In this document: positions 1-64,000 of the stretch, in pieces | How the letters are laid out: each line of letters opens with the position of its first letter | How positions within the stretch are numbered: the stretch's first letter is position 1 | Assembly: GCF_036507355.1 (NCBI RefSeq) | Contig: NZ_AP027877.1 | Reading direction: 5' to 3' (one strand) | DNA: 64,000 bases | Origin: Escherichia coli | GTDB lineage: Bacteria > Pseudomonadota > Gammaproteobacteria > Enterobacterales > Enterobacteriaceae | Program-made: the position numbers and the translations under genes | Notes under the pieces: model-generated | The model's input: the letters and a program-made list of their open reading frames with translations, nothing else | The model's database searches: none | What the model was told of the DNA's origin: nothing

Positions 1-864
1 TACAGCTTCATCCAGCGCGCACGGGACAGAGGCCGCAGAGGTATTACCGTGGCGATCCAGCGTCACCACGACATTGTCCATCGACATACCGAGTTTTTTC
101 GCCGTTGCACTGATAATACGCAGGTTTGCCTGATGCGGAACCAGCCAGTCCAGTTGAGAACGGTCAAGATTATTCGCCGCCAGCGTCTCATCAACGATGT
201 GCGCCAGTTCCGTTACCGCAACCTTGAAGACTTCGTTGCCCGCCATCGTCAGATGAATTGAATTCTCTGGATTCACACGGTCAGCATTAGGCAGCGTCAG
301 CAACTCACCATAGCTACCGTCGGCATGCAGATGGGTGGAGATGATTCCCGGCTCTTCAGAGGCAGCCAGCACCGCAGCGCCCGCGCCATCGCCAAAAATA
401 ATAATAGTCCCACGGTCTGTTGGATCGCAGGTGCGCGCCAGTACATCGGAACCGACGACCAGAGCATACTTCACCGCCCCAGATTTCACGTATTGATCGG
501 CTACGCTTAATGCATAGGTGAAACCTGCGCAGGCTGCTGCAACGTCAAATGCCGGGCAACCTTTAATGCCCAGCATGCTTTGAATCTGACAAGCTGCGCT
601 CGGGAAAGCGTGCGTAGCAGAAGTCGTTGCCACAACGATCAGGCCAATCTGGTCTTTCTCAATGCCCGCCATCTCAATTGCGCGTGTCGCCGCTTCAAAG
701 CCCATGGTTGAAACGGTTTCGTTTGGCGCAGCAATGTGGCGTTCGCGGATACCGGTACGAGTGACAATCCACTCGTCAGAGGTGTCCACCATTTTTTCCA
801 AATCGGCGTTTGTCCGCACTTGTTCGGGCAGATAGCTGCCAGTACCAATAATCTTCGTATACAT
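1..864 (-). CDS. fabH: 3-oxoacyl-ACP synthase III, C-terminus lies beyond window start
   Basis: Minus-strand ATG at 862-864; translation begins [38 protein letters not shown]; position upstream of plsX fits the fab cluster. Confidence 0.92.
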
Positions 865-931
865 GTACGCTCAGTCACTTTTCGGTTATATACCGTCACT
901 TGCAAACTGCGAGTTCGCTGGCAGCGTCCTG

Positions 932-2002
932 CTACCGCAGAGTTCCGCTTTTGCCACCGTCCAGCAGCTCAAAACCAGCTGGGTATACAGATTCCAGGCG
1001 AGCGGCAATTCGCTGAGGAACTTGTCGCTGCACCGCCTGCACTGCCTGTTCAATCGCGACCGCAAAAGCTCGCTGATTGGCTGCACCATGACTTTTTATC
1101 ACCGTGCCGCGCAATCCTAACAGACAGGCGCCGTTATACTGGTCGGGGTTGAGGTGACTGAATCGCCTCGTCAGGCTCTTTTGTAGCCAACGCTTTAATA
1201 ACAGTAGCCACCACGACCGTTTTTTCCCTTCACCCTGAGATTTCAGCAGAGAAAGGAACATCCTGACAACACCTTCCATCGTCTTTAATGTGACATTTCC
1301 TGTAAAGCCGTCACAAACCAGCACATCTGTCTTGCCAGTTAACAACTCATTGGCTTCAAGATAGCCGATATAATTGATAGAAGGGATTGTTTTAAGCACC
1401 GCTGAGGCATCCCGAATACTATCGAGACCCTTTACTTCTTCTTCACCAATATTGAGCAACGCCACGCGAGGATTGGGAATTTCCACCACCTCTTCAGCCA
1501 GAACTGAGCCCATAATGGCAAATTGCACCAACATTGTGCTGTCACAATCGACGTTGGCCCCTAAGTCAAGGACCACCGTTTTGCCCTTTTGCTGATGTGG
1601 TAATACCGTCACCAGCGCCGGACGCTCAATCCCCTCCAGGGGCTTGAGTAATAATTTTGCCAGCCCCATCAGTGCCCCGGTATTACCGGCACTGACACAG
1701 GCTTGCGCTCGACCTTCTTTCACCAGCTCCAGGGCCACGCGCATTGAACTCCCACGACTGGCGCGGATAGCTTGCGAAGGCCGGGCATCACTGGCGATAA
1801 CTGACTGCGCAGGAATAATCTGCAGACGCGAACGTTGTTCAAAATCAGCTTTAGCAAGTAATGGCGTGATGGCGTCGGGATTGCCGACTAAAAGAAGAGT
1901 GAGTTGCGAATTAGAATTCAGTGCCTGCAATGCTGCAGGCACTGTCACGGAAGGGCCAAAATCCCCTCCCATGACATCTAACGCCAGGGTTAGACGTGTC
2001 AA
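932..2002 (-). CDS. plsX: Phosphate acyltransferase PlsX
   Basis: ORF track 356 aa, [18 protein letters not shown]-terminus; sits between rpmF and fabH. Confidence 0.95.
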
Positions 2003-2082
2003 GGTATCGTCGCCGCCCGGTTTGGTCTTTCCCCAGTTGCCTGGGGAAAATCCTCACTAAGCTTCATCACGCAGACGCGTGA

Positions 2083-2268
<186 letters not shown>

Positions 2269-2307
2269 TCAATTACGGTTTATCCCCGATCCAACGGGGA
2301 GCACCAA

Positions 2308-2841
<534 letters not shown>

Positions 2842-3027
2842 TTAACTTTGTAACGTCATAGAGTCAAAGAAAAAGGCAGCCTGTGGTTGCCTTTTGCCAA
2901 TAATTCGCACACATTGCGGGTTACTGCTTTATTTTCGTTCAGTGCTGATAACGAACATCAACCTGCAAAACGAAGCGCATAGTTTAAAATGGCTATCATC
3001 AATACGCTATATCTGATGGAAAAAAAT

Positions 3028-3612
3028 ATGCCTAAACTTATTTTAGCCTCCACCTCGCCCTGGCGTCGCGCTCTTCTGGAAAAACTGCAAATCTCTTTTG
3101 AATGTGCAGCACCCGAGGTCGACGAAACTCCACACAGCGACGAATCACCGCGACAGTTGGTGCTTCGACTGGCACAAGAAAAAGCGCAATCTCTGGCGTC
3201 ACGTTATCCGGATCATTTAATTATTGGTTCAGACCAGGTATGTGTTCTTGATGGCGAAATCACCGGTAAACCGTTAACGGAAGAAAATGCCCGTCTGCAA
3301 TTACGCAAAGCCAGCGGCAATATCGTCACCTTCTATACTGGACTGGCGTTGTTTAATTCGGCGAATGGGCATCTACAAACAGAAGTGGAGCCTTTTGACG
3401 TCCATTTCCGTCACCTGAGCGAGGCGGAGATTGATAATTACGTGCGTAAAGAGCATCCCCTGCACTGCGCGGGTAGCTTTAAGAGTGAAGGATTTGGCAT
3501 TACTCTGTTTGAGCGTTTAGAGGGGCGTGATCCTAACACGCTGGTTGGTTTACCGCTAATCGCGCTGTGTCAGATGTTACGTCGGGAAGGGAAAAACCCG
3601 CTGATGGGATAG
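3028..3612 (+). CDS. yceF: Maf-like nucleotide pyrophosphatase
   Basis: ORF track 2989..3612; start moved to the internal [20 protein letters not shown], giving 194 aa. Confidence 0.88.
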
Positions 3613-3620
3613 TTTTTTGC

Positions 3621-3692
3621 GCCGGATGTGGTTACTTCGCATCCGGCAATCGGTGCTGGCGGCCTGATGCGGCGTAAACGCCTTATCAGGCC
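3621..3692. repeat. REP/BIME-type palindromic elements in the convergent yceF-rluC gap
   Basis: gccggatgtggttacttcgcatccggc followed by ggcctgatgcggcgtaaacgccttatcaggcc, both imperfect palindromes of the classic REP pattern. Confidence 0.6.
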
Positions 3693-3723
3693 AACCGCCC
3701 ATTATCAGGTTTATATGCTTGTA

Positions 3724-4683
3724 TTAGCGCGCGTTACGCAGCTTTTGCAAACAACGCTTCAAACCTTCATCCATCGGCGCTTCGATACGCATCACCTCAC
3801 CGGTCCCCGGATGGGTAAACTTCAACGCTGCGGCGTGCAGGAACAGACGATTTAATCCCGTGCCTGCTTCAGTGAGCTGTCTGTCAAATTCACGGTCACC
3901 GTAGCGATCGTCAAAGGCAATCGGATGACCCGCATACTGTGTATGCACACGGATCTGATGAGTACGCCCTGTTACCGGGCTACAACGCACCAGGGTGGCA
4001 AATACATAGCGTTCTTCCACTTTAAAGCGTGTTTCCGACGGTTTGCCTTCCTGACTTACACGCACGATACGTTCGCCGCTTTGCAGAATATTTTTCAGTA
4101 ACGGCGCTTGAACGCTCTTCACATGCGACTGCCACTGACCACGCACCAGCGCCAGGTAATCTTTTTGCATCCCTTTTTCACGTAATTGCTCATGCAGAGA
4201 ACGCAACGCCGAGCGTTTTTTCGCTACCAGCAACACACCTGAAGTGTCCCGGTCGAGACGATGAACCAGTTCAAGGAACCGCGCTTCCGGGCGCAACGCC
4301 CGCAAACCTTCAATAACGCCGAAGCTTAAACCACTGCCGCCATGTACCGCCGTACCGGAAGGTTTATTCAGCACCAGGATATGATCATCTTCATATAAGA
4401 TGACGTCCGCCAGCGCCGCCACCTTTTGCAGATGTGGCGAAACCGCCTCTTCTTCCCGCTCAGCAACGCGAACCGGTGGGATACGCACCTCATCACCCGC
4501 TTCGAGTTTATATTCAGGCTTAATACGTTTTTTGTTCACCCGCACTTCGCCTTTACGCAAAATACGGTAAATCATACTTTTTGGTACGCCTTTCAATTGG
4601 GTACGCAAAAAGTTATCGATACGTTGCCCCGCTTCGTCAGCGGTGATAGCAACAATTTTTACGGATGGAGTCTCTGTTTTCAT
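3724..4683 (-). CDS. rluC: 23S rRNA pseudouridine synthase RluC
   Basis: ORF track 319 aa, MKTETPSVKIVAITADEAGQRIDNFLR; RluA-family core. Confidence 0.95.
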   Translation of the reverse strand: MKTETPSVKIVAITADEAGQRIDNFLRTQLKGVPKSMIYRILRKGEVRVNKKRIKPEYKLEAGDEVRIPPVRVAEREEEAVSPHLQKVAALADVILYEDDHILVLNKPSGTAVHGGSGLSFGVIEGLRALRPEARFLELVHRLDRDTSGVLLVAKKRSALRSLHEQLREKGMQKDYLALVRGQWQSHVKSVQAPLLKNILQSGERIVRVSQEGKPSETRFKVEERYVFATLVRCSPVTGRTHQIRVHTQYAGHPIAFDDRYGDREFDRQLTEAGTGLNRLFLHAAALKFTHPGTGEVMRIEAPMDEGLKRCLQKLRNAR

Positions 4684-5255
4684 GGTTGGCGATTCTAATT
4701 AGCCAACAGGATTCGCGCCACTCATTTTTCTATGCTTATATTTACTTTTGCACCTTATTACTTCACTGCGTGATCACTTTATTGATGGTTATTAAACCAA
4801 TCACCAGCAAGAAGTGAAAAAACTGTGAGTAAGCGGGTGATAAATGGTAAAAGTCATCTTGCTATAACAAGGCTTGCAGTGGAATAATGAGGCCGTTTCC
4901 GTGTCCATCCTTGTTAAAACAAGAAATTTTACGGAATAACCCATTTTGCCCGACCGATCATCCACGCAGCAATGGCGTAAGACGTATTGATCTTTCAGGC
5001 AGTTAGCGGGCTGCGGGTTGCAGTCCTTACCGGTAGATGGAAATATTTCTGGAGAGTAATACCCAGTCTGTTTCTTTGATAATTGCGCTGTTTTTCCGCA
5101 TGAAAAACGGGCAACCGACACTCTGCGCCTCTTTGAGCTGACGATAACCGTGAGGTTGGCGACGCGACTAGACACGAGGCCATCGGTTCACACCCGGAAA
5201 GGCGTTACTTTGCCCGCAGCTTAGTCGTCAATGTAAGAATAATGAGTAAGTTACG
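4684..5255 (+). promoter_or_regulatory. rne promoter region and long 5' leader
   Basis: 570-bp non-coding gap upstream of rne; established knowledge that the rne leader is long, structured and autoregulated; promoter positions not determined here. Confidence 0.55.
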
Positions 5256-8200
5256 ATGAAAAGAATGTTAATCAACGCAACTCAGCAGGAAGAGTTGCGC
5301 GTTGCCCTTGTAGATGGGCAGCGTCTGTATGACCTGGATATCGAAAGTCCAGGGCACGAGCAGAAAAAGGCAAACATCTACAAAGGTAAAATCACCCGCA
5401 TTGAACCGAGTCTGGAAGCTGCTTTTGTTGATTACGGCGCTGAACGTCACGGTTTCCTCCCACTAAAAGAAATTGCCCGCGAATATTTCCCTGCTAACTA
5501 CAGTGCTCATGGTCGTCCCAACATTAAAGATGTGTTGCGTGAAGGTCAGGAAGTCATTGTTCAGATCGATAAAGAAGAGCGCGGCAACAAAGGCGCGGCA
5601 TTAACCACCTTTATCAGTCTGGCGGGTAGCTATCTGGTTCTGATGCCGAACAACCCGCGCGCGGGTGGCATTTCTCGCCGTATCGAAGGCGACGACCGTA
5701 CCGAATTAAAAGAAGCACTGGCAAGCCTTGAACTGCCGGAAGGCATGGGGCTTATCGTGCGCACCGCTGGCGTCGGCAAATCTGCTGAGGCGCTGCAATG
5801 GGATTTAAGCTTCCGTCTGAAACACTGGGAAGCCATCAAAAAAGCCGCTGAAAGCCGTCCGGCTCCGTTCCTGATTCATCAGGAGAGCAACGTAATCGTT
5901 CGCGCATTCCGCGATTACTTACGCCAGGACATCGGCGAAATCCTTATCGATAACCCGAAAGTGCTCGAGCTGGCACGTCAGCATATCGCTGCATTAGGTC
6001 GCCCGGATTTCAGCAGCAAAATCAAACTGTACACCGGCGAGATCCCGCTGTTCAGCCACTACCAGATCGAGTCACAGATCGAGTCCGCCTTCCAGCGTGA
6101 AGTTCGTCTGCCGTCTGGTGGTTCCATTGTTATCGACAGCACCGAAGCGTTAACGGCCATCGACATCAACTCCGCACGCGCGACCCGCGGCGGCGATATC
6201 GAAGAAACCGCGTTTAACACTAACCTCGAAGCTGCCGATGAGATTGCTCGTCAGCTGCGCCTGCGTGACCTCGGCGGCCTGATTGTTATCGACTTCATCG
6301 ACATGACGCCAGTACGCCACCAGCGTGCGGTAGAAAACCGTCTGCGTGAAGCGGTGCGTCAGGACCGTGCGCGTATTCAAATCAGCCATATTTCTCGCTT
6401 TGGCCTGCTGGAAATGTCCCGTCAGCGCCTGAGCCCATCACTGGGTGAATCCAGCCATCACGTCTGCCCGCGCTGCTCCGGTACCGGTACCGTGCGTGAC
6501 AACGAATCGCTGTCGCTCTCTATTCTGCGTCTGATCGAAGAAGAAGCGCTGAAAGAGAACACCCAGGAAGTTCACGCCATTGTTCCTGTGCCAATCGCTT
6601 CTTATCTGCTGAATGAAAAACGTTCTGCAGTGAATGCGATTGAAACTCGTCAGGACGGCGTGCGCTGTGTGATTGTGCCAAACGATCAGATGGAAACCCC
6701 GCACTACCATGTGCTGCGCGTGCGCAAAGGGGAAGAAACCCCAACCTTAAGCTACATGCTGCCGAAGCTGCATGAAGAAGCGATGGCGCTGCCGTCTGAA
6801 GAAGAGTTCGCTGAACGTAAGCGTCCGGAACAACCTGCGCTGGCTACCTTTGCCATGCCGGATGTGCCGCCAGCACCAACCCCAGCTGAACCTGCCGCGC
6901 CTGTCGTAGCCCCAGCACCTAAAGCTGCACCGGCAACACCAGCAGCTCCTGCACAACCTGGGCTGTTAAGCCGCTTCTTCGGTGCACTGAAAGCGCTGTT
7001 CAGCGGTGGTGAAGAAACCAAACCGACCGAGCAACCAGCACCGAAAGCAGAAGCGAAACCGGAACGTCAACAGGATCGTCGTAAGCCTCGTCAGAACAAC
7101 CGCCGTGACCGTAATGAGCGCCGCGATACCCGTAGTGAACGTACAGAAGGCAGCGATAATCGCGAAGAAAACCGTCGTAATCGTCGCCAGGCACAGCAGC
7201 AGACTGCCGAGACGCGTGAGAGTCGTCAGCAGGCTGAGGTAACGGAAAAAGCGCGTACCACCGACGAGCAGCAAGCGCCGCGTCGTGAACGTAGCCGCCG
7301 CCGTAATGATGATAAACGTCAGGCGCAACAAGAAGCGAAGGCGCTGAATGTTGAAGAGCAATCTGTTCAGGAAACCGAACAGGAAGAACGTGTACGTCCG
7401 GTTCAGCCGCGTCGTAAACAGCGTCAGCTCAATCAGAAAGTGCGTTACGAGCAAAGCGTAGCCGAAGAAGCGGTAGTCGCACCGGTGGTTGAAGAAACTG
7501 TCGCTGCCGAACCAATTGTTCAGGAAGCGCCAGCTCCACGCACAGAACTGGTGAAAGTCCCGCTGCCAGTCGTAGCGCAAACTGCACCAGAACAGCAAGA
7601 AGAGAACAATGCTGATAACCGTGACAACGGTGGCATGCCGCGTCGTTCTCGCCGCTCGCCTCGTCACCTGCGCGTAAGTGGTCAGCGTCGTCGTCGCTAT
7701 CGTGACGAGCGTTATCCAACCCAGTCGCCAATGCCGTTGACCGTGGCGTGCGCGTCTCCGGAACTGGCCTCTGGCAAAGTCTGGATCCGCTATCCAATTG
7801 TACGTCCGCAAGATGTACAGGTTGAAGAGCAGCGCGAACAGGAAGAAGTACATGTGCAGCCGATGGTGACTGAGGTCCCTGTCGCCGCCGCTATCGAACC
7901 GGTTGTTAGCGCGCCAGTTGTTGAAGAAGTGGCCGGTGTCGTAGAAGCCCCCGTTCAGGTTGCCGAACCGCAACCGGAAGTGGTTGAAACGACGCATCCT
8001 GAAGTGATTGCTGCCGCGGTAACTGAACAGCCGCAGGTGATTACCGAGTCTGATGTTGCCGTAGCCCAGGAAGTTGCAGAACAAGCAGAACCGGTGGTTG
8101 AACCGCAGGAAGAGACGGCAGATATTGAAGAAGTTGTCGAAACTGCTGAGGTTGTAGTTGCTGAACCTGAAGTTGTTGCTCAACCTGCCGCGCCAGTCGT

Positions 8201-8441
8201 CGCTGAAGTCGCAGCAGAAGTTGAAACGGTAGCTGCGGTCGAACCTGAGGTCACCGTTGAGCATAACCACGCTACCGCGCCAATGACGCGCGCTCCAGCA
8301 CCGGAATATGTTCCGGAGGCACCGCGTCACAGTGACTGGCAGCGCCCTACTTTTGCCTTCGAAGGTAAAGGTGCCGCAGGTGGTCATACGGCAACACATC
8401 ATGCCTCTGCCGCTCCTGCGCGACCGCAACCTGTTGAGTAA
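5256..8441 (+). CDS. rne: Ribonuclease E
   Basis: ORF track 1061 aa; N-terminal S1/catalytic region then Arg-rich, Pro/Ala-rich and acidic low-complexity C-terminal half. Confidence 0.97.
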
Positions 8442-8461
8442 TAATTAGCTCAAGTAATCAA

Positions 8462-8489
8462 GCCCTGGTAACTGCCAGGGCTTTTTTAT
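8462..8489 (+). terminator. Intrinsic terminator after rne
   Basis: gccctggtaactgccagggc hairpin followed by a T-run. Confidence 0.6.
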
Positions 8490-8635
8490 TTCATCTTTGA
8501 ATCAACATATTAAAATTCATCGAATGGCATCCTTGCTAACCAACAATGCAAAATAGGCAAAAAAATGCCCGCCCCGGCGATCCCAGAGCAGGCAGACAAA
8601 ACATACCCAGTTTCATGATATGTTTTAAAGCGAAA

Positions 8636-9589
8636 TTATTTGTTGAGCTGGAAGAGCGACAATCCCTGCATATCGGTAAATGCTTTATACGATGCCTGCA
8701 ATGCCGTTTGCTGCATGATGTAAGATGAAATAGTTGCATTCCAGTCCACATCAACCAGATCGCTCATCTGCTGCGTTTGCCCTAAAGCGCGATCGCTACC
8801 TAATGAATCCAGCGACTCCAGTTCGTTCAGCTGCGTGCCTAATTCCGCGCGAACAGTCAGCACATTGTTCAGCGAGTTTTTCAGTCCGCGGTTGGTTTTA
8901 TCTAACGCCGCAGCGGCGGTTTCTTTATCCGCTTCGCTATCCGCGACCGGCGTTTTCAGGGCTGCGATGGCACTATCCAGCATGGCAAAAAGATTGGTTT
9001 CAGAAGCGCTACCGTCTGGTTCCGCTACCGCGTTGCTGGTAATACTGTCGAAAATTTTGTCACCCGTGTGCCCTATCACCATCGAACGCGAAGCATCGAC
9101 CTGTTGTTTAATACTTTCTGCTCCACCGACGTATTTCCCTTTCTCTTCGCTAAACGGCGCAGTCTCTGTTTTATAACCGGCAAAAATGTAGCGCCCGTTA
9201 CCGTCAGTGGTGTTCGCCAGATTCAGCAACTGGTCACGAAGCCCCTGAATATCCGTAGCCAGCGAGGCCCGGTCATCGTCACTCAAGGTGCCATTGCTGG
9301 CGTAGACAATTTTTTCCTGAGCATTCTGGATAGCAGTGGTGACCTGGCTAAGTACACTCTCTTCCAGTGACACTTTTTGAGTGGCGAAAGTACGTGCCAG
9401 CGTGTACTGGCTGTTTTGCGCCTGTGCCTGGGAGAGAACTACGGCTTGTGATGCTGCAATGGGATCGTCAGAAGGGTTAACGACTCGCTTACCCGTCGAC
9501 ATCTGCTCGCCGTACTTCATCCATTCTGCCTGAGAATTGGTGATGCCGCGCATGTTTTGCTCGTACATCATCTGGGTACTGAAACGCAT
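8636..9589 (-). CDS. flgL: Flagellar hook-associated protein 3
   Basis: ORF track 317 aa; flagellin-like N and C termini; follows flgK. Confidence 0.95.
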   Translation of the reverse strand: MRFSTQMMYEQNMRGITNSQAEWMKYGEQMSTGKRVVNPSDDPIAASQAVVLSQAQAQNSQYTLARTFATQKVSLEESVLSQVTTAIQNAQEKIVYASNGTLSDDDRASLATDIQGLRDQLLNLANTTDGNGRYIFAGYKTETAPFSEEKGKYVGGAESIKQQVDASRSMVIGHTGDKIFDSITSNAVAEPDGSASETNLFAMLDSAIAALKTPVADSEADKETAAAALDKTNRGLKNSLNNVLTVRAELGTQLNELESLDSLGSDRALGQTQQMSDLVDVDWNATISSYIMQQTALQASYKAFTDMQGLSLFQLNK

Positions 9590-9600
9590 TTTATCTCCCC

Positions 9601-11244
9601 TTAGCGAATGTTAATCAGCGCATCAAAAATCGCGTTTGCCGTCTGCAGAACCTGCGCATTCGCCAGGTAATACTGCTGAAAACGTTGCAGATTTCCGTAC
9701 TCCTCATCGAGATTGACACCGGAAATCGACTGCTGCTGATTGGAAAGCTGCGTCACCACATTACCTTGCGTGGTGCTACTGGTTTTCAACGTCGCGGTTT
9801 TATTACCGATATCACTCACTAACGAGGCATAAGCGTCGTTAAAGGATTTCGCACCGCCCACCGTTTTACTGTTGCTTTGCAGATCCAGCAGGGCCTGACC
9901 GTTGCGGTTGTCGCTATCACCCGCATCTTCTTCGCTCGCCATCGCGATTTTCGCTTCGTCGGTGATTAATACATCCATGTTGACGATGGCGTCACTTACT
10001 GGTTTCAGCGTGAAGCTGTCGTTAACGGCAGGCGTTCCTGTAAACGTCAACTCCAGACCATCAAATGCCACTTTACCGTTGGCATCTGGTGTCACCGTAA
10101 AAGTGGTATTGCTGGCAAGGCGGGTGACCTGCCACTGATTATTATCGAACGAGATTTTGTAATCTGTCGCCAGTACCGCGGAGGCATCAGTTACCGTGGC
10201 ACCGATCGCAACGTTACCGTTGTTTTTAGTGTTTTGCAGAACCGCGGGCTTACCGATAGCAAAGAAATCTTCACCCTCATCGCCGTTGGCATCAAATCCG
10301 GCTTTGTGTTGGGTGTTGAAAGCCTCAGCAAATGCCAGCGCCAGTTGTCCAAGCGTATTACGCGTCTGGTCCAGATCCTGAGAACGGAATGTCAGAATGC
10401 CGCCCAGCGACCCGGTATTCAGTAATTTCTCCGGGATCTCAATATTGCCTGCCGTCCCATCAACATAAGCGACAGTCGTACGAGAAGGGTCGGCGCTGGA
10501 AGGAACTGCCGCCAGTTGCCGCGCCGTACTTCCCTGAACCAGTGAGTAACCATTGGCCATCGTGATGTTATAAGTGCCGCCATCCTGAACGCTGACTTCT
10601 ACACCAACAATCTGGTTTAATTCGCTCACCAGTTGATCGCGTTGATCCAGCAGATTGTTAGGTGACGCCCCTGCCCCCACGCCTGTCAGACGCGAGATTT
10701 GATCGTTCAGGCTGGCAATTTGTTTAGCGTAATTGTTGATCTGATCAACGCTGGCACCTATCGCGATATTGACCTGTTTGTCCTGGTCACGAAGATACTG
10801 ATCGGTGGTTTTAAACTGATTCACCAACCCTTCTGATTTCCCAATCAGCGCCTGGCGCGCTGCCGGGTCTTCCGCGTTACTCACCAGCGTTTGCAGGCTG
10901 GTGAAGAAATCCTGCATCTGTGTTGCCAGCGAAGAGGTACTGGTGGAGAGCATATTGTCGATTTTCGACATCTGCTCATAGCGGGCAGTCAGGCCGCTAC
11001 TTTGCGTCTGCGCCGCACGTAACTGGTTGGTAATAAACGCATCATACTCACGCTGCACACCAGAAACGTAGACACCATTACCAACCCAGCCGCCAGCGCC
11101 CAACGTGCTATTGGCCTGCGCCATAATAGTGGTTTGGCGGGTATATCCGGCAACGTTATAGCTGGAGATATTATTACTTGCCGTATTTAACGCCGCCTGG
11201 GCCGCGTTCAGTCCGCTCATGGCGTTATTGATCAAGCTGGACAT
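9601..11244 (-). CDS. flgK: Flagellar hook-associated protein 1
   Basis: ORF track 547 aa, MSSLINNAMSGLNAAQAALNTASNNISS. Confidence 0.95.
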   Translation of the reverse strand: MSSLINNAMSGLNAAQAALNTASNNISSYNVAGYTRQTTIMAQANSTLGAGGWVGNGVYVSGVQREYDAFITNQLRAAQTQSSGLTARYEQMSKIDNMLSTSTSSLATQMQDFFTSLQTLVSNAEDPAARQALIGKSEGLVNQFKTTDQYLRDQDKQVNIAIGASVDQINNYAKQIASLNDQISRLTGVGAGASPNNLLDQRDQLVSELNQIVGVEVSVQDGGTYNITMANGYSLVQGSTARQLAAVPSSADPSRTTVAYVDGTAGNIEIPEKLLNTGSLGGILTFRSQDLDQTRNTLGQLALAFAEAFNTQHKAGFDANGDEGEDFFAIGKPAVLQNTKNNGNVAIGATVTDASAVLATDYKISFDNNQWQVTRLASNTTFTVTPDANGKVAFDGLELTFTGTPAVNDSFTLKPVSDAIVNMDVLITDEAKIAMASEEDAGDSDNRNGQALLDLQSNSKTVGGAKSFNDAYASLVSDIGNKTATLKTSSTTQGNVVTQLSNQQQSISGVNLDEEYGNLQRFQQYYLANAQVLQTANAIFDALINIR

Positions 11245-11277
11245 GGAGGTTCCTTATAAGCCTTCAATTACAGAGTA

Positions 11278-11304
11278 TTATCGGCAGCGACCCGCCGGAC
11301 TTGA
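11278..11304 (-). promoter_or_regulatory. Candidate sigma28 promoter for flgKL
   Basis: Minus strand reads GCCGATAA (-10 match) with a weak TCAAGTCC -35-like element 11 nt upstream, in the flgJ-flgK gap. Confidence 0.4.
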
Positions 11305-11309
11305 GTTAT

Positions 11310-12251
11310 TCAGAACAGATTATCAATGTTCATGCTGTAGGTTTTGCTCACCTTGTCGCTTATCGATTTCATCTGCTGAATCATGTTGGTGAGTTTACGG
11401 GCATAGTGAGGATCGGTGGCATAGCCCGCGTCCTGTAGGGCCTGCGCCCCCTGTTCCGCACTCGCGGCGGTCGTCACGGCAGCGTAGCGCGGGTTACGTG
11501 TTAACAGCCCAACGTAATCCGACAATGCTTCCAGATACGAGCTGTAGACCCGAAATTTCGCTTTTACTTTCTTCGCTTCGCCATTTTCATATTCAGTCGT
11601 GGTGATTTCAGTAACTGGCCCTTTCCAGTTGCCAGAGGCTTTGACGCCAAACAGGTTATAGCTCGGCTCGCCGTTTTCGCGGCGGATTTGCCGTTGCCCC
11701 CAACCAGATTCCAGCGCCGCCTGAGCGAGGATCAAATGATGTGGCACACCGCTTTGCTGGCTTGCCAGTTGGGCGGGCAGCGAGAGTTGCGCGAGGAATG
11801 CTTTACTGTCACCCGGCAGCGAATCATCGTAGTTACGTGGCACGGCTTTTTGCACCAGCTGCGAAAGCGCCTGGTTTTGATAACGCACCACGGTTTCGAG
11901 CGGGAATTTCATCGGTGCTGCTGACGTGGGCTCCTCTGGCAATGGTTGTTCTGGCGTCATCTGTTTAACCATCATCTCTGCAAGCCCCAGACCTTTGCCC
12001 GCCGTCATCTGTTGGGCAATCTGCTGGTCATACATACTGGTATACAGGCGAGTGTGCTCGCTGCTGAACAGGCCATCTTTTGGTAAAGCGTCGCGCATGC
12101 TTTTCAACATCATCTGCACGAACATCCCTTCCACCTGACGGGCCACCGGACGGATATTTGCCGCCGGGTCTTCGCCCGCTTTCGCCTTTAGTTCGTTGAG
12201 TGATTGCGCATCCCAGGCCGCACTTGCCAGTAGTTTGCTGTCGCTGATCAT
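11310..12251 (-). CDS. flgJ: Flagellar rod assembly protein / peptidoglycan hydrolase FlgJ
   Basis: ORF track 11310..12281; start placed at MISDSKLL, whose ATG overlaps the flgI stop by 1 nt. Confidence 0.9.
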   Translation of the reverse strand: MISDSKLLASAAWDAQSLNELKAKAGEDPAANIRPVARQVEGMFVQMMLKSMRDALPKDGLFSSEHTRLYTSMYDQQIAQQMTAGKGLGLAEMMVKQMTPEQPLPEEPTSAAPMKFPLETVVRYQNQALSQLVQKAVPRNYDDSLPGDSKAFLAQLSLPAQLASQQSGVPHHLILAQAALESGWGQRQIRRENGEPSYNLFGVKASGNWKGPVTEITTTEYENGEAKKVKAKFRVYSSYLEALSDYVGLLTRNPRYAAVTTAASAEQGAQALQDAGYATDPHYARKLTNMIQQMKSISDKVSKTYSMNIDNLF

Positions 12252-13351
12252 CAGATGATTTCCAGTTTTGCCCGCAGACATCCCGCACTTTGCATTGATT
12301 GCAAAATAGACATCAGATCCATCGGCGTAGCGCCCAGCGCATTGAGCGCGCGCACCACGTTATTGAGGCTGGCGCTGGAACGTACGCTTTGCAGCGAACC
12401 GCCGCTCTGGCGTAAATCGATCTGCGTTTGTGGAGTAACCACAGTCTGTCCACCACCAAACGGTGTATCTGGCTGGCTGACATTGGCCTGACGATTGACT
12501 GTAACTGAGAGATTCCCCTGCGCTACCGCGCAGCTGTCGAGGGTCACTTCGCGATTCATCACCACCGAACCGGTGCGCGAGTTAATCACTACTTTAGCGT
12601 CCTGCGGGGTGACATTAACCTGCATATTCTGGATATCGGCAAGGAAACGGACCTGGGAACTGTTGCCACTCGGTACGCGCACCTGAATAGTCCGCGCATC
12701 TAACGCGGTGGCGCTGCCATATCCACGCACGCGGTTGATGGTGTCAGCGATTTGCTGCGCCATGCTGAAATCTTCGTCGTTAAGTTGCAAATTAAGGGTA
12801 TTCCCGACGCCAAACTGGCTGGGCAATTCACGTTCAATAACCGCACCATTGGTGATCCGTCCACCGTTCAGTTGGTTCACCTGAACACTGCTACCGCCAG
12901 CGGAGGCTCCTGCGCCGCCAACCAGAATATTGCCCTGCGCCAGCGCATACACCTGACTGTCAACGCCCTTAAGCGGTGTCATCAACAACGTACCTCCACG
13001 CAAGCTTTTGGCATTACCCATGGAAGAAACCACCACATCGATGGTTTGCCCCTGACGTCCAAACGGAGGAAGTGACGCTGTCACCATTACCGCAGCGACG
13101 TTTTTTAGCTGCATATTGGTGCCCGTCGGAACGGTAATTCCCAGCTGTGAGAGCATGTTATTAAGCGTTTGTGTGGTAAACGGCGTCTGGGTTGTCTGGT
13201 CACCGGTGCCATCCAGCCCCACTACCAGGCCATAGCCAATCAGTGAGTTTTGCCTTACCCCCTGAACACTGGTGAGATCGCGAATACGCTCAGCCTGAGC
13301 CGCCGTCGTAACCAGTAGAAGAATTAATGCAGAGAGAAATTTAATCACCAC
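12251..13351 (-). CDS. flgI: Flagellar P-ring protein
   Basis: ORF track 366 aa with signal peptide. Confidence 0.95.
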
Positions 13352-13359
13352 AGCCTCAC

Positions 13360-14058
13360 TTACATTGGCGACAGGTTAAGGAAGAAACGCTGCAACCAGC
13401 CCATATTTTGCGCTTCGTTAATGTAGCCATTGCCTACGTATTCAATGCGCGCATCCGCCACCTGAGTAGACGGTACGGTATTGCTGCCGCTGATAGTGCG
13501 TGGATTAACCACGCCCGAGAAGCGAATAAATTCGGTACCCTGATTAATGGCAATCTGTTTTTCACCCACCACATGCAGGTTGCCGTTGACCAGTACCTGG
13601 TCAACCGTCACCGTCAACGTGCCGCTAAAGGTATTGCTGGCATTGGCCCCGCCCTTTCCGTTGAACGTGTTACCACCGGAGGCTTCGACATCGGCACGAG
13701 CGTTACCAAACAGCCCCTGCAAATAGCGCGGCACAGTATCAAAGCCAAAATTAGTTTTACCGTCACGGCTGGCATTCGCAGAGGAGCTTTTGCTGGCGCT
13801 GACGTTCTCCTGCAACACGATGGTCAGCGTATCGCCAATATTGCGTGGTCGACGATCTTCAAACAGCGGTTGATAGCCATAGTTAATCGGCTGAGCAGAC
13901 TGGAAAATAGAACCGTTGGCGACGGGCGTCGGACCGGGAACCGGTTGTGCACTGGTCGCCCCCTGCACCAGCGGCGTGGAGGGTATCCAGGCGCAGCCGG
14001 TTAGTGAAAGCACCAACAAGCTGGAAATGGCATAAGTATGCGCAGCGTTTTTTTGCAT
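13360..14058 (-). CDS. flgH: Flagellar L-ring lipoprotein
   Basis: ORF track 13360..14073; start at [22 protein letters not shown], a lipobox signal peptide. Confidence 0.92.
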
Positions 14059-14110
14059 GGCTATCATCTTCAAAAATCAATAAACCGGTGTACCTGCCAC
14101 CGGTTATGCC

Positions 14111-14911
<801 letters not shown>

Positions 14912-14938
14912 TTAGTGACAAAGTGCATATGTCTTCTT

Positions 14939-14973
14939 GCCGGATGCGGCGTAAACTCCTTATCCGACCTACA
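14939..14973. repeat. REP element with adjacent IHF-like motif in the flgF-flgG gap
   Basis: tgccggatgcggcgtaaactccttatccgacctaca, then caaaatcgataaattgcg. Confidence 0.55.
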
Positions 14974-15064
14974 AGTGCTCGCAAAATCGATAAATTGCGA
15001 TTGCCCCCATAGACCCGATAAACTTGCGCATCGGGTAACTTATACTTGTCATGTATCCTTTCAA

Positions 15065-15820
15065 TTAACTCATCGACAGCAGTTGGTTGGCACGGCCTGC
15101 GTTATCATCGACGCTGCTGATCACCTTCATCTGCATTTCAAAACGCCGCGCGCTGGCAATCATGTCGCTCATTGCCGCAACGGTATTGACATTACTGCCT
15201 TCCAGAACACCCGACATCACACGCAAGGTTGGATCTGCCTGCAGTACAGGCCCACGCGTGGCCTGGGTTTCTGCGCTTAAACGAAAAATGCCGTCGTCAC
15301 CGCGCTGCACTTCGCTGCCCGTGGCTTTCACCAGTTTAAGACGCCCTACTGGCGCAACCGTATTTGCCGGATCGCCCGGATTCAGCGCCGAGATTGTGCC
15401 ATCGGCAGCTATCGTGATTTCCGCCCCTTCCGGCACAGCAATTGGCCCCGCCTCGCCTATCACCGGATGCCCCTGAATTGTCAGTTGCCCGGTGGGATCA
15501 ACCTGAATGCTGCCATTACGCGTATACCCTTCGCTGCCGTCAGCGGTCTGCACGGCCAGCCAGCCATCCTGCTGCAACGCAACGTCCAGCGGGCGCGAGG
15601 TGTAATCCATCTTGCCGGGCGTCATGTCTGCACCCGGTGTTGACGCCGTTACCAGCGTGCGCGTAGGCAGTGAAAGCCCTTCCACCGGCACTGCGCGCAA
15701 GGCGTTTAACTGCGCACGAAAACCGGGCGTAGAGGCATTGGCCAGATTACTGGCGGTTACCGCCTGTTGATTCAGCGTCTGGCTGGCTGCTCCCATCGCG
15801 GTATAAATTGCGTGATCCAT
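15065..15820 (-). CDS. flgF: Flagellar proximal rod protein
   Basis: ORF track 251 aa. Confidence 0.95.
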   Translation of the reverse strand: MDHAIYTAMGAASQTLNQQAVTASNLANASTPGFRAQLNALRAVPVEGLSLPTRTLVTASTPGADMTPGKMDYTSRPLDVALQQDGWLAVQTADGSEGYTRNGSIQVDPTGQLTIQGHPVIGEAGPIAVPEGAEITIAADGTISALNPGDPANTVAPVGRLKLVKATGSEVQRGDDGIFRLSAETQATRGPVLQADPTLRVMSGVLEGSNVNTVAAMSDMIASARRFEMQMKVISSVDDNAGRANQLLSMS

Positions 15821-15839
15821 TGAGCTATCCCGTCAGCGA

Positions 15840-17045
15840 TTAGCGTAAGTTAACCAGCGTGTTGAGGATCTGGTCCTGGGTTTTGATGGTCTGGGCGTTA
15901 GACTGATAGTTACGCTGGGCAACGATCATATTGACCAGTTCTTTACTGAGATCGACGTTGGACGCTTCCAACGCACCGTTGGTCAGGGTGCCAAAGTTGC
16001 CCGTCCCGGCTGTCCCCAACAGCGCCACGCCAGAAGATTGCGTCGCAGACCAGACGTTGTCGCCTTCGGATGCCAGACCTTCGTTGTTGGCAAAGTTCGC
16101 CAGTACAATCTGCCCCAGCAGTTGGGTTTGTTCGTTGGAATAGTTGCCGACAACCGTACCGTCATCATTGATTTGATAACTCACGAGATCGCCCGGTTTG
16201 TAGCCGTTCTGGGTGGTTGCCACAATGTTGTTAGCGCCGGTATTTTGCTGCATGGAGTTGAGGAAGCTCAGGCTAAACGTGGCGGGATCTGCGCCGTTAA
16301 TTGCGCCAGTGGTAATATTCTCTGTTGGATTTGAGGTCAGAACGCCATTGGAATTAAACACCAGCGTCATTGCATGGTCAGCTGTGCCTGTTGGATCACT
16401 GCTATCCTGGGTGTAGACCTGCCAGTTATTATCCCCGGTCTTCACAAAGTACACGCTCATGTCATGAGCATTACCCTGACTATCGAAAACAGTCACCGAA
16501 CCTTTTTTGTTATAGCTATCCGCATTGCTGGCATCAAATGTGTTAACAGTAGGAAGCGGATCACTGGAATTCAGGTTGATCTGCATCGACGCCGTGGTGG
16601 TAGTTTTCGCTGCCATCAGGGTATTCGGGATCGAAATATTGGTCGGATTCGCCCCTTGCTGAATAGTCGGCGGCGTACCGGTTGCCGGGTAACCCGTCAG
16701 CTGTAAACCTTGCATATTCACCAGGTTACGGTTTTCATCCAGCTTAAATTGTCCGTTACGGCTGTAGAACACCGAACCGTTGCTGTCTACCAGACGGAAA
16801 AAACCGTTCTGGCTGATAGCAACGTCCAGACCACGCCCGGTGTTGGTGGTCGTGCCATCGGTAAAGTCCTGAGTGATACCGGCAACTTTTACCCCCAGTC
16901 CCACTTTCGAACCGGCAAACATATCGGCAAAAGAGGCCGTGCCTGATTTAAAGCCGTAGGTGGCGGAGTTGGCGATATTGTTGCCAATAACATCGAGGTT
17001 GGTGGCGGCAGCGTTTAATCCGCTAACCGCTTGAGAAAAGGCCAT
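15840..17045 (-). CDS. flgE: Flagellar hook protein
   Basis: ORF track 401 aa. Confidence 0.95.
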   Translation of the reverse strand: MAFSQAVSGLNAAATNLDVIGNNIANSATYGFKSGTASFADMFAGSKVGLGVKVAGITQDFTDGTTTNTGRGLDVAISQNGFFRLVDSNGSVFYSRNGQFKLDENRNLVNMQGLQLTGYPATGTPPTIQQGANPTNISIPNTLMAAKTTTTASMQINLNSSDPLPTVNTFDASNADSYNKKGSVTVFDSQGNAHDMSVYFVKTGDNNWQVYTQDSSDPTGTADHAMTLVFNSNGVLTSNPTENITTGAINGADPATFSLSFLNSMQQNTGANNIVATTQNGYKPGDLVSYQINDDGTVVGNYSNEQTQLLGQIVLANFANNEGLASEGDNVWSATQSSGVALLGTAGTGNFGTLTNGALEASNVDLSKELVNMIVAQRNYQSNAQTIKTQDQILNTLVNLR

Positions 17046-17069
17046 GACTGACTCCTGAAATGTGAAGGC

Positions 17070-17765
17070 TTAAATTATCTGCCGTACTTCGTCGAGGGTG
17101 GTGGTGCCGTAAGTGCCGAGATCCAGCGTATTACCGTTGTTGCCGCGGATCACACCCTGCACCAGAGCAAACTGCAGCGGCTGGGCAACCAATTGTGTAC
17201 CACCGTTACTGGCGCTAATCGCTACGTTGTAAGAACCGTTCGGCGCAGTGCTGCCGTCAGTCAACGTACCGTCCCAGGTGAAACTGTGGACTCCGGCGGT
17301 CAGTTCACCGATATCAATGGTGCGCACAACCGCGCCATTTTTATCGGTGATGGTGGCCGTCACTTTGTCTGCCGCCTGTTGCAGCTCAACACCAAACGGC
17401 GTGGTCGTGGTCACAGCCCCTTCTTCACTGCCGGTTCCCGCAAGAACTGTGGTGCCGGGGATCATCACGCCGTGACCGATCAGGTTACTGGCCTGTAACG
17501 ACTGGCTGTTATCAATCTGTCCGGAAATAGATCCGAGCGTGGTATTGAGTTTTTCAATCCCGCTGACCGTGCTGATTTGTGCCAATTGCGACGTCAGCTC
17601 GTTGTTTTCCATTGGATTTGTTGGGTCCTGGTTTTTCAGCTGCGCCACCAGCAAAGTCAGAAAACTGCTTTGTAAATCTGCGGCGTTGCTGCCCGTCAGC
17701 GAACTACTGCTGGTGGTACTGACGCCGGTATTTGTCGGATCGGTGGTGGTTACCGCAATGGACAT
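17070..17765 (-). CDS. flgD: Flagellar hook capping / assembly protein
   Basis: ORF track 231 aa. Confidence 0.95.
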   Translation of the reverse strand: MSIAVTTTDPTNTGVSTTSSSSLTGSNAADLQSSFLTLLVAQLKNQDPTNPMENNELTSQLAQISTVSGIEKLNTTLGSISGQIDNSQSLQASNLIGHGVMIPGTTVLAGTGSEEGAVTTTTPFGVELQQAADKVTATITDKNGAVVRTIDIGELTAGVHSFTWDGTLTDGSTAPNGSYNVAISASNGGTQLVAQPLQFALVQGVIRGNNGNTLDLGTYGTTTLDEVRQII

Positions 17766-17776
17766 AGCTTTCTCCT

Positions 17777-18181
17777 TTATTGACCGAGCGTAAGGGTTTT
17801 CAGCATCATGCTTTTCACCGTGTTGAGCACTTCAACATTGGCCTGATAGCTGCGTGACGCCGACATGGTGTTAACCATCTCTCCGACAACATCAACGTTC
17901 GGCATTTTTACGTAGCCCTTTGCATCAGCCAGCGGATTACCCGGTTCATAAACCAGTTTGTCCGGGGCCTGACTTTCTATAACATCGGCAACCTTTACGC
18001 CGCCTGTCGCAGCACCTGGTGCAGCGTTAACCTGGAATACCACCTGTTTTGCCCGATATGGCTGTCCATCGGGACCGGTCACGCTATCAGCATTCGCCAG
18101 ATTACTGGCCGCCACGTTCAGGCGCTGGGACTGGGCAGTTAACGCCGACCCGGCGATATCAAAAATATTCAGCAGTGCCAT
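17777..18181 (-). CDS. flgC: Flagellar basal-body rod protein
   Basis: ORF track 134 aa. Confidence 0.95.
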
Positions 18182-18184
18182 CCG

Positions 18185-18601
18185 TTAATTTCCGCTCTGT
18201 AAAACGTTCATCATGCCCTTGATTTGCCCGCTCAACGCACTAAGGCTCATCTGGTATTGCAGGCTGTTATCGGCAAACTGGGTGCGTTCGCGATCCATAT
18301 CGACGGTATTACCGTCAAGCGAAGGCTGGTCCGGAATACGGTATTGCAGTTCTGCGGTAGGAGGCGTCAGCGCCTGCGCCGGAATGTGTTGCATTGAGGT
18401 CATCGTCAGAGCAACCACACTGGTTGCATCCCGTCCACGTTGCATGACTTTTTTAAGTTCACTGGCAAAATCGATATCGCGCGCCTGATAACCAGGGGTA
18501 TCGGCATTGGCGATGTTTGCTGCCAGCACTTCCTGACGCTGGGCGCGCAGATTGAGCGCCTCTTGTTGAAAACGTAAGGCGGCGTCGAGCTTATCGAGCA
18601 T
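18185..18601 (-). CDS. flgB: Flagellar basal-body rod protein
   Basis: ORF track 138 aa. Confidence 0.95.
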
Positions 18602-18755
18602 ATCTCCTCCGCAGGTATCAAAATTCTGCCATCAGCTTAAATGCCTTTACGCGCGCGTTATCGGCGGAATAAACGCAAAATGGGTCGCTATTTATGCCGT
18701 TGATGGTCATTGCGGACAGGTACAATTCACGTTGTAGAAATGGCTGGGGGCGAAA
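18602..18755. promoter_or_regulatory. Divergent flgB / flgA promoter region
   Basis: 154-bp gap between divergent operon starts; exact promoter boxes not resolved by eye. Confidence 0.6.
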
Positions 18756-19415
18756 ATGCTGGCAATAAAACGTAGCGTGGCGATCATCGCGATACTGTTC
18801 AGTCCGTTAAGTGCGGCGAGCAATCTCACATCGCAATTGCACAACTTTTTTAGCGCCCAGCTCGCAGGGATAAGTGATGAGGTTCGTGTTTCTATTCGTA
18901 CAGCGCCCAATCTACTACCGCCGTGCGAGCAGCCATTGCTTTCGATGAGCAATAATTCCCGCTTGTGGGGCAATGTGAATGTGTTGGCACGCTGCGGTAA
19001 CGACAAACGATATTTACAGGTTAATGTGCAGGCCACAGGAAATTATGTGGTTGCCGCGATGCCCATTGTGCGAGGAGGAAAGATGGGAGCTGGCAATGTC
19101 AAACTGAAACGCGGACGGCTGGATACCCTGCCGCCGCGTACGGTGCTGGATATCAATCAACTTGTTGATGCCGTTAGCCTGCGCGATCTATCACCCGATC
19201 AACCTATCCAGTTAACCCAGTTTCGCCAGGCATGGCGGGTAAAAGCGGGACAACGCGTCAACGTGATCGCCAGCGGTGATGGGTTTAGCGCCAACGCAGA
19301 AGGTCAGGCGCTGAACAATGCAGCCGTCGCACAGAATGCGCGGGTGCGCATGGTATCTGGACAGGTAGTCAGCGGCGTTGTTGATGCAGATGGGAATATT
19401 CTTATAAACCTGTAA
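18756..19415 (+). CDS. flgA: Flagellar P-ring assembly chaperone
   Basis: ORF track 219 aa with signal peptide. Confidence 0.93.
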   Translation: MLAIKRSVAIIAILFSPLSAASNLTSQLHNFFSAQLAGISDEVRVSIRTAPNLLPPCEQPLLSMSNNSRLWGNVNVLARCGNDKRYLQVNVQATGNYVVAAMPIVRGGKMGAGNVKLKRGRLDTLPPRTVLDINQLVDAVSLRDLSPDQPIQLTQFRQAWRVKAGQRVNVIASGDGFSANAEGQALNNAAVAQNARVRMVSGQVVSGVVDADGNILINL

Positions 19416-19420
19416 GCTGT

Positions 19421-19447
19421 TAAAGATTACTCGTCCCTTGCCGATAA
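19421..19447 (+). promoter_or_regulatory. sigma28 promoter for flgMN
   Basis: TAAAGATT - 11 nt - GCCGATAA, a near-perfect match to the sigma28 consensus TAAAGTTT-N11-GCCGATAA, about 45 nt upstream of flgM. Confidence 0.78.
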
Positions 19448-19490
19448 ATAAGCAACACATGATAAAAGCGCCCTCAATGAGGAATAAACC

Positions 19491-19784
19491 ATGAGTATTG
19501 ATCGCACTTCGCCTCTGAAGCCCGTAAGCACCGTTCAACCGCGCGAAACCACTGACGCGCCGGTAACGAACACCCGAGCGGCAAAAACAACAGCATCCAC
19601 CAGCACCAGTGTGACGTTAAGCGACGCGCAAGCAAAACTGATGCAACCCGGCAGCAGTGATATCAATCTTGAACGTGTCGAAGCGTTAAAACTGGCGATT
19701 CGTAACGGTGAACTAAAAATGGACACCGGCAAAATTGCCGATGCGCTGATCAACGAAGCGCAGCAAGACTTGCAGAGTAATTAA
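19491..19784 (+). CDS. flgM: Anti-sigma-28 factor
   Basis: ORF track 97 aa. Confidence 0.95.
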
Positions 19785-19788
19785 TCGT

Positions 19789-20205
19789 ATGACGCGTCTT
19801 GCAGAGATCCTCGACCAGATGTCCGCTGTGCTTAACGATCTCAAAACGGTAATGGATCAAGAGCAGCAACATCTCTCTATGGGGCAGATCAACGGCAGCC
19901 AGTTGCAATGGATTACAGAACAAAAAAGCTCACTGCTGGCAACGTTGGATTACCTCGAACAGTTACGCAGGAAAGAACCCAATACAGCAAATAGCGTTGA
20001 TGTTAGTCAACGCTGGCAGGAAATTGCTGTGAAAACGCAGCAACTACGCCAAATGAATCAACATAACGGCTGGTTACTGGAAGGACAGATTGAGCGCAAT
20101 CAACAGGCGCTGGAAATGTTGAAACCGCATCAGGAACCGACGCTATATGGGGCGAACGGTCAGACCTCAACAACCCATCGCGGCAGTAAAAAGATTTCGA
20201 TCTGA
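19789..20205 (+). CDS. flgN: Flagellar export chaperone for FlgK/FlgL
   Basis: ORF track 138 aa. Confidence 0.93.
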   Translation: MTRLAEILDQMSAVLNDLKTVMDQEQQHLSMGQINGSQLQWITEQKSSLLATLDYLEQLRRKEPNTANSVDVSQRWQEIAVKTQQLRQMNQHNGWLLEGQIERNQQALEMLKPHQEPTLYGANGQTSTTHRGSKKISI

Positions 20206-20214
20206 AGATTATCT

Positions 20215-20235
20215 CCGGCCTGCACTGCAGGCCGG
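20215..20235. terminator. Palindrome between convergent flgN and murJ, candidate bidirectional terminator
   Basis: ccggcctgcactgcaggccgg, a perfect 21-bp palindrome inside a 39-bp convergent gap. Confidence 0.55.
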
Positions 20236-20244
20236 AATGCATTG

Positions 20245-21867
<1,623 letters not shown>

Positions 21868-21889
21868 CTACCGCCAGATGTTACAGGGT

Positions 21890-22813
21890 TTATTCACTCA
21901 TCGCATCGCGCCAGATCTTGTCAACGATACGTTGCGCCAGCACTGCCTGTTCGCCGGCGGTTTGCGGAACTGTCTGATTTTGCACACATTCAATGAAGTG
22001 CCGCGCACAGCCGACAAATCCACGTTGCTCAAGCGTGCTCTGCCAACCAGGAATCGGTTTATTCACTACACCCTGCCCACGCTCCTCACGCCATTCGCGC
22101 ATTTCCGTAATGTCGATGAGCGCACCGTCAGTCACGGCCTGCACGGTTTCACGCTGACTTCCGGCACGGCGATGCATACAAGTGGTGATCTGCAAAGGAC
22201 CGGCCGAAAAATGGTGCTCGGCAAACAGCATTTCGCCAGCATCGTTAGTCAGTAGCGTACCGCCATCCAGAGAGGCTTTGCCGCCCGACAACCACAGCGC
22301 GGTATCCACCACATGCAGATAATCATCCAGCAACGTGAAATAAAGATCGTGTGGCCCGACGCTATTGCTACGATGTTTATCCATTCTTAGCGAGGCTGCG
22401 GTGGCGAGTTGCTTTTTTAACTCACCGTAGAGTGGTGCGAAACGACGGTTAAAACCGACCATCAACGTCAGTTTTTTCCGCGCCGCCAGTTCCACCAGCC
22501 GTTCAGCATCGCGCAGATTTTCTGCCAGCGGTTTATCGACACAGACATGTACCCCCGCATTGAGTAACGTACTGACCACGTCAAAGTGGCTGGCGGTGCT
22601 GGAATGCACAAAAACCGCATCGCAACTGGCAGCAAGGCTGGATAACGAATCGGCATAAGGAATGCGCCAGCTTTCACAAATTGGCAGGGCTTTCGCGCGT
22701 GTAGGCGACCAGGCTCCTTGTAACATCCAGTCAGACGCTGCCGCCAGCACCGGTAACCACGCTTTTTGCGCAATGCCGCCTAATCCCACTACGCCGATAC
22801 GTAATTTTTTCAC
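21890..22813 (-). CDS. yceM: Gfo/Idh/MocA-family oxidoreductase
   Basis: ORF track 21890..22846; likely GTG start at VKKLRIGVVGLGGIAQKA, a Rossmann fold motif. Confidence 0.85.
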   Translation of the reverse strand: MKKLRIGVVGLGGIAQKAWLPVLAAASDWMLQGAWSPTRAKALPICESWRIPYADSLSSLAASCDAVFVHSSTASHFDVVSTLLNAGVHVCVDKPLAENLRDAERLVELAARKKLTLMVGFNRRFAPLYGELKKQLATAASLRMDKHRSNSVGPHDLYFTLLDDYLHVVDTALWLSGGKASLDGGTLLTNDAGEMLFAEHHFSAGPLQITTCMHRRAGSQRETVQAVTDGALIDITEMREWREERGQGVVNKPIPGWQSTLEQRGFVGCARHFIECVQNQTVPQTAGEQAVLAQRIVDKIWRDAMSE

Positions 22814-22814
22814 T

Positions 22815-24057
<1,243 letters not shown>

Positions 24058-24292
24058 TCTATACCTACTCCTTCCCGTAACGTCTTTAATACGCTGTAAG
24101 TATTACTATACCTGCGCAACCAGACCCTGTGAAAAGTCCAAAATGCCATTTTCTGCATTATTCACATATTTGATAAAAACTCTCTATCAAAGCGACGTTT
24201 TGATAAAAAAATATTGTCCCCGAAGTGATGGGAAAAGTCTTAGCGGCAATGCAGAATAGAAAGTGCTCATCTTTTATTTCCCAGGAGGGGAA

Positions 24293-25501
24293 ATGTCCCG
24301 CGTGTCGCAGGCGAGGAACCTGGGTAAATATTTCCTGCTCATCGATAATATGCTGGTCGTGCTGGGGTTCTTTGTTGTCTTCCCGCTGATCTCTATCCGC
24401 TTCGTTGATCAAATGGGCTGGGCCGCCGTCATGGTCGGTATTGCTCTCGGTCTACGCCAGTTTATTCAGCAAGGTCTGGGTATTTTCGGCGGCGCAATTG
24501 CCGACCGCTTTGGTGCCAAACCGATGATTGTTACCGGTATGCTGATGCGCGCCGCCGGATTCGCCACAATGGGTATCGCCCACGAACCGTGGCTATTGTG
24601 GTTTTCATGCCTGCTCTCGGGACTCGGCGGCACGTTGTTTGATCCGCCGCGTTCGGCGCTGGTGGTGAAACTAATCCGTCCACAACAGCGTGGTCGTTTT
24701 TTCTCGCTGTTGATGATGCAGGACAGTGCCGGTGCAGTCATTGGCGCATTGTTGGGGAGCTGGCTGTTGCAATACGACTTTCGCCTGGTCTGCGCCACAG
24801 GGGCAGTTTTGTTTGTGCTCTGTGCAGCGTTCAATGCGTGGTTGTTACCGGCATGGAAACTCTCCACCGTACGCACGCCCGTTCGCGAAGGCATGACCCG
24901 CGTGATGCGTGACAAGCGTTTTGTCACCTATGTTCTGACGCTGGCGGGTTACTACATGCTGGCTGTACAAGTGATGCTGATGCTGCCAATTATGGTCAAC
25001 GACGTGGCGGGCGCGCCCTCTGCCGTTAAATGGATGTATGCCATTGAAGCGTGTCTGTCGTTAACGTTGCTCTACCCTATCGCCCGCTGGAGTGAAAAGC
25101 ATTTTCGTCTGGAACACCGGTTGATGGCTGGGCTGTTGATAATGTCATTAAGCATGATGCCGGTGGGCATGGTCAGCGGCCTGCAACAACTTTTCACCCT
25201 GGTTTGTCTGTTTTATATCGGTTCGATCATTGCCGAGCCTGCGCGTGAAACCTTAAGTGCTTCGCTGGCGGACGCAAGAGCACGCGGCAGCTATATGGGG
25301 TTTAGCCGTCTGGGTCTGGCGATTGGCGGTGCTATTGGTTACATCGGTGGCGGCTGGCTGTTTGACCTGGGCAAATCGGCGCACCAGCCAGAGCTTCCGT
25401 GGATGCTGCTGGGCATTATTGGCATCTTCACTTTCCTTGCGCTGGGTTGGCAGTTTAGCCAGAAACGCGCCGCGCGTCGTTTGCTTGAACGCGACGCCTG
25501 A
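24293..25501 (+). CDS. mdtH: MFS multidrug transporter
   Basis: ORF track 24263..25501; start at [14 protein letters not shown] gives 402 aa. Confidence 0.92.
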
Positions 25502-25564
25502 TTTGATACTCCCCCCTGACTCCTCCATACTGAAAGTGAACTGACAGCCAAATGGAGGAGTCAC

Positions 25565-26212
25565 GTGAAGCTATACATTTACGATCACTGCCCTTACTGC
25601 CTCAAAGCCCGCATGATTTTCGGCCTGAAAAATATCCCCGTCGAATTACATGTTCTGCTCAACGACGACGCAGAAACACCCACCCGGATGGTCGGTCAAA
25701 AACAGGTTCCCATTCTGCAAAAAGATGACAGCCGCTATATGCCAGAAAGCATGGATATCGTTCACTATGTCGATAAACTCGACGGCAAACCGTTACTGAC
25801 CGGCAAACGTTCCCCTGCAATTGAAGAGTGGCTGCGCAAGGTCAATGGCTACGCCAACAAACTGCTGTTGCCGCGTTTTGCCAAATCGGCATTTGATGAG
25901 TTTTCTACTCCCGCCGCGCGCAAATATTTCGTCGACAAGAAAGAGGCCAGCGCGGGTAATTTTGCCGACCTGCTGGCCCACTCTGACGGTCTGATTAAGA
26001 ATATCAGCGATGATTTACGTGCGCTGGACAAACTGATCGTCAAACCGAACGCCGTGAATGGCGAACTTTCAGAAGATGATATTCAGCTATTTCCGCTACT
26101 ACGTAATCTGACGCTGGTAGCCGGAATCAACTGGCCAAGCCGCGTTGCTGATTACCGCGATAATATGGCGAAACAGACACAAATCAATTTGTTATCATCA
26201 ATGGCGATTTAA
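25565..26212 (+). CDS. grxB: Glutaredoxin 2
   Basis: ORF track 215 aa, CPYC active site near the N-terminus; start codon reads GTG. Confidence 0.93.
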   Translation: MKLYIYDHCPYCLKARMIFGLKNIPVELHVLLNDDAETPTRMVGQKQVPILQKDDSRYMPESMDIVHYVDKLDGKPLLTGKRSPAIEEWLRKVNGYANKLLLPRFAKSAFDEFSTPAARKYFVDKKEASAGNFADLLAHSDGLIKNISDDLRALDKLIVKPNAVNGELSEDDIQLFPLLRNLTLVAGINWPSRVADYRDNMAKQTQINLLSSMAI

Positions 26213-26345
26213 TCCTGACTCGCCGCGGCAGCCTGTATTCGCGGGTTGCCGCCGTTTTCAGTTTTTTCTGCTGGCGAGTTTATCGCTGGTGACACATGCT
26301 GCGTTGTGTCAGGATATTGACGCAGATTTCATGTCGAGGACTACC

Positions 26346-26906
26346 ATGAACAAGTTTTTATTTGCCGCTGCATTGATCGTCAGTGGCCTGCTCGTTGGCT
26401 GTAATCAACTCACCCAATACACCATCACCGAACAAGAAATTAACCAGTCGCTTGCGAAACATAATAATTTCTCAAAAGATATCGGTTTACCCGGTGTGGC
26501 TGACGCCCATATTGTTCTGACAAACCTGACCAGCCAAATTGGTCGCGAAGAGCCGAATAAGGTTACCCTAACCGGAGACGCCAATCTGGACATGAACTCC
26601 CTGTTCGGTAGCCAGAAAGCGACCATGAAACTGAAGCTGAAAGCGCTGCCCGTGTTTGATAAAGAAAAAGGCGCGATCTTCCTGAAAGAGATGGAGGTGG
26701 TCGATGCGACGGTACAACCGGAAAAAATGCAAACGGTGATGCAAACGTTGCTTCCCTATCTGAACCAGGCATTACGCAATTACTTTAACCAGCAACCTGC
26801 TTACGTCCTGCGCGAAGATGGCAGCCAGGGCGAAGCAATGGCGAAAAAACTGGCGAAAGGCATTGAAGTGAAGCCAGGCGAAATTGTCATTCCATTTACT
26901 GATTAA
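26346..26906 (+). CDS. yceB: Lipoprotein YceB
   Basis: Internal start MNKFLFAAALIVSGLLVGC (lipobox) within ORF track 26145..26906; 186 aa. Confidence 0.88.
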   Translation: MNKFLFAAALIVSGLLVGCNQLTQYTITEQEINQSLAKHNNFSKDIGLPGVADAHIVLTNLTSQIGREEPNKVTLTGDANLDMNSLFGSQKATMKLKLKALPVFDKEKGAIFLKEMEVVDATVQPEKMQTVMQTLLPYLNQALRNYFNQQPAYVLREDGSQGEAMAKKLAKGIEVKPGEIVIPFTD

Positions 26907-26945
26907 TCACGAGGGCGCATTCGCGCCCTTTATTTTTCGTGCAAA

Positions 26946-26961
26946 GGAAAACGTTTCCGCT
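26946..26961. promoter_or_regulatory. PurR-type operator upstream of pyrC
   Basis: ggaaaacgtttccgct, palindromic core AAACGTTT matching the PurR box; about 50 nt upstream of the pyrC start. Confidence 0.55.
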
Positions 26962-27011
26962 TATCCTTTGTGTCCGGCAAAAACATCCCTTCAGCCGGAG
27001 CATAGAGATTA

Positions 27012-28058
27012 ATGACTGCACCATCCCAGGTATTAAAGATCCGCCGCCCAGACGACTGGCACCTTCACCTCCGCGATGGCGACATGTTAAAAACTGTCGT
27101 GCCGTATACCAGCGAAATTTATGGACGGGCTATCGTAATGCCCAATCTGGCTCCGCCCGTGACCACCGTTGAGGCTGCCGTGGCGTATCGCCAACGTATT
27201 CTTGACGCCGTACCTGCCGGGCACGATTTCACCCCATTGATGACCTGTTATTTAACAGATTCGCTGGATCCTAATGAGCTGGAGCGCGGATTTAACGAAG
27301 GCGTGTTCACCGCTGCAAAACTTTACCCGGCAAACGCAACCACTAACTCCAGCCACGGCGTGACGTCAATTGACGCAATCATGCCGGTACTTGAGCGCAT
27401 GGAAAAAATCGGTATGCCGCTACTGGTGCATGGTGAAGTGACACATGCAGATATCGACATTTTTGATCGTGAAGCGCGCTTTATAGAAAGCGTGATGGAA
27501 CCTCTGCGCCAGCGCCTGACTGCGCTGAAAGTCGTTTTTGAGCACATCACCACCAAAGATGCTGCCGACTATGTCCGTGACGGAAATGAACGGCTGGCTG
27601 CCACCATCACTCCGCAGCATCTGATGTTTAACCGCAACCATATGCTGGTTGGAGGCGTGCGTCCGCACCTGTATTGTCTACCCATCCTCAAACGCAATAT
27701 TCACCAACAGGCATTGCGTGAACTGGTCGCCAGCGGTTTTAATCGAGTATTCCTCGGTACGGATTCTGCGCCACATGCACGTCATCGCAAAGAGAGCAGT
27801 TGCGGCTGCGCGGGCTGCTTCAACGCCCCAACCGCGCTGGGCAGTTACGCTACCGTCTTTGAAGAGATGAATGCTCTGCAGCACTTTGAAGCATTCTGTT
27901 CTGTAAACGGCCCGCAGTTCTATGGGTTGCCGGTCAACGACACATTCATCGAACTGGTACGTGAAGAGCAACAGGTTGCTGAAAGCATCGCACTGACTGA
28001 TGACACGCTGGTGCCATTCCTCGCCGGGGAAACGGTACGCTGGTCTGTTAAACAATAA
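27012..28058 (+). CDS. pyrC: Dihydroorotase
   Basis: ORF track 348 aa, [23 protein letters not shown] metal-binding motif. Confidence 0.96.
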
Positions 28059-28092
28059 AAATCGTAGCTTCCTGTTGTCATTAGGTTATTTT

Positions 28093-28112
28093 ACCTGTGT
28101 AAATAACCAGTA
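28093..28112. promoter_or_regulatory. LexA (SOS) box upstream of dinI
   Basis: ACCTGTGTAAATAACCAGTA, CTGT-N8-CCAG pattern about 20 nt upstream of the dinI start. Confidence 0.72.
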
Positions 28113-28131
28113 TATTCAACAGGGGGCTATT

Positions 28132-28377
28132 ATGCGAATTGAAGTCACCATAGCGAAAACTTCTCCATTGCCAGCTGGGGCTATTGACGCCCTGGCTGGC
28201 GAACTTTCCCGCCGTATTCAGTATGCGTTTCCTGATAATGAAGGCCACGTATCGGTACGTTACGCCGCAGCGAATAATTTATCGGTTATTGGCGCGACAA
28301 AAGAAGATAAACAGCGCATTAGCGAAATTCTCCAGGAAACGTGGGAAAGCGCCGATGACTGGTTTGTCAGCGAATAA
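28132..28377 (+). CDS. dinI: DNA damage-inducible protein I
   Basis: Internal start MRIEVTIAKTSPLPAGAIDALAGEL within ORF track 28000..28377; 81 aa. Confidence 0.92.
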   Translation: MRIEVTIAKTSPLPAGAIDALAGELSRRIQYAFPDNEGHVSVRYAAANNLSVIGATKEDKQRISEILQETWESADDWFVSE

Positions 28378-28398
28378 TATGCAGTGATTTTTGTTTTT

Positions 28399-28424
28399 GC
28401 CGGGTCGCCCCGGCTTTTTTATTT
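28399..28424 (+). terminator. Intrinsic terminator after dinI
   Basis: gccgggtcgccccggc hairpin plus a T-run. Confidence 0.6.
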
Positions 28425-28666
28425 TACTTACGAATTTTGAGTACAAAATTTCTACACTACCTCAAAATAATTGCACAATTTGCTAAAAAAATATGAATGA
28501 CATGCTGTTTTATTGTTCATATAAATCTTAAAAGCAGAAATTTATCTGTTCCCCCCTTTAAAAATTCGGTGAATACCCTTACTTATTGGTATACTGAAGT
28601 TGCTTCAGATAAAAACGCATTGAACCTCGAATAACGTTGTCTAGTAACACGAATTAGGGGGCCATG

Positions 28667-28921
28667 ATGGAAAAAAATAATGAAGTCATTCAGACTCATC
28701 CGCTCGTAGGGTGGGACATCAGCACCGTTGATAGCTATGATGCGCTGATGTTGCGTTTGCACTACCAGACCCCAAATAAGTCCGAGCAGGAAGGGACTGA
28801 AGTTGGTCAGACGCTCTGGTTAACCACTGATGTTGCCAGACAATTTATTTCGATATTAGAAGCAGGAATCGCCAAAATTGAATCCGGTGATTTCCAGGTA
28901 AACGAGTATCGGCGTCATTAA
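28667..28921 (+). CDS. bssS: Biofilm regulator BssS
   Basis: ORF track 28664..28921, MEKNNEVIQTHPLVGWDISTVDSYDALMLRLHYQ. Confidence 0.9.
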   Translation: MEKNNEVIQTHPLVGWDISTVDSYDALMLRLHYQTPNKSEQEGTEVGQTLWLTTDVARQFISILEAGIAKIESGDFQVNEYRRH

Positions 28922-29035
28922 CATGACATGACCATCCACCCAAAAGGCACCTCACCGGTGCCTTTACCATTTCTGGGTTGTATATCTGCATTCAGTTAAT
29001 TACTCTGCTTAAACCATGAGAGCAGAGAGAAAAAA

Positions 29036-30154
29036 ATGAAATACGATCTCATCATTATTGGCAGCGGTTCCGTAGGCGCTGCCGCCGGGTATTATGCAAC
29101 CCGCGCCGGTTTAAACGTGCTAATGACCGACGCCCATATGCCACCGCATCAACACGGCAGCCACCACGGCGATACGCGATTAATTCGCCATGCTTATGGT
29201 GAAGGCGAAAAGTATGTCCCACTGATCCTCCGCGCGCAAACGCTGTGGGATGAGCTCTCCCGCCACAACGAAGATGATCCCATTTTTGTACGCTCTGGTG
29301 TCATTAACCTCGGCCCGGCTGACTCCGCATTTCTCGCCAACGTCGCCCACAGCGCCGAACAGTGGCAACTCAACGTTGAAAAGCTCGATGCGCAAGGGAT
29401 TATGGCCCGCTGGCCAGAAATACGCGTCCCGGACAACTACATCGGCTTATTTGAGACTGATTCCGGTTTTTTGCGCAGCGAACTGGCGATTAAAACCTGG
29501 ATCCAACTGGCGAAGGAAGCGGGCTGTGCGCAACTGTTCAACTGCCCGGTCACCGCAATTCGTCATGAGGATGATGGCGTAACTATTGAAACGGCTGATG
29601 GTGAGTATCAAGCGAAAAAAGCGATTGTCTGCGCGGGAACATGGGTAAAAGACCTGCTCCCGGAGCTGCCTGTCCAGCCCGTACGTAAAGTATTTGCCTG
29701 GTATCAGGCCGATGGCCGCTATAGCGTGAAGAATAAATTCCCGGCGTTTACCGGTGAACTGCCCAATGGCGATCAATATTATGGTTTTCCGGCAGAAAAC
29801 GACGCGTTGAAGATTGGCAAACATAACGGAGGCCAGGTTATCCATTCAGCGGATGAACGTGTTCCGTTTGCGGAAGTGGCCAGTGATGGGTCAGAAGCCT
29901 TCCCGTTCTTGCGCAATGTATTGCCGGGTATCGGTTGCTGCCTGTACGGCGCTGCCTGCACCTATGATAATTCGCCTGACGAAGATTTTATTATCGATAC
30001 CCTACCCGGCCACGATAATACACTGCTCATTACCGGCCTGAGTGGGCACGGTTTTAAATTTGCGTCAGTTTTAGGGGAAATAGCTGCCGATTTTGCGCAA
30101 GACAAAAAAAGCGATTTTGATTTGACGCCATTCAGGCTTTCCCGCTTCCAATAA
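29036..30154 (+). CDS. solA: N-methyl-L-tryptophan oxidase
   Basis: ORF track 372 aa, GSGSVG FAD-binding motif. Confidence 0.94.
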
Positions 30155-30174
30155 TCATCATTACGGCCTCCAGA

Positions 30175-30315
30175 ATGAGGCCGTTTTTACAGGAGTATTT
30201 AATGCGTCGGCTGTTGCACTATCTCATCAATAATATTCGCGAGCATCTGATGCTTTATCTTTTTCTCTGGGGATTGTTGGCAATTATGGATCTGATCTAT
30301 GTGTTTTATTTTTAG
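30175..30315 (+). CDS. yceO: Small membrane protein, 46 aa
   Basis: Not in the ORF track; hand translation [46 protein letters not shown]. Confidence 0.7.
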
Positions 30316-30575
30316 TTTTCCGCACTGACATAAACTGACAAATATTTAATCTCCCTTTCATTTAGCGTGAAAAATTGAATGAGATTATTCCTGTTTCTAC
30401 AGCACTCACCAGACATCTCTGATGCTGAACCCACTAAACTTATGAAGATTCTTTCATTATTAATTCAAAATTATTGAAATAAAAATAAATATCATTCAAT
30501 TTGTTATTTTTGTGTTGCAATTCATTCTCCGACACGCCATTTTCTTTCTCTCGCAAATTCGTTTTGGATGCACTT

Positions 30576-31142
30576 ATGTCATTCACAAATACCCCTGAAC
30601 GCTATGGTGTTATATCTGCGGCCTTCCATTGGCTAAGCGCAATTATTGTCTACGGCATGTTTGCTTTAGGTCTGTGGATGGTCACGCTCAGTTATTACGA
30701 TGGCTGGTATCACAAAGCACCCGAACTGCATAAAAGCATCGGTATTTTGTTAATGATGGGGCTGGTTATTCGCGTTCTGTGGCGTGTCATATCTCCACCG
30801 CCGGGTCCGCTGCCGAGTTATTCGCCCATGACTCGTCTTGCCGCAAAAGCTGGACATCTCGCATTGTACCTATTGCTGTTCGCCATCGGCATCAGCGGTT
30901 ATCTCATATCAACTGCCGATGGTAAACCGATCAGCGTTTTTGGCTGGTTTGACGTCCCCGCGACCCTCGCCGACGCTGGCGCACAGGCTGACTTTGCCGG
31001 TGCCCTGCATTTTTGGCTCGCGTGGAGCGTCGTAGTACTGTCCGTTATGCACGGATTTATGGCCCTGAAACATCATTTCATCGATAAAGACGACACTCTG
31101 AAGCGCATGCTGGGAAAGTCGTCATCTGACTATGGAGTATAA
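30576..31142 (+). CDS. yceJ: Cytochrome b561-family protein
   Basis: Internal start MSFTNTPERYGVISAAFHWLSA within ORF track 30501..31142; 188 aa. Confidence 0.88.
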   Translation: MSFTNTPERYGVISAAFHWLSAIIVYGMFALGLWMVTLSYYDGWYHKAPELHKSIGILLMMGLVIRVLWRVISPPPGPLPSYSPMTRLAAKAGHLALYLLLFAIGISGYLISTADGKPISVFGWFDVPATLADAGAQADFAGALHFWLAWSVVVLSVMHGFMALKHHFIDKDDTLKRMLGKSSSDYGV

Positions 31143-31145
31143 AAA

Positions 31146-31721
31146 ATGAAAAAAAGCCTGCTTGGTTTAACCTTCGCGTCCCTGATGTTCTCTGCCGGTT
31201 CAGCGGTTGCCGCCGATTACAAAATTGACAAAGAAGGTCAGCACGCCTTTGTTAACTTCCGCATCCAGCATCTTGGCTATAGCTGGTTATATGGCACCTT
31301 TAAAGATTTCGACGGTACTTTTACCTTTGATGAAAAAAATCCAGCTGCCGATAAAGTGAATGTGACAATTAACACCACCAGCGTCGATACTAACCACGCC
31401 GAACGCGATAAACATCTTCGCAGTGCGGATTTTCTCAATACCGCAAAATATCCACAGGCAACATTCACCTCCACCAGCGTGAAGAAAGACGGTGACGAAC
31501 TGGATATTACCGGCGATCTGACGCTGAATGGCGTAACCAAACCCGTCACGCTGGAAGCGAAATTAATTGGTCAGGGCGACGACCCATGGGGTGGTAAACG
31601 TGCAGGCTTCGAGGCCGAAGGCAAAATTAAGCTCAAGGACTTCAATATCAAGACAGATTTAGGTCCAGCTTCTCAGGAAGTGGATCTGATTATTTCAGTG
31701 GAAGGCGTACAGCAGAAGTAA
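31146..31721 (+). CDS. yceI: Periplasmic YceI-family protein
   Basis: ORF track 191 aa with signal peptide. Confidence 0.92.
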
Positions 31722-31732
31722 GAGTGAAATGT

Positions 31733-31757
31733 TGCCGGATGGCACGCATCCGGCAAT
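31733..31757. terminator. Hairpin between convergent yceI and trhO
   Basis: tgccggatggcacgcatccggca palindrome. Confidence 0.5.
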
Positions 31758-31762
31758 GATAT

Positions 31763-32815
31763 TTATTCTGTTGGATCAGGAATGCCCAGTGTTGTATTCA
31801 GACGTCCACGAGACTTATTAAAGATCTTATTGCCATTTTCACGTCCTGCCCGACGGCGTCGCTGTTCTTCTGGCGGTAACGCGCTTTCTTCGCAGCAAAT
31901 CTCACTACAACAACCTTTGTATTTTTCCGCACATACTGGACACTGAATAAACAGCAGGTGGCAGCCATCATTTTTACAGTTGGTATGGCTGTCGCACGGC
32001 GCACCGCACTGGTGGCAATGCGCAATAATCTCATCAGATATACGTTCGCCCATCCGCTCGTCAAAAACAAAATTTTTGCCAATAAAACGCACCGGCAAGC
32101 CCTGCTCGCGCGCCCTACGGGCGTATTCAATAATTCCGCCCTCGATATGCCAGACTTTATTGAATCCGTTATGTTTCATCCAGGCACTGGCCTTTTCACA
32201 ACGAATGCCGCCGGTGCAGTACATGACGATTTTTTTATCTTTATGTGCCTGCATCATCTCGACTGCTTTTGGCAGCTGCTCACGGAAGGTATCTGCCGGA
32301 ATTTCCAGCGCGTTTTCAAAGTGCCCCACTTCATACTCATAGTGGTTACGCATGTCGATAAACAGTGCATCGGGATCGTCAAGCATGGCGTTCACTTCCG
32401 CCGCTTGCAGATACTCACCAACATTGCTGGCATCAAAGTGAGCATCGTCAATACCGTCGGCAACGATACGATCGCGGACCTTCATGCGCAGTACCCAGAA
32501 GGATTTCCCGTCATTATCCAACGCGATATTCAGGCGTAAGCCATCTAAAGCCGGGTCGAAGGCATAGAGCTGCGCGCGAAATGTTTCAACATTGCTCGCA
32601 GGTACGCTGATTTGCGCGTTAATGCCCTCATGCGCCAGATACACTCGCCCAAAAACATTCAGCGCGGTAAACAGCTGATATAAAGCGTCACGGGTCGCCT
32701 TAGGATCGGCGATGTGGAAATACTTGTAAAACGAAATGGTGGTTCGCGGTTCGCTCTCAGCCAACATTTTGGCTTTTAACGCGTCGTTGGAAATGCGGTT
32801 GTGTAACACTGGCAT
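31763..32815 (-). CDS. trhO: Rhodanese-domain tRNA uridine(34) hydroxylase
   Basis: ORF track 31763..32869; start at [16 protein letters not shown]; rhodanese region and C-terminal Cys cluster. Confidence 0.88.
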
Positions 32816-33039
32816 GGTGTACGGTTCCTGCGAGATGGGAAAGTAAAAATCCGCGGCATGATATAGCAATTATCGATAATTAACATCCACACATTTTACG
32901 CTACATTTGCGCATTAAAAATTATTTGTTATTTACAAGCGCGGCAATTTCGCCCAGTCTTCAGTCACAAATTTTGGTTGCGGACGAAAAAATGCGACAAT
33001 ACATACAATTGCCCGTATAGGTTGAAAAACAGGATTGAT

Positions 33040-33960
33040 ATGACGAATCTACCCAAGTTCTCCACCGCACTGCTTCATCCGCGTTATTGGTTAACCTGGT
33101 TGGGTATTGGCGTACTTTGGTTGGTCGTGCAATTGCCCTACCCGGTTATCTACCGCCTCGGTTGTGGATTAGGAAAACTGGCGTTACGTTTTATGAAACG
33201 ACGCGCAAAAATTGTGCATCGCAACCTGGAACTGTGCTTCCCGGAAATGAGCGAACAAGAACGCCGTAAAATGGTGGTGAAGAATTTCGAATCCGTTGGC
33301 ATGGGCCTGATGGAAACCGGCATGGCGTGGTTCTGGCCGGACCGCCGAATCGCCCGCTGGACGGAAGTGATCGGCATGGAACACATTCGTGACGTGCAGG
33401 CGCAAAAACGCGGCATCCTGTTAGTTGGCATCCATTTTCTGACACTGGAGCTGGGCGCGCGGCAGTTTGGTATGCAGGAACCGGGGATTGGCGTTTACCG
33501 CCCGAACGATAATCCACTGATTGACTGGCTACAAACCTGGGGCCGTTTGCGCTCAAATAAATCGATGCTCGACCGCAAAGATTTAAAAGGCATGATTAAA
33601 GCCCTGAAAAAAGGCGAAGTGGTCTGGTACGCACCGGATCATGATTACGGCCCGCGCTCAAGCGTTTTCGTCCCGTTATTTGCCGTTGAGCAGGCTGCGA
33701 CCACGACCGGAACCTGGATGCTGGCACGGATGTCCGGCGCATGTCTGGTGCCCTTCGTTCCACGCCGTAAGCCAGATGGCAAAGGGTATCAATTGATTAT
33801 GCTGCCGCCAGAGTGTTCTCCGCCACTGGATGATGCCGAAACTACCGCCGCGTGGATGAACAAAGTGGTCGAAAAATGCATCATGATGGCACCAGAGCAG
33901 TATATGTGGTTACACCGTCGCTTTAAAACACGCCCGGAAGGCGTTCCTTCACGCTATTAA
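33040..33960 (+). CDS. lpxL: Lipid A lauroyltransferase
   Basis: Internal start [17 protein letters not shown] within ORF track 32977..33960; 306 aa. Confidence 0.92.
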
Positions 33961-34131
33961 ATCTCCCATGCCGGATGCTTCAGAATGGCATCCGGCATTA
34001 CCACAGCAAATCCCCCTGATTTAGCGATAAAAGCTCTCTGGATTGCGCCCCCTGGAAGTCGGGCGCATAATTAGTGTGCTTATCTTTTCTTCTTATGTTC
34101 ACCGCGCCTGGCGCACCAACAGCGGATTGCT

Positions 34132-35358
34132 ATGTCACCCTGTGAAAATGACACCCCTATAAACTGGAAACGAAACCTGATCGTCGCCTGGCTAGGCTGT
34201 TTTCTTACCGGTGCCGCCTTCAGTCTGGTAATGCCCTTCTTACCCCTCTACGTTGAGCAGCTTGGCGTTACCGGTCACTCCGCCCTGAATATGTGGTCCG
34301 GTATTGTCTTCAGCATTACATTTTTATTTTCGGCCATCGCCTCACCGTTTTGGGGTGGACTCGCCGACCGTAAAGGCCGAAAACTCATGCTATTACGCTC
34401 TGCTCTCGGCATGGGCATCGTGATGGTGTTGATGGGACTGGCACAAAATATCTGGCAGTTTTTGATCCTGCGGGCGCTTCTTGGTTTACTTGGCGGATTT
34501 GTCCCCAATGCTAATGCTCTTATCGCCACACAAGTACCGCGTAATAAAAGCGGCTGGGCGCTGGGTACGCTCTCCACAGGCGGCGTTAGCGGCGCGTTGC
34601 TCGGCCCAATGGCTGGCGGTTTGCTTGCCGATAGCTACGGCTTACGTCCGGTATTCTTTATTACCGCCAGTGTGCTCTTACTCTGCTTTTTCGTCACCCT
34701 GTTCTGCATCAGAGAAAAATTCCAGCCGGTCAGCAAAAAAGAGATGCTGCACATGCGGGAAGTGGTGACATCACTTAAAAACCCGAAACTGGTACTCAGC
34801 CTGTTTGTCACTACGTTAATCATCCAGGTGGCGACGGGCTCAATTGCCCCCATTTTGACGCTGTATGTCCGCGAACTGGCGGGTAACGTCAGTAACGTCG
34901 CCTTTATCAGTGGCATGATCGCCTCGGTGCCAGGCGTGGCGGCTCTGCTAAGTGCACCACGACTCGGCAAACTTGGCGATCGAATCGGACCCGAAAAGAT
35001 CCTGATTACGGCGCTGATCTTTTCTGTACTGCTGTTGATCCCAATGTCTTACGTTCAGACGCCATTGCAACTTGGGATTTTACGTTTTTTGCTCGGTGCC
35101 GCCGATGGTGCACTACTCCCCGCCGTACAGACACTGTTAGTTTATAACTCGAGCAACCAGATCGCCGGGCGTATCTTCAGCTATAACCAATCGTTTCGTG
35201 ATATTGGCAACGTTACCGGACCATTGATGGGAGCAGCGATTTCAGCGAACTACGGTTTCAGAGCGGTATTTCTCGTCACCGCTGGCGTAGTGTTATTCAA
35301 CGCAGTCTATTCATGGAACAGTCTACGTCGTCGTCGAATACCCCAGGTATCGAACTGA
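34132..35358 (+). CDS. mdtG: MFS multidrug transporter
   Basis: ORF track 408 aa. Confidence 0.92.
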
Positions 35359-35440
35359 TTTTTCGCCTTTCATACTTGCAAAAGCGGAGAATCAGCTATC
35401 CTTTTCCCTGAAACCTCATCAACTCAAAGGGAGAATCGTG

Positions 35441-35815
35441 ATGACCATGTACGCAACGCTTGAAGAAGCCATTGACGCTGCACGCGAAGAATTTCTTGCA
35501 GACAACCCCGGCATCGACGCCGAAGATGCGAATGTGCAACAGTTCAATGCCCAAAAATACGTTTTGCAGGACGGCGACATCATGTGGCAAGTTGAGTTTT
35601 TTGCCGACGAAGGGGAAGAAGGTGAATGTTTACCTATGCTTAGCGGTGAAGCCGCGCAAAGTGTTTTTGACGGCGACTATGATGAGATAGAGATCCGCCA
35701 GGAGTGGCAAGAAGAGAATACATTACATGAATGGGACGAGGGGGAGTTTCAGCTTGAGCCACCGCTGGATACCGAGGAAGGACGCGCAGCAGCTGATGAG
35801 TGGGATGAACGTTAA
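35441..35815 (+). CDS. msyB: Acidic protein MsyB
   Basis: ORF track 35438..35815, very acidic 124-aa protein. Confidence 0.9.
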   Translation: MTMYATLEEAIDAAREEFLADNPGIDAEDANVQQFNAQKYVLQDGDIMWQVEFFADEGEEGECLPMLSGEAAQSVFDGDYDEIEIRQEWQEENTLHEWDEGEFQLEPPLDTEEGRAAADEWDER

Positions 35816-36043
35816 TCACTCATACGGGCCATGATGAATGTCGATCGGCAGCAGTAAAGTATCAAAAACCAGGGAGAATGGCAGATCAAGGATTGTGACA
35901 TAACGCCAGGCGGAGTCACGCACATCCCATTGCACACCGGGATAATATTGGTTGCCATGCCCCTGCCCCGGTATAGTGCGGCTAATGATGCTGCCACAGC
36001 CACTCAGCAAGGTCACCATGATGCTCACCACAATTAAACGCAT
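35816..36043 (-). CDS. yceK: Lipoprotein YceK
   Basis: ORF track 75 aa, MRLIVVSIMVTLLSGC lipobox; stop abuts the msyB stop. Confidence 0.88.
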   Translation of the reverse strand: MRLIVVSIMVTLLSGCGSIISRTIPGQGHGNQYYPGVQWDVRDSAWRYVTILDLPFSLVFDTLLLPIDIHHGPYE

Positions 36044-36106
36044 TTGATACCTCTTCCGTAAAAAAATACCGGCATAACGCCGGTATTTTTATTGGCTCGT
36101 TGTTTT

Positions 36107-36215
36107 TGCCAGATGCGACGTGAACACCTTACCTAACCTACAAAATCTCGCAAAATCAATAAATTGCAGGAACGATGTAGGCCTGATAAGCGTAGCGCAT
36201 CAGGCAACTACGTTT

Positions 36216-36236
<21 letters not shown>
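36107..36236. repeat. REP/RIP-like cluster at the opgH 3' end
   Basis: Two REP-like palindromes (tgccagatgcgacgtgaac..., gtaggcctgataagcgtagcgcatcaggca) flanking an IHF-like aaatcaataaattg core. Confidence 0.55.
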
Positions 36237-40398
<4,162 letters not shown>

Positions 40399-40680
40399 TC
40401 AGCACGCTGGCTCATGGATTAAGCACCTGATTGCAACCGTTTTCACTTTCCGTGCTTCTCCTAAAGACAGAAGCATCGACTTCGTGTAGGGTTTGCCAGC
40501 AAATTTATTTATCAACCGTCTTACAGACGCTTCCATTCTGGTTAGTGGTAGCGATGATGCTATGCATAAAAACCTTGAAGCCTGCGCCTGGCGCGGTCAG
40601 GTAGGTGTCGCTATGGCAACAAGCCTAAAGGCATAACCCGACAGGGATAAGACGAAAAATCCGAGATTAGTTAACCATAT

Positions 40681-41838
40681 ATGAATCCAGTACCCGCGCA
40701 ACGTGAATATTTCCTCGACTCCATCCGCGCCTGGCTGATGTTGTTAGGGATCCCTTTTCATATTTCTTTAATCTATTCGAGCCATACATGGCATGTGAAT
40801 AGCGCCGAACCGTCATTGTGGCTGACCCTTTTTAATGACTTCATCCACTCGTTCCGCATGCAGGTATTTTTCGTTATATCCGGGTACTTTTCCTACATGC
40901 TTTTTTTACGCTATCCCTTGAAAAAATGGTGGAAAGTACGTGTCGAACGTGTAGGGATCCCGATGTTAACAGCCATCCCCTTACTGACATTGCCGCAATT
41001 TATTATGCTGCAATACGTCAAAGGGAAAGCGGAAAGTTGGCCTGGGCTGTCATTGTATGACAAATATAATACGTTAGCCTGGGAATTAATATCACACCTG
41101 TGGTTTTTACTGGTGTTAGTGGTCATAACGACGCTGTGCGTATGGATATTTAAACGCATCAGAAATAATTTAGAAAATTCTGATAAAACGAATAAAAAAT
41201 TCTCGATGGTAAAACTATCGGTGATTTTTTTGTGCCTCGGCATCGGTTATGCGGTAATAAGAAGAACGATTTTTATTGTGTATCCGCCCATTCTGAGTAA
41301 TGGCATGTTCAATTTTATTGTCATGCAAACGCTATTTTATTTACCGTTCTTTATCCTCGGCGCACTGGCTTTCATTTTCCCTCATCTTAAAGCCTTGTTT
41401 ACCACGCCGTCTCGTGGCTGTACCCTCGCAGCAGCATTGGCATTTGTCGCTTACTTACTCAACCAGCGCTATGGCAGTGGCGATGCCTGGATGTACGAAA
41501 CCGAGTCTGTGATCACCATGGTCCTCGGTCTGTGGATGGTGAATGTGGTCTTCTCCTTCGGCCACCGTTTGCTTAACTTCCAGTCAGCGCGGGTGACTTA
41601 CTTTGTTAACGCATCGCTATTTATCTATCTGGTTCACCACCCGTTAACGCTGTTTTTCGGCGCATACATTACACCGCACATCACCTCCAACTGGCTTGGT
41701 TTTCTCTGTGGCCTGATATTCGTAGTAGGGATTGCGATAATTCTGTATGAAATTCATTTACGCATCCCGTTACTGAAGTTTTTGTTTTCTGGTAAACCGG
41801 TTGTTAAGCGTGAGAACGATAAAGCACCAGCCCGTTAA
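40681..41838 (+). CDS. opgC: OPG succinyltransferase
   Basis: ORF track 385 aa, polytopic membrane acyltransferase. Confidence 0.92.
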
Positions 41839-41845
41839 GCCACAT

Positions 41846-43276
41846 TTACAATAACCATTCCACGGGCAATATCGACGCCAGTCTGACCATAACCCGCTTC
41901 CAGAAACTGGTGGCGGGTTCTTTTTTGAGAATAATCTCTTTCTTTGCATGACGATCAACCCAGTTGATCCGTCCCCACCGGTCCAGACGGAGCTGCCAGG
42001 CCGCATCATACTGGCTCTGAATAAAGCGTTTATCAATTAACTGTGCCAGCGTTTCGCTCTCTATCACAAAGCCCATTTCAGTATTGAGCAATGTTGAACG
42101 CGGATCGAAATTGAAAGAGCCGATAAACACCGTTTTACCATCGATGCTAAAGGTTTTAGCATGCAGGCTGGTACCGGAATTACCGGTTATGCCGCGATCG
42201 TGTAACGTACTACTTTGTTCACGCGTCGGCTTGAGTTCATATAATTCCACGCCATAGCGGAGCAATTTTTTGCGCCAGCGCGCGTATCCGGCATGGACGA
42301 CAGCAACATCGTTAGCGGCAAGAGAATTGGTTAGGATCGCAATCTTTACCCCTTTTCTCACCATCCGTAAGAGTTGCGCCACACCTGCGCGTGTCGGTAC
42401 AAAATAGGAAGAGATAATATCGATGCGTTCACTGGGTGAGCCCATGATATCGAACAGGCGCTGCGGTAACAGTGAATGCCGTTTTGCCTTGCCCTCCCCT
42501 TTCGCCGGATCATCACTTAATAAACGTGTTTTCGCCCAGATAAGCGGCAACGTTCCATCAACCAGATGATTTATAAACGGACTGGATTCCATTTTGCGTA
42601 AGTAACAATGCGTCATGGCATCGTTATGCCAGGAGGCGGGTAACTCGATGCGATCCGCCATTTCACCTTCCGGGACATCCAGCACCTGCTGTAAGGGTGA
42701 AACCGATTTGCAATACCAGTAGCGGGCGAAATCATCGGCAACGTCCTCTACTACGGGTCCTATTGCCATGACATCTAAATCCGAAAAAAGTGGCTCTTCC
42801 CCTGCCCCAAAATAGGCATCACCAATATTTCGCCCCCCTACCAGCGTCACCACGCCATCGACAGTGAAACTTTTATTGTGCATACGGCGATTGAGACGGG
42901 AAAAGTCGGTGATATAACCAAGCGGACGCAGCAAGCGAAACGAGAAAGGATTAAAAAGCCGGACTTCAATGCGGGGATGGCTGTCAAGCAAGCGTAAAAT
43001 GTCGTCAAGTCCGGGCGTATTGTTGTCGTCCAGCAACAAACGGACGCGAACGCCACGCTTTGCTGCGGCTAACAGGGCGGAAAACAGTAACCGACCCGAC
43101 ATATCGTCCTGCCAGATGTAATACTGAACATCCAGCGTATGCTCTGCCATTTCGGCCAGACGATACCGGGCGGCAAACGCATCCAGACTTTTCTCCAGAG
43201 GGAAAAGACCACACTGACCGGGATGTTGCGAACACAGTGGCAGCACCGCGCTCGCCAGCCGGGGCAAATCATTCAT
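41846..43276 (-). CDS. clsC: Cardiolipin synthase C, two PLD/HKD motifs
   Basis: ORF track 41846..43336; start tentatively at [11 protein letters not shown], overlapping ymdB by 8 nt. Confidence 0.85.
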
Positions 43277-43802
43277 CTCCTTGTTGGGTAAGGAGTCTTT
43301 CGTAGAGGTGGGCGTTTTCTTCATCATAACAGACAAAGTATACCTGTTCGGGTAAAGCGTGACGGGTAATAAATTCTGAAACGGTTTTTACTGCGATTTC
43401 AGCCGCTGCCGCACGAGGGTAACCATAAACCCCAGTACTGATTGCAGGAAAAGCCACTGACGTATAGCTGTTTGCCGCCACCAGTCGTAGGCTATTGAGA
43501 TAGGCATCCTGCAAAAGCTGGTCTTCGTTTTGTTCACCACCACGCCAGACTGGCCCGACGGTGTGCACTACGGCTTTAGCAGGAAGATCGCCTGCAAGCG
43601 TAATAACGGCATGCCCCGTAGGGCAATCGCCCTGCTGTTGCCTGACTTTTAAACAAGCATCCAGCAGGGCCGGACCCGCTGCGCGATGAATGGCCCCATC
43701 GACGCCGCCGCCTCCCATTAATGACGGATTAGCCGCATTCACAATCACATCAACGGCCAGTTTGGTAATATCACCCTGCACAACATGAATACGCGTTTTC
43801 AT
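43269..43802 (-). CDS. ymdB: Macrodomain protein (O-acetyl-ADP-ribose deacetylase)
   Basis: ORF track 177 aa, [43 protein letters not shown]. Confidence 0.93.
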
Positions 43803-43896
43803 AACGCCTCCTTACACCTTCTTGTTTCTTAAGTGTACAGCAGGCTTTTTGGTTAAATCGCATTTTTCTGCTCAGCAACGTGAGTTGTTCAGAAAC

Positions 43897-44661
<765 letters not shown>

Positions 44662-44719
44662 ATTCTTCTCCCGAAAAAAAACAGGGCTTGCGCCCTGTTT
44701 CTTTAATACAGATGATGTA

Positions 44720-45178
44720 TTAGTACTGATGAGCGGTCGCGTTGTTACCAAAGCCAACCTGAGTTACGTTGACGGTGGAATTAGATGCAGTCTGGTCAAC
44801 CGCTGCACCGTTGCCGCCACCGAACTGTTTAACTGTCATATGAGAGTCTTTACCGTTCCACTGATCAAGAGTGGCGCTGTTACCAAAGCCACGTTGGGTC
44901 AGATCGATTGAGCTGTCATCTGAGCCCTGACCAACATCTGCACCGTTACCACCACCATGCTGGGTAATAGTAAGATCAGAGTTACGAGCATCAGCTTGCA
45001 GAGCAAGTGCAGAGTTACCACCACCGTACTGATAAATATTCAGCTCTGAATTCGGGCCGCTGTTATTACCGCCACCACCGTGGTTACCGCCACCGCCGCC
45101 GTACTGAGGAACAACACCTGCCAGAGCGCTACCGGAGAATACGATTGCTGCAATTGCTGCTACTTTTAAAAGTTTCAT
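44720..45178 (-). CDS. csgA: Major curlin subunit
   Basis: ORF track 152 aa; signal peptide, Gly-rich N22 segment, five imperfect repeats. Confidence 0.95.
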   Translation of the reverse strand: MKLLKVAAIAAIVFSGSALAGVVPQYGGGGGNHGGGGNNSGPNSELNIYQYGGGNSALALQADARNSDLTITQHGGGNGADVGQGSDDSSIDLTQRGFGNSATLDQWNGKDSHMTVKQFGGGNGAAVDQTASNSTVNVTQVGFGNNATAHQY

Positions 45179-45218
45179 GTAAAACCCCCATCGGATTGAT
45201 TTAAAAGTCGAATGGAAA

Positions 45219-45674
45219 TTAACGTTGTGTCACGCGAATAGCCATTTGCGACTGTCTCTGCACTACAATTGCCGTTTTTTGAGTACCATACTGTGTAATA
45301 TTTGCTTTATTACCAGAACCTTTCTGGATAATCATCGCTGTATTACCATAAGCACCTTGCGAAATACTGGCATCGTTGGCACTGCCCGCCTGATCAATAT
45401 ATGCAAGGTTATAATCTCCTGTCTGGTCAATCTTTGCCCGGTTGCTACTACCTTCTTGCGCAACAACCGCCAAAAGTTTTGAGCCTCCCTGCCGTAACTG
45501 AGCACTATTATTAGTCCCAGCTTGACCAATTATGGCTGCCTGATTAAATGAAGACTTACTCAATTCATTTACCGCGAAGTTATATTCTGAATTAGCTAAA
45601 TCATAACCTGCTGCGGCTGCAATCCCAGGCGCACCCAGTATTGTTAACATCATAAATAACAATTTGTTTTTCAT
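45219..45674 (-). CDS. csgB: Minor curlin / nucleator
   Basis: Internal start MKNKLLFMMLTILGAPGIAAA within ORF track 45219..45701; 151 aa. Confidence 0.94.
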   Translation of the reverse strand: MKNKLLFMMLTILGAPGIAAAAGYDLANSEYNFAVNELSKSSFNQAAIIGQAGTNNSAQLRQGGSKLLAVVAQEGSSNRAKIDQTGDYNLAYIDQAGSANDASISQGAYGNTAMIIQKGSGNKANITQYGTQKTAIVVQRQSQMAIRVTQR

Positions 45675-46427
45675 GTTGTCACCCTGGACCTGGTCGTACA
45701 TTTAAGAAATTAAATCATTTCAACTTGGTTGTTAACGCAACCTGTATTTTGTTAACGCTGCGTTACGATGGAAAGTATGTCTGCGGAAATATTTTTAATA
45801 ACTCACCCGCGCGTTGTATTTTTCTTTTTTTGTTCATACCAAAGTATTAAAACCCACGTAAATACGCTGTTATCTACGCAAAAAATATTTTGTTTTCTTT
45901 TAAATCTCCGTTTTCCGCTAGCAAAAAACACCAGACAGTCATTCTTCTTGCCCGTCGCTGATTGCTGCGATATGTCTTGCGCACAAGCCGTGACAAACCT
46001 CGTCTTTTTGCAGTAAAAAATTGTCCACGGTGGTGTGGAGAAAAAACAAGAACGTTTTACATGACGAAAGGACTACACCGAAATATTTTTTATATGCATT
46101 ATTAGTAAGTTAGCACCATTTGTATGATTTTTTAAAATTGTGCAATAAAAACCAAATGTACAACTTTTCTATCATTCCTAAACTTAATAAAACCTTAAAG
46201 TTAACATTTTAATATAATGAGTTACATTTAGTTACATGTTTAACACTTGATTTAAGATTTGTAATGGCTAGATTGAAATCAGATGTAATCCATTAGTTTT
46301 ATATTTTACCCATTTAGGGCTGATTTATTACTACACACAGCAGTGCAACATCTGTCAGTACTTCTGGTGCTTCTATTTTAGAGGCAGCTGTCAGGTGTGC
46401 GATCAATAAAAAAAGCGGGGTTTCATC
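45675..46427. promoter_or_regulatory. Divergent csgB / csgD intergenic control region
   Basis: 753-bp non-coding, strongly A+T-rich gap between divergent curli operons; individual binding sites not resolved. Confidence 0.8.
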
Positions 46428-47078
<651 letters not shown>

Positions 47079-47082
47079 AGCC

Positions 47083-47472
47083 ATGAAACGTTATTTACGC
47101 TGGATTGTGGCGGCAGAATTTCTGTTCGCCGCAGGGAATCTTCACGCCGTTGAGGTAGAAGTCCCGGGATTGTTAACTGACCATACTGTTTCATCTATTG
47201 GCCATGATTTTTACCGAGCCTTTAGTGATAAATGGGAAAGTGACTATACGGGTAACTTAACGATTAATGAAAGGCCCAGTGCACGATGGGGAAGTTGGAT
47301 CACTATAACGGTGAATCAGGACGTTATTTTCCAGACTTTTTTATTCCCGTTGAAAAGAGACTTCGAAAAAACTGTCGTCTTTGCACTGATTCAAACTGAA
47401 GAAGCACTAAATCGTCGCCAGATAAATCAGGCGTTATTAAGTACGGGCGATTTGGCGCATGATGAATTCTAA
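47083..47472 (+). CDS. csgE: Curli secretion specificity factor
   Basis: ORF track 129 aa. Confidence 0.94.
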
Positions 47473-47496
47473 ATAAAAAATTGTTCGGAGGCTGCA

Positions 47497-47913
47497 ATGC
47501 GTGTCAAACATGCAGTAGTTCTACTTATGCTTATTTCGCCATTAAGTTGGGCTGGAACCATGACTTTCCAGTTCCGTAATCCAAACTTTGGTGGTAACCC
47601 AAATAATGGCGCTTTTTTATTAAATAGCGCCCAGGCCCAAAACTCTTATAAAGATCCGAGCTATAACGATGACTTTGGTATTGAAACGCCCTCAGCGTTA
47701 GATAACTTTACTCAGGCCATCCAGTCACAAATTTTAGGTGGGCTACTGTCGAATATTAATACCGGCAAACCGGGCCGCATGGTGACCAACGATTATATCG
47801 TTGATATTGCTAACCGCGATGGTCAATTGCAGTTGAACGTGACAGATCGTAAAACCGGACAAACCTCGACTATCCAGGTTTCGGGTTTACAAAATAACTC
47901 AACCGATTTTTAA
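47497..47913 (+). CDS. csgF: Curli nucleation / assembly factor
   Basis: ORF track 138 aa. Confidence 0.94.
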
Positions 47914-47939
47914 GCCCCAGCTTCATAAGGAAAATAATC

Positions 47940-48773
47940 ATGCAGCGCTTATTTCTTTTGGTTGCCGTCATGTTACTGAGCGGATGCTTAACCGCCCCGC
48001 CTAAAGAAGCCGCCAGGCCGACATTAATGCCTCGAGCTCAGAGCTACAAAGATTTGACCCATCTGCCAGCGCCGACGGGTAAGATCTTTGTTTCGGTATA
48101 CAACATTCAGGACGAAACCGGGCAATTTAAACCCTACCCGGCAAGTAACTTCTCCACTGCTGTTCCGCAAAGCGCCACGGCAATGCTGGTCACGGCATTG
48201 AAAGATTCTCGCTGGTTTATACCGCTGGAGCGCCAGGGCTTACAAAACCTGCTTAACGAGCGCAAGATTATTCGTGCGGCACAAGAAAACGGCACGGTTG
48301 CCATTAATAACCGAATCCCGCTGCAATCTTTAACGGCGGCAAATATCATGGTTGAAGGTTCGATTATCGGTTATGAAAGCAACGTCAAATCTGGCGGGGT
48401 TGGGGCAAGATATTTTGGGATCGGTGCCGACACGCAATACCAGCTCGATCAGATTGCCGTGAACCTGCGCGTCGTCAATGTGAGTACCGGTGAGATCCTC
48501 TCCTCGGTGAACACCAGTAAGACGATACTTTCCTATGAAGTTCAGGCTGGGGTTTTCCGCTTTATTGACTACCAGCGCTTGCTGGAAGGGGAAGTGGGTT
48601 ACACCTCGAACGAACCCGTTATGCTGTGCCTGATGTCGGCTATCGAAACAGGGGTCATTTTCCTGATTAATGATGGTATTGACCGTGGTCTGTGGGATTT
48701 GCAGAACAAAGCAGAACGGCAGAACGACATTCTGGTGAAATACCGCCATATGTCGGTTCCACCGGAATCCTGA
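47940..48773 (+). CDS. csgG: Curli secretion channel lipoprotein
   Basis: ORF track 277 aa, MQRLFLLVAVMLLSGC lipobox. Confidence 0.95.
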   Translation: MQRLFLLVAVMLLSGCLTAPPKEAARPTLMPRAQSYKDLTHLPAPTGKIFVSVYNIQDETGQFKPYPASNFSTAVPQSATAMLVTALKDSRWFIPLERQGLQNLLNERKIIRAAQENGTVAINNRIPLQSLTAANIMVEGSIIGYESNVKSGGVGARYFGIGADTQYQLDQIAVNLRVVNVSTGEILSSVNTSKTILSYEVQAGVFRFIDYQRLLEGEVGYTSNEPVMLCLMSAIETGVIFLINDGIDRGLWDLQNKAERQNDILVKYRHMSVPPES

Positions 48774-48836
48774 CAGATAAAAAAGCCGGAATTATCATCC
48801 GGCATTTTACTGTTTAAGCGAAAGCGTGAGTGCCCC

Positions 48837-49328
48837 TCACGCTTTATTTTTGATTTCCTGCTCACGGTGCGCCGTCTTTGCACTACGCGCCGCCAGCCAC
48901 AGGCCGCTGTTTTTCATTGCGTAACCAAATATCAACCCAAGCGCCAGCGAAGGTAACACCAGTTTCCAGTCACCCTGCCCGGCAAACGTCGCGCATGCGC
49001 CTATAAACGTTCCCGGAACAAATGAAAGCAGCAGCTGTTTGGCCTGAATACACATCAGAAACGCGACAATACCGGTTATGACATAACCGAGAATTTCCAG
49101 ATGTGGTGCCAGTGCACTACCGTAAATAATGACCATCGCCCACACCACGCCACTAAGCAGGGTTGCAGCGGAGATCGCCAGCCCTTTCAGCCCACCTTGC
49201 GGGCAGGCAAAGTAGGCCGTACAGCCCAGGAAGCCCGCCCAGCTTAGTAAGCCCAGGGAAACAGCCACCCATCCCCAGATACCGGAGAGAATGCCTGTTG
49301 TGATTGCAATAGAGAGAAGTATGTTCAT
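48837..49328 (-). CDS. ycdZ: Inner membrane protein YcdZ
   Basis: Internal start MNILLSIAITTGILSG within ORF track 48837..49376; 163 aa. Confidence 0.85.
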   Translation of the reverse strand: MNILLSIAITTGILSGIWGWVAVSLGLLSWAGFLGCTAYFACPQGGLKGLAISAATLLSGVVWAMVIIYGSALAPHLEILGYVITGIVAFLMCIQAKQLLLSFVPGTFIGACATFAGQGDWKLVLPSLALGLIFGYAMKNSGLWLAARSAKTAHREQEIKNKA

Positions 49329-49429
49329 GCCGCGCATGATAGCAGAAAACGCGTCCATGAATGAGATCGAGCACACATTTTATGCAACAGCAAATTATCT
49401 GTTGCAGTTATGAGTGACGCAGATCACAT

Positions 49430-49984
49430 TTACTCTTCAGAATCTTCTTCCAGCTCGTCCCACATTGCACTAATGGCATCGCGGGTTAGCGGTGCCATGG
49501 TGCGCCAGAAAGGCGTGGTTGCATGGGCCTCCACTTTGCCAAGGAACGCACCACACCAGGGTAACAGATACTCACTGAACAGTGTTTCCAGTGCTTCGCT
49601 CTCATCTTCCGTTGACTGATCTTCCAGCCAGGAAGCCGCAAGCAGCAATGTGCCGATGTGATCGGCAGGCGTATCCGCTAATGGCATCCCTCGTTCAGAA
49701 AGAAAAGCGCGCACTTCCGCTTCCGTTGCGTCCTCAACCCATGCGCTACGATATGGCGGCACGGCACATTCATCGCCGATAAACAACGCATTGTAATCGG
49801 CAGAGACTTGCGTCATATCACAGCTTTTCTGCAAACGTGTCAGCAACTCATCCTGCTCCAGTGGCCAGTTCGCAGCCAGTTTCCCCTCACGAATCAGGGT
49901 AAACAGCGGCACCAGTAAAGGATCTTGTGGTTGGCGGTAATAGAGCGAACCCAGCACACGACAGAGGATAGAAAACTCGTTCAT
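49430..49984 (-). CDS. ycdY: TorD-family chaperone YcdY
   Basis: ORF track 184 aa. Confidence 0.9.
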   Translation of the reverse strand: MNEFSILCRVLGSLYYRQPQDPLLVPLFTLIREGKLAANWPLEQDELLTRLQKSCDMTQVSADYNALFIGDECAVPPYRSAWVEDATEAEVRAFLSERGMPLADTPADHIGTLLLAASWLEDQSTEDESEALETLFSEYLLPWCGAFLGKVEAHATTPFWRTMAPLTRDAISAMWDELEEDSEE

Positions 49985-50007
49985 TAATATATTTCCATTA
50001 CTAGTAA

Positions 50008-50745
50008 TTAAAGGTCTGCAAATTCCGCAATCGGTGCCATACCGCGAGATTCAAGGAAGTTCAGTAAGCGGCGCGGAGAAACATTCAAAATGCGCTCTGG
50101 CGGAAAATCTACCGCGTCGAGGATTTTAAGACACTCTTCAAATTCCCCCATGGTAAACGCGGTGTGAGAATCCGAGCCTAATGCCACCCAACCTCCAGCA
50201 TCACGTACCGCTGCGGCTACCGCACGACAGTTGTCTTCACTGCCCTTACGTGAGTGTAAAAATGAGGAATTATTGATTTCCAGCGCCACCTGATGTTTCG
50301 CGGCTGCTTCAGCAACGGCTTTAACATCTATTTCATATTTCGGATTTCCGGGATGGCTTATTATATGCACATTGCCGCTGGCGATAGTGGCGATCATCGC
50401 TTGTGTATTGGTCGCTTTGTCATGTGGTGCAAAAACCGGCTCATGAAAACCGGCAATAATCAGATCCAGCGAGTCAAACATTTTACCGCTGCAATCAATT
50501 TCACCATCAACATTTTTAATGTTAGCTTCGATGCCGCGCAGGATCCCTACCCCATCAACCACTCGCGGCCAGATACGCATGTTAATGAAGTGCCAGTGAT
50601 GCGGCGCATCTTCCATGTCCGGGCCATGATCGGTAATCGCAAAAAGTTTAATGCCCTTTTGTTTGGCCTGGGCAATGTAATCACTCAATGTGCTATATGC
50701 ATGTGTGCTGGCAACAGTATGCATATGAAGGTCGACGGGATACAT
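50008..50745 (-). CDS. ycdX: PHP-family phosphatase YcdX
   Basis: ORF track 245 aa, [21 protein letters not shown] motif. Confidence 0.92.
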
Positions 50746-50799
50746 AACTCTCTCCTCTATTCAATTCCCGCCAAGGATAGCAGGAATCCTGATGCTTTA

Positions 50800-51777
<978 letters not shown>

Positions 51778-51971
51778 TTATCGTTATGATCTACAAAGAC
51801 CACCAGCATAACAAATCCGTGGTCGGTGGCAAAAAAAGCAGATTTCGCTTATTAAAACTGCATATTGATTGAAGTTTGAATAAACGCGCGATTTTTTAAA
51901 AAAGTTTGTTGACCTCAGGTCATGATTTCCCTAAATTAGCGCCCGTTCCAGCAAGACAGGAACGACAATTT

Positions 51972-52059
51972 GGTGAGGTGTCCGAGTGGCTGAAGGAGCA
52001 CGCCTGGAAAGTGTGTATACGGCAACGTATCGGGGGTTCGAATCCCCCCCTCACCGCCA
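51972..52059 (+). tRNA. serX: tRNA-Ser (anticodon GGA)
   Basis: 88-nt sequence ggtgaggtgtccgagtggctgaaggagcacgcctGGAaagtgtg...ggttcgaatccccccctcaccgcca with long variable arm and T-loop GTTCGAATC, followed by a hairpin plus T-run terminator. Confidence 0.92.
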
Positions 52060-52251
52060 TATTTAAAGAAGAGCTCGTACGAAAGTACGGGCTTTTTTTT
52101 CGTATATTGCACACACCGGGTGCCCCCGCCCACGTCTGTTAGGGCGAGGGGAAATCGTGCACATCAACTGTCTGGTTACTCAGTCAACAATCAAAATGCG
52201 CAAGAGAGTACAGAACATATATGTATTATCTGGTCACTTCCTATCACTTCC

Positions 52252-53238
52252 TCACTTATTAAAATGCCCCCAACGGAAATACATGTCACATGCCATCATA
52301 AAATCGTTATGCCAGAGGAATCGACAATAGAAAAAATAGTAAATTAAGCACGGTACATAGCAGAGTAAAAAATAGGCTTCAAACCAAATCCGCCATTCCA
52401 CAAGCGTTGCCAATACCGACACCAGCGTAATCCACATCACTTCAATAACCAGCAATATGAATAACCGAAGCCAAAGCGGCTTGGCAAAAAAGGTCGACAA
52501 CACATTTTCACTGGAGAAAAAGAGATCGATTTCCTGCAAAAAAAGCCTGCCCAAAAAAGCGTACCGCCTGGAGAAGCGCAGAAAAAACAGATTAATCGCC
52601 AACACTACGCCACAAAGAATGAGCAATGCAATTATCGATTTAAACGTTAACCACTGCCCCTCTATCACAAAAGAATCACTGTTACGCAACGGGCTGATAG
52701 TAAGCAGGTTAACAACCGTTGAGATGCACACCGAAAGCAGCACATAGCGAGTCAGACTTCTATATTTTACTTTTTTCGCTACTGAAATAGCGACCTGCTT
52801 GACATAACTGGTGCGGATCATCCGAAACAGCAGAAAGATAACCAACGGCCCAAGTAACGAAATCAGGAACAGCGTATATAACGAGGGTAGAAGCTGGTAT
52901 AGCCCCCAACTCATTGCACTCAACATGATTAACGACAGAAATCCTGCCACCAGAGGTTGTGTAAGAAATAATTCTATTTTGTGGTTCTGCTTTTTCTTAA
53001 ACCACGAAAAATCGATATTCTTCGTGACGCATTTATAAGCCCAGTACGCCTTGAGATCAAAAATAAAATTATACAGCACCAGGGCCAGAATCCCACTAAC
53101 GACACCAATATCCTCTGATGGAAAAGTAAATCCTGCATTTTTCCAATAAAAGCCTATCAGAATAAGTCCAATAGCATAAATGTATATCAGACTTCGTTTA
53201 TCCTGAAAGCGAATAAAAGTTAAATAATCAGGAATCAT
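52252..53238 (-). CDS. ycdU: Polytopic inner membrane protein YcdU
   Basis: ORF track 328 aa; very hydrophobic and A+T-rich; start overlaps the stop of the upstream acyltransferase gene by 4 nt. Confidence 0.85.
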
Positions 53239-54179
53239 TTGAATACCTTCGCATCACTAAATGCTTTACGACAATGCATAACTCGTTGCTGATCCACGCC
53301 AGCGAAATCATTTAACATATTCCCCAAATAGGGCTTATTACTTATTTCAAGGAAAGCTACCGAGGTTGGCATATTCAGAAATGTATCGAGAGATTCAGTC
53401 CATTTCACCGTATGAGTTAAGTGTAATGAGAGATTTTCTTTGATAATTGACGGAGCGACCTCGCTTTTTGCTGTTACGTTCATCAGAACCTGATGCTCTG
53501 GCGAAGCGATATCCAGTCCGGCAAGATAATCGCGCATTGCCTGAACGCCGTCTTCCATCAAACGCGTGTGCCAGGCACCGCTCACACCGAGTTTAACCGG
53601 TTCGTATCCAGCGGCCATCAGCAGCGTGGCAAATTCATTCAACGCAGCCTGCGTTCCCCCAATAACCTGCTGGCGCGGCGTGTTATCACAGCTAATATCC
53701 AGCGCAATGCCTGATTCCGTAATCATCGTCTGCAGTTGTTCGCGGTTGATGCCTTTAACCGCCAGCATTGCGCCTTTATTTCTCTGGCTTTCATCATGCA
53801 TCAGGCTGGCTCTGAAGTGAATCATGCCAAATAGCGTCTCAAGAGAAATAGCTCCAGCGGCGTAGAGCGCACTGTATTCACCAACGCTGTGTCCGCAGGA
53901 GCCCACAACCGTTAAATTCTCAAGACGCTCGCGGCACAGGGTATAGAGCGTTACATTAATTGCGGTCACCGCCAGTTGTTGTACCGTCGTTTGAATAAGG
54001 CGATTCATCGGCCCTTTCTGACACAGGCGACGCAGGTTCAGTCCGGAAATATCGCTGGCACAATCCCAGATATGTTTTGTACTGGCGTTGAGATCCCAAA
54101 GATCGCTGCCCATACCAATAACCGGATTACCCTGACCGGCAAAAAGCAGTACTGTCGGTTGTGAAGCATTATTCATCAT
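53235..54179 (-). CDS. FabD-like acyltransferase (malonyl-CoA:ACP transacylase family)
   Basis: ORF track 314 aa; [15 protein letters not shown]-terminal motif and [14 protein letters not shown] active-site Ser motif typical of the acyltransferase-1 fold. Confidence 0.75.
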
Positions 54180-54189
54180 CTCTTTATCC

Positions 54190-55578
54190 TTATAGATAGT
54201 ATTTAAAGCCCAAATAAAGGCCTAACGTGTCGCCAAAAAGCGCAAATTCAGAATACCGACTTCCCAGCGCGCTATAGCCACCGGCATAGGCTTCAAGCTG
54301 GTTACTGATAGCACTGAGCGGCGTGGAATAATGCAGGCCCAGCAACGTGCTGCCATCAATGAGATTGACCACCAGCGAAGGCTGCAGCGTCGACTCTCCC
54401 GACAGCGGCAGACTGACCCAGGCGTTCAGATAGTGCTTACCCTGCAGCATCCCCTGATTGGCGGTATTGCTGATTTCTGAAGCCATCAGGTATTTGTAAG
54501 AATCAAATGCCTGATCCAGTGGCGCATAGCCGGTTGTGGTATTGAGGAAGTCAATTAACTCGCGCTGCTGACGCTGTTCAGCGCGCGAATAACCCTCGCT
54601 CTGAAAGTAATACTCAACGCCAAACACGCTGAAATTATCACTGGTGTACTGCCCACCCAGCGCCAGCTCCACGCCGCTTTCATCTTTCGTTTCATAGAGC
54701 GAATCCGGAAACTGATATTCCTCGACCTGCGCCGTCTCACGGTGGGAAAGATGCCGCCATTGCTGGGAGCGGTGGTAGGCTGCGTCGACATTCAGCGTAA
54801 GCTGCGGGGTGTAGTGATAACTGTCAGACAGCGCGAGTGACGGCGATGGTCCGAGCCGCACATTGACTGTCGGCGTGTGCTCACCAAAGCGATGATCGCT
54901 GAAGCTCAGCAGATAGGCTTCGTCGCTGTTTCCCTGCTGATTAGCCGACCAGTTGCCAGACGTCACATAGCGTTTGTCGATGGTGGCTAACTTCGGTATG
55001 ACACTCGCCGAAAACGCATAATCGCGTGTATCCACGCTCATTTTTGCGCCCCACGATGACGCCTGATACGCCGATGTCATTTTGGGATCGTGCAAACGCG
55101 TCGACTGGAATCCGGTGTAATAATGCGTTTGCAAATCAGAAGGCGAACGCAAAAAGAACATTCCTGACGGCGCGGCAAATTTGCCTGCTTCAAATTGAAT
55201 GCTGTCCGAGGCACTATAGACCAGACTGAGGCGGTTAATTAACGCACGCGTGCGGCTATCATCCGTTTCGAATTTCCCTGCGGGTTTAAGCGCATATTCG
55301 TTTATTCCATACAGATTGAGCTTAAGGTCCAGCGTATTGTCGATTATCGAACAACCACTGTTGATGCCAATCCCCGCCTCCTGATAACCGTTGTGACGAG
55401 TGTAGGGATTTTTGCCTGCAATCTGCCAGGCCGAAGCCTGTTTATTGACATAAGACACCTGCTCGTAAAGCGTCACATCGCTGTTTTGTGCCACCTCGTC
55501 ACCTGACAGGCAATCCGCCTGTACCGTCAACGGCAGCGCAACACACAGCAACGAAGAGATCTTCAGCGTACGTTTCAT
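54190..55578 (-). CDS. Putative outer-membrane protein, function unknown
   Basis: ORF track 462 aa; signal peptide MKRTLKISSLLCVALPLTVQA; Tyr/Gly/Ser-rich, no long hydrophobic helices, consistent with a beta-barrel. Confidence 0.55.
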   Translation of the reverse strand: MKRTLKISSLLCVALPLTVQADCLSGDEVAQNSDVTLYEQVSYVNKQASAWQIAGKNPYTRHNGYQEAGIGINSGCSIIDNTLDLKLNLYGINEYALKPAGKFETDDSRTRALINRLSLVYSASDSIQFEAGKFAAPSGMFFLRSPSDLQTHYYTGFQSTRLHDPKMTSAYQASSWGAKMSVDTRDYAFSASVIPKLATIDKRYVTSGNWSANQQGNSDEAYLLSFSDHRFGEHTPTVNVRLGPSPSLALSDSYHYTPQLTLNVDAAYHRSQQWRHLSHRETAQVEEYQFPDSLYETKDESGVELALGGQYTSDNFSVFGVEYYFQSEGYSRAEQRQQRELIDFLNTTTGYAPLDQAFDSYKYLMASEISNTANQGMLQGKHYLNAWVSLPLSGESTLQPSLVVNLIDGSTLLGLHYSTPLSAISNQLEAYAGGYSALGSRYSEFALFGDTLGLYLGFKYYL

Positions 55579-56233
55579 TTCGCACCTCGCTGAATATACT
55601 CTTTGGTGAAATGAAACTCCTGCAGCGATTCCAGACGAACATCGCTGTACTCCATCACTGAATAGTTATTGCCGTGACGGACGTCGGTAACGGTTATTTT
55701 CATGGGTCGCGTTTTCCCCAACACCGGCTGGAAATCCTGATACAACACTTCTTTTATTAACTGGTCATCCTGCGAGTAATAGGCTGCCTTCCACGGGCGA
55801 TTATCACCGTCTTTTTCAACGTAATAGATAACCTTCGGCCAGGTGATATCCGCCGATTTACGCACCAGCGCCAGCTTGTAACACTGCTTTTCAGCACACG
55901 TGACTTCCCCCACCAGGGTCGAGTCATAGGCATATTCAAAGTTAGTGACAATGACATCGCCGTTAGAGATTTGCCCAATTAATCTTTGTTGCCGTGAAAT
56001 AGGCATAGGACGTCGCAGTTCCGGCGTGTAAAACCATAAATCGTACCAGTCGGAAAGCATGATTTTTCCTTTATCTCGCGGCGGATAAATAAAACGCACC
56101 AGCGAGCGTGCATCCGCTTTTTCATTACCCTGCGGTTTCATAAAGCGCATGGAAATATCGAGGACCTGTTTATTCTCTGGCTGGGTTGTGCCCGCTTTAT
56201 ATTCCGTTACCGTCAGCGTGTAACGAAACGGTT

Positions 56234-56242
56234 TATTCGGCG
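56234..56242. repeat. Left 9-bp target-site duplication of IS1 copy 1 (TATTCGGCG)
   Basis: Identical 9-mer directly flanks both IS1 ends. Confidence 0.9.
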
Positions 56243-56297
56243 GGTGATGCTGCCAACTTACTGATTTAGTGTATGATGGTGTTTTTGAGGTGCTCCA

Positions 56298-56573
56298 GTG
56301 GCTTCTGTTTCTATCAGCTGTCCCTCCTGTTCAGCTACTGACGGGGTGGTGCGTAACGGCAAAAGCACCGCCGGACATCAGCGCTATCTCTGCTCTCACT
56401 GTCGTAAAACATGGCAACTGCAGTTCACTTACACCGCTTCTCAACCCGGTACGCACCAGAAAATCATTGATATGGCCATGAATGGCGTTGGATGCCGGGC
56501 AACAGCCCGCATTATGGGCGTTGGCCTCAACACGATTTTACGTCACTTAAAAAACTCAGGCCGCAGTCGGTAA
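56298..56573 (+). CDS. insA: IS1 InsA
   Basis: ORF track 91 aa, zinc-finger CxxC...CxxC. Confidence 0.93.
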
Positions 56574-56995
56574 CCTCGCGCATACAGCCGGGCAGTGACG
56601 TCATCGTCTGCGCGGAAATGGACGAACAGTGGGGCTATGTCGGGGCTAAATCGCGCCAGCGCTGGCTGTTTTACGCGTATGACAGGCTCCGGAAGACGGT
56701 TGTTGCGCACGTATTCGGTGAACGCACGATGGCGACGCTGGGGCGTCTTATGAGCCTGCTGTCACCCTTTGACGTGGTGATATGGATGACGGATGGCTGG
56801 CCGCTGTATGAATCCCGCCTGAAGGGAAAGCTGCACGTAATCAGCAAGCGATATACGCAGCGAATTGAGCGGCATAACCTGAATCTGAGGCAGCACCTGG
56901 CACGGCTGGGACGGAAGTCGCTGTCGTTCTCAAAATCGGTGGAGCTGCATGACAAAGTCATCGGGCATTATCTGAACATAAAACACTATCAATAA
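56492..56995 (+). CDS. insB: IS1 InsB (transposase made as an InsAB' frameshift fusion)
   Basis: ORF track 167 aa, overlaps insA in the -1 frame. Confidence 0.93.
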
Positions 56996-57010
56996 GTTGG
57001 AGTCATTACC

Positions 57011-57019
57011 TATTCGGCG
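57011..57019. repeat. Right 9-bp target-site duplication of IS1 copy 1 (TATTCGGCG)
   Basis: Identical to 56234..56242. Confidence 0.9.
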
Positions 57020-57148
57020 AACGAATTTCGTCAGCGCGACGAATTATCTCCAGCGCCTTATCATCTGTGCTCGCCGCCTGAACGCACGACGTAGCGAGCC
57101 ACAGGCAAGCAAACCACTTGCCGTAAAAAGCCATATTCATAATTAGCC

Positions 57149-64000: not shown

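Follow-up and report, generated by a model that had tools for sequence, protein, structure and literature searches.

The window analysed here, a stretch of 64,000 nucleotides from Escherichia coli (RefSeq assembly GCF_036507355.1, contig NZ_AP027877.1), carries the gene for ribonuclease E, rne, together with its 5' untranslated leader, a divergent rluC/rne promoter region and, 19 nt past the rne stop codon, a hairpin resembling an intrinsic terminator (a 10-bp stem with 6 G-C pairs, followed by TTTTATTT). Two long open reading frames lie antisense to the gene, and their coordinates, like those of rne, agree with the initial annotation of this DNA (Table 1).

Table 1 Features of the rne locus in the window. 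Residue numbers of the six microdomains follow PMC4435900, and their sequences in the window are identical to those of K-12
Feature	Residues	Coordinates	Strand	Basis
Divergent rluC (-)/rne (+) promoter region, AT-rich		4684..4894	.	promoter scan, GC 0.38-0.40
rne 5' untranslated leader, 361 nt, cis-acting element for feedback autoregulation		4895..5255	+	Rfam RF00040 rne5
rne CDS, ribonuclease E, 1061 aa		5256..8441	+	ORF call, Pfam domains
Catalytic N-terminal half	1-529	5256..6842	+	Pfam domains
Non-genic antisense ORF, 89 aa, different antisense register		6752..7021	-	ORF list, stop map
Non-catalytic, compositionally biased scaffold half	530-1061	6843..8441	+	composition, K-12 identity
MTS	565-582	6948-7001	+	PMC4435900 numbering
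Non-genic 'shadow' ORF, 487 aa, codon-aligned antisense register		6966..8429	-	stop map, shuffle tests
AR1	604-644	7065-7187	+	PMC4435900 numbering
RhlB site (HBS)	719-731	7410-7448	+	PMC4435900 numbering
AR2	796-814	7641-7697	+	PMC4435900 numbering
Enolase site (EBS)	834-850	7755-7805	+	PMC4435900 numbering
PNPase site (PBS)	1021-1061	8316-8438	+	PMC4435900 numbering
Intrinsic-terminator-like hairpin and T-run		8460..8493	+	terminator scan

To judge from its sequence, the gene is an ordinary, well-studied E. coli rne, as had been proposed. Its product shows the domain order of the RNase E family, an S1 RNA-binding domain (Pfam S1, residues 36-117, E=1e-12) and after it the RNase E/G catalytic domain (RNase_E_G, 121-391, E=1e-98), with a thioredoxin-like match at 403-488 and a PNPase-binding match at 1022-1058. 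Both catalytic aspartates, D303 (in AIDINS) and D346, are present, and the Zn-link CPRCSGTG at residues 404-411 fits the pattern CPxCxGxG. A C-terminal extension with MTS, AR1, HBS, AR2, EBS and PBS marks the protein as RNase E and not RNase G. Compared with K-12 RNase E (WP_000827360.1), the product is equal in length and differs by a single amino-acid change, A669T, while 38 synonymous substitutions separate the two genes; an exact-sequence look-up recovered the identical protein from public E. coli records. Across complete E. coli genomes, rne is annotated in 5425 of 5426, at 96-99% identity. Endoribonuclease activity and degradosome assembly would be expected of a protein that is one substitution away from the characterised K-12 enzyme. 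In comparisons with E. albertii, Citrobacter, Superficieibacter and Enterobacter, sense dN/dS is 0.002-0.03 for the N-terminal half; the cross-species figure for the C-terminal half is ~0.1-0.2.

The gap between the rluC start codon, which ends at 4683, and the rne ATG measures 572 bp, and was previously read, at about 570 bp, as the structured autoregulatory leader of rne. The leader is indeed there, but it accounts for only 361 nt of the gap, and the remaining 211 bp form the promoter region. A promoter scan places a sigma-70-like rne promoter here, with a -35 element TTGCTA at 4859-4864 and a -10 element AATAAT at 4883-4888, separated by an 18-nt spacer with TG. This promoter implies a transcription start near G4895, which coincides with position 1 of a match to the Rfam family rne5 (RF00040) that extends over 4895..5231 on the same strand, covers the full model (1-333 of 333) and stops 24 nt short of the rne ATG. 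At 260.1 bits (E=1e-81) the match stands well above the curated gathering score of 180 bits. A scan of 12 Enterobacterales loci recovered this family upstream of rne in every one, with scores of 232-320 bits, among which the window lies mid-range and differs in nothing notable, whereas the leader of Pseudomonas rne belongs to an unrelated family, rne-II.

Four E. coli strains show no substitution in the leader, compared with 1-2% divergence in the flanking genes, and the promoter region shows none relative to K-12 or BE2-5 and about 2% relative to two further strains. Both the leader length of 361 nt and its role in RNase E feedback have been published (PMC10989929), and we take from that work the view that the leader mediates RNase E-dependent control of rne mRNA decay. 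When the leader is folded as a single sequence its minimum free energy (-103 kcal/mol) is no more stable than that of shuffled sequences (z = -0.66); folding energy does not discriminate here, and consequently the evidence for structure rests on the covariance model instead. An element named 'hp2' in PMC6736130 belongs to rplM and does not concern rne.

RNase E's C-terminal half had been described as low in complexity, and in this respect the description holds. Six amino acids (A, E, V, P, R and Q) account for 71% of residues 530-1061 as opposed to 43% of residues 1-529, and mean Shannon entropy over 40 residues is 3.13 bits (minimum 2.26) in the C-terminal half compared with 3.73 bits in the N-terminal half. 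The bias is distributed over an R/Q/E-rich stretch (597-730) and a V/E/A/P-rich stretch (845-1010). Following the literature, this scaffold would be disordered, and its microdomains would serve in binding the membrane, RNA, RhlB, enolase and PNPase.

The further description of this half as 'repetitive' and 'periodic' was overstated. Tandem repeats have been reported as a conserved feature of the non-catalytic regions of RNase E in gamma-Proteobacteria (PMC4435900), and one could envisage a genuine tandem array, its copy number differing from strain to strain, given that PVVEE-like and RR(K/N)xRQ-like motifs recur in dispersed form and that in-frame C-terminal deletions occur in E. coli (12 bp and 609 bp), the single large one having arisen between 13-bp direct repeats. 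The 609-bp deletion, in GN4738, would take out residues 745-947 and with them AR2 and the enolase site, although an assembly collapse between the 13-bp repeats may have produced it. However, Tandem Repeats Finder detected no array in 6843..8441, self-BLASTP of RNase E returned no internal repeat at E<=0.01, and what is present consists only of dispersed, degenerate motifs of 14-37 nt and a weak autocorrelation at short lags (3 and 7). Moreover, when 60 E. coli genomes were sampled evenly, 58 had exactly the same C-terminal length, the deletions being rare. We therefore regard an array as highly improbable and already largely refuted: the scaffold is biased in composition but neither tandemly repeated nor clearly periodic, and its length seldom varies in E. 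coli.

The longer antisense frame begins with TTG (counting from its first ATG, that of 8402, leaves 478 aa) and lies in the codon-aligned register, known as frame -1, where stop codons can arise only opposite sense TTA, CTA or TCA (bioRxiv 10.1101/724807). Across rne this register contains 12 antisense stops, opposite TTA (9), CTA (1) and TCA (2), all of which fall within codons 1-571; the last, opposite a synonymous TTA at Leu571, is the stop codon of the 487-aa ORF itself. Beyond it, residues 572-1061 include just 9 Leu (CTG x7, CTC, TTG) and 18 Ser (AGC, TCT, AGT, TCG), none of them encoded by TTA, CTA or TCA, and it is for this reason that the frame stays open over the last 490 codons of rne. 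The open frame had formerly been ascribed to codon periodicity and repeats; register and composition, that is, a C-terminal half almost without Leu and Ser, replace that cause. Scoring codon usage on both strands, as had been suggested, gives 0.34 bits per codon in the sense direction and 0.03 in the antisense direction. The predicted antisense product would consist of 13.5% Phe, 13.5% Arg, 13.1% Leu, 3.7% Cys and 2.7% Trp, and neither it nor the 89-aa ORF has a match in Pfam. Opposite the shorter frame lie a segment rich in Pro and Ala and the membrane-targeting sequence. Its register stays open for no longer than expected, the longest run falling short of the mean under synonymous permutation (P = 0.85), and ORFs of 89 aa or more number 121 in the window. 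The 89-aa ORF is an ordinary one, neither selected nor functional.

Whether composition and chance suffice for a frame of this length depends on the expectation adopted. A typical protein composition would yield the length of the 487-aa ORF with a probability of about 3e-7. When the synonymous codons of rne itself are permuted, an open run of at least 490 codons arises with P = 0.08-0.10, and when codons are drawn according to window-wide synonymous usage, with P ~0.015-0.02. The absence of TTA, CTA and TCA from 27 Leu/Ser codons is thus mildly unlikely under window-wide usage, and weak avoidance may be at work. It could accordingly be proposed that selection on rne has removed these codons from the C-terminal half beyond what composition and chance would do, for reasons such as translation speed or the avoidance of RNase E-sensitive AU-rich sites, and the uneven distribution of the three codons along the gene, together with their absence from the C-terminal half in four other E. 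coli strains, is in keeping with this. Yet the departure is not significant against the synonymous pool of rne, the C-terminal half of close relatives includes 2-6 of these codons with no apparent harm, and a new TTA is tolerated at codon 571 in the window itself. Selection of this kind is in our view very unlikely, and the missing codons would be explained equally well if rne avoided rare codons. Given the actual RNase E sequence, the length of the 487-aa ORF is unremarkable, far though it lies beyond the expectation for a typical composition.

Comparisons among relatives bear directly on whether the antisense frames are genes. The initial annotation held that they are not, and named conservation among the observations that would speak against it; on inspection the longer frame proves not to be conserved. 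Antisense stops interrupt the C-terminal half in every sister species (5 in E. albertii, 2 in Citrobacter, 4 in Superficieibacter and 4 in Enterobacter), and in 12 other Enterobacterales the longest antisense open run amounts to 117-389 codons, so the 487-aa ORF is not kept intact in related species. Across 60 species the longest run tracks GC content: in several Pseudomonas (GC 0.63-0.67) the antisense frame is open along the whole of rne, and in low-GC taxa it reaches 63-140 codons. Over the span of the ORF, NG86 estimates of dN/dS in all comparisons run from 0.04 to 0.20 in the sense direction and from 1.04 to 2.8 in the antisense direction; against other species the same codons give 0.10-0.20 and 1.04-1.42 respectively, and within E. 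coli, where counts are small, the antisense values are 1.2-2.8. Purifying selection on an antisense product is absent by this measure, although overlap with a constrained gene biases antisense dN/dS upward, such that a value above 1 is not decisive alone, and consequently it is the stops in sister species that carry the weight. Of the 16-44 C-terminal substitutions seen within E. coli, 13-34 affect the third position of a sense codon, equivalent to the first position of an antisense codon.

A potential counter-argument is that the 487-aa ORF, or a part of it starting from an internal ATG such as that at 8402, is a young overlapping gene confined to E. coli and Shigella and translated from an antisense transcript, in the manner of the embedded antisense genes of EHEC and Pseudomonas. 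Claims that long antisense ORFs are translated exist for other bacteria (PMC8850804, bioRxiv 10.1101/2020.11.18.388249), and each of five full-length E. coli sequences that were compared keeps the frame open over 490-563 codons. That variation, however, results from a synonymous change in rne, the K-12 codon 571 being TTG (open run 563) where the window has TTA (490), and the frame is broken at 5 sites as near as E. albertii; the dN/dS values above and the odd composition of a product rich in Phe and Arg also tell against a gene. Shine-Dalgarno-like AGGAG and GAGG motifs stand 11 nt and 1 nt upstream of ATG 8402, yet no promoter-like site was detected between the flgL terminator (8594..8566) and the start of the ORF; both results come from consensus scans, which are weak either way, and the putative ribosome-binding site is probably fortuitous. 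Matching proteins do exist in a public collection, as a cluster of 268 members. Nevertheless, all three members that we traced derive from metagenome scaffolds on which a 100-N gap inside rne destroys the gene, so that the true rne call is lost; with three of 268 checked, we regard the database copies of the antisense protein as artefacts. Furthermore, RefSeq annotates nothing antisense at 6966..8429, a literature search found no specific report of antisense genes or transcripts within rne, another on 'shadow ORFs' brought up nothing relevant, and a survey of E. coli overlapping genes (a preprint) never mentions rne. A young gene is consequently extremely unlikely. We attach just as little credence to the related idea of a very young, lineage-restricted proto-gene in E. 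coli, by which part of the frame (starting, for instance, at ATG 8402) would undergo low-level translation, with selection on it undetectable as yet. The antisense frames are probably untranslated, and the 487-aa ORF is a by-product of protein composition and frame register, not a real gene.

Taken together, the region is almost certainly a standard E. coli rne locus, with an autoregulatory leader and passive antisense shadow ORFs. This reading is founded on the observed identity of gene and leader, the register of the antisense frame, the logic and statistics of its stops, its non-conservation and the lack of purifying selection upon it. Under the proposed sequence of events, a sigma-70-type promoter with its -10 element ending at 4888 would give rise to an rne mRNA with a structured leader, and RNase E, according to published work, would bind and cleave its own leader, throttling its own synthesis. 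The mRNA would encode an N-terminal catalytic half that is conserved and an intrinsically disordered scaffold whose R/Q/E-rich and V/E/A/P-rich parts, in that order, would carry the short binding microdomains. The 487-aa frame, and likewise the 89-aa ORF, would be a passive outcome that is neither selected nor functional. None of this is new, this being a textbook rne gene with a leader that is already known, but it does call for caution in annotation. A stop-free frame of 487-563 aa opposite an essential gene looks striking, even though its register and a near-lack of Leu and Ser account for it, and the artefact leaks into databases, as the above cluster illustrates. Filters based on register and on TTA/CTA/TCA content would remove such entries.

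The closest known system is the rne locus of K-12, which has the same neighbours (yceF, rluC, rne and flgL), an identical domain order and all six published microdomain sequences of the degradosome scaffold, and which is unlike the window in its synonymous codon at Leu571 and the correspondingly longer antisense frame. Claimed antisense genes, such as ano and laoB in EHEC and those of P. aeruginosa (PMC5960689, PMC5810103, PMC8850804), are likewise long ORFs antisense within an annotated gene; however, Ribo-seq signals, phenotypes or purifying selection underlie those claims, whereas the rne ORF, when tested for conservation and purifying selection, showed neither. Frame -1 shadow ORFs in general arise by the identical mechanism (bioRxiv 10.1101/724807), under which genes with little Leu and Ser, or with a high GC content, harbour long antisense frames free of stops, a rule illustrated by the whole-gene antisense frames of Pseudomonas rne. 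What differs in the present case is the cause, which lies in local amino-acid composition within a genome of moderate GC content and not in genome-wide GC.

We find that the two antisense ORFs inside rne, the RNase E gene, are not genes, as the initial annotation had proposed, yet the longer of them owes its length to amino-acid composition and reading-frame register, and not to the codon periodicity and repeats invoked there; this is the one correction to an overall reading that was right. The 487-aa ORF (6966..8429, minus strand) is codon-aligned with rne, and in this register a minus-strand TAA, TAG or TGA stop arises only where rne uses TTA, CTA or TCA, respectively. Each of the frame's 12 stops inside the gene lies opposite one of these codons, the last being TTA at Leu571, and residues 572-1061 include only 9 Leu and 18 Ser, none of them encoded by TTA, CTA or TCA. 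The chance of 490 or more open codons in a row varies with the null model chosen, from 3e-7 under typical protein composition, to 0.02 with codons resampled from the genes of the window, to 0.08-0.10 when synonymous codons are permuted within rne. Consequently, protein composition explains nearly all of the open-frame effect. The 89-aa ORF (6752..7021, minus strand) sits in another register, where permutation predicts a longer maximal run than the one seen (P=0.85), and 121 ORFs in the window reach 89 aa or more. By codon usage the sense frame scores 0.34 bits per codon, the codon-aligned antisense frame 0.03, and the other frames below zero.

Conservation of the antisense frame, which the initial annotation had named as evidence that would refute its reading, was tested and is lacking. 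TTA, CTA and TCA are absent from the rne C-terminal half in K-12 and three other E. coli strains, and the open run spans 559-563 codons in the three of these with a full-length or near-full-length gene, and 360 in strain GN4738, which carries a deletion in rne. Codon 571 (6966-6968), in the membrane-targeting sequence, reads TTA in the window, as it does in E. albertii, and TTG in K-12, and this synonymous change sets the end of the ORF (490 open codons in the window vs 563 in K-12). In sister taxa the frame is interrupted, with 5 stops in the C-terminal half in E. albertii, 2 in Citrobacter, and 4 each in Superficieibacter and Enterobacter. Nei-Gojobori dN/dS over the ORF span is 0.04-0.20 for sense and 1.04-2.8 for antisense, the latter biased upward by the overlap with rne, and hence the stops in sister species are the stronger evidence. 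Among E. coli strains, the majority of C-terminal substitutions hit the third position of the sense codon, equivalent to the first position of the antisense codon. In a set of 60 rne genes, the length of the longest open antisense run follows GC content, reaching over the full gene in several Pseudomonas and over 63-140 codons in low-GC taxa. Pseudomonas entomophila, whose 1099 rne codons contain no stop in the codon-aligned antisense register, clearly illustrates the effect of GC and codon usage.

RefSeq carries no annotation for the antisense frame, Pfam has no family for either product, and the literature searched reports no antisense gene within rne. A K-12 version of the frame from an internal ATG (546 aa) is present in a 15-billion-protein collection, in a cluster of 268 members. 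All but one of the members read derive from ENA metagenome assemblies (320, 416, 527 and 546 aa), the exception being a 96-aa NCBI fragment labelled P. aeruginosa hypothetical protein. Each of three members traced lies on an ENA metagenome scaffold where a 100-N gap breaks rne in its 3' part (after CDS nt 2828, 3140 and 3118); rne was not called there, and the antisense ORF starts just beyond the gap. These gaps, together with 55-nt overlapping ends in two of the three, suggest a tendency of metagenome assemblies from short reads to break within the low-complexity C-terminal region, and such a break would lead a gene caller to report the antisense ORF instead of rne. The entries traced are gene-calling artefacts. 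The flgL terminator (8594..8566) stands upstream of the ORF on the minus strand, and no promoter-like site was found between it and the ORF start; ATG 8402 is preceded by AGGAG (11 nt upstream) and GAGG (1 nt upstream), which we regard as fortuitous.

The C-terminal half was described as low-complexity, repetitive and periodic, of which the first holds and the other two overstate the case. A, E, V, P, R and Q make up 71% of residues 530-1061 vs 43% in the N-terminal half, window entropy is 3.13 vs 3.73 bits, and an R/Q/E-rich part accompanies a V/E/A/P-rich part. Neither Tandem Repeats Finder (C-terminal half) nor Self-BLASTP of RNase E detected an internal repeat, and what repetition there is consists of dispersed degenerate 14-37-nt motifs and a weak autocorrelation (lags 3 and 7). 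C-terminal length is identical in 58 of 60 genomes sampled evenly from 5425. Strain Z226-7 has lost VAEV from a VAEVAAEV motif (12 bp), and S1-IND-02-A has a deletion of equal size. In GN4738 (NZ_CM177114.1), a 609-bp in-frame deletion of residues 745-947 (window equivalent 7488-8096), flanked by the 13-bp direct repeat ACCGGTGGTTGAA, leaves an 858-aa protein without the AR2 and enolase-binding microdomains; it may be either a genuine variant or the product of a collapse in assembly. Deletions can thus arise by way of the dispersed motifs, but they are rare.

Table. Features of the rne locus and other Rfam matches in the window
Feature	Position	Strand	Source
rne ORF, 1061 aa	5256..8441	+	mechanical ORF list
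Flanking ORF, 319 aa	3724..4683	-	mechanical ORF list
Flanking ORF, 317 aa	8636..9589	-	mechanical ORF list
S1 domain, RNase E	residues 36-117		Pfam
RNase_E_G domain, RNase E	residues 121-391		Pfam
Thioredoxin-like domain, RNase E	residues 403-488		Pfam
PNPase-binding motif, RNase E	residues 1022-1058		Pfam
SraB sRNA	2866-3034	-	Rfam, 210 bits
PyrC leader	26962-27011		Rfam, above gathering score
ES036 (CssrF)	36142-36184		Rfam, above gathering score
ES056 sRNA	46281-46372		Rfam, above gathering score
tRNA	51972-52056		Rfam, above gathering score

The identity of the gene is clear. The 3758-bp interval was matched by megablast in 5425 of 5426 complete E. coli genomes (96-99% identity), is annotated as rne in every one, and has yceF, rluC and flgL as neighbours. 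A669T is the sole difference between the protein and that of K-12; the catalytic residues D303 and D346 are retained, as is the Zn-link CPRCSGTG, and public E. coli records include an identical sequence. The rne-flgL spacer (about 8442-8635) is the segment most divergent from Z226-7 (NZ_CP159639.1; 11% substitutions), where it holds an inserted DUF1778/GNAT toxin-antitoxin-like gene pair that the window lacks. Between yceF and rluC lies a palindromic REP/BIME-like element (3620-3692), matching Rfam naRNA4 on both strands at ~54 bits, slightly below the gathering score of 59.5. The 5' extension of mechanical ORF 2989..3612 lies partly over SraB, which makes a yceF start beyond the first ATG probable; RefSeq lists yceF at 585 nt. 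The four distal Rfam matches are all known E. coli features.

Between the rluC start codon and the rne ATG lies a gap of 572 bp, which the initial annotation considered consistent with the leader. A full-model match to RF00040 (rne5) occupies 4895..5231 (260 bits, gathering score 180, E=1e-81), and a sigma-70-like promoter, in which an 18-nt spacer that includes TG separates TTGCTA from AATAAT (last base 4888), implies transcription from ~4895. The leader so defined measures exactly 361 nt, as published, with feedback control, for E. coli rne (PMC10989929). The remainder (4684..4894, 211 bp) is an AT-rich divergent promoter region. Compared with four E. coli strains, the leader shows zero substitutions, while the flanking genes differ by 1-2%. 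Its single-sequence folding energy is no better than that of shuffles (z = -0.66), so the case for structure is made by the covariance model.

The locus is a known gene with a known leader. The rne5 family lies upstream of rne in 12 of 12 Enterobacterales loci scanned, whereas at a Pseudomonas locus its place is taken by rne-II, found ahead of P. entomophila rne (2837-3160 of its locus, 223 bits) and unrelated to rne5. The two-part composition of the scaffold agrees with the bipartite bias described for gamma-proteobacterial RNase E (PMC4435900), and all six published microdomains are present and identical to K-12. Artefacts of the kind seen in the antisense ORFs are also known, the codon-aligned frame being an instance of the frame -1 stop rule described as general (bioRxiv 10.1101/724807).

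What the first reader, a model, noticed from the sequence alone, without database searches (positions are those of the whole stretch)
11278..11304. Weaker sigma28-like promoter ahead of flgK
The minus strand carries a perfect GCCGATAA about 30 nt upstream of the flgK ATG, but the -35 region (TCAAGTCC) is a poor match. It may be a sigma28 promoter for flgKL that relies mainly on the -10 element.
Basis: partly seen in the sequence, partly recalled or inferred. Interest (0 to 1): 0.25.

Follow-up and report, generated by a model that had tools for sequence, protein, structure and literature searches.

The report
Known flgK class 3 flagellar promoter

Summary
The window is E. coli chromosome. On the minus strand, in the 65-nt gap between flgJ (stop 11310-11312) and flgK (ATG 11244), lies TCAAGTCC (11304-11297), an 11-nt spacer, then GCCGATAA (11285-11278). 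That is exactly as described, with 33 nt between the -10 octamer and the ATG.

This is the published pflgK. Hollands et al. 2009 box the same two octamers. Fitzgerald et al. 2014 list the identical 28-mer as a FliA ChIP-seq site, 10th strongest of 52 and level with flgMN. Genomic SELEX gives a high sigma-28 holoenzyme peak there. flgK mRNA falls 2.3- to 5.5-fold in a fliA deletion. The remainder comes from read-through of the FlhDC-dependent flgB operon.

In 80 loci from about 20 named enterobacterial genera, TCAAGT, the 11-nt spacer length and CCGATA are invariant, while the spacer sequence varies freely. So the -35 is under selection and is not dispensable. Its three mismatches avoid the positions shown to be critical (-32, -30, -28).

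The identity call is right. "Weaker" holds only for the sequence score, and "-10 mainly" is not supported. No transcription-start data could be retrieved; a start at 11269-11272 is inferred. Nothing here is new. The one mild curiosity is the invariant non-consensus C at -31.

The parts
11297..11304 (-). -35 octamer TCAAGTCC of pflgK (positions -32 to -25 in the aer numbering)
   Evidence: Read. Boxed as the pflgK -35 by Hollands 2009, Fig. S2. TCAAGT is invariant in 80 enterobacterial loci.
11286..11296 (-). 11-nt spacer GGCGGGTCGCT
   Evidence: The length is invariant in 80 loci. The sequence is mostly unconstrained, at 0.05-0.7 bits per column until the last position before the -10 octamer.
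11278..11285 (-). -10 octamer GCCGATAA of pflgK (perfect consensus; CGA core at -11 to -9)
   Evidence: Boxed as the pflgK -10. CCGATA is invariant in 80 loci.
11269..11272 (-). Inferred transcription start zone, 6-9 nt after the -10 octamer; the A at 11269 is 95% conserved
   Evidence: Inference only. The aer start lies 6 bp after its -10 octamer. Column 36 is A in 72 of 76 distinct sequences, and the column before it is C or T in 74 of 76. No start-site data for flgK could be retrieved.
11250..11255 (-). Shine-Dalgarno AAGGAA of flgK, in a roughly 25-28 nt leader
   Evidence: AAGGA is conserved in the 9-genus alignment. The leader shows no significant RNA structure (z = -0.45).
9601..11244 (-). 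flgK coding sequence (547 aa), first gene served by the promoter
   Evidence: RefSeq annotation of an identical stretch.
8636..9589 (-). flgL coding sequence (317 aa), second gene of the flgKL unit
11310..12251 (-). flgJ, last gene of the FlhDC-dependent flgB operon; its stop lies 5 nt upstream of the -35 and no terminator follows
   Evidence: No terminator-like site in 10800-11800. RT-PCR across flgJ-flgK is reported in Fitzgerald 2014.

Best explanation
The motif is pflgK, the class 3 (late) flagellar promoter of the E. coli flgKL unit. RNA polymerase carrying sigma-28 (FliA) recognises TCAAGTCC-N11-GCCGATAA in the flgJ-flgK gap. It probably starts transcription 6-9 nt downstream of the -10 octamer and makes a flgKL mRNA with a leader of about 25-28 nt.

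flgKL is doubly supplied. While the hook and basal body are being built, it is transcribed by read-through from the FlhDC/sigma-70-dependent flgB promoter, because no terminator separates flgJ from flgK. After hook completion, export of the anti-sigma factor FlgM frees FliA, and this promoter then provides FlhDC-independent expression.

Shown, from published work on the identical sequence: FliA binding in vivo and in vitro, FliA-dependent mRNA level, and read-through. Shown here: exact motif, canonical spacing, position, and invariance of both elements and of the spacing across Enterobacteriaceae. Inferred: the exact start site and the timing logic. The timing logic is taken from the Salmonella and E. 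coli literature.
For: The sequence at the stated coordinates is as described. The window is E. coli: the flgJ-flgK junction is present in 5425 of 5426 complete genomes, and a 51-nt stretch containing the motif is identical in 4935 of them.

Hollands 2009, Fig. S2, boxes [TCAAGTCC]GGCGGGTCGCT[GCCGATAA] as pflgK. Fitzgerald 2014, Table 2, lists TCAAGTCCGGCGGGTCGCTGCCGATAAT for flgKL with a ChIP-seq score of 47, rank 10 of 52, and expression of 318 falling to 138 in the fliA deletion. The same paper reports that fliA overexpression restores flgK in a flhD deletion, and that RT-PCR shows the flgJ-flgK read-through transcript.

The Shimada 2017 genomic SELEX peak is 27.2 upstream of flgK. Zhao 2007 reports flgK down 5.5-fold in the fliA deletion and up 2.2-fold 5 min after sigma-F induction. 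In the reconstituted ePURE system the flgK promoter shows 'strong activation by sigma28'.

The leave-one-out weight matrix ranks the site 2nd in the window. In 80 loci, TCAAGT, the 11-nt spacer length and CCGATA are invariant and the spacer sequence is free. No sigma-70-like promoter and no terminator-like site occur in 10800-11800.
Against: I could not retrieve a mapped transcription start for flgK, so the start position is inferred. In Fitzgerald's RNA-seq the 2.3-fold drop in the fliA deletion was not flagged as significant. The authors conclude that under their conditions most flgKL transcription comes from the upstream class 2 promoter. The contribution of this promoter in wild-type cells is therefore condition-dependent. 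The -35 part scores low against the FliA weight matrix, at 2.4-3.6 bits.
Confidence: 0.96

Rival explanations
1. It is a sigma-28 promoter that works essentially through its -10 octamer alone, with the TCAAGTCC stretch contributing little.
For: The weight-matrix score is dominated by the -10 part, at about 14 bits against 2.4-3.6 bits for the -35 part. Some strong FliA sites, such as fliA and ves, have very poor -35 octamers.
Against: TCAAGT and the 11-nt distance to the -10 are invariant in all 80 enterobacterial loci, whereas the intervening spacer is close to random. The mismatches spare -32T, -30A and -28G, where single changes severely reduced aer promoter activity.
Confidence: 0.08
2. 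The conserved block has an additional or different role, and that role is why the non-consensus C at -31 is frozen. Candidates are a site for another DNA-binding regulator, or an RNA-level signal in the read-through flgB-to-flgL transcript.
For: C at -31 is invariant in 76 distinct sequences although A is the preferred base for FliA. The base just upstream of the octamer is also 95% C. A reconstituted system saw low but significant FlhDC activation of a flgK promoter fragment.
Against: Everything that is conserved coincides with the two sigma-28 elements and their spacing. No significant RNA structure is predicted in the leader or in the read-through context (z = -0.45 and -0.04). FlhDC ChIP-seq lists no site at flgJ-flgK (Table 1). 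C at position 2 also occurs in other FliA sites, namely modA, fliL, ybhK and evgS, so FliA tolerates it.
Confidence: 0.05
3. It is a chance occurrence of GCCGATAA with no promoter function.
For: The octamer occurs 8 times in the window, mostly inside genes. The bipartite pattern with 3 mismatches is matched by chance in a fair share of shuffles.
Against: Published binding and expression data exist for the identical sequence. The motif is invariant across about 20 named genera.
Confidence: 0.01

Closest known systems
pflgK, the class 3 (FliA / sigma-28-dependent) promoter of flgKL in E. coli K-12 and Salmonella
   Same: The 28-nt sequence is identical to the K-12 site in Fitzgerald 2014, Table 2. 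The octamers are identical to those boxed by Hollands 2009. The position between flgJ and flgK is the same, and so is the dual class 2 plus class 3 supply.
   Different: Nothing at the motif. This window matches an O157:H7 strain at 100% over the 601-nt query spanning the junction, rather than being shown to be K-12.
pflgM, the class 3 promoter of flgMN (window 19421-19447, + strand)
   Same: Same sigma factor, same perfect -10 octamer GCCGATAA and same 11-nt spacer. It is also a dual-regulated unit lying downstream of a class 2 operon. FliA occupancy is nearly equal, 48 against 47.
   Different: pflgM has a near-consensus -35 (TAAAGATT, 7 of 8) against TCAAGTCC (5 of 8) for pflgK. Its weight-matrix score is 24-28 bits against 16-18.
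Other FliA promoters with a TCAA-type -35 (modABC TCAACTTC, fliLMNOPQR TCAAGACG)
   Same: C at the second -35 position, combined with a good -10 element and detectable FliA binding.
   Different: Their occupancy is lower (32 and 18). Their -10 octamers are imperfect or the context differs. Their conservation was not examined here.

Membership tests
Sigma-28 (FliA) class 3 flagellar promoter | -10 octamer close to GCCGATAA, with the CGA core | tested here: met
   Perfect GCCGATAA at 11285-11278.
Sigma-28 (FliA) class 3 flagellar promoter | -35 octamer related to TAAAGTTT, with T at -32, A at -30 and G at -28 | tested here: met
   TCAAGTCC matches 5 of 8, and all three positions shown to matter in aer are consensus. 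The score of the -35 part is low but positive.
Sigma-28 (FliA) class 3 flagellar promoter | 11-nt spacer between the octamers | tested here: met
   11 nt here and in all 80 related loci.
Sigma-28 (FliA) class 3 flagellar promoter | Lies upstream of, and is oriented toward, a late flagellar or chemotaxis gene | tested here: met
   33 nt upstream of the flgK ATG on the same strand, in the flgJ-flgK gap.
Sigma-28 (FliA) class 3 flagellar promoter | Bound by FliA holoenzyme | not testable with these tools
   Published for the identical sequence: ChIP-seq score 47 and genomic SELEX 27.2.
Sigma-28 (FliA) class 3 flagellar promoter | Expression of the downstream gene depends on fliA | not testable with these tools
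   Published: down 5.5-fold in the fliA deletion and up 2.2-fold on induction; 318 to 138 by RNA-seq, and rescue by fliA overexpression in a flhD deletion; strong sigma-28 activation in a reconstituted system.
Sigma-28 (FliA) class 3 flagellar promoter | Transcription start a few nt downstream of the -10 octamer | not tested
   No start-site data for flgK could be retrieved from the held library. The start is inferred at 11269-11272 from the aer spacing and the conserved A.
Sigma-28 (FliA) class 3 flagellar promoter | Both elements conserved in relatives while the surrounding non-coding DNA drifts | tested here: met
   80 loci from about 20 named genera: TCAAGT and CCGATA carry 2.0 bits per column, and most spacer columns carry 0.05-0.7 bits.
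Dual-regulated (class 2 plus class 3) flagellar unit | No terminator between the upstream class 2 operon and the class 3 promoter, allowing read-through | tested here: met
   No terminator-like site in 10800-11800. RT-PCR across flgJ-flgK is published.

The most novel reading that the evidence does not exclude
The non-consensus -35 of pflgK (TCAAGT, with C rather than the preferred A at -31) is frozen in every one of 80 enterobacterial loci, although the neighbouring non-coding positions vary almost freely. This could mean stabilising selection for a deliberately sub-maximal, tuned promoter strength, for example to set the FlgK/FlgL dose or timing relative to flagellin. It could instead mean a second overlapping signal, rather than simple tolerance of C by FliA.
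Probability: 0.25. Interest if true: 0.3.

Novelty: already known. Interest (0 to 1): 0.07.

Why it matters
It matters little as a discovery. This promoter is one of the commonly accepted class 3 flagellar promoters of E. coli and Salmonella, and the exact sequence is tabulated in the literature.

The value of the check is calibration. It shows the first-stage reader can locate a real sigma-28 promoter from sequence alone. It also shows that counting consensus mismatches misjudges strength, because the site is as well occupied by FliA as the near-consensus flgM promoter.

The comparative result may be a small useful datum for people modelling sigma-28 promoter strength or flagellar gene dosage. 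That result is an invariant TCAAGT, an invariant 11-nt spacing and a free spacer sequence across about 20 named genera.

Tried and rejected
1. Pattern statistics. The octamer alone is enriched but not unique (8 against 2.8 expected). The bipartite pattern with 3 mismatches is not significant by shuffling. I therefore relied on a leave-one-out weight matrix and on comparative data.

2. Alternative promoter or terminator. The sigma-70 and terminator scan of 10800-11800 found nothing, so there is no rival sigma-70 promoter and no terminator after flgJ.

3. RNA element. Folding the putative leader and the read-through context gave z-scores of -0.45 and -0.04, and Rfam has no family in this region. 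Rejected.

4. Transcription-start evidence. I could not obtain Wozniak 2008 or 2010, Thomason 2015, Kroger 2012, Fitzgerald 2018 (published version) or Kundu 1997. The Kim 2012 supplements have no flgK entry. The Cappable-seq table is truncated before this coordinate. The Conway 2014 supplements are not held. The Fitzgerald 2017 preprint does not mention flgK.

5. FlhDC site near flgK. It is not among the FlhDC ChIP-seq sites, although a cell-free study saw weak FlhDC activation. I did not pursue this.

6. The question is about a DNA motif whose identity was settled by the literature and by one genome scan.

Full report
WHAT IS THERE. The window is E. coli chromosome. A 601-nt query spanning the flgJ-flgK junction matches an O157:H7 strain at 100% and is present in 5425 of 5426 complete E. 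coli genomes. RefSeq annotation of the identical stretch gives flgB-to-flgJ, flgK and flgL, followed by convergent rne. In window coordinates all flg structural genes lie on the minus strand: flgJ stops at 11312-11310, flgK is 11244-9601 and flgL is 9589-8636.

The minus strand of the 65-nt flgJ-flgK gap reads TGA-ATAAC-TCAAGTCC-GGCGGGTCGCT-GCCGATAA-TACTCTGTAATTGAAGGCTTATAAGGAACCTCC-ATG. The -35 octamer is therefore 11304-11297, the 11-nt spacer is 11296-11286, and the -10 octamer is 11285-11278. Thirty-three nucleotides separate the -10 octamer from the start codon.

IS IT MORE THAN CHANCE? GCCGATAA occurs 8 times in the window against 2.8 expected, and none of 100 shuffles reaches 8. Five of the eight copies have no plausible -35, with 0 to 3 of 8 matches; four of those lie far from the flagellar cluster and one (18267-18274) is inside flgB. 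The full consensus TAAAGTTT-N11-GCCGATAA with up to three mismatches hits only twice, here and at the flgM promoter, but 16% of shuffles do as well. Pattern counting alone is weak.

Two stronger tests were made. First, I built a weight matrix from the FliA sites of Fitzgerald et al. 2014, leaving flgKL out. It ranks this site second among all positions on both strands of the window, at 16.5-18.5 bits, behind only the flgM promoter. Second, one genome scan with FlgK gave 80 loci from about 20 named enterobacterial genera, with FlgK identity of 71-96%. In every one of them the best sigma-28-like site upstream of flgK has TCAAGT, exactly 11 nt of spacer, and CCGATA.

Anchored on the motif, the six -35 columns and the CCGATA columns carry 2.0 bits each. 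Most of the spacer columns carry 0.05-0.7 bits, and the three columns just upstream of the -35 carry under 0.1 bit. A MAFFT alignment of nine genera shows the same pattern without anchoring. This is a textbook phylogenetic footprint of a two-block promoter.

WHAT IS ALREADY KNOWN ABOUT THIS EXACT SEQUENCE.
- Hollands, Lee and Busby 2009 (PMC2859248) count flgKL among the eight well-characterised sigma-28 promoters of E. coli K-12. In their Figure S2 they box [TCAAGTCC]GGCGGGTCGCT[GCCGATAA] as the -35 and -10 of pflgK.
- Fitzgerald, Bonocora and Wade 2014 (PMC4183435) list TCAAGTCCGGCGGGTCGCTGCCGATAAT for flgKL among 52 FliA ChIP-seq sites, with a score of 47. I rank that 10th of 52; flgMN scores 48.
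- The same paper reports flgK expression of 318 in motile wild type and 138 in the fliA deletion. It shows by RT-PCR that flgKL is also part of a flgB-to-flgL read-through transcript. It also shows that fliA overexpression restores flgK expression in a flhD deletion.
- Shimada et al. 2017 (PMC5493296) find a genomic SELEX peak of 27.2 for sigma-28 holoenzyme between flgJ and flgK. They describe it as a high-level peak, against 46 for the fliA promoter and 15.0 for flgM.
- Zhao et al. 2007 (PMC1935009) report flgK down 5.5-fold in the fliA deletion and up 2.2-fold five minutes after sigma-F induction.
- In a reconstituted transcription-translation system the flgK promoter showed 'strong activation by sigma28' and low activation by FlhDC.
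- From my own knowledge, not retrievable here: Kutsukake and Ide 1995 and Ide et al. 1999 mapped the class 3 starts in Salmonella and E. coli.

HOW IT WORKS. FliA holoenzyme recognises the two octamers. In the aer promoter numbering, the CGA core sits at -11 to -9, the -35 octamer spans -32 to -25, and the start falls 6 bp after the -10 octamer. Transferred to flgK, the start would fall near 11272. The nearest conserved purine is the A at 11269, which is A in 72 of 76 distinct sequences and is preceded by a pyrimidine in 74 of 76. I therefore infer a start at 11269-11272 and a leader of about 25-28 nt carrying the AAGGAA Shine-Dalgarno at 11255-11250.

No terminator-like site and no sigma-70-like promoter lie in 10800-11800. 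This fits the published read-through from the FlhDC-dependent flgB promoter. The unit is thus doubly supplied. Class 2 read-through serves it during basal-body and hook construction. This class 3 promoter serves it once FlgM export frees FliA. The Salmonella literature, as summarised by Fitzgerald et al., links the class 3 promoters of flgKL and fliDST to swarming and to rapid repair of sheared flagella. The leader and the read-through context show no significant RNA structure (z = -0.45 and -0.04).

IS IT 'WEAKER' AND '-10-DRIVEN'? By sequence the -35 part is mediocre, at 2.4-3.6 bits and rank 29-34 of 52, against about 14 bits for the -10 part. The functional measures listed above (ChIP-seq occupancy, SELEX signal, cell-free activation) do not show a weak promoter.

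The -35 is clearly not dispensable in evolution, given the invariant hexamer and spacing. The three mismatches sit at -31, -26 and -25. The positions where single substitutions severely reduced the aer promoter (-32T, -30A, -28G) are all consensus in pflgK.

What is condition-dependent is the promoter's share of total flgK mRNA. Fitzgerald et al. conclude that under their conditions most transcription of dual-regulated genes comes from the class 2 promoters.

WITHIN-SPECIES VARIATION. A 51-nt stretch from the flgJ stop to 16 nt past the -10 is identical in 4935 of 5426 complete E. coli genomes. It differs by one or two bases in 464 others. In the three E. coli variants I inspected, the differences within the motif lie in the spacer for two of them (L002 is identical to the window; L005 differs in the spacer). 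One strain, Ecol_743, carries TCAAATCC, a G-to-A change at -28. The same change reduced aer promoter activity about four-fold.

RESIDUAL CURIOSITY. FliA prefers A at the second -35 position (weights: A +1.6, C -0.8 to -1.4 bits). Yet C is invariant at that position in all 76 distinct sequences, while adjacent unconstrained columns vary almost freely. C also occurs at this position in other FliA sites, namely modA, fliL, ybhK and evgS, so it is tolerated. Its complete fixation suggests either context-specific preference or stabilising selection on strength. I rate this a minor open point, not a discovery.

VERDICT. Its identity as a sigma-28 flgKL promoter is confirmed and already known. 'Weak' and '-10-only' are not supported. 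Interest is low.

Noticed in passing
window 19421-19447 (+): This is the flgMN class 3 promoter, TAAAGATT-actcgtccctt-GCCGATAA, in the gap between flgA (18756-19415) and flgM (19491-19784). It is the best sigma-28 weight-matrix hit in the window. One spacer base differs from the K-12 sequence tabulated by Fitzgerald 2014 (T in place of C).
   Followed up: partly
window 18658-18665 (-): A third perfect GCCGATAA lies in the divergent flgA/flgB intergenic region, about 57 nt upstream of the flgB ATG (18601). Only 4 of 8 bases match at the -35 position. It is not among the published FliA ChIP-seq sites. It probably belongs to the FlhDC-dependent class 2 flgB promoter (inference).
   Followed up: partly
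window ~8560-8635 (-): The 3' UTR of flgL ends in a GC-rich hairpin followed by a T run. This is where the Hfq-binding, sigma-28-dependent sRNA FlgO (about 75 nt, processed from the flgL mRNA) is described by Melamed et al. 2023. Its sigma-28 dependence presumably passes through the promoter studied here. No Rfam family matched.
   Followed up: partly
L082:93-178 (E. coli strain Ecol_743, NZ_CP015069.1): This is a natural variant of the flgK -35, TCAAATCC, with a G-to-A change at -28. The equivalent change reduced aer promoter activity about four-fold, so this strain may have a weakened class 3 flgK promoter.
   Followed up: no
window 11303 (-), and the corresponding position in L002-L081: C at -31 of the -35 element is invariant in 80 enterobacterial loci although the FliA consensus base is A. 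The base immediately upstream of the octamer is also 95% C.
   Followed up: partly
window 4895-5231 (+), 2866-3034 (-), 26962-27011 (+), 46281-46372 (+), 36142-36184 (+), 51972-52056 (+): Rfam gathering-score hits elsewhere in the window: the RNase E 5' UTR element, SraB sRNA, the PyrC leader, ES056 sRNA, ES036 (CssrF) sRNA and a tRNA. All are expected for this E. coli region.
   Followed up: no
window 58145-58172 (-), 17340-17367 (-), 9786-9813 (+): These are the next-best sigma-28 weight-matrix hits, at 12-17 bits. The site at 17340-17367 should lie inside flgD by gene order, and the site at 9786-9813 is antisense within flgK. They resemble the weak intragenic FliA sites described by Fitzgerald et al., but none is in that paper's table for this region.
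   Followed up: no

What the first reader, a model, noticed from the sequence alone, without database searches (positions are those of the whole stretch)
19421..19447. Near-consensus sigma28 promoter immediately upstream of flgM
TAAAGATT-N11-GCCGATAA matches the sigma28 consensus in 7 of 8 and 8 of 8 positions with the canonical spacer. It lies in the short gap after flgA, which supports sigma28-driven flgMN transcription in addition to read-through from flgA.
Basis: partly seen in the sequence, partly recalled or inferred. Interest (0 to 1): 0.3.

Follow-up and report, generated by a model that had tools for sequence, protein, structure and literature searches.

The report
Known sigma-28 promoter of flgM
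This is the well-known flagellar sigma-28 (FliA) "class 3" promoter in front of the anti-sigma factor gene flgM; it is real and strongly conserved, and it has already been described in E. coli and Salmonella, so it is an ordinary finding.

Summary
TAAAGATT (19421-19428), an 11-nt spacer and GCCGATAA (19440-19447) lie on the + strand, 5 nt after the flgA stop codon and 43 nt before the flgM ATG. The match is far beyond chance. It is the only site in the window with at most 1 mismatch (0 of 100 shuffles). In a matrix built from published FliA ChIP-seq sites, leaving out this one, it scores 26.1 bits; the best score in 200 random 64-kb sequences was 20.6. The 105 nt around it are identical to E. 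coli K-12 except for one spacer base. The K-12 site is a strong in vivo FliA ChIP-seq peak assigned to flgMN, and it is also an in vitro sigma-28 holoenzyme SELEX peak. FliA overexpression without FlhDC restores flgM expression. In 78 of 78 flgM loci from about 20 enterobacterial genera, TAAAG and TGCCGAT are invariant at identical spacing, while the spacer and flanks drift. No terminator separates flgA from flgM, so the dual input (flgAMN read-through plus flgMN) also holds. One point is weak: I found no primary 5'-end map for the sigma-28 start. One published construct implies +1 near 19455, and one TSS dataset reports a different, weak 5' end at 19425. Verdict: already known, low interest.

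The parts
19421..19428 (+). -35 element of the sigma-28 promoter (TAAAGATT)
   Evidence: Read. TAAAG is invariant (2.0 bits per position) in 72 unique sequences from 79 loci. It is part of the K-12 FliA ChIP-seq motif for flgMN.
19429..19439 (+). 11-nt spacer (ACTCGTCCCTT). Its last T (19439) is invariant across genera. T at 19431 is a private variant (C in K-12 and O55:H7).
   Evidence: Mean spacer information is 0.94 bits against 1.8 bits for the two elements, and the spacer length is the same in 78/78 loci.
19440..19447 (+). -10 element of the sigma-28 promoter (GCCGATAA)
   Evidence: Read. GCCGAT is invariant and position 7 is nearly so. It is 8/8 to the consensus.
19454..19456 (+). Inferred transcription start region. 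+1 is about 19455 (A), 8 nt after the -10.
   Evidence: Inferred from the '+1 to 105 = 23 codons + leader' construct in PMC7549644. A conserved AAC sits 7-9 nt after the -10 across genera, at 1.36/1.71/1.39 bits against about 0.7 bits for the flank. It was not directly mapped here.
19455..19490 (+). Inferred 36-nt class 3 leader of flgM, containing the Shine-Dalgarno GAGGA (about 19479-19483)
   Evidence: It has no structure beyond chance (z = 0.18).
19491..19784 (+). flgM (anti-sigma-28 factor), first gene of the flgMN unit
   Evidence: ORF. Annotated as flgM in matching E. coli genomes.
19789..20205 (+). flgN (export chaperone for FlgK/FlgL), second gene of the unit
18756..19415 (+). flgA, the upstream class 2 gene whose transcript reads through into flgMN
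   Evidence: No + strand terminator-like site lies in 18500-20400. The flgAMN operon is described in PMC4183435.

Best explanation
This is the class 3 (FliA/sigma-28-dependent) promoter of the flgMN transcription unit, nested at the end of the class 2 flgAMN operon. RNA polymerase carrying sigma-28 recognises TAAAGATT and GCCGATAA, spaced 11 nt apart. It most likely starts transcription at about 19455 and makes a short-leader flgMN mRNA. Because flgM encodes the anti-sigma factor of sigma-28, the promoter closes a negative feedback loop: free sigma-28 makes more FlgM. That FlgM is exported once the hook-basal body is complete. FlhDC-driven sigma-70 transcription from the flgA promoter reads through into flgMN and supplies FlgM earlier in assembly. 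Shown here: the motif, its statistical significance, its identity to the K-12 site, its phylogenetic footprint, and the absence of an intervening terminator. Taken from papers: sigma-28 binding in vivo and in vitro, FliA-dependent expression, and the feedback role. Inferred: the exact +1, and activity in this particular strain.
For: Significance comes (0/100 shuffles; 26.1 bits against a random maximum of 20.6). The window is identical to K-12 and O55:H7 over 105 nt except for one spacer base. K-12 FliA ChIP-seq gives a peak of FAT 48 with motif TAAAGATTACCCGTCCCTTGCCGATAAA assigned to flgMN (PMC4183435). RpoF-holoenzyme genomic SELEX gives a peak at 1129438 in the flgM/flgA spacer, intensity 15.0 (PMC5493296). 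Cho et al. 2014 list sigma ChIP signal 'DF' for the flgM;flgN unit. fliA overexpression in delta-flhD restores flgM expression, and the overlapping flgAMN/flgMN operons are supported by ChIP-seq and RNA-seq. In Salmonella, flgM is described as under both a class 2 and a class 3 promoter, forming a negative feedback loop (bioRxiv 10.1101/2019.12.18.881938). For the footprint, 78/78 flgM loci from about 20 genera carry TAAAG-N14-GCCGAT at identical spacing, with information of 1.81 and 1.82 bits per position in the elements, 0.94 in the spacer and 0.69-0.78 in the flanks. All flg genes in the window are intact and collinear with E. coli.
Against: I could not read any primary 5'-end mapping of the sigma-28 start. 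The two genome-wide TSS tables I could read come from the same laboratory and the same data lineage. Both give a weak 5' end (14 and 21 reads) at K-12 1129417, which is window 19425, inside the -35 element and 66 nt before the ATG. Neither lists anything at about 19455. In motile K-12, deleting fliA lowered flgM only from 451 to 318, not significant, so the promoter's contribution can be minor under some conditions. fliA, flhDC and the export apparatus lie outside the window, and the window carries IS1 copies. Activity in this strain is therefore not established.
Confidence: 0.96

Rival explanations
1. The site binds sigma-28 holoenzyme but is nearly silent in practice. In this view essentially all flgMN mRNA comes from FlhDC/sigma-70 read-through of flgAMN, and the class 3 promoter matters only under special conditions such as flagellar repair, swarming or high free FliA.
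For: In motile K-12, delta-fliA changed flgM only from 451 to 318, not significant, while delta-flhD abolished flgAMN expression (319 to 3). The authors conclude that most transcription of the dual-regulated genes came from the FlhDC-dependent promoters under their conditions. The only TSS tables I could read lack a start at about 19455.
Against: fliA overexpression in delta-flhD brings flgM to wild-type level or higher, so the promoter is competent. Invariance of both elements and of the spacing across about 20 genera points to purifying selection on function. From my own recollection, not checked here, Salmonella work by Gillen and Hughes (1993) attributed most flgM transcription to the class 3 promoter.
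Confidence: 0.2
2. The relevant start in this gap is not the sigma-28 one. Instead it is a 5' end at 19425, made either by a weak sigma-70 promoter at the end of flgA or by RNase processing of the flgAMN read-through transcript.
For: Kim et al. 2012 (14 reads) and Cho et al. 2014 (21 reads, assigned 'D') list a 5' end at K-12 1129417, which is window 19425. A weak -10-like TAAGCT lies at 19413-19418, read by eye. RNase E cleavage sites have been reported in the flgM and flgA 5' regions in Salmonella, as cited in PMC12399333.
Against: The sigma-70 scan found no + strand promoter-like site here. Read counts are low and both tables derive from one data lineage. Whether those cultures expressed the flagellar regulon was not checked here. 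A 5' end at 19425 does not exclude the sigma-28 start, and it cannot explain the ChIP-seq, SELEX and conservation data. It may coexist as a minor feature.
Confidence: 0.05
3. The motif is a chance match or a relic with no promoter function in this strain.
For: The window carries IS1 insertions and matches no complete E. coli genome exactly. A Shigella-like non-motile host with a dead flhDC or fliA cannot be excluded from the window alone.
Against: Chance is excluded. The promoter and all 14 flg genes are intact. The only change is a spacer base at a position that varies freely between genera (0.69 bits).
Confidence: 0.03

Closest known systems
E. coli K-12 flgMN class 3 promoter (FliA ChIP-seq site, motif centre 1129409 in NC_000913.2; Fitzgerald et al. 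2014, PMC4183435)
   Same: It has the same locus, the same orientation and the same distance to flgA and flgM. The -35, -10, discriminator and leader are identical: 104 of 105 nt match.
   Different: One spacer base differs: T at window 19431 against C in K-12. None of 5,425 complete E. coli genomes carries this T. The position is variable across genera, so the change is probably neutral.
Salmonella enterica flgM class 3 promoter within flgAMN/flgMN (dual class 2 and class 3 control)
   Same: The architecture is the same: a sigma-28 promoter just after flgA and in front of flgM. TAAAGATT-N11-GCCGAT was found in the S. enterica subsp. arizonae and diarizonae loci (L009, L024). The feedback logic is described.
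   Different: The Salmonella -10 is GCCGATGA rather than GCCGATAA, and the -10 lies 59 nt from the ATG instead of 43. Escherichia has a leader about 17 nt shorter than most other genera.
flgKL class 3 promoter in the same window (11277-11304, - strand)
   Same: It is also a sigma-28 promoter nested behind a class 2 operon (flgB-J) that gives dual input. It is identical to the K-12 ChIP-seq motif TCAAGTCCGGCGGGTCGCTGCCGATAAT.
   Different: Its -35 is much weaker (TCAAGTCC). It scores 16.4 bits against 26.1 for the flgM site.
Secondary sigma-28 promoters flgAP2 / flgBP2 in the flgA-flgB intergenic region (NAR 2026, PMC12781870)
   Same: They are sigma-28-dependent promoters in the same gene cluster. 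flgAP2 would also feed transcription into flgAMN.
   Different: Their -35 elements are poor, they are repressed by FlhD4C2, and flgBP2 is activated by MarA. They do not appear among the top matrix hits in the window. The flgM promoter is near-consensus, and RpoF holoenzyme alone binds it in vitro.

Membership tests
Sigma-28 (FliA) dependent class 3 flagellar promoter | -10 element matching GCCGATAA | tested here: met
   8/8 at 19440-19447. GCCGAT is invariant in 78/78 related loci.
Sigma-28 (FliA) dependent class 3 flagellar promoter | -35 element matching TAAAGTTT / TAAAGATT | tested here: met
   7/8 to the textbook consensus and 8/8 to the consensus of the ChIP-seq-derived matrix. TAAAG is invariant across genera.
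Sigma-28 (FliA) dependent class 3 flagellar promoter | 11-nt spacing between the two octamers | tested here: met
   The spacer is 19429-19439, 11 nt. The spacing is the same in 78/78 loci.
Sigma-28 (FliA) dependent class 3 flagellar promoter | Score above chance in a matrix built from experimentally bound sites | tested here: met
   26.07 bits with this site left out of the training set. The maximum over 200 random 64-kb sequences was 20.56.
Sigma-28 (FliA) dependent class 3 flagellar promoter | Upstream of and co-oriented with a flagellar or chemotaxis gene | tested here: met
   It lies 43 nt upstream of the flgM ATG on the same strand.
Sigma-28 (FliA) dependent class 3 flagellar promoter | Occupied by sigma-28 holoenzyme | not testable with these tools
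   Published for the K-12 orthologue, which is identical in both elements: ChIP-seq FAT 48, genomic SELEX intensity 15.0, and ChIP-chip signal 'DF'.
Sigma-28 (FliA) dependent class 3 flagellar promoter | FliA-dependent transcript whose 5' end lies about 6-10 nt after the -10 | tested here: inconclusive
   A published construct implies +1 at window 19455, and a conserved AAC sits there. The only TSS tables I could read give 19425 instead. The primary mapping papers (Wozniak 2010, Thomason 2015) are not held.
Sigma-28 (FliA) dependent class 3 flagellar promoter | Expression of the downstream gene responds to FliA | not testable with these tools
   Published: fliA overexpression in delta-flhD restores flgM. 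Deleting fliA alone has a small, non-significant effect.
Overlapping class 2 / class 3 operon (flgAMN / flgMN) | No terminator between the class 2 gene and the internal class 3 promoter | tested here: met
   No + strand terminator-like site lies in 18500-20400. The flgA stop codon is 5 nt before the -35, and the gap is 5-6 nt in 56 of 79 loci.

The most novel reading that the evidence does not exclude
The most novel reading the evidence leaves open concerns the flgA-flgM gap. Besides the known sigma-28 start, it may hold a second, FliA-independent 5' end at 19425, inside the -35 element, from a weak sigma-70 promoter or an RNase cleavage site. Use of that end would compete with or report on sigma-28 occupancy. 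Separately, the private C-to-T spacer change at 19431 might tune promoter strength in this lineage.
Probability: 0.1. Interest if true: 0.25.

Novelty: already known. Interest (0 to 1): 0.08.

Why it matters
The promoter is one arm of the FliA-FlgM checkpoint that couples late flagellar gene expression to completion of the hook-basal body, which is a textbook regulatory circuit. Confirming it here adds nothing new biologically. It also provides a clean positive control: a site that passes statistical, comparative and literature tests. The cross-genus footprint (invariant TAAAG, TGCCGAT and spacing) is a neat but expected illustration of how stringent sigma-28 promoter recognition is.

Tried and rejected
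(1) I looked for a directly mapped sigma-28 5' end. Wozniak et al. 2010 (PMC2937404) and Thomason et al. 2015 are not held. The held part of the Cappable-seq supplement had no entry at the expected coordinates 1130162-1130166 or at 1130194, and I did not check whether that table is complete as stored. Kim 2012 and Cho 2014 list only 1129417. (2) I tested for a sigma-70 promoter in the gap. The scan found no + strand site; the one nearby hit is on the - strand (19423..19395), and the total number of hits (2) matches the shuffle expectation of 2.4. I rejected it as chance. (3) I tested for a regulatory RNA structure in the class 3 leader. The MFE is -7.7 kcal/mol with z = 0.18, no better than shuffles, so I rejected it. 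(4) I checked other matrix hits in the window as possible extra sigma-28 promoters. Apart from flgKL, the best (58145-58172, - strand, 14.2-17.4 bits) lies within the range of random maxima, so I did not pursue it. (5) I tried to identify the source strain. No complete E. coli genome matches exactly.

Full report
OBSERVATION. The + strand reads TAAAGATT (19421-19428), ACTCGTCCCTT (19429-19439, 11 nt) and GCCGATAA (19440-19447). The ORF list puts the flgA stop codon at 19413-19415 and the flgM ATG at 19491, followed by flgN at 19789-20205 and a convergent murJ. The gene names come from matching E. coli genomes, which are 99.4% identical over 18700-20300.

IS IT MORE THAN CHANCE? Allowing at most one mismatch to TAAAGTTT-N11-GCCGATAA, this is the only hit on either strand of the window, and none of 100 dinucleotide-preserving shuffles produced a hit. 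With three mismatches allowed, the only other hit is 11278-11304 on the - strand. That second hit is the known flgKL promoter.

I left out the flgMN and flgKL sites to avoid circularity. With the 23 remaining strong sites (FAT>4), the window site scores 26.07 bits. The next best hit is flgKL at 16.4 bits. The maximum score in 200 Markov-1 random 64-kb sequences averaged 14.6 (sd 1.9) and never exceeded 20.6. Scored against the published K-12 sites with the same matrix, only the tar promoter scores higher than the K-12 flgMN sequence. The consensus of that matrix is TAAAGATT, so the single 'mismatch' to the textbook consensus is not a mismatch to the set of experimentally bound sites.

IDENTITY WITH AN EXPERIMENTALLY CHARACTERISED SITE. 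Over window 19396-19500, the sequence is identical to E. coli K-12 MG1655 and to O55:H7 RM12579 except for one spacer base, T at 19431 where both have C. The K-12 sequence TAAAGATTACCCGTCCCTTGCCGATAAA is listed as a FliA ChIP-seq peak with fold-above-threshold 48, assigned to flgMN. An independent in vitro method, genomic SELEX with reconstituted RpoF holoenzyme, gives a peak at K-12 1129438 in the flgM/flgA spacer with intensity 15.0 (PMC5493296). Cho et al. 2014 list sigma-factor ChIP signal 'DF' (sigma-70 and sigma-28) for the flgM;flgN unit.

[quoted passage not shown] They also report that overexpressing fliA in a delta-flhD strain returns flgM expression to wild-type level or higher. A Salmonella study describes flgM as controlled by both a class 2 and a class 3 promoter, forming a negative feedback loop on sigma-28.

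COMPARATIVE TEST. A scan of one genome per species with the FlgM protein returned 80 loci. They come from Escherichia, Salmonella, Citrobacter, Enterobacter, Buttiauxella, Lelliottia, Cedecea, Kosakonia, Phytobacter, Leclercia, Atlantibacter, Yokenella, Trabulsiella, Superficieibacter and others. In each of the 78 loci with enough upstream DNA, the best matrix hit in the 200 nt before flgM, scored with the spacer columns neutralised, is a TAAAG...GCCGAT site with exactly the same spacing, scoring 19.5-24.7 bits.

I anchored the sequences on the motif and collapsed them to 72 unique sequences. Mean information per position is 1.81 bits in the -35 octamer and 1.82 bits in the -10 octamer. It is 0.94 bits in the spacer and 0.69-0.78 bits in the flanks. 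TAAAG, the T that precedes the -10, and GCCGAT are invariant. This is the pattern expected of a promoter under purifying selection, and it does not depend on any literature.

The distance from the -10 to the ATG is 43 nt in Escherichia and mostly 59-63 nt elsewhere, so the leader length is not constrained. The flgA stop codon lies 5-6 nt before the -35 in 56 of 79 loci and 15-31 nt before it in the rest.

WHERE DOES TRANSCRIPTION START? This is the weakest link. Romilly et al. [quoted passage not shown] Subtracting 69 coding nucleotides from 105 leaves a 36-nt leader. A conserved AAC lies exactly there across genera, at 1.36/1.71/1.39 bits against about 0.7 bits around it.

Against this, the two genome-wide TSS tables I could read are from the same laboratory and the same data lineage (Kim 2012; Cho 2014). 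They list one weak 5' end for flgM at K-12 1129417, 66 nt before the ATG. In the window that is 19425, the G of TAAAG. This cannot be the sigma-28 start. No + strand sigma-70-like site was found by the scan. By eye, TAAGCT at 19413-19418 is a weak -10 candidate. RNase E cleavage in the flgM and flgA 5' regions has been reported in Salmonella, as cited in PMC12399333. The 19425 end may therefore be a processing product of read-through flgAMN mRNA or a minor sigma-70 start. I did not check whether those cultures expressed the flagellar regulon, so the lack of a sigma-28 start in these tables is not strong negative evidence. The primary mapping papers are not held, and the held part of the Cappable-seq table had no entry at the expected coordinates.

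MECHANISM. The evidence supports the standard picture. FlhDC-activated sigma-70 transcription from the flgA promoter reads through the 75-nt gap into flgMN, and no + strand terminator-like site lies in between. Sigma-28 holoenzyme initiates independently at the nested promoter. Because the product FlgM sequesters sigma-28 until it is exported through the completed hook-basal body, the nested promoter gives negative autoregulation of sigma-28 activity.

The share of transcription from each input depends on conditions. In motile K-12, delta-fliA lowered flgM only from 451 to 318, which was not significant. There is a further nuance. A 2026 paper reports secondary sigma-28 promoters (flgAP2, flgBP2) in the flgA-flgB intergenic region (PMC12781870). 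Some 'read-through from flgA' may therefore itself be sigma-28-driven. The class 3 leader (19455-19520) shows no RNA structure beyond chance (z = 0.18). OmrA and OmrB pair with the first nine codons of flgM.

STRAIN CONTEXT. All flg genes from flgL to flgN are full length and collinear with E. coli. The window is about 99% identical to E. coli genomes but identical to none. None of 5,425 complete E. coli genomes has the T at 19431. Two identical inverted IS1-sized copies sit at 56242-57010 and 59427-60195. fliA and flhDC lie outside the window, so I cannot say whether the promoter is active in this strain.

VERDICT. The feature is the already known flgMN class 3 promoter, so interest is low. 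The only loose ends are the unexplained weak 5' end at 19425 and the private spacer variant.

Noticed in passing
window 11277-11304 (- strand): The sigma-28 promoter of flgKL, TCAAGTCCGGCGGGTCGCTGCCGATAAT, is identical to the K-12 FliA ChIP-seq motif (FAT 47). It is the second-best matrix hit in the window (16.4-18.5 bits) and lies between flgJ and flgK.
   Followed up: partly
window 18658-18665 (- strand), flgA-flgB intergenic region 18602-18755: A perfect GCCGATAA points toward flgB, about 57 nt upstream of the flgB ATG, with a very poor -35 (CCCATTTT by eye). This fits the secondary, MarA-activated sigma-28 promoter flgBP2 described in NAR 2026 (PMC12781870). A possible flgAP2 -10 (GCCGTTGA, 18696-18703) faces the other way. 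The paper's figure with the sequence could not be read, so this assignment is my inference.
   Followed up: partly
window 19425 (+ strand): Two TSS tables from one laboratory (Kim 2012, 14 reads; Cho 2014, 21 reads) place a flgM 5' end here, inside the sigma-28 -35 element and 66 nt before the ATG. It is not explained by the sigma-28 promoter. It may be a processing site of flgAMN mRNA or a weak sigma-70 start.
   Followed up: partly
window 19431: T in the promoter spacer where K-12 and O55:H7 have C. None of 5,425 complete E. coli genomes matches the 90-nt stretch 19401-19490 exactly; the best is 98.9%. The position varies freely between genera, so the change is probably neutral.
   Followed up: yes
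window 56242-57010 and 59427-60195: Two 769-nt copies, 100% complementary to each other in inverted orientation, each carry an IS1 InsB-sized ORF (56492-56995 on +, 59442-59945 on -). They interrupt a cluster next to ycdU (lipoprotein-sorting protein, ABC transporter, beta-ketoacyl synthase genes) that is intact in E. coli W619. Only 1 of 5,425 genomes covers at least 80% of 50001-64000. The inverted pair could invert or delete the 2.4 kb between the copies.
   Followed up: partly
whole window: The octamer GCCGATAA occurs 8 times against 2.8 expected (0 of 100 shuffles reach 8). Two or three copies are sigma-28 -10 elements (11278, 18658, 19440). The others (18267, 31347, 42119, 49775, 60639) were not examined, apart from noting that 18267 falls inside flgB. 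They may simply reflect codon usage, which dinucleotide shuffles do not preserve.
   Followed up: no
L003-L082 versus window 19448-19490: The distance from the flgM -10 to the ATG is 43 nt in Escherichia (E. coli, E. albertii, E. whittamii) and 43-45 nt in four Buttiauxella loci. It is 57-66 nt in the other loci. The class 3 leader therefore differs by about 17 nt between lineages, while the promoter itself is invariant.
   Followed up: partly
window 58145-58172 (- strand): A sigma-28-like site, TAAAAATAAGAGCCTGATTGCCGATTAT (14.2-17.4 bits), lies in sense orientation inside the ABC-transporter permease ORF 57149-58459. Its score is within the range of random maxima, so it is probably chance or one of the weak intragenic FliA sites of the kind described in E. 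coli.
   Followed up: no

Follow-up and report, generated by a model that had tools for sequence, protein, structure and literature searches.

The yceB–pyrC intergenic region of Escherichia coli: a predicted terminator, a putative PurR operator and a pyrC leader hairpin proposed to depend on the transcription start site

Which elements control pyrC, when only 105 bp separate its start codon from the gene upstream? The question was addressed in a stretch of Escherichia coli DNA of 64,000 nucleotides, which was analysed over its whole length and is referred to as the window. In the window, the gap extends from 26907 to 27011, directly behind the yceB stop codon (TAA, 26904–26906) and directly ahead of the pyrC ATG at 27012. 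The flanking genes are:

26346–26906, plus strand: coding sequence of yceB (lipoprotein), from the list of open reading frames and the RefSeq annotation of identical E. coli records
27012–28058, plus strand: coding sequence of pyrC (dihydroorotase, 348 aa), from the list of open reading frames and the RefSeq annotation

For the yceB part, the RefSeq coordinates were carried over from another E. coli record (L242) with an offset of +6399. The open reading frames near the gap are those of mdtH, grxB, yceB, pyrC, dinI, bssS and solA. A 1.1-kb query over the gap found matches in 5425 of 5426 complete E. coli genomes, the best being 100% identical, and both yceB and pyrC are annotated at the locus in 5425 of these 5426 genomes. 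Judged by its sequence, the window is core E. coli chromosome. A segment of 161 bases across the gap agrees base for base with K-12 MG1655, in reverse orientation relative to the K-12 map, and the whole 105-bp gap shows 100% identity with that strain. The subject is therefore the E. coli yceB–pyrC intergenic region, which has been under experimental study since the 1980s. Among sampled E. coli variants of a 141-bp region, changes are confined to the last part of yceB and to the bases immediately ahead of the terminator stem described below; none of these variants carries a change between the terminator T-run and the ATG. Two open reading frames of 42 aa which span the gap were rejected as mechanical artefacts. 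Features on the minus strand of the gap were considered and likewise rejected.

We have very little doubt that the gap is the pyrC regulatory region of E. coli, consisting of a terminator, a PurR operator and a hairpin which hides the Shine-Dalgarno sequence depending on the start site. The start sites themselves, the nucleotide sensitivity, the translational effect and the binding of PurR would be those described in the literature for the K-12-type region. In the following, the elements are taken in their functional context, and other readings are weighed where the evidence bears on them.

The preliminary description of the sequence had noted a GC hairpin with a T-run at the end of yceB. Such an element is indeed present:

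26911–26937, plus strand: intrinsic-terminator-type element ending yceB, from terminator scan, fold energy and comparison of enterics

The stem begins 5 nt past the yceB stop codon and consists of 8 bp, six of them G-C pairs (GAGGGCGC at 26911–26918, GCGCCCTT at 26923–26930). It is closed by a loop of 4 nt (ATTC) and followed by TATTTTT at 26931–26937. Hairpin and T-run were picked up together by the terminator scan. The folding energy of the hairpin, −15.2 kcal/mol (z = −4.37), was not reached by any of 200 dinucleotide shuffles. It is expected to act in one direction only, because on the minus strand no T-run follows the same hairpin. In six other enteric loci the GGGCGC/GCGCCC stem and the T-run are kept while the loops differ, and one of the stem pairs is A-T in some loci and C-G in others. 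At the same position, Superficieibacter (L069) has a different hairpin without a T-run. These features of the element and their conservation in orthologous loci support a predicted Rho-independent terminator. It would stop the transcription of yceB, and pyrC would therefore be driven by a weak sigma-70 promoter of its own (GTGCAA, 17-bp spacer, TATCCT).

A rearrangement at this site occurs in E. coli 2022H048 (L246, NZ_AP029609.1). There, an IS200C copy with a frameshifted tnpA replaces the 3' end of yceB together with the terminator hairpin, at the equivalent of window position ~26911–26928. Nothing has changed from TTTATTTTTCGTGCAA up to and including the pyrC leader, and ahead of the T-run there is a hairpin formed by the end of the insertion sequence itself.

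The elements assigned to the pyrC promoter are:

26939–26944, plus strand: proposed weak −35 hexamer GTGCAA, from spacing and conservation
26962–26967, plus strand: −10 hexamer TATCCT, from its agreement with positions 1–6 of the Rfam PyrC_leader model and from conservation
26973–26976, plus strand: alternative start window T6-C7-C8-G9, base 1 being the first after the −10, from CCGG conservation and literature

The −35 hexamer matches TTGACA at three of six positions and is separated from the −10 by 17 bp. A consensus promoter scan reported no promoter in the gap, because just these three of six consensus positions are matched in the −35. In nine aligned enteric leaders, the core of the −35 (TGCA) is invariant, the −10 pattern TAT..T is conserved in all nine, and so is, as a sequence arrangement, the position of CCGG at a fixed distance from the −10. 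In the window, the bases after the −10 are T1 T2 G3 T4 G5 T6 C7 C8 G9 G10, with C7 at 26974 and G9 at 26976. Liu and Turnbough are said to have found, in 1994, the main pyrC starts 7 and 9 bases from the −10. On the assignment in the literature, C7 (26974) would be the start favoured at high CTP/GTP and G9 (26976) that favoured at low CTP/GTP. A position of the pyrC start sites downstream of the Pribnow box is also given in PMC6524683.

Can a transcript from this start window hide its own ribosome-binding site? The leader contains the following features:

26962–27011, plus strand: match to Rfam RF02372 PyrC_leader, full length, model positions 1–50
26973–26999, plus strand: leader hairpin, from the RF02372 structure line, ViennaRNA folds and conservation
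26997–27000, plus strand: Shine-Dalgarno sequence GGAG of pyrC, from conservation, spacing to the ATG and opening cost

The Rfam match, at 68.7 bits, exceeds the gathering score of 50; its E-value, calculated over the whole window, is 1e-8. It starts at the −10 (TATCCT) and ends one base ahead of the pyrC ATG, and the only structure in the model is a CCGGC/GCCGG hairpin. In the window, this hairpin consists of the 5' arm UCCGGC (26973–26978), a loop of 15 nt (26979–26993) and the 3' arm GCCGGA (26994–26999), with the GGA of the Shine-Dalgarno sequence inside the 3' arm. The preliminary description had pointed to the GCCGGA stretch, which exists at 26994–26999; it overlaps the ribosome-binding site GGAG (26997–27000), however, and does not lie before it. 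The suspected pairing of this stretch in a start-site hairpin also holds, its partner being UCCGGC at 26973–26978, which had not been named.

We folded the leader with ViennaRNA from each start between 26966 and 26981 through position +29 of the coding sequence. The opening cost was taken as the ensemble free-energy cost of holding GGAG unpaired. For the start window, it amounts to:

26973, start T6: 7.0 kcal/mol
26974, start C7: 5.4 kcal/mol
26975, start C8: 2.4 kcal/mol
26976, start G9: 0.9 kcal/mol

The hairpin alone has −9.7 kcal/mol when the start is at 26973 and −8.1 kcal/mol when it is at 26974. In the modelled transcripts from T6 or C7, a G+C hairpin of 5–6 bp covers the GG of GGAG, and the five G-C pairs of the C7 transcript have a probability of at least 0.99. 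When the transcript starts at G9 (26976), three modelled pairs are left and the Shine-Dalgarno sequence is no longer covered. Folding from alternative starts thus bears out the hairpin proposed in the preliminary description, as the ribosome-binding site is hidden at T6 and C7 (5.4–7.0 kcal/mol) and released at G9 (0.9 kcal/mol); among plausible transcripts, those from T6 and C7 do form a sequestering hairpin. The fall in the modelled opening cost as the start shifts in the 3' direction fits the published start-site switch that is sensitive to CTP and GTP. The total folding energy of the leader is not unusual in comparison with shuffles (z = −0.4 to −1.0). The significance of the hairpin derives from its position, its conservation and the Rfam match, not from raw stability. 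The 11-nt distance between GGAG and the ATG in E. coli exceeds the optimum, and closer to the ATG there is another GAG, at 27005–27007.

For pyrC and pyrD of E. coli and Salmonella, it is reported that at high CTP/GTP transcription starts at a C, a few bases past the Pribnow box; that the two extra C residues of this transcript give a stable 5' hairpin which sequesters the ribosome-binding site; and that at low CTP/GTP the start is at a G and the hairpin cannot form (PMC6524683). The likeness to known start-site-dependent control of pyrC, already noted in the preliminary description, is strengthened by the identity with K-12, the RF02372 score of 68.7 bits and the mechanism given in PMC6524683. 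In the window, RNA polymerase would accordingly be expected to start at several adjacent bases (T-C-C-G), 6 to 9 nt past the −10. When CTP is high relative to GTP, most starts would be at C7, and the 5' CCGGC could pair with GCCGG 15 nt downstream. The C7 hairpin would bury the first two G of GGAG and translation initiation would be blocked. Under pyrimidine limitation, when CTP is low, the start would be at G9; with the two C missing, only three pairs would be possible. The Shine-Dalgarno sequence of the G9 transcript would be free and pyrC would be translated.

Orthologous loci were collected by two pattern scans, which searched for the N-terminus of PyrC and made no use of the leader. The pattern of the genome scan was too general and the matches listed were mostly from non-enteric Proteobacteria; useful among them were only Citrobacter werkmanii, Escherichia albertii and Superficieibacter. 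Seven metagenome contigs, whose PyrC N-termini are 74–95% identical to that of E. coli, were found with the pattern RRPDDWH.HLRD. Ten enteric-type loci were usable in total: E. albertii, C. werkmanii, Superficieibacter electus and the seven contigs. Among the matches listed, the non-enteric gamma-proteobacteria inspected, from Shewanella, Rheinheimera, Pseudidiomarina, Alcanivorax, Halomonas and Kangiella have no such leader.

The leader of E. albertii is identical to that of E. coli. Both the −10 and the Shine-Dalgarno-bearing 3' arm are retained in eight other enteric leaders (seven of them distinct), of which seven have the full 5' arm CCGGC. The alignment of nine leaders shows no variation in GCCGGAGC or in CCGGC, whose distance from the −10 is constant; the loop between the two, 15–49 nt long, cannot be aligned. 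The loci L150 and L176 retain the −10, the CC start window and GCCGGAG, with the arm being CCGGC in L150 and CCGCC in L176. The assignment of GGAG as the Shine-Dalgarno sequence is confirmed by its distance to the ATG in other genera, which is 5–9 nt. The modelled opening cost is higher for a C7 start than for a G9 start in all 11 enteric loci. A pair count over the aligned leaders revealed five invariant core pairs and no covariation. None would be expected, because both arms are already constrained, the 5' arm by having to supply the C and G starts and the 3' arm by its role as a Shine-Dalgarno sequence; the structure therefore rests on conservation and experiment, not on compensatory change.

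At the gathering threshold, RF02372 misses seven of the enteric leaders (L216, L178, L069, L201, L222, L150 and L176). All seven have the −10 and GCCGGAG, six have the CCGGC arm, and their loops are 20–49 nt long. The Rfam model appears to cover only the short loop of the Escherichia/Citrobacter/Salmonella type.

Is the ribosome really the target of the hairpin? A paired 5' end can shield an mRNA from 5'-end-dependent decay, and the leader structure might thus act mainly on the fate of the transcript, as an attenuator or through mRNA stability, and not by blocking ribosomes. The longer pyrC transcript does differ in degradation rate as well, but this effect on stability is described as a consequence of reduced translation (PMC6524683). 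No U-run follows the leader stem (GCCGGAGCAUAGAG), nor does the terminator scan report anything there, and the 3' arm of the hairpin overlaps the conserved GGAG. A main action on transcript fate is thus very improbable in our view. An attenuator in the leader was rejected, as the U-run after the stem is missing; a leader peptide was rejected too, there being none in the E. coli leader.

Besides the switch that would hide the Shine-Dalgarno sequence from the ribosome, the gap contains a candidate site for a repressor:

26945–26960, unstranded: putative PurR operator (pur box) AGGAAAACGTTTCCGC, from matrix scan, conservation and literature

The site was scored with a PurR log-odds matrix made from the 28 ChIP-chip sites of Cho et al. 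2011 (PMC3159470), a list from which pyrC is absent. It reaches 15.8 bits, as against 11.7 to 25.7 bits for the training sites, and falls into the lower quarter of the known PurR sites. Among 127,970 positions (both strands of the 64-kb window) it has rank 1, at a chance of ~2e-6 per position. The PurR-like palindrome of the preliminary description is therefore real and, with its 15.8 bits, passes the matrix scan as the best site in 64 kb, but its register was one base off, the proper coordinates being 26945–26960. AGGAAAACGTTTCCGC is an imperfect palindrome of 16 bp, perfect in the AAAC/GTTT core but not in the flanks, and has a C at position 13, where 27 of the 28 PurR sites have G.

The box takes up 16 of the 17 spacer positions between the −35 (26939–26944) and the −10 (26962–26967), and bound PurR would therefore exclude RNA polymerase. 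It is located one base upstream of the −10, a place which it also has in eight of nine aligned enteric leaders, and its core is invariant across the nine. In the two most distant loci it is degenerate (L150, 4.7 bits) or absent (L176, −3.4 bits). Matrix match and promoter overlap support 26945–26960 as a putative PurR operator. PurR with hypoxanthine or guanine would compete with RNA polymerase there and cause a modest, few-fold repression by purines.

In PMC3159470 and PMC6245113, pyrC is given as directly repressed by PurR, with Choi & Zalkin 1990 and Wilson & Turnbough 1990 being cited. Could this repression be the main control, with the hairpin and the start-site motif being incidental? 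The box is the best site in the window, fills the promoter spacer and is kept in eight of nine aligned leaders, all of which would be in line with such a role. However, the effect of PurR on pyrC is small, far below that on the pur genes and similar to the 3–4-fold effect at carAB P1 (PMC6245113), and the pyrC site went undetected in the ChIP-chip study, the only one of PurR on a genome-wide scale, as its authors state (PMC3159470). Further, L150 and L176, in which the PurR box is degenerate or absent, still have the −10, the start window and GCCGGAG. A leading role of PurR is hence highly unlikely. A weak operator would fit both the small repression and the missing ChIP-chip signal, as we infer.

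A reading of all three motifs as coincidental resemblances in an unremarkable spacer between genes is effectively refuted: the unexceptional folding energy of the leader, the lack of covariation and the negative promoter scan are what such a reading would have in its favour, but against it stand the Rfam E-value of 1e-8, the chance of ~2e-6 per position for the PurR matrix, the z of −4.37 for the terminator, the conservation of the elements across genera while the loop changes freely, and the identity of the region with that of K-12, on which experiments have been done.

Two 16-bp matches to the PurR matrix, directly abutting each other, were also noticed on the minus strand at 47037–47068. 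They score 13.4 and 14.4 bits (ranks 5 and 2) and lie within the final 36 nt of the coding sequence of csgD. This pair is probably due to chance.

With the pyrC regulatory region as the preferred reading, how does the leader compare with known systems? It is the same element as the pyrC leader of K-12 and Salmonella (RF02372): the −10, the CCGG start window, the hairpin and the sequestered Shine-Dalgarno sequence all agree, and from the K-12 leader there is not a single sequence difference. For experiments on the pyrC leader, PMC6524683 cites Wilson et al. 1992, Sorensen et al. 1993 and Liu & Turnbough 1994. The RF02372 consensus differs from E. coli at a few positions in the loop and the discriminator, and has a shorter distance between the Shine-Dalgarno sequence and the AUG, where E. 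coli has about 4 extra nt (AGAG). On sequence grounds, the leader in the window is the type example of the PyrC leader, already known and ordinary.

The pyrD leader of E. coli and Salmonella is a close relative in function, although it belongs to a different gene and locus outside the window. The same CTP/GTP start switch and a hairpin sequestering the Shine-Dalgarno sequence are reported for it (PMC6524683), and it also has a PurR box (PMC3159470). The pyrD box CGGAAAACGTTTGCGT is nearer to the consensus, with 22.5 bits in contrast to 15.8 for pyrC, and of the two boxes it alone was detected by ChIP-chip (PMC3159470). Operators of PurR, a member of the LacI/GalR family, are likewise imperfect palindromes of 16 bp with a central CG, matching ACGNAAACGTTTGCNT, and mostly overlap the promoter, as does the pyrC box (PMC3159470). 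Compared with the operators of the pur regulon, the pyrC box has C at position 13, where G is near-invariant, and at position 16 C replaces T. In pyrBI and other UTP-sensitive leaders, pyrimidines are similarly sensed by RNA polymerase and no dedicated repressor is used (PMC6524683). Systems of the pyrBI type, however, depend on stuttering at T-runs or on an attenuator coupled to the translation of a leader peptide, whereas the pyrC leader lacks a T-run at its start as well as a leader peptide and an attenuator, and its output would be translational.

The pyrC region is a textbook example of gene regulation that needs no dedicated pyrimidine repressor: the CTP/GTP ratio is sensed by RNA polymerase through the choice of start site, and a 5' difference of two nucleotides decides whether the ribosome-binding site is hidden. 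Biologically, the leader in the window offers nothing new. Its value is that of a positive control for the reading of raw sequence: a real, experimentally established element was recovered with only small register errors.

One small item is not obviously covered by the literature consulted for pyrC. In E. coli specifically, 26966–26972 (CUUUGUG) is complementary to 27001–27007 (CAUAGAG), the extra pairing being created by the 4-nt AGAG insertion. In modelled transcripts that begin upstream of the −10, the hairpin is lengthened to 13 pairs; a construct from 26966 has about −21 kcal/mol overall and requires ~9.4 kcal/mol for the opening of GGAG. The extension to 13 pairs is not conserved in Citrobacter and may be fortuitous. 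It is conceivable, if rather doubtful, that the leader also insulates pyrC against translation from transcripts which read through from yceB or from an upstream insertion sequence, and that the AGAG insertion is a lineage-specific adaptation and not neutral drift. If this were true, the output of pyrC would depend only on its own nucleotide-sensing promoter.

Some further observations were made on other loci and elsewhere in the window. In the enteric metagenome loci L216, L178 and L201, the enlarged hairpin loop contains ATGACTGA, which nearly repeats the pyrC start ATGACTG. The mini-ORF that arises from it is in the pyrC frame in L216, has four codons followed by TGA TAA in L178, and in L201 ends by overlapping the pyrC start in ATGA; no Shine-Dalgarno sequence was found ahead of any of the three. 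These mini-ORFs could be a duplication remnant or a lineage-specific leader feature. In L048, a metagenome-assembled genome labelled Klebsiella pneumoniae, the general pattern of the genome scan matches a different dihydroorotase-like gene at 6715–6743 on the minus strand. As its upstream region is G+C-rich and has no leader of the pyrC type, this gene is a paralogue or stems from a mis-binned contig. Further matches in the window above the Rfam gathering threshold are the rne 5' UTR element (4895–5231, plus strand), the SraB sRNA (2866–3034, minus strand), the ES056 sRNA (46281–46372, plus strand), the ES036 (CssrF) sRNA (36142–36184, plus strand) and a tRNA (51972–52056, plus strand), all of them as one would expect of this chromosomal region in E. 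coli.

What the first reader, a model, noticed from the sequence alone, without database searches (positions are those of the whole stretch)
28093..28112. SOS box on the dinI promoter
ACCTGTGTAAATAACCAGTA fits the LexA CTGT-N8-ACAG half-site pattern (right half CCAG) and sits about 20 nt before the dinI start, consistent with dinI being an SOS gene.
Basis: partly seen in the sequence, partly recalled or inferred. Interest (0 to 1): 0.25.

Follow-up and report, generated by a model that had tools for sequence, protein, structure and literature searches.

The report
dinI SOS box with rare variant
This is the well-known binding site of the LexA repressor in front of the E. coli DNA-damage gene dinI, so it is ordinary, except that this strain's lineage carries one base change at a position that is otherwise invariant and that also lies in the core of the gene's promoter.

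Summary
The 20-mer ACCTGTGTAAATAACCAGTA is at 28093-28112, 19 nt before the ATG of an 81-aa ORF whose protein is identical to K-12 DinI. The gene order is pyrC-dinI-bssS-solA. The site is the orthologue of the experimentally established K-12 dinI LexA operator and matches it at 19 of 20 bases. A LexA matrix built from 17 other K-12 boxes makes it by far the best site in the 64 kb: 18.6 bits against 10.9 for the runner-up, reached by 3 of 200 shuffles. The same box lies upstream of dinI in 80 of 80 Enterobacteriaceae species sampled. One twist: box position 7 (28099) is G here. It is A in all 80 species. The exact G-allele 32-mer was found in none of 5,426 complete E. coli genomes, and the G-allele 24-mer in no metagenome contig. 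A second, non-identical genome of the same rare lineage shares the G, so it is not a sequencing error. The base is both a LexA contact and, on the inferred promoter geometry, the -11 position of the overlapping -10 hexamer (TATAAA to TGTAAA). I predict, but cannot test, somewhat weaker LexA binding and a clearly weaker promoter.

The parts
28093..28112 (+). LexA operator (SOS box) of dinI: ACCTGTGTAAATAACCAGTA
   Evidence: Sequence read. Matches the K-12 operator at 19 of 20 bases. Scores 17.3-18.6 bits with HI 8.3-8.4 on the leave-one-out matrix. Best site in the window. Orthologous box found in 80 of 80 species.
28099..28099 (+). Derived G (A in K-12) at box position 7, which is position 2 (-11) of the inferred -10 hexamer
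   Evidence: Alignment with K-12 and O157. A at this position in 80 of 80 species. The G-allele 32-mer is in 0 of 5,426 complete E. coli genomes, while the A-allele 32-mer is in 4,761. The G-allele 24-mer has 0 metagenome hits, against 30 for the A allele. The G is shared by GCA_016660925.1.
28075..28080 (+). Inferred -35 hexamer TTGTCA
   Evidence: Read from the sequence. It lies 17 nt upstream of the -10. A TTGnnn hexamer sits at the same spacing in 72 of 78 species and in both Buttiauxella species. It is part of the top-scoring promoter combination when 28099 is A. The assignment is inferred, not mapped.
28098..28103 (+). Inferred -10 hexamer TGTAAA (TATAAA in K-12), lying inside the operator
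   Evidence: Box positions 6-11 are TATAAA in 71, TATATA in 5 and TATACA in 2 of 78 species. In my rough sigma-70 model this promoter combination falls out of the top five with the G allele.
28109..28111 (+). Inferred transcription start, inside the 3' end of the operator
   Evidence: Inferred from the usual 6-8 nt distance after the -10 hexamer. [quoted passage not shown] Not mapped for this strain.
28122..28126 (+). Shine-Dalgarno GGGGG
   Evidence: Read from the sequence. It lies 5 nt before the ATG. A cagggggc-type stretch before the ATG is present in nearly all orthologues.
28132..28377 (+). dinI coding sequence (81 aa plus stop)
   Evidence: ORF and translation. Annotated as dinI in E. 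coli genomes. Pfam PF06183 DinI, E = 2.1e-29. Protein identical to K-12 DinI.
28399..28424 (+). Intrinsic terminator after dinI (GCCGGG-TCGC-CCCGGC followed by a T-run)
   Evidence: Terminator scan. The same structure is found in the K-12 copy.

Best explanation
The 20-mer is the LexA operator of the chromosomal dinI gene.

Mechanism, from established SOS biology:
- The operator overlaps the sigma-70 promoter of dinI: -35 TTGTCA at 28075-28080, a 17-nt spacer, the -10 at 28098-28103, and an inferred start near 28110.
- A LexA dimer bound to the two CTG/CAG motifs therefore excludes RNA polymerase.
- After DNA damage, RecA filaments trigger LexA self-cleavage, the operator is vacated, and dinI is transcribed.
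- DinI then modulates RecA filaments.

Shown here: the sequence, its orthology to the K-12 operator, its matrix score, and its conservation together with the promoter hexamers.

Inferred: the promoter assignment and the transcription start.

This strain's lineage has a derived A-to-G change at box position 7. I predict two effects:
- LexA binding is moderately weaker, because the thymine opposite A7 is the one whose methyl group LexA contacts.
- Promoter strength is more severely reduced, because the change removes the -11 adenine of a -10 hexamer that already lacks T at -7.

The net expectation is a dinI that is still LexA-controlled but expressed at a lower level.
For: Identity and orthology:
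- The gene order pyrC-dinI-bssS-solA and the annotations match E. coli genomes.
- The box matches K-12 at 19 of 20 bases.

Matrix score:
- The site scores 17.3-18.6 bits, within the range of the 17 training boxes (13.3-28.9 bits).
- It is the top site in the window, and 3 of 200 shuffles reach its score.

Conservation:
- The box is present in 80 of 80 species, and CTGTATA is invariant.
- The -10 is TATAAA, TATATA or TATACA in 78 of 78 species. A TTGnnn -35 sits 17 nt upstream in 72 of 78.

Experimental literature on orthologues:
- K-12 dinI operator EMSA (PMC5999292).
- 49-fold induction and HI 4.8 (PMC11228462).
- Salmonella box 19 bp from the ATG, HI 4.00, 22.8-fold induction (PMC8072944).
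- Klebsiella box overlapping the start site, with LexA ChIP (PMC10907235).

Effect of the G:
- Operator residues 14-18 contact LexA. At position 14, which mirrors position 7, T binds tighter than A, C or G (PMC5999292, section 10).
- The G costs 2.2-4.8 bits and raises HI by 1.6-3.4.
- A-11 is flipped out by sigma. An A-11T change costs up to about 1000-fold in polymerase binding to fork-junction probes (PMC3753650).
- In my rough sigma-70 model the canonical promoter drops out of the top five with the G allele.
Against: - No binding or expression data exist for this allele.
- The E. coli dinI transcription start was not retrieved from the literature. The -10 assignment rests on hexamer quality, spacing, conservation and the Klebsiella report.
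- The A-11 data cited are for A-to-T on model fork-junction probes, not A-to-G in this promoter.
- In the matrix the G is tolerated. The mirror-image substitution (C at position 14) occurs in 4 of the 17 training operators; by my reading of the Table 4 sequences these are lexA, yebG, polB and uvrD. LexA control may therefore be little changed.
- No terminator was detected between pyrC and dinI. Read-through from pyrC could supply dinI mRNA regardless of the promoter.
Confidence: 0.9

Rival explanations
1. In this lineage the site is a decaying regulatory element. The G at -11 has effectively silenced the dinI promoter, so the box is a relic and dinI is no longer a working SOS gene here, even though its coding sequence is intact.
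For: - The -10 becomes TGTAAA, which lacks both flipped-out bases, A-11 and T-7.
- The position is invariant in 80 species, and the G allele was not found in 5,426 E. coli genomes, which implies strong purifying selection elsewhere.
- The best alternative promoter in the rough model is TTTACC-15-TATATT, with an off-size 15-nt spacer. By my inference from the usual -10-to-start distance, its start would fall in the Shine-Dalgarno sequence.
Against: - The DinI protein is identical to K-12 and the rest of the intergenic region is unchanged.
- The -35 and the rest of the -10 are intact.
- Weak -10 elements can still work, especially on derepression.
- Read-through from pyrC is possible, since no terminator was detected.
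- There are no expression data.
Confidence: 0.3
2. The match is a chance occurrence of a LexA-like palindrome with no regulatory role.
For: The simple CTGT-N8-ACAG pattern with one mismatch is at chance frequency in the window: 15 observed against 18.3 expected.
Against: - The full-matrix score is the best in the window by 7.7 bits, and 3 of 200 shuffles reach it.
- It matches an experimentally validated operator at 19 of 20 bases.
- It is conserved in 80 of 80 species.
Confidence: 0.01
3. The G at 28099 is a sequencing or assembly error, and the real sequence is the ordinary K-12-type operator.
For: - The G allele is absent from 5,426 complete E. coli genomes.
- It is absent from the 100,044 species-representative genomes and from 241 million metagenome records.
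Against: - GCA_016660925.1 carries the same G.
- That assembly is close to the window but not identical: 5 mismatches in 15,227 bases, and 2 mismatches plus 1 gap in 17,536.
- By my coordinate arithmetic, its contig ends inside the window's span, so it is not the same record.
Confidence: 0.03

Closest known systems
E. coli K-12 dinI LexA operator (ACCTGTATAAATAACCAGTA)
   Same: - Same locus, between pyrC and dinI, with the same 19-nt distance to the ATG.
- Same -35 hexamer and spacer, and 19 of 20 box bases identical.
- Identical DinI protein.
   Different: - Position 7 is G instead of A.
- The leave-one-out matrix score falls from 20.8-22.1 to 17.3-18.6 bits, and HI rises from 4.95-6.8 to 8.3-8.4.
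- The overlapping -10 changes from TATAAA to TGTAAA.
Salmonella and Klebsiella chromosomal dinI operators
   Same: - Salmonella: box 19 bp from the ATG, HI 4.00, 22.8-fold induction (PMC8072944).
- Klebsiella: box overlapping the start site, with LexA ChIP (PMC10907235).
- The CTGTATA core and the promoter geometry are shared across 80 species.
   Different: - Those boxes are closer to consensus. For example, S. enterica arizonae has AACTGTATATATATACAGTA at 29.3 bits.
- All of them have A at position 7.
- In Klebsiella the dinI mRNA also yields the DinR sRNA, which that paper describes as Klebsiella-specific.
K-12 LexA operators with a CACAG half-site (lexA box 1, yebG, polB)
   Same: They carry, in their right half-site, the mirror image of this site's CTGTG left half-site, and they are bona fide LexA targets (sequences from PMC3009722, Table 4; counts).
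   Different: Their other half-site is a good CTGTAT. Here the other half is already degenerate (A at position 14, C at position 15), so neither half keeps the thymine contact at the position-14 equivalent.

Membership tests
E. coli-type LexA operator (SOS box) | Two CTG/CAG motifs spaced exactly ten base pairs apart within a 20-bp imperfect palindrome (as defined in PMC5999292, introduction) | tested here: met
   CTG is at 28095-28097 and CAG at 28108-28110.
E. coli-type LexA operator (SOS box) | Overall similarity to validated boxes (matrix score or heterology index within their range) | tested here: met
   - 17.3-18.6 bits, against a training range of 13.3-28.9 bits.
- HI 8.3-8.4, against a training range of 0.3-12.0.
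- Top site in the window, and 3 of 200 shuffles reach it.
E. coli-type LexA operator (SOS box) | Position overlapping or next to the promoter of the regulated gene | tested here: met
   The box spans the inferred -10 hexamer and start site, 19 nt before the dinI ATG. The geometry is conserved in 80 species. The start site itself is inferred.
E. coli-type LexA operator (SOS box) | Consensus base at the LexA-contacted position 7/14 (A on the top strand of the left half-site, T at position 14) | tested here: not met
   Position 7 is G here. PMC5999292 reports that T at position 14 binds tighter than A, C or G. This is a modulating position, not a position required for membership: 4 of the 17 training boxes carry the mirror-image substitution.
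E. coli-type LexA operator (SOS box) | LexA binds this DNA in vitro or in vivo | not testable with these tools
   Shown in the literature only for the K-12 allele (PMC5999292, Fig 3D). Needs EMSA or ChIP on the G allele.
E. coli-type LexA operator (SOS box) | The downstream gene is induced by DNA damage in a lexA-dependent way | not testable with these tools
   Shown for K-12 (49-fold, PMC11228462), Salmonella and Klebsiella, but not for this lineage.
Sigma-70 promoter | A -10 hexamer with A at position 2 and T at position 6 (TAnnnT) | tested here: not met
   The hexamer is TGTAAA at 28098-28103. The consensus scan finds no plus-strand promoter here. The K-12 hexamer TATAAA also fails the T-at-6 criterion of that scan, but it keeps A at position 2.
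Sigma-70 promoter | A -35 hexamer close to TTGACA, 16-18 nt upstream of the -10 | tested here: met
   TTGTCA at 28075-28080 with a 17-nt spacer. A TTGnnn hexamer is conserved at this spacing in 72 of 78 species.
DinI protein family (the regulated gene) | Significant match to Pfam PF06183 and orthology to E. coli DinI | tested here: met
   E = 2.1e-29 and 102 bits against a cut-off of 24.2. Identical to K-12 DinI.

The most novel reading that the evidence does not exclude
A rare E. coli lineage has fixed a single base change at a position invariant in 80 Enterobacteriaceae species. The exact allele was found in none of 5,426 complete E. coli genomes searched. The change hits a LexA contact and, on the inferred geometry, the -11 adenine of the overlapping dinI promoter. 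This would make it a natural regulatory mutant that lowers or re-times DinI production and so alters how the SOS response is damped in that lineage.
Probability: 0.45. Interest if true: 0.3.

Novelty: already known. Interest (0 to 1): 0.15.

Why it matters
As an element it matters little. The dinI SOS box is a textbook LexA site, and finding it here only confirms that the window is an ordinary E. coli chromosome segment.

The single-base variant is a small natural experiment. One substitution lies where repressor contact and promoter melting overlap, at a site that purifying selection keeps constant across the family. If it changes dinI expression, it would show how operator-promoter overlap constrains SOS box evolution. 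It would also provide a natural allele for studying DinI dosage effects on RecA. [quoted passage not shown]

Tried and rejected
- **Half-site pattern as evidence.** Rejected. CTGT-N8-ACAG with one mismatch is at chance level. The only perfect match, at 63383-63398, is not among the 15 best sites on the full matrix, so it scores below 5.9 bits.
- **Identifying the lineage through PyrC.** Failed. This exact PyrC is listed in 55,916 blocks of the collection. SolA, MurJ and MdtG turned out to be rare and served as lineage markers.
- **Shigella origin.** Considered because of the IS1 copies and the 99.2% best identity. Not supported: all flgA-N ORFs have roughly the lengths I recall for K-12 (my own comparison), and the lineage-specific proteins are labelled E. 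coli.
- **"Two Buttiauxella species lack the box."** Wrong. My first scan covered only 110 nt upstream. The box is there, displaced by an insertion of about 126 nt.
- **Alternative promoters created by the G.** I checked by eye for an extended -10 (TGn) and scored all combinations with the rough model. None is convincing. TATATT at 28111-28116 is the best -10-like hexamer, but it has no -35, is not conserved across species, and its inferred start would fall inside the Shine-Dalgarno sequence.
- **Per-operator half-lives from PMC5999292.** No supplementary files are held.
- **The original DinI paper, PMC1170659.** Not held.
- **More assemblies of the lineage.** The contig look-up collapses similar places. 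Only GCA_016660925.1 was returned for the lineage. A Logan contig sharing MurJ turned out to be a different lineage with the A allele.

Full report
**1. Observation**

Window 28093-28112 reads ACCTGTGTAAATAACCAGTA. CTG occupies box positions 3-5 and CAG positions 16-18. The box ends 19 nt before the ATG at 28132, which opens an 81-aa ORF ending at 28377.

The neighbours are a 348-aa ORF upstream (27012-28058) and 85-aa and 372-aa ORFs downstream. In E. coli genomes these are annotated pyrC, dinI, bssS and, for the 372-aa ORF, N-methyl-L-tryptophan oxidase, the solA product. The ORF matches Pfam DinI at E = 2.1e-29, and its protein is identical to K-12 DinI.

**2. Is it more than chance?**

CTGT-N8-ACAG with one mismatch occurs 15 times in the window, against 18.3 +/- 4.4 in shuffles.

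I therefore built a 20-position matrix from the K-12 LexA boxes in Table 4 of PMC3009722, leaving dinI out to avoid circularity.
- The site scores 17.3 bits with the matrix as listed and 18.6 bits with the symmetrised matrix. That is inside the range of the 17 training boxes but in its lower part.
- Scanning the whole window, it is the best site by a wide margin. The runner-up scores 10.9 bits.
- Only 3 of 200 dinucleotide shuffles of the window contain any site that good.

**3. Orthology**

Aligned with a K-12 derivative (MC4100) and with O157:H7, the pyrC-dinI intergenic region is identical except for one base. K-12 and O157 read ACCTGTATAAATAACCAGTA, and the window has G instead of A at 28099, box position 7.

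The K-12 sequence is the published dinI operator (PMC3009722, Table 4). For K-12 the literature reports:
- LexA binding to the dinI operator by EMSA (PMC5999292, Fig 3D legend);
- 49-fold induction by AZT, 39-fold of it lexA-dependent, and a heterology index of 4.8 (PMC11228462, Table 1).

My leave-one-out HI for the K-12 box is 4.95, which agrees with the published value.

**4. Conservation**

A scan of species-representative genomes with DinI returned 80 loci from Escherichia, Citrobacter, Salmonella, Enterobacter, Kluyvera, Kosakonia, Buttiauxella and other genera.
- 78 loci have a high-scoring box, in nearly all of them 18-20 nt before the ATG.
- The two Buttiauxella loci that seemed to lack it have it 145 nt upstream. 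About 126 nt are inserted between the box and the Shine-Dalgarno sequence.
- So the box is present in 80 of 80 species. CTGTATA (box positions 3-9) is invariant, and position 7 is A in all of them.

The box overlaps a conserved promoter.
- Box positions 6-11 are TATAAA in 71 species, TATATA in 5 and TATACA in 2.
- A TTGnnn hexamer lies exactly 17 nt upstream in 72 of 78 species, and also in both Buttiauxella species.
- In the window these elements are TTGTCA at 28075-28080 and TGTAAA at 28098-28103.
- The implied start is near 28110, inside the 3' end of the box. [quoted passage not shown]
- Salmonella dinI also has its box 19 bp from the ATG, with HI 4.00 and 22.8-fold induction (PMC8072944).

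**5. The variant**

The G is rare.
- The exact 75-mer is in no complete E. coli genome at full length.
- A 32-mer centred on the G, which can only seed through the G, finds 0 of 5,426 genomes. The A-allele control finds 4,761.
- The G-allele 24-mer has no match in 100,044 species-representative genomes or in 241 million metagenome records. The A-allele 24-mer is on 30 metagenome contigs.
- Other natural variants of the box exist: C2A in L006, A20G in L007, and A1G in L062. None touches position 7.

The G is nevertheless real.
- The window's exact SolA, MurJ and MdtG proteins are rare, each seen on 6 contigs.
- The contig that carries them in GCA_016660925.1 has the G.
- That assembly is close to the window but not identical: 5 mismatches in 15,227 bases, and 2 mismatches plus 1 gap in 17,536.
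- A Logan contig that shares only the MurJ protein is 98.1% identical at the DNA level and has A.
- The window's best identity to any complete E. coli genome over 22 kb is 99.2%. It belongs to a sparsely sampled E. coli lineage.
- Because every outgroup has A, the G is the derived state.

Limit of this search: a genome with G7 plus a second change within 14 nt would escape.

**6. What the G should do (inference)**

*LexA binding.*
- PMC5999292 states that operator residues 14-18 make base-specific contacts with LexA.
- At position 14, T binds tighter than A, C or G, because its methyl group sits in a hydrophobic pocket. Position 15 matters more than position 14.
- Position 7 of the left half-site is the dyad mirror of position 14, so G7 puts a C where that thymine would be.
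- The right half of the dinI box already has A at 14 and C at 15. With the G, neither half-site keeps that thymine contact.
- My matrix puts the cost at 2.2-4.8 bits, with HI rising by 1.6-3.4 to about 8.3. That is the region of uvrD and dinG in the published HI table.
- Binding should survive. The mirror-image substitution occurs in 4 of the 17 training operators; from the Table 4 sequences I read these as lexA, yebG, polB and uvrD.

*Promoter.*
- The same base is position 2 (-11) of the -10 hexamer.
- A-11 and T-7 are the two bases flipped out by sigma-70. [quoted passage not shown]
- The dinI -10 already lacks T-7, so TGTAAA lacks both.
- In a rough model based on textbook consensus frequencies (my own, uncalibrated), TTGTCA-17-TATAAA is the best combination when 28099 is A. 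With G it falls out of the top five.
- The nearest alternative, TTTACC-15-TATATT, has a 15-nt spacer. Its inferred start would fall in the Shine-Dalgarno sequence, and TATATT is not conserved across species.

I therefore expect lower maximal dinI expression, with LexA control retained but looser. No terminator was detected between pyrC and dinI, so read-through could add LexA-independent transcripts. That is speculation.

**7. Comparison with what is known, and verdict**

This works like, and is, the dinI SOS box. Every sequence-level membership criterion that I could test is met. The exception is the consensus base at position 7, which modulates affinity rather than defines a box. LexA binding and damage induction for this allele cannot be tested with these tools.

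- The element is already known.
- The only new item is a lineage-specific substitution at an otherwise invariant position where repressor contact and promoter melting overlap.
- Interest is low (0.15). If the substitution proved to change SOS dynamics it would be a modest, tidy natural example (interest about 0.3).

Noticed in passing
window 56242-57010 and 59427-60195: Two IS1 copies form a 769-nt inverted repeat that is 100% complementary, with 2,416 nt between them. Each has a 167-aa ORF; the one scanned (56492-56992) matches the IS1 transposase family. The intervening DNA holds an FtsX/MacB-like permease ORF. An ORF for a CSS-EAL protein (60190-61386) stops at the IS1 edge with only the first 107 of 236 EAL profile positions, so it looks truncated. 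No complete E. coli genome covers 80% or more of 55200-61500 in one place.
   Followed up: partly
L103 and L121, about 1360-1483 (Buttiauxella): An insertion of about 126 nt lies between the dinI LexA box/promoter and the Shine-Dalgarno sequence, which moves the box to 145 nt before the ATG. From memory the inserted sequence resembles the ERIC enterobacterial intergenic repeat. Rfam gives only a sub-threshold hit (V_AS5, 31 bits). It would add a long structured leader to dinI mRNA.
   Followed up: partly
L074 and L075, about 1439-1500 (Trabulsiella): The dinI box lies 60-62 nt before the ATG instead of 19. About 42 extra nt follow a first GGGGG stretch.
   Followed up: no
L006 2582-2601, L007 2582-2601, L062 about 1462-1481: Other natural single-base variants of the E. 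coli dinI box exist. C2A (AACTGT...) improves the matrix score to about 25 bits. A20G and A1G lower it slightly. In L003 the base just before the box is A instead of T. None affects position 7.
   Followed up: partly
window 28391-28393: There are three extra bases (TTG) relative to K-12 in the dinI 3' untranslated region, just before the terminator stem at 28399-28414. The DinI protein is unchanged.
   Followed up: no
window 28059-28092: No intrinsic terminator was detected between the pyrC stop codon and the dinI promoter, either here or in K-12. Read-through from pyrC into dinI is therefore possible.
   Followed up: no
window 63383-63398 and 40673-40692: - CTGTCATTAGATACAG is the only perfect CTGT-N8-ACAG in the window, but it is not among the 15 best full-matrix sites (below 5.9 bits).
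- AACCATATATGAATCCAGTA, just upstream of the ORF that starts at 40681, is the runner-up at 10.9 bits. That is below the mean best score of shuffled windows (12.6).
- Both look like chance matches.
   Followed up: partly
window 4895-5231, 2866-3034 (-), 26962-27011, 36142-36184, 46281-46372, 51972-52056: Rfam matches at gathering score: the RNase E 5' UTR element, SraB sRNA, the PyrC leader (directly before pyrC), ES036, ES056, and one tRNA. All are expected for this E. coli chromosome region.
   Followed up: no
window 18000-40000: The best identity to any of 5,426 complete E. coli genomes is only 99.2% over 22 kb. The window's exact SolA, MurJ and MdtG alleles are each seen on only 6 contigs. 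The window comes from a sparsely sampled E. coli lineage.
   Followed up: partly

Follow-up and report, generated by a model that had tools for sequence, protein, structure and literature searches.

The small protein gene yceO behind solA in Escherichia coli: a probable start at the second ATG and expression by read-through of the solA terminator

Background

The small protein gene yceO of Escherichia coli lies directly behind solA, the gene for N-methyl-L-tryptophan oxidase, and its annotated K-12 start falls within the hairpin that follows the solA reading frame. This arrangement raises the question of whether the start of yceO is truly interlocked with the solA terminator, as an earlier note on this DNA had proposed, or whether the gene begins further downstream and merely appears to overlap the hairpin. 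Public resources already record the gene, its operon and the termination site, and the locus reveals no new kind of element; it is the choice of start codon and the route by which the gene is transcribed that require an answer. The reading that we consider likely is that of the known solA-yceO operon, with a yceO of 37 residues that begins at the second of two in-frame ATG codons and is fed by read-through of the terminator.

We examined the locus within a stretch of 64,000 nucleotides of an E. coli chromosome (RefSeq assembly GCF_036507355.1, contig NZ_AP027877.1), which is called the window throughout and to which all coordinates refer unless K-12 is named. Published K-12 coordinates were converted by the relation window = 30315-(K12-1119307). 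For comparison, 56 solA loci were fetched from different species, and yceO was located in 53 distinct loci of the Enterobacteriaceae.

Results

Identity of the gene and its neighbours

The genes bssS (28664-28921), solA (29036-30154), yceO, yceJ (30576-31142) and yceI (31146-31721) all lie on the plus strand of the window. The solA reading frame encodes 372 residues, matches the Pfam family DAO (1.7e-51), is annotated in RefSeq as N-methyl-L-tryptophan oxidase and closes with a TAA codon at 30152-30154. The next entry of interest in the ORF listing is an ATG frame of 46 residues at 30175-30315 (+), identical in sequence to K-12 b1058, yceO. The earlier note had named the gene correctly, and its 46-codon frame beginning within the GC hairpin after solA is confirmed; only the coordinate needs correction, as position 30165, given there as the start, corresponds to the stem's first G and the ATG of the frame is at 30175.

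We take the domain family DUF2770 to be Pfam PF10968 and b1058 to be UniProt P64442. The 46-residue frame matches DUF2770 with 79.1 bits (E = 2.4e-22), and since the cut-off of the model is 25 bits, yceO is no chance ORF; neither the 46-residue nor the 37-residue form matched an NCBIfam model. The possibility that yceO is a spurious ORF is contradicted by the dN/dS values given below together with a western blot published in PMC12529367.

A genuine terminator behind solA

The stem-loop behind solA (30163-30184, +) begins 8 nt past the solA stop codon. It consists of an 8-bp stem (ACGGCCUC/GAGGCCGU), in which six of the pairs are G-C, and a 6-nt loop, CAGAAU, with an RNAfold energy of about -14.5 kcal/mol; its GC core, GGCCTC/CAGAAT/GAGGCC, occupies 30165-30182. 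A run of five T follows on the same strand (30184-30188), and the published K-12 transcription termination site (TTS) 1119433 maps to 30189, the base directly after this run. A hairpin of -9.9 kcal/mol or stronger is found at the same position in 51 of the 53 loci, and the solA stop codon lies 2-12 nt ahead of the hairpin base in 47 of them. The stem itself varies, with 35 distinct 5' arms and with compensatory changes, across genera, in four of the six consensus pairs. The earlier note had called this hairpin the solA terminator. The RNA 3' end at 30189 and the compensatory changes support that claim, and hairpin and U-run together are a genuine intrinsic terminator of solA.

A consensus terminator scan did not list the solA hairpin, because the maximal stem leaves only four T among the eight following bases; with a 7-bp stem instead, five of the next eight bases are T. 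Among the genera compared, the number of T in the eight-base tail varies between 0 and 7, and no good U-tract follows the stem-loop in Kluyvera and several others. The hairpin may therefore not act as a terminator everywhere, and in those genera the stem-loop may be an RNA-end or stability element more than a terminator. The same scan did not list a GC hairpin at 28943-28966, AAAAGGCACC-TCAC-CGGTGCCTTT, which lies after bssS and about 47 nt upstream of the solA transcription start and is presumably the bssS terminator. A dedicated terminator for yceO was also considered and was rejected, as none occurs within 150 nt downstream of the gene in almost all loci.

The spacer between yceO and yceJ (30316-30575) measures 252-269 nt, and mostly 259-263 nt, in 35 of the 38 loci having both genes. 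It contains several conserved blocks, for example TCAAAATTATTGAAATAAAAATAAATATCA, GTTGCAAT and CGCCATTTTC, and has regulatory potential. Nine nucleotides past the yceO stop codon stands the direct repeat ACTGACA-taa-ACTGACA (30324-30340), with a period of 10 nt, whose core, [CT]TGACA-N4-[CT]TGACA, is nearly invariant in 16 loci from many genera, one of which lacks yceO. This repeat could be the binding site of a regulator or a promoter element for yceJ-yceI.

Transcription past the terminator

Published SMRT-Cappable-seq data (PMC6131387) report a single transcription start site (TSS) for yceO-containing transcripts, that of solA at 29013 (+; K-12 1120609), 23 nt ahead of the solA ATG. The M9 row for this TSS gives its TTS as K-12 1119433 (window 30189). 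Of the reads that begin at the solA TSS in M9 (n=83), 46 stop at this TTS, four stop within 50 bp and five run on for at least 50 bp, with a median read-through extension of 160 bp, which ends past the yceO stop codon. The same study lists three operon variants from the single TSS, namely b1059 (solA) alone, b1059 with b1058 (solA-yceO, which matches the RegulonDB operon), and b1059 with b1058 and b1057 (solA-yceO-yceJ). These counts correspond to a terminator read-through of about 9-10%, and we conclude that YceO is made at a low level from read-through transcripts.

Other transcript data sets contribute little at this position. The supplementary tables of Cappable-seq hold no entry for the solA-yceO region, and Term-seq in LB or M63 called no 3' end at the hairpin (PMC7815308), which may be due to poor expression of solA and to a Rho-dependent region inside it. 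This region of Rho-dependent termination is placed at K-12 1120419 on the minus strand (PMC7815308, supplementary file 2), equivalent to window position ~29203 and thus some 170 nt inside solA, where it would cut the transcript reaching yceO still further. An internal promoter for yceO within solA was rejected: no promoter-like site was found on the plus strand near the solA 3' end, and the last 100 codons of solA contain no conserved block of synonymous sites.

The protein is correspondingly scarce. YceO-SPA expressed from the chromosome is visible by western blot at a level estimated to be at least 10,000-fold under that of plasmid expression (PMC12529367). A read-through of 9-10% fits this very low level, and YceO may be so rare because only about a tenth of the transcripts feed its gene.

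A small protein with a single transmembrane helix and very low expression might also be viewed as a type I toxin-like hydrophobic peptide, silenced by the terminator ahead of it, possibly with the help of an antisense RNA, and one promoter-like site on the minus strand (30499-30470) is indeed directed towards yceO. This single site, however, stands against 2.1 expected by chance, and an Rfam search of the locus gave one chance-level match only and no RNA family. The gene is moreover single-copy, with fixed synteny across the Enterobacteriaceae, and is under strong purifying selection, and the consulted passages of PMC12529367, which describe a 2 h overexpression from pBAD24 to obtain material for mass spectrometry, do not mention toxicity. 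We consider a toxin of this type extremely unlikely and retain low-level expression of an ordinary gene by terminator read-through.

Choice between two start codons

Two in-frame ATG codons are available to yceO. The first (ATG1, 30175-30177, +) is the annotated start of K-12 b1058 and is placed so that its A and T (30175-30176) lie in the hairpin loop and its G (30177) opens the 3' arm. The second (ATG2, 30202) lies 27 bases downstream, 14 nt past the U-run and outside the hairpin, and opens the conserved form of the gene (30202-30315, +), which encodes 37 residues, ends with TAG at 30313-30315 and corresponds to the RefSeq coding sequence in other strains and to Pfam DUF2770. The sequences ahead of the two codons differ markedly in their potential to bind the ribosome. 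A Shine-Dalgarno (SD) sequence, AGGAG (30191-30195, +), stands 6 nt ahead of ATG2 with a predicted anti-SD duplex of -6.9 kcal/mol, whereas the best pairing ahead of ATG1, where the bases read CCUCC, is -1.7 kcal/mol. SD-like tracts of -4 kcal/mol or stronger precede the conserved start in 30 of the 53 loci, compared with 4 of 159 control windows. The energies for opening the two starts in a global fold of 230 nt, 19.2 and 14.4 kcal/mol, are high and depend on long-range pairs, and so carry little weight here.

The protein family points the same way. The DUF2770 model is matched over its whole length (positions 1-36 of 36), but only by residues 10-45 of the 46-residue form; the nine extra N-terminal residues fall outside it. 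A family search of 1.84 billion representative proteins returned 37 representatives, most of which pair residue 10 of the query with their own residue 1. In each of the four non-K-12 E. coli records inspected, RefSeq/PGAP annotates a 37-residue 'YceO family protein' from ATG2. The extension, by comparison, reads as terminator: its tetrapeptide RPFL is encoded by AGG CCG TTT TTA, codons made up of the 3' arm of the stem and the T-run, and ATG1 exists only because the hairpin loop happens to read ...AAU and the arm after it opens with a G. The 46-residue K-12 reference form is best explained as a longest-ORF call.

The comparison across species separates the core of the gene from its extension. 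A core of 37-39 residues is present in all 53 loci, and the codon at its conserved start (the M10 position of the longer form) is ATG in 47, GTG in 5 and ATA in 1. Against other genera the dN/dS of the core is ~0.05-0.2, at saturated synonymous sites, and its variable columns are distributed over the three codon positions as 29/19/36, with third positions varying most; by these measures the YceO core is under strong purifying selection. In 18 of the 53 loci the nine codons ahead of the conserved start include an in-frame stop. Of seven Escherichia lineages, four, E. coli and E. albertii among them, retain ATG1 and three have TTG in its place; elsewhere the codon is GTG or absent. Within Escherichia, the ratio of nonsynonymous-or-nonsense to synonymous changes is 6:4 in the extension versus 5:23 in the core (Fisher p = 0.019), and no coding signature was found in the nine codons of the extension. 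Loss of frame in close relatives, which the earlier note had named as grounds for refutation, is thus real for the extension and does not hold for the gene itself, whose core is selected.

Among 5413 E. coli genomes, 4998 have exactly the same 59 nt between the solA stop and ATG2. E. coli S87 (locus L060), the only one of these records whose copy of the stretch is 90-95% identical, carries a T-to-A change at the equivalent of 30199-30201 that creates an in-frame TAA directly ahead of ATG2. This codon terminates the frame of ATG1, yet the 37-residue gene is annotated as intact.

With these data the longer form can be weighed. It would be the true or main product of E. coli if initiation took place in the hairpin loop on read-through RNA, with start and terminator interlocked. 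The K-12 reference annotation starts at ATG1, the A and U of this codon are predicted to be unpaired in the loop, and both codon and frame are retained in nearly all E. coli genomes and in E. albertii; such near-identity is, however, expected anyway from a selected terminator and a short divergence. The 46-residue protein also accumulates from a plasmid, being stable when expressed from pBAD24, with its N-terminal peptide detected (PMC12529367). As ATG1 was there placed behind the ribosome-binding site of the vector, this result is silent on the native start. Initiation at ATG1 in its own context would have to proceed without a Shine-Dalgarno sequence and with the opening of a hairpin of -14.5 kcal/mol, in an extension that is interrupted or absent outside Escherichia and, through the TTG codons and the S87 nonsense change, is not constant within the genus. 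In addition, ~85-90% of the RNAs that bear ATG1 stop at 30189, five codons into the frame and without a stop codon, so that efficient initiation there would be expected mostly to yield non-stop complexes. We regard the 46-residue form as a very unlikely main product.

A milder proposal is that both starts are used, with the 37-residue protein as the major form and a minor, Escherichia-specific isoform of 46 residues that has no separate function or a slight one. The two codons are in frame with no intervening stop in most Escherichia, bacteria commonly show some minor initiation at upstream in-frame codons, and the evidence is compatible with low-level use of ATG1. All of the points against the longer form apply here as well, though; no selection is visible on the nine extra residues, and the natural nonsense allele of S87 leaves the annotated 37-residue gene intact. 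An isoform of this kind seems to us quite unlikely.

The comparative evidence favours the 37-residue over the 46-residue form, and from sequence comparison ATG1 is very probably not the functional start and is probably fortuitous. The interlocking of start and terminator envisaged in the earlier note is not borne out: the conserved start preceded by a Shine-Dalgarno sequence is ATG2, beyond the U-run, and the restricted DUF2770 alignment, the RefSeq annotations, the upstream stops, the TTG and TAA variants and the extension devoid of coding signature all speak for it. The impression that gene and terminator overlap is best explained by a spurious longest-ORF ATG that happens to sit in the terminator loop.

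Several further variants of the gene were observed. E. coli ATCC 25922 (L059) has an in-frame deletion of 3 nt at the equivalent of ~30226-30231, by which one Asn is lost from the NN pair of the NNIREH motif, elsewhere nearly invariant, and the protein is shortened to 36 residues. In Salmonella enterica subsp. arizonae (L028, 3660-3770) an internal stop replaces a tryptophan codon after 22 residues and the copy is probably a pseudogene; the copy of S. enterica subsp. diarizonae is intact. Citrobacter sp. wls619 (L023, 1322-1324) has ATA at the conserved start, with in-frame ATG and TTG codons upstream, and may use another start or may have lost expression. A 492-nt low-coverage contig labelled Terrisporobacter petrolearius (L057) encodes part of a SolA protein with 98% identity to that of E. 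coli and most likely represents contamination of a Firmicutes assembly.

The YceO protein and its genomic partners

The hydrophobicity of YceO is concentrated in a C-terminal segment, with a Kyte-Doolittle maximum (19-residue window) of 2.15 at residues 25-43 of the 46-residue form. AlphaFold2 predicts the 37-residue form as one continuous helix over residues 2-36 (mean pLDDT 94), and both results support the single-helix hydrophobic peptide described in the earlier note. From the two predictions, the transmembrane segment would be encoded by 30247-30303 (+) and would include the invariant D30. The most conserved part of the protein in an alignment of 45 sequences is the motif NNIREH (residues 10-15 of the 37-residue form; codons 30229-30246, +), which is predicted to be cytoplasmic and to adjoin the membrane: N11 and R13 are invariant, like D30, and N10, E14 and H15 reach a conservation of at least 90%. 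Read from 30202, YceO has the features of its family: a length within 37-39 residues, one C-terminal hydrophobic helix and the NNIREH motif. By the positive-inside rule, the basic N-terminus (MRR..., then NNIREH) would face the cytoplasm. A sequence search of the PDB found no solved structure matching YceO. The gene has been listed among those for acid-stress small proteins (PMC8765455, PMC12997748).

Synteny offers some indication of what YceO may work with. In all 53 loci, as well as for four more distantly related homologues, yceO comes immediately after solA in the same orientation, and yceJ-yceI are absent from the available sequence downstream of yceO in 13 of the 53. Enterobacter sp. 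BIGb0383 (L035, 3620-3700) is the only full-length locus without yceO; it keeps the solA hairpin with a T-rich tail, which is followed immediately by the TGACA repeat and then by yceJ-yceI. Because yceO stays with solA when yceJ-yceI are absent, and because the Enterobacter locus has yceJ-yceI and no yceO, the gene is linked with solA and not with yceJ. A role of YceO as a small subunit of the cytochrome b561 YceJ was rejected for the same break in co-occurrence. Kluyvera intermedia (L048) and the distant homologues L064 and L066 lack yceJ-yceI and have a convergent trhO directly after yceO; in K. intermedia the stop codons of yceO and trhO share the same three bases (L048, 3775-3777).

As yceO, where present, follows solA in every lineage examined, with or without yceJ-yceI, the soluble flavoenzyme SolA could have in YceO a membrane partner of its own, acting as a tether or a regulator. 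The dosage of YceO might be set by a read-through that depends on solA translation, since in 47 of 53 loci the solA stop codon lies only 2-12 nt from the base of the hairpin, where a terminating ribosome could hinder folding of the stem. Taken jointly, these two ideas are unlikely to hold, and we offer them as suggestions from gene order and spacing.

Discussion

The published transcript data and the comparative analysis can be combined into a simple scheme. Transcription begins at the solA promoter (29013), and the stem-loop at 30163-30184 with its five U acts, on the published evidence, as an intrinsic terminator at which most M9 transcripts end, at 30189. About one transcript in ten runs on, by a median of 160 nt that covers all of yceO, and some reach yceJ. 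On this read-through RNA, ribosomes would be expected to initiate at 30202, 6 nt past AGGAG, and to produce the 37-residue protein. YceO itself would be a single helix with a basic cytoplasmic N-terminus and a C-terminal membrane span that carries the invariant aspartate; by analogy with better known proteins, it most likely belongs to the small membrane proteins of low abundance that work by binding a larger one.

The main value of these results lies in annotation, where the 46-residue entry for K-12 b1058 conflicts with the 37 residues given by RefSeq for the other strains inspected; the shorter start is already in RefSeq outside K-12. The choice matters for selecting the peptides of a targeted mass-spectrometry assay, for building expression constructs and for deleting or tagging yceO. 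The 11-residue peptide targeted in a published assay would be missing from the 37-residue protein. The locus also illustrates cleanly how a small-protein gene behind a terminator can be supplied by ~10% read-through alone.

Each part of this picture has a counterpart among known systems. The closest is the DUF2770 family itself: the gene in the window is identical to b1058, spans the full 36-position Pfam model and lies directly after solA, as in every relative, and the sole difference concerns the start, with 46 residues in the K-12 reference and 37 in RefSeq/PGAP and the family model.

The classic leaky terminator is T1 between rpsU and dnaG. In such operons a GC stem-loop and U-run stop most of the RNA, and the minority that passes carries the downstream gene, which is then expressed at a low ratio; the same is seen here, and the solA site is itself among the leaky intrinsic terminators listed in PMC6131387 (TTS 1119433). 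The solA site differs in that its read-through is not known to be regulated and that some genera have a poor U-tract there, where the stem-loop may be mainly an element of RNA 3' ends or stability.

Several small single-helix proteins of the E. coli inner membrane bind larger ones, such as AcrZ with AcrB, MgtS with MgtA, MgrB with PhoQ, and CydX. YceO resembles AcrZ, MgtS, MgrB and CydX in size, in its single transmembrane helix, in low abundance, in a motif adjacent to the membrane and in its link to stress; no sequence similarity to them was found, however, and we infer the functional class only. Finally, yceO follows the familiar pattern of starts misplaced by longest-ORF calling, with an in-frame ATG nine codons upstream of the conserved start that has neither a Shine-Dalgarno sequence nor conservation; unlike the usual case, the spurious ATG of yceO sits in the loop of a terminator.

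What the first reader, a model, noticed from the sequence alone, without database searches (positions are those of the whole stretch)
35800..35830. msyB and yceK are convergent with abutting stop codons
The msyB stop ends at 35815 and the yceK stop (minus strand) occupies 35816..35818, leaving no intergenic space. Any transcript of either gene must extend into the other as antisense RNA, allowing mutual interference.
Basis: seen in the sequence. Interest (0 to 1): 0.2.

Follow-up and report, generated by a model that had tools for sequence, protein, structure and literature searches.

The report
Back-to-back msyB and yceK genes
Two E. coli genes that face each other end with touching stop codons, so their transcripts overlap (mostly msyB RNA running backwards across all of yceK); this is real and conserved but already annotated, already catalogued, and a common layout.

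Summary
msyB (+, stop TAA 35813-35815) and yceK (-, stop TGA at 35816-18) abut with 0 nt between them, exactly as in the RefSeq K-12 annotation.

The layout is ancient. In 84 loci that carry both genes the gap is 0 nt in 45 and at most 10 nt in 82, and the genes never overlap.

The junction has no terminator:
- **msyB strand:** RNA runs antisense through all of yceK and stops at a conserved two-way hairpin terminator (36060-36093) shared with opgH. A published 3' end maps at 36092. Published stranded RNA-seq shows about 50 times more antisense than sense RNA over yceK, and it tracks msyB.
- **yceK strand:** RNA runs into a C-rich, G-poor antisense stretch of msyB and meets a published Rho termination region (about 35574).

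The pair is listed among 165 convergent "excludons" of E. coli (NAR 2025). Touching or overlapping convergent genes are common: 5 of 26 sampled K-12 pairs.

Overlap of transcripts is therefore supported. Interference is untested, would be one-sided rather than mutual, and the available data show no reciprocal expression. The finding is ordinary and already known; interest is low.

The parts
35376..35402 (+). Putative msyB promoter, sigma-S type (inferred): -35 TTGCAA 35376-35381, 15-nt spacer, -10 TATCCT 35397-35402 preceded by C at -13. Predicted transcription start about 35409-35411.
   Evidence: The block CTTGCAA..GCTATTCTTTCCCTGAA is largely conserved upstream of msyB in most of the 22 aligned loci. 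msyB is RpoS-dependent, 40-fold in EDL933 (PMC2907692). RPM is about 150 times higher over msyB than over mdtG. The consensus scan did not call it because it scores 8 of 12 against a threshold of 9. No start site was mapped here.
35441..35815 (+). msyB CDS (acidic protein MsyB, 124 aa from ATG 35441; an in-frame GTG lies at 35438); stop TAA 35813-35815.
35813..35818 (.). Stop-to-stop junction TAA|TCA with a 0-nt spacer. The commonest form in relatives is TAA|TTA.
35816..36043 (-). yceK CDS: 75-aa DUF1375 lipoprotein with lipobox LSGC; stop TGA at 35816-35818 on the - strand.
   Evidence: Genetic link to outer-membrane integrity and lptD in PMC3219608.
35816..36092 (+). Inferred msyB 3' UTR, about 277 nt, fully complementary to the yceK CDS and its ribosome-binding site.
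   Evidence: The published 3' terminus on the MG1655 minus strand at 1113527-1113535 (peak 1113530) converts to window 36092 (PMC10687069 Supp Data 2). Antisense-yceK RNA is 150.6, 74.5 and 14.3 RPM in three strains. Per nt that is 0.69, 0.82 and 0.77 of msyB sense, and it falls about 470-fold over mdoH antisense (PMC7373196 Table S1c; ratios are my arithmetic).
36060..36093 (.). Two-way intrinsic terminator AAAAAAA-TACCGGC-ATAAC-GCCGGTA-TTTTTATT. It ends opgGH transcripts on the - strand and msyB-strand transcripts on the + strand. It lies 21 nt upstream of the yceK ATG.
   Evidence: Folds at about -20 kcal/mol on both strands, z -3.2 and -3.5. 3' ends are mapped on both strands. A hairpin is present in 84 of 84 loci, with different stem sequences in distant taxa. 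The T-rich tail has 7-9 T of 10 on the opgH side in all loci, and 6 or more of 10 on the msyB side in 64 of 84.
35574..35815 (-). Rho-dependent termination zone for yceK-strand transcripts: untranslated, C-rich and G-poor RNA antisense to the acidic C-terminal half of msyB.
   Evidence: C/G is 1.6-2.3 over the first 250 nt after the yceK stop. The whole 375-nt antisense-msyB RNA (C/G 1.5) is at the 99th percentile of 375-nt windows in this 64-kb window. The Rho termination region at MG1655 1114048 (+) converts to window 35574, with Rho score 5.3 and p 4e-7 (PMC7815308 supp. file 2).
36177..36211 (.). REP-type palindrome directly after the opgH stop. The flanking Rfam ES036/CssrF match (36142-36184, +) is context only, not part of the junction.
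36216..38789 (-). opgH (mdoH) CDS, the upstream neighbour on the yceK strand, whose terminator is the shared hairpin.
34132..35358 (+). mdtG CDS, the upstream neighbour on the msyB strand. It is absent between lpxL and msyB in some relatives.

Best explanation
This is a compact, ancient convergent gene junction with no terminator of its own. Each gene borrows termination from inside or beyond its neighbour.

**msyB strand.** Transcripts probably start at a sigma-S-type promoter in the mdtG-msyB spacer (inferred). They read through the whole of yceK in antisense. They stop at the two-way hairpin terminator between yceK and opgH (shown by published 3'-end and stranded RNA-seq data). The predicted mRNA is about 680 nt, with a roughly 277-nt 3' UTR that is the exact complement of yceK.

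**yceK strand.** Transcripts are far rarer. They come from read-through of the opgGH terminator or from an unmapped weak promoter (unresolved). After the yceK stop they enter untranslated, C-rich, G-poor RNA antisense to the acidic half of msyB. Rho ends them about 240 nt in (shown by published bicyclomycin data; the composition was computed here).

**Consequence.** Both strands are transcribed over at least 35574-36043. The overlap is strongly one-sided, with msyB RNA over yceK. My reading is that this is mainly a tolerated by-product of gene packing around one shared terminator. At most it damps yceK when msyB is induced. It is not a tuned mutual switch.
For: **Anatomy and conservation**
- Zero spacer and no hairpin or T-run at the junction.
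- The conserved hairpin is the only intrinsic terminator found in the zone.
- Gaps of 0-10 nt in 82 of 84 loci, with the same msyB> <yceK T <opgH order down to 45% MsyB identity.

**msyB-strand read-through**
- 3' end at window 36092 on the + strand and 36062/36057 on the - strand (PMC10687069).
- yceK antisense is 150.6 RPM against 3.1 RPM sense.
- Its density is a near-constant 0.7-0.8 of msyB sense across three strains in which msyB varies 12-fold. It collapses about 470-fold beyond the hairpin (PMC7373196 Table S1c).

**yceK-strand termination**
- Rho region at window 35574 (PMC7815308).
- It coincides with the end of a 99th-percentile C>G stretch.

**Overlap already catalogued, and duplex RNA detected**
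- ExcludonFinder lists the pair.
- p19-captured duplex RNA per nt at yceK and msyB is about 2-10 times that of the neighbouring genes in the stationary-phase sample.

**By-product reading**
- 5 of 26 sampled K-12 convergent pairs touch or overlap.
- 4-fold-degenerate sites in yceK (0.47) and msyB (0.50) are no more conserved than in mdtG (0.48) or opgH (0.61).
- yceK sense RNA does not rise in rnc mutants or when msyB is low.
Against: - No transcript was mapped end to end here. That the antisense-yceK RNA is the msyB 3' UTR rests on co-variation and on a 3' end, not on a Northern blot or a long read.
- The + strand 3' end was significant in 2 of 3 replicates of one re-analysed data set. I did not find it in the curated Term-seq list of PMC7815308.
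- SMRT-Cappable-seq supplements mention neither gene.
- The msyB promoter is inferred from conservation only.
- A gap of 10 nt or less has persisted for as long as MsyB homology is detectable. The paralogue yidQ has the same tight convergent layout. Both facts could point to selection for the overlap rather than mere tolerance.
- The rnc comparison is confounded by strain and growth differences.
- In Salmonella a yceK::lacZ fusion is reported to follow the bile induction seen on arrays. So yceK sense transcription can be induced under sigma-S-type stress despite the antisense RNA.
Confidence: 0.7

Rival explanations
1. It is a working excludon. The long msyB 3' UTR is a dedicated cis-antisense repressor of yceK, acting by polymerase collision and/or RNase III cleavage of the duplex. 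Sigma-S induction of msyB would then switch off the envelope lipoprotein, and the tight junction is kept by selection for this.
For: - Listed as a convergent excludon.
- 50-fold antisense excess over yceK.
- p19-captured duplex RNA at both genes above the neighbours.
- Conservation of the layout and of the msyB-side T-tail of the hairpin in most loci.
- msyB is RpoS-dependent.
- The paralogue yidQ is also in a 1-nt convergent pair listed as an excludon.
Against: - No reciprocal expression is seen: 'yceK' and msyB change together.
- yceK sense stays at 2-3 RPM while msyB varies 12-fold, and it does not rise in rnc-14 or rnc-38.
- Salmonella yceK::lacZ is induced together with the RpoS regulon.
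- The msyB-side U-tract is weak (3-5 T of 10) in 20 of 84 loci.
- There is no extra synonymous constraint, although antisense pairing needs none.
Confidence: 0.2
2. The RNA antisense to yceK is an independent antisense transcript with its own promoter near or after the msyB stop. msyB mRNA itself ends close to its stop by Rho or by processing.
For: - The 3' end at the hairpin was annotated only as 'IGR', not assigned to msyB.
- No full-length transcript evidence was available.
- Antisense-yceK density is 0.7-0.8 of msyB rather than 1.0.
Against: - The density ratio is nearly constant while absolute levels change 12-fold across three strains.
- No promoter-like site was found anywhere in 34000-36400.
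- The first 100 nt after the msyB stop is G-rich rather than C-rich (C/G 0.6-0.75), which is a poor Rho loading site.
- ExcludonFinder calls the overlap from coverage continuous with the gene.
Confidence: 0.08
3. It is an annotation artefact: one stop or one ORF is wrong, and the true genes are separated.
For: yceK is small (75 aa), poorly expressed in sense (2-3 RPM), and has only a modest Pfam score.
Against: - Both ORFs, and the positions of both stops, are conserved in 84 loci with substitutions that look synonymous.
- YceK keeps its lipobox and the invariant motif GCGSIISR..GQGHGN.YYPGVQWD.
- MsyB matches its family end to end.
- yceK mutants have phenotypes.
Confidence: 0.02

Closest known systems
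Convergent 'excludons' of E. coli MG1655 (ExcludonFinder, NAR 2025, PMC12288877; the concept comes from Listeria)
   Same: Adjacent genes on opposite strands whose transcripts overlap at their 3' ends. yceK-msyB is itself one of the 165 listed pairs. Excludon pairs have short spacers.
   Different: The defining outcome, mutually exclusive expression through interference or RNase III, is not shown for this pair. The data I found point to co-variation and a one-sided overlap. The spacer is 0 nt against a mean of 95 nt for the class.
Two-way (bidirectional) intrinsic terminators between convergent transcription units (SEnd-seq work of Ju et al. 2019, recalled from my own knowledge; paper not held)
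   Same: One GC-rich hairpin flanked by an A-tract and a T-tract ends transcripts arriving from both sides. 3' ends are mapped on both strands here.
   Different: The hairpin does not sit between the two convergent genes of the finding. It lies on the far side of yceK, so one whole gene lies inside the convergent zone. The yceK-strand partner that the hairpin ends is opgGH, not yceK.
Other touching or overlapping convergent CDS pairs in K-12: cueR-ybbJ (0 nt), yidQ-yidR (1 nt), clsC-opgC (7 nt), yedP-dgcQ (-4), cbrA-dgoT (-4), yqfG-yqfH (-4), yedA-vsr (-12)
   Same: The same geometry. All except yqfG-yqfH appear in the same published overlap list. yidQ is the DUF1375 paralogue of yceK.
   Different: None in kind. 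This pair is simply one of them, documented here in more detail and shown to be conserved across the family.
Rho-dependent suppression of antisense and read-through transcription (Peters et al. 2012, from my own knowledge; Adams et al. 2021, PMC7815308)
   Same: Untranslated C-rich, G-poor RNA downstream of a stop, with bicyclomycin-sensitive read-through, classed as 'antisense'.
   Different: Here the Rho loading region seems to come from the codon make-up of an acidic protein gene read backwards (an inference). It serves as the only terminator of a conserved protein-coding gene.

Membership tests
Convergent excludon | Neighbouring genes on opposite strands, tail to tail | tested here: met
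Convergent excludon | Transcripts of the two units overlap (a long 3' UTR reaches into or across the neighbour) | tested here: met
   Taken from published data read here, not from new experiments: ExcludonFinder list; stranded RNA-seq with yceK at 3.1 sense and 150.6 antisense RPM; 3' end at 36092; Rho region at 35574.
Convergent excludon | Reciprocal (mutually exclusive) expression of the two genes | tested here: inconclusive
   Co-variation in two expression lists. This may reflect counting that ignores strand. yceK sense RNA is flat while msyB varies 12-fold across three strains. Salmonella yceK::lacZ is induced under RpoS-type stress. No single-condition series was available.
Convergent excludon | Duplex RNA formation, RNase III processing or transcriptional interference with an effect on output | tested here: inconclusive
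   p19-captured duplex RNA: yceK 8-115 RPM and msyB 21-90 RPM, above the neighbours per nt. There is no rise of yceK sense RNA in rnc-14 or rnc-38. MsyB protein changes 1.2-fold in rnc-14. An effect on YceK protein cannot be tested with these tools.
Two-way intrinsic terminator | GC-rich stem-loop flanked by an A-tract on the 5' side and a T-tract on the 3' side, stable on both strands | tested here: met
   -20.1 and -19.9 kcal/mol, z -3.2 and -3.5. Present in 84 of 84 loci. Stem sequences differ between distant taxa while pairing is kept.
Two-way intrinsic terminator | RNA 3' ends in the U-tract on both strands in vivo | tested here: met
   MG1655 minus strand 1113530 and plus strand 1113560/1113565 convert to window 36092 (+) and 36062/36057 (-) (PMC10687069). 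The + strand end was significant in 2 of 3 replicates.
Rho-dependent terminator | Untranslated C-rich, G-poor stretch of about 80 nt or more upstream of the end point | tested here: met
   C/G is 1.6-2.3 over 250 nt after the yceK stop; the full 375-nt antisense-msyB RNA (C/G 1.5) is at the 99th percentile of the window.
Rho-dependent terminator | Read-through increases when Rho is inhibited | tested here: met
   Published DirectRNA-seq with and without bicyclomycin: Rho score 5.34, p 4e-7 at MG1655 1114048 (+) (PMC7815308).
Overlapping genes (tail-to-tail CDS overlap) | Coding sequences share at least one base | tested here: not met
   The gap is exactly 0 nt and is never negative in 84 loci.

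The most novel reading that the evidence does not exclude
yceK is deliberately housed inside the 3' UTR of the sigma-S-dependent msyB mRNA. This nesting would have been kept since the origin of MsyB. General-stress induction of msyB would then directly throttle an outer-membrane-integrity lipoprotein that otherwise rides on read-through from the low-osmolarity opgGH operon. The shared two-way hairpin would act as the insulator that protects opgH. This would be a conserved three-unit antisense circuit linking osmotic or stationary-phase signalling to the envelope, and it might be mirrored at the paralogous yidQ-yidR pair.
Probability: 0.15. Interest if true: 0.4.

Novelty: already known. Interest (0 to 1): 0.15.

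Why it matters
Its main value is practical.

- **Risk of misreading yceK expression.** About 98% of the RNA over yceK in the published stranded data set is antisense read-through from msyB. Any quantification that ignores strand would then report msyB's behaviour under the name yceK. The near-identical fold changes in two studies would fit this: 4.09/8.00 against 4.45/8.10, and both genes among only seven shared hits. This is an inference. Annotators and users of yceK expression or knock-out data should keep it in mind.
- **A textbook example of outsourced termination.** A gene pair with no spacer borrows an intrinsic two-way terminator on one side and Rho on the other.
- **If the antisense coverage proved regulatory,** it would add one more cis-antisense link between the general stress response and the cell envelope. 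That would be an incremental result.

Tried and rejected
- **Inverted repeat at the junction.** A 7-bp repeat ATGAGTG(N14)CACTCAT brackets the two stops in the window and could have been a junction hairpin. It arises from the codons D-E-W and Y-E-stop, varies freely at third positions in relatives without compensating changes, and has no U-tract. Rejected as chance.
- **Consensus scans.** No promoter-like site was found in 34000-36400, and the terminator scan listed only a partial overlapping stem at 36079-36096 rather than the main hairpin. Folding was needed.
- **Rfam.** Nothing at the junction. The ES036/CssrF hit at 36142-36184 lies next to the REP palindrome and looks REP-associated, so it is unrelated.
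- **Curated Term-seq list of Adams et al.** No 3' end within MG1655 1113500-1114099; only the Rho region.
- **Supplements with no usable content.** SMRT-Cappable-seq supplements mention neither gene. For Dar & Sorek and for ExcludonFinder no supplements are held. The Ju et al. 2019 and Thomason et al. 2015 papers are not held.
- **Extra synonymous-site conservation in yceK or msyB as a sign of RNA-level function.** None found (only 10 loci were shared by all four genes).
- **A conserved yceK promoter.** None found between opgH and the hairpin. Only some genera (Cedecea, Franconibacter-like, Siccibacter) have a TATACT or TATAAT box between the hairpin and the start codon. The source of yceK sense transcripts in E. 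coli stays unresolved.
- **The search for homologous proteins.** It listed only homologues of 81% identity or more, so it did not extend the range. The representative search did.

Full report
**Observation**

The window is E. coli chromosome: 99.6% identical to many strains, with the gene order mdtG, msyB, yceK, mdoH/opgH. At 35800-35819 the + strand reads gtgggatgaa cgTTAATCAc.

- TAA at 35813-35815 ends the msyB ORF (35441..35815; an in-frame GTG lies at 35438).
- TCA at 35816-35818 is the reverse complement of TGA and ends the yceK ORF (36043..35816).
- RefSeq MG1655 is annotated the same way: yceK 1113579..1113806 (+) and msyB 1113807..1114181 (-).
- The conversion is window = 1149622 minus the MG1655 coordinate. 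The junction is identical to K-12. The 8 differences across both genes change no amino acid.
- Pfam confirms MsyB (PF13984, 5e-68) and DUF1375 (PF07119, 7e-8).

**How unusual is it?**

As a layout it is not unusual.

- In four 50-kb samples of the K-12 annotation the 26 convergent CDS pairs have these gaps:
  - 49, 40, 63, 7, 0 (this pair), 41, 39
  - 33, 43, -4, -12, 107
  - 39, 220, 35, -4, 43, 39, 195, 56
  - 132, 36, 315, 0 (cueR-ybbJ), 62, 227
- So 5 of 26 pairs touch or overlap.
- Elsewhere yidQ-yidR has a 1-nt gap and cbrA-dgoT overlaps by 4 nt. yidQ is the DUF1375 paralogue of yceK.

**Conservation**

- A scan of one genome per species with MsyB gave 80 loci from many Enterobacteriaceae genera.
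- Counting the window, the gap between the stops is 0 nt in 45 of 79 loci. The rest are 1 (5 loci), 3 (9), 4 (1), 6 (9), 7 (7), 10 (1), 27 (1) and 28 (1). None overlap.
- Two further loci have lost yceK through rearrangement.
- The junction consensus is GAY GAR TGG GAY GAR CGN TAA|TTA CTC RTA NGG NCC RTG. Variation sits at third positions on both sides, so both C-termini appear to be under protein-level constraint and both stop positions are real.
- A representative-cluster search reached MsyB homologues of 68%, 53% and 45% identity. Their contigs, plus Buttiauxella and Cronobacter, show the same order msyB> <DUF1375 <opgH, with gaps of 2, 1, 7, 3 and 3 nt.
- The tight junction is therefore as old as detectable MsyB.

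**Where transcripts end**

Nothing at the junction looks like a terminator. A 7-bp inverted repeat around the stops is a coding coincidence without covariation.

The only strong hairpin in the zone is AAAAAAA-TACCGGC-ATAAC-GCCGGTA-TTTTTATT at 36060-36093. It lies between yceK and opgH, 21 nt upstream of the yceK ATG, and is stable on both strands (about -20 kcal/mol, z about -3.2 to -3.5).

- Every one of 84 loci has such a hairpin within 130 nt of the yceK start.
- Stem sequences differ in distant taxa (TGCCGAC/GTCGGCA, AGCCGGCC/GGCCGGCT, CAGGCACCGAAG/CTTCGGTGCCTG) while pairing is kept.
- The tail has 7-9 T of 10 on the opgH side in all loci, and 6 or more T of 10 on the msyB side in 64 of 84.

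**Published 3'-end data**

- In the TRS re-analysis of E. coli K-12 data sets (PMC10687069, Supplementary Data 2) a 3' terminus is listed on the MG1655 minus strand at 1113527-1113535 (peak 1113530, annotated 'yceK.opgH IGR'). This is window 36092 on the msyB strand, in the U-tract after the hairpin.
- The 'primary opgH' terminus on the plus strand at 1113560/1113565 is window 36062/36057.
- In Adams et al. 2021 (PMC7815308, supplementary file 2) a bicyclomycin-sensitive Rho termination region is listed at 1114048 (+), 'antisense msyB', with Rho score 5.34 and p 4e-7. This is window 35574 on the yceK strand, 242 nt past the yceK stop.
- I computed that the RNA made there is C-rich and G-poor. 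C/G is 1.6-2.3 over the first 250 nt, and the whole 375-nt stretch (C/G 1.5) is at the 99th percentile of 375-nt windows in this 64-kb window. It reverts to G-rich just where the Rho region maps.
- This composition plausibly follows from reading the GAR/GAY-rich acidic half of msyB backwards (an inference).
- By contrast, the first 100 nt after the msyB stop on the + strand is G-rich (C/G 0.6-0.75), a poor Rho substrate.

**Published stranded RNA levels**

Huang et al. 2020 (PMC7373196), Table S1c, gives sense and antisense RPM for wild type, rnc-14 and rnc-38.

| Gene | WT sense/antisense | rnc-14 sense/antisense | rnc-38 sense/antisense |
|---|---|---|---|
| yceK | 3.1 / 150.6 | 1.4 / 74.5 | 2.2 / 14.3 |
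| msyB | 359.7 / 2.9 | 148.5 / 1.2 | 30.5 / 1.0 |
| mdoH | 132.1 / 3.6 | 124.6 / 2.1 | 65.7 / 5.6 |

From these numbers (my arithmetic):

- The antisense-yceK density per nt is 0.69, 0.82 and 0.77 of msyB sense in the three strains, although msyB varies 12-fold.
- That density drops about 470-fold over mdoH antisense.
- yceK sense density is 26% of mdoH sense.
- msyB antisense density is 56% of yceK sense.

This is what is expected if msyB transcripts continue across yceK to the hairpin, and if rare yceK-strand transcripts continue into msyB and decay there.

Table S1b of the same paper reports p19-captured duplex RNA. yceK gives 8-115 RPM and msyB 21-90 RPM. Per nt this is about 2-10 times the neighbouring genes in the stationary-phase sample. 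ExcludonFinder (PMC12288877) lists yceK-msyB among 165 convergent overlapping pairs found in at least half of 58 transcriptomes.

**Promoters**

- Upstream of msyB a block CTTGCAA..GCTATTCTTTCCCTGAA is largely conserved in most of the 22 aligned loci. In the window it reads TTGCAA (35376-81), N15, TATCCT (35397-402), with C at -13. This is the sigma-S hallmark (established knowledge).
- It fits msyB's 40-fold RpoS dependence (PMC2907692) and its roughly 150-fold higher RPM than mdtG.
- The predicted mRNA is about 680 nt with a 277-nt 3' UTR. This step is inferred.
- For yceK no conserved promoter was found; only the hairpin is conserved. Its sense transcripts may be opgGH read-through or come from an unmapped weak promoter.

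**Does the overlap regulate anything?**

- The evidence I could find does not show reciprocity.
- yceK sense RNA stays at 1.4-3.1 RPM while msyB changes 12-fold, and it does not rise in either rnc mutant. This comparison is confounded by strain differences.
- 'yceK' and msyB change together with almost the same fold changes after LolCDE inhibition: 4.09/8.00 against 4.45/8.10 (PMC5105897).
- Both are among only seven genes changed by two PFAS compounds (PMC12595759).
- Given the 50-fold antisense excess, this could be what strand-blind counting of the msyB 3' UTR would give (an inference).
- In Salmonella, however, a yceK::lacZ fusion is reported to agree with bile induction (PMC3261920).
- Four-fold-degenerate sites are no more conserved in yceK (0.47) or msyB (0.50) than in mdtG (0.48) or opgH (0.61).

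**Verdict**

The abutment is real, ancient and correctly annotated.

The second half, mutual interference, is untested, and the data suggest a one-sided overlap with no visible reciprocal effect.

The most likely account is a compact junction that outsources termination, to a shared two-way hairpin on one side and to Rho on the other. Antisense coverage of yceK is then a tolerated or mildly damping by-product.

The finding is already known and is one of many of its kind, so interest is low. Its main use is as a warning about interpreting yceK expression data.

Noticed in passing
L082 (NC_000913.3 3866000-3871000): yidQ 3867728..3868060 (+), yidR 3868062..3869309 (-): The only E. coli paralogue of yceK (yidQ, DUF1375 lipoprotein) also sits in a tail-to-tail pair with a 1-nt gap. 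That pair is also in the published excludon list. In the same 5 kb, cbrA and dgoT overlap by 4 nt.
   Followed up: partly
window 36142-36184 (+) and 36177-36211: An Rfam ES036 (CssrF) match just above its gathering score (40.1 against 37.6 bits) lies next to a REP-type palindrome directly after the opgH stop. It looks like a REP-associated sequence rather than a locus-specific small RNA. Weak naRNA4 (CssrE) matches overlap it.
   Followed up: partly
window 35376-35402 (+): A sigma-S-type promoter-like block (TTGCAA N15 TATCCT with -13 C) is largely conserved upstream of msyB in most of 22 aligned loci. The consensus promoter scan missed it.
   Followed up: partly
window 36044-36064 (-); L041, L048, L060: The yceK start codon lies only 16-35 nt downstream of the opgH terminator in most genera, which leaves no room for a normal promoter. 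In Cedecea, a Franconibacter-like genome and Siccibacter the spacer is about 60 nt and holds a TATACT or TATAAT box. How yceK is transcribed in E. coli is unresolved.
   Followed up: partly
Published expression lists (PMC5105897, PMC12595759), concerning window 35816-36043: 'yceK' and msyB show almost identical fold changes in independent RNA-seq studies. With about 98% of the RNA over yceK being antisense, these yceK calls may be msyB 3' UTR signal counted without regard to strand.
   Followed up: no
PMC7373196 Table S1c rows b1047, b1053, b1054: The strand column of that published table gives '+' for mdoC, mdtG and lpxL, which are minus-strand genes (Table S1b of the same file has them right). 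Sense and antisense values for those rows may be swapped. The yceK and msyB rows carry the correct strands.
   Followed up: no
L044 3376-4200; L057 3376-4200: In Enterobacter asburiae INSAq146 and Enterobacteriaceae bacterium RIT714, yceK is missing or truncated just after the msyB stop and unrelated sequence follows. In L044 a possible remnant of the yceK 3' end may remain; this was judged from the ORF translation only.
   Followed up: partly
L088, L089, L090: In Cronobacter and two more distant MsyB-bearing contigs, mdtG is absent and lpxL directly precedes msyB. The msyB-yceK-opgH block is unchanged, so msyB does not depend on mdtG for transcription there.
   Followed up: no
L086 (NC_000913.3): cueR 513993..514400 (+), ybbJ 514401..514859 (-): A second exact 0-nt stop-to-stop abutment in K-12, also in the published excludon list.
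   Followed up: no
window 4895-5231 (+), 2866-3034 (-), 46281-46372 (+), 26962-27011 (+), 51972-52056 (+): Other Rfam matches in the window at gathering score: rne 5' UTR element, SraB, ES056, pyrC leader and a tRNA (serX by position). All are expected for this E. coli region.
   Followed up: no
clsC-opgC junction, MG1655 1107776/1107784 (window about 41838-41846 by conversion): Another tight convergent pair (7-nt gap) lies inside the same window. It is also in the published excludon list and has a 'primary opgC' 3' end mapped inside clsC at MG1655 1107697.
   Followed up: no

Follow-up and report, generated by a model that had tools for sequence, protein, structure and literature searches.

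Imperfect palindromes lying next to an A+T-rich core occupy the spacer between opgH (mdoH) and yceK in Escherichia coli, and the questions raised by this locus are what kind of element they form, whether similar elements occur nearby, and what they may contribute to the adjoining genes. The window considered here, that is, the whole stretch of 64,000 nucleotides that was analyzed, corresponds to approximately 1.09-1.15 Mb of the K-12 chromosome, with its + strand being the K-12 minus strand, and it is 98.6% identical to MG1655 across 49.6 kb (mean divergence from K-12, 1.35%). A sequence-only reading had pointed to REP-type imperfect palindromes at three places in this window, and this description was borne out by the sequence itself, by profile searches, and by Rfam models. 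The three sites, located in the spacers opgH-yceK (site A), flgF-flgG (site B), and yceF-rluC (site C), are wholly extragenic and belong to the REP/BIME family, whose palindromes are dispersed between the genes of E. coli. In the copy of NC_000913.3 that was used, the features at these loci comprise CDS and ncRNA alone, with no repeat_region.

Family membership of the three sites

BIME-1 is also known as RIP (repetitive IHF-binding palindromic element) or RIB (reiterative IHF BIME), and in BIME-2 short linkers join Y and Z2 REPs, most often as tandem arrays. The REP has been described as an imperfect palindrome of 30-40 nt with GTAG at its foot, and BIME-1 as a single-copy unit in which one z1 and one y REP, inverted relative to each other, flank a long and well conserved L linker where an IHF site is frequent (PMC3333891). 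The spacer of site A is 172 bp long and is bounded by opgH (- strand, stop codon 36216-36218) and yceK (- strand, ATG 36041-36043). Its repeat-derived features are the following:

36094..36215, + strand: complete BIME-1 with conserved flanks (nhmmer, 105.7 bits, E=4.6e-32, model positions 5-126 of 138)
36108..36141, + strand: Y-type REP, inverted and decayed, GCCAGATGCGACGTGAACACCTTACCTAACCTAC, with CTAC at 36138-36141, aligning to the Y arm of the BIME-1 consensus
36142..36176, + strand: L linker of 35 nt, holding the IHF core and matched by RF02751
36153..36166, + strand: IHF-consensus core AAATCAATAAATTG, with a perfect WATCAANNNNTTR from 36154
36177..36205, + strand: Z1-type REP, intact, GTAGGCCTGATAAGCGTAGCGCATCAGGC, with GTAG at 36177-36180, exactly matching the profile consensus over its Z1 arm

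The BIME-1 profile comprised 30 copies from other genomes and was used in an nhmmer search of the window. Foreign copies were obtained by scanning one genome per species for the L core GCAAAWTCRATAWATTGC, with at least 120 matches listed; approximately two thirds of the 120 listed matches were chance occurrences in unrelated organisms, many of them apparently in coding sequence, and were discarded. Among the matches listed, many complete Y-L-Z1 units were found in E. albertii, two Pseudocitrobacter, and two other Escherichia genomes, and dozens of copies were recovered from other enterobacterial genomes. Perfect Escherichia-type BIME-1 copies were also seen in Desulfosporosinus sp. OT (a 262-bp contig) and in a Bacteroides MAG contig, most likely reflecting enterobacterial contamination of these assemblies.

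Within the spacer of site A, the BIME-1 fills the gap from the opgH stop codon to a separate hairpin at 36060-36093. Compared with REP consensus sequences, the Z1 arm gave E=5e-6 and the Y arm E=0.0095. When a 186-nt query covering site A was run by megablast, individual E. coli genomes yielded a median of 17 matching places and up to at least 40. The range 36061-36236 given by the sequence-only reading does contain the BIME-1, but it also takes in the separate hairpin and approximately 20 nt of opgH coding sequence. It was probably stretched to 36236 by a REP-like half-site, ACCGGATGCGGCT (- strand, 2 mismatches), at 36225-36237 within the last part of the opgH coding sequence, a match of the kind expected by chance; REP half-sites with two mismatches numbered 13 in the window, with 7.4 expected.

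The spacer of site B, 171 bp between the flgG ATG (14891-14893) and the flgF stop codon (15065-15067), lies inside the flgB-J operon with both genes on the - strand, and includes:

14932..15050, + strand: decayed BIME-1 (nhmmer, 79.6 bits, E=5.3e-24, model positions 12-131)
14939..14972, + strand: Y-type REP, GCCGGATGCGGCGTAAACTCCTTATCCGACCTAC, ending in CTAC (E=1.8e-5 with the Y consensus; partial RF02564 match, 31.7 bits)
14973..15009, + strand: L linker, with the core AAATCGATAAATTG at 14984-14997
15010..15036, + strand: decayed Z1-like arm, TAGACCCGATAAACTTGCGCATCGGGT, in which GTAG is lost and reads ATAG

The A+T cores quoted beforehand for these two sites are exact (aaatcaataaattg at 36153-36166 and aaatcgataaattg at 14984-14997), while their proposed likeness to the IHF consensus holds in different degrees: the core of site A is a perfect WATCAANNNNTTR, but that of site B carries one mismatch to the IHF consensus and fails both WATCAANNNNTTR and WATCARNNNNTTR. 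The mismatch is a G at a position where A is present in all Y-L-Z1 copies among the matches listed. The conserved L linker with an IHF consensus that characterizes BIME-1 was accordingly found in full at site A and in part at site B, where the linker reached only 14 bits on RF02751.

Site C occupies a spacer of 111 bp between the convergent genes yceF (+ strand, stop codon 3610-3612) and rluC (- strand, stop codon 3724-3726), with the following parts:

3621..3647, + strand: first REP-like hairpin, GCCGGATGTGGTTACTTCGCATCCGGC, with no GTAG, 8 nt past the yceF stop codon
3648..3661, + strand: tail-to-tail linker of 14 nt, AATCGGTGCTGGCG, aligning to the inter-REP linker of the RF02564 consensus
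3662..3695, + strand: second REP, GCCTGATGCGGCGTAAACGCCTTATCAGGCCAAC, with CAAC in place of CTAC (profile Y arm, E=9.4e-7)

Neither an IHF core nor an A+T core was found in this REP pair. All three sites had been assigned to convergent gene junctions, which calls for correction: sites A and B lie between codirectional genes, and convergence applies only to site C, the one without an IHF core.

Taken on their sequence, sites A (36094-36215) and B (14932-15050) are BIME-1 (RIP/RIB) elements, with nothing departing from that class in kind. Both follow the order Y REP, CTAC, L linker of approximately 35 nt with an IHF core, GTAG, and Z1, so that Y and Z1 stand head to head (...CCTAC-L-GTAG/ATAG...), and both are present as one unit per locus with no tandem repetition. 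The GTAG/CTAC foot is present in the Z1 and Y REPs of site A and in the Y REP of site B (14969-14972), the exceptions being ATAG in the Z1 arm of site B, CAAC at the end of the second REP of site C, and no such foot in the first. Site A further resembles known members of the class in being single at its locus, extragenic, multi-copy in the genome, and placed in a way consistent with the 3' end of the opgGH unit, the kind of position described for RIBs. Differences within the class concern the Y arm of site A, which is unusually decayed in this strain, and site B, which is operon-internal, has a core G found in no other full copy among the matches listed, and has lost the GTAG of Z1. The composite RIP/BIME arrangement that had been suggested for the two IHF-bearing sites is one on which independent models agree.

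Site C is different and, from its sequence features, is probably a lone pair of REPs, placed tail to tail, that resembles BIME-2/REP325 (3621-3695). It shares tail-to-tail REPs and the same short type of linker with the BIME-2/REP325 unit (RF02564 naRNA4, CssrE), and the BIME-1 profile recognized only its Y-REP portion. It differs from that unit in being single rather than part of a tandem array, in the truncation of its first REP, which is without GTAG, in the CAAC ending of its second REP, and in its score on RF02564, where the pair at 3620-3692 obtained 54.5 bits (E=3.4e-9, local search) and so fell short of the 59.5 bits required for gathering. Its match to the Z2 consensus was weak (E=0.19).

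It might be argued that such palindromes and A+T motifs are products of chance, as the bare IHF consensus WATCAANNNNTTR is not rare, with 10 matches in the window, and loose REP half-site patterns stay near chance expectation, full-length profiles having been used in their place. Because the bare consensus matches 10 times, significance rests on the whole L linker and not on the core alone, and the window contains two copies of the 19-nt L core CGCAAAATCRATAAATTGC, where 0.09 would be expected. Scanning with REP/BIME models gave matches and not a blank, the RF02751 gathering score being reached at site A and the profile E-values being 4.6e-32 and 5.3e-24 at sites A and B. The L-core count, the RF02564 match (E=3.4e-9), and the full-length profile E-values refute a chance origin, the probability of which is negligible. 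Within the 64-kb window, as judged from the profile and from REP consensus sequences, significant REPs are limited to these three spacers.

The ES036 match and the hairpin upstream of yceK

The Rfam model RF02751 (ES036) matches site A at 36142-36184 on the + strand with 40.1 bits, exceeding its gathering score of 37.6, and CssrF, the small RNA of this family, was seen as a northern band of approximately 290 nt from the dacB/yhbZ spacer in Shigella flexneri (PMC3071730). On this basis, an independent sRNA gene of the ES036/CssrF family could be placed at 36142-36184 on the + strand, a proposal that we consider very unlikely. The 43-nt consensus of RF02751 consists of the L linker plus GTAGGCCU, and the model scores above threshold on the L linker of 8 of 13 BIME-1 copies from E. 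albertii, from which it follows that it in effect models the BIME-1 linker and not a gene. The score at site A barely exceeds the threshold, the match runs antisense to opgH-yceK transcription, and a simple promoter scan of 35700-36500 returned no sigma-70-like promoter. Site A resembles ES036 (CssrF) in passing the RF02751 gathering score and differs in being a sequence match only, whereas CssrF is a transcript of approximately 290 nt from another spacer; a literature search for ES036 by name yielded no relevant match. RF02751 matches labeled as ES036 sRNA are copies of the BIME-1 repeat and should not be read as sRNA genes.

Between the BIME-1 and yceK, and outside the BIME, folding identifies one further feature:

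36060..36093, no strand assigned: hairpin AAAAAAATACCGGC-ATAAC-GCCGGTATTTTTATT, with A/T runs on both sides

This hairpin, 17 nt upstream of the ATG of yceK, has a 12-bp stem containing 5 G:C pairs and a 5-nt loop; its predicted folding energies are -18.2 kcal/mol (z -3.8) for the - strand and -17.9 kcal/mol (z -4.6) for the + strand. The stem is followed by U7 on the - strand and by UUUUUAUU on the + strand, giving the G+C-rich stem-loop and subsequent U-run of an intrinsic terminator. A simple terminator scan of 35700-36500 called an alternative weak hairpin and missed the one at 36060-36093, probably because an A:U extension of the stem uses up the T-run. The form AAAATACCGGC-N5-GCCGGTATTTTT, 5' of the yceK ribosome-binding site, is kept in E. 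albertii, E. marmotae, S. enterica, and C. freundii. From these predicted structures, 36060-36093 looks like a candidate bidirectional intrinsic terminator, serving opgGH on the - strand and possibly mdtG-msyB on the + strand. Its stem-loop, upstream A-run, downstream T-run, and cross-genus conservation are those of bidirectional intrinsic (Rho-independent) terminators, while its location 17 nt before the yceK ATG is unlike that of a typical intrinsic terminator.

On the far side of yceK, msyB (+ strand) and yceK (- strand) are arranged tail to tail with zero spacer, their stops falling at 35815 and 35816, respectively. Since the two genes abut, msyB transcripts would run antisense through the whole of yceK before reaching any terminator. 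The T-runs on both strands, together with this abutment of msyB and yceK, make two-way termination possible, and the hairpin may terminate both the opgGH and the mdtG-msyB transcripts. Given a candidate terminator 17 nt upstream of its start codon, yceK would then depend on read-through for its expression.

Conservation and decay at the three junctions

Comparison of the same junctions across strains, which had been put forward as a check on the family assignment, was carried out on 5426 complete E. coli genomes. Site A was present with at least 80% coverage in 5381 and fell below this threshold in 45; site C was present in 5418. At flgF-flgG, E. coli is dimorphic: 3461 genomes (approximately 64%) carry the BIME-1 allele and 1945 (approximately 36%) carry another insert.

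Orthologous opgH-yceK spacers in other species were located through YceK homologues. The spacer of C. freundii, 76 bp long, has no REP and keeps the hairpin; that of Salmonella contains one unrelated REP-like palindrome, with the hairpin kept and the BIME absent; and that of E. albertii retains the hairpin and only remnants of the BIME. In E. marmotae, Y and L are retained (E=7e-22), and exactly 35 nt are missing, GCCTGATGCGCTACGCTTATCAGGCCTACATCGTT, which correspond to the Z1 REP plus 6 nt; this difference has the appearance of a precise REP loss or gain. From the presence of the hairpin in Salmonella and Citrobacter without the BIME, of the E. marmotae spacer without Z1, and of mere remnants in E. 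albertii, we infer that the BIME-1 of site A was inserted in a lineage-specific manner, next to the opgH stop codon and in front of a hairpin that was already there. The conserved feature of the opgH-yceK junction is the hairpin upstream of yceK, not the REPs.

These orthologous spacers also bear on the proposal that site A is no repeat at all and represents a dedicated yceK regulatory region, with a promoter and an IHF-dependent control element. Its position directly upstream of yceK and its perfect IHF core would suit such a region, but in Salmonella, Citrobacter, and E. albertii both yceK and the hairpin are present and the L linker is missing, the scan of 35700-36500 detected nothing promoter-like, and the sequence belongs to a multi-copy family, which together render the proposal highly improbable.

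Within site A, the parts have changed unequally. Relative to K-12, the Z1 arm shows 0 differences and the Y arm 7 in 34 nt, against a mean of 1.35%, so that among the 34-nt stretches of the 49.6 kb it ranks third in density of differences. In the E. coli lineages that were compared, L (including the IHF core) and Z1 are nearly invariant, and the substitutions of the Y arm are lineage-specific. The changes in the Y arm relative to K-12 are mostly G-to-A and C/T transitions. This concentration of changes might reflect hairpin- or gyrase-associated mutagenesis, or REP gene conversion, rather than plain relaxed constraint.

At flgF-flgG, an orthologous copy in Escherichia sp. SCPM-O-B-8794 has an intact GTAG (GTAGGCCCGATAAGCTTGCGCATCGGGC) and the core ATTCAATAAATTG, with its Y arm internally deleted. 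As this genome retains GTAG and that core, the TCGAT and ATAG states of the window and K-12 look like derived decay. The alternative allele is an unrelated insert of approximately 103 nt with a G+C-rich palindrome, CCCTCTCCC..GGGCGAGGG, which may be BoxC-like, and the two alleles (window 14923-15059) share 29 nt adjoining flgG. Ten further contigs recovered by a FlgG look-up fell into the same two spacer length classes as E. coli, with no outgroup among them. The two inserts could constitute a natural polymorphism that shifts the expression of flgB-F relative to flgG-J between lineages. A joint reading, in which the two flgF-flgG alleles form an expression polymorphism and the Y arm of site A is a mutation hot spot beyond relaxed constraint, is regarded as unlikely.

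All three elements are repeats of a non-autonomous type; they were inserted, within the Escherichia lineage, into spacers that already existed, and they now differ in their rates of decay. Both BIMEs are absent or broken in sister species. Lineage-wise decay of the Y arm, replacement of site B in 36% of genomes, and losses in sister species suggest that any host function of these elements is weak or dispensable.

Possible roles at mRNA 3' ends and in the nucleoid

Transcript stabilization and nucleoid organization are the textbook roles of the REP family. REPs have been described as terminators, mRNA stabilizers, and topological insulators (PMC3333891), and they are reported to interact with gyrase and Pol I (PMC3333891, PMC12306157, PMC6379681), and gyrase is described as favoring the y REPs found in BIME-2 (PMC6379681). 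RIBs located at the 3' ends of transcription units are bound by IHF, as PMC12306157 states with reference to Boccard & Prentki 1993. According to PMC12306157, close to half of the REPs in E. coli could stall ribosomes immediately ahead of the stop codon. The main text of one IHF ChIP-seq paper contains no mention of REP/BIME or of the genes considered here, and a literature search on yceK with IHF and REP returned nothing relevant.

A place at the 3' end of a transcript would fit site A, which has the opgH stop codon on one side and the conserved terminator-like hairpin on the other, but not site B, which is internal to the flgB-J operon. At the DNA level, by analogy with other members of the family, IHF would most likely bind site A at 36154-36166 and bend it sharply, and contact of the REP arms by gyrase or Pol I may occur; site A would then be one of many minor nucleoid or topology sites. 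At site B, where the core G is found in no other full copy among the matches listed, IHF binding is probably poor, and strong binding has probably been lost.

At the RNA level, the sense (- strand) transcript of the opgH-yceK spacer folds with z -4.1 relative to shuffled sequences, and the BIME alone with z -4.25. In the predicted RNA fold of site A (- strand), Z1 and Y pair as a long hairpin capped by a stem-loop of L, followed by the hairpin of approximately -18 kcal/mol and its U-run. On the mRNA, Z1 starts 10 nt past the opgH stop codon, a distance at which REPs are reported to stall terminating ribosomes (PMC12306157). In this folding model, the 3' end of the opgGH mRNA would carry either the Z1 hairpin alone or the long Z1:Y hairpin with the L stem-loop at its tip, ahead of 36060-36093, which would act as the opgGH terminator. 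By analogy with characterized REPs, the Z1 or Z1:Y structure should slow 3'-to-5' exonucleolytic decay. Because the structure lies within 15 nt of the stop codon, ribosome stalling at opgH is possible, and the structure may stall terminating ribosomes and so modulate both the output of opgH and read-through into yceK. Similar structures may form inside the flgB-J mRNA at site B. The overall account, in which REP/BIME identity is joined to a mechanism of the family type drawn from the literature, is held with high confidence.

The main competitor to this account treats the three loci as selfish or neutral relics, namely decaying RAYT-mobilised repeats with no selected role, whose IHF and hairpin effects would be incidental. 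The 7 differences in the 34 nt of the Y arm, compared with a mean of 1.35%, and the lineage-specific nature of these mutations are what such relics would display, as are the mutated IHF core and GTAG of site B, the exchange of the site B allele in 1945 genomes, the deletion of Z1 in E. marmotae, and the loss of most of the element from E. albertii. Set against these observations are the fact that, at site A, L and Z1 hardly vary among the E. coli lineages that were compared, and the presence of the element in 5381 of 5426 genomes, although zero changes in 29-35 nt at a background divergence of 1.35% are weak evidence of constraint. We regard the relic reading as a serious possibility, rated somewhat short of an even chance. 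It differs from the family-type account only in the function allowed, the identity of the elements being the same in both.

Everything described here belongs to known BIME-1/RIP and REP biology, and nothing new is present. The importance of the three sites is small. REP/BIME-1 elements proved recognizable without tools, and what was added is a corrected gene context. For research on REP dynamics, the two flgF-flgG alleles and the Y-arm hot spot offer minor leads.

Elsewhere in the window, Rfam matches reaching the gathering score fell at expected places:

46281-46372: ES056 sRNA
2866-3034: SraB
4895-5231: rne 5' UTR element (rne5)
26962-27011: PyrC leader
51972-52056: tRNA

The densest divergence from K-12 was observed at 16311-16392 of the window, where two 34-nt stretches contain 18 and 13 differences; judged from gene order, this segment should fall within flgE.
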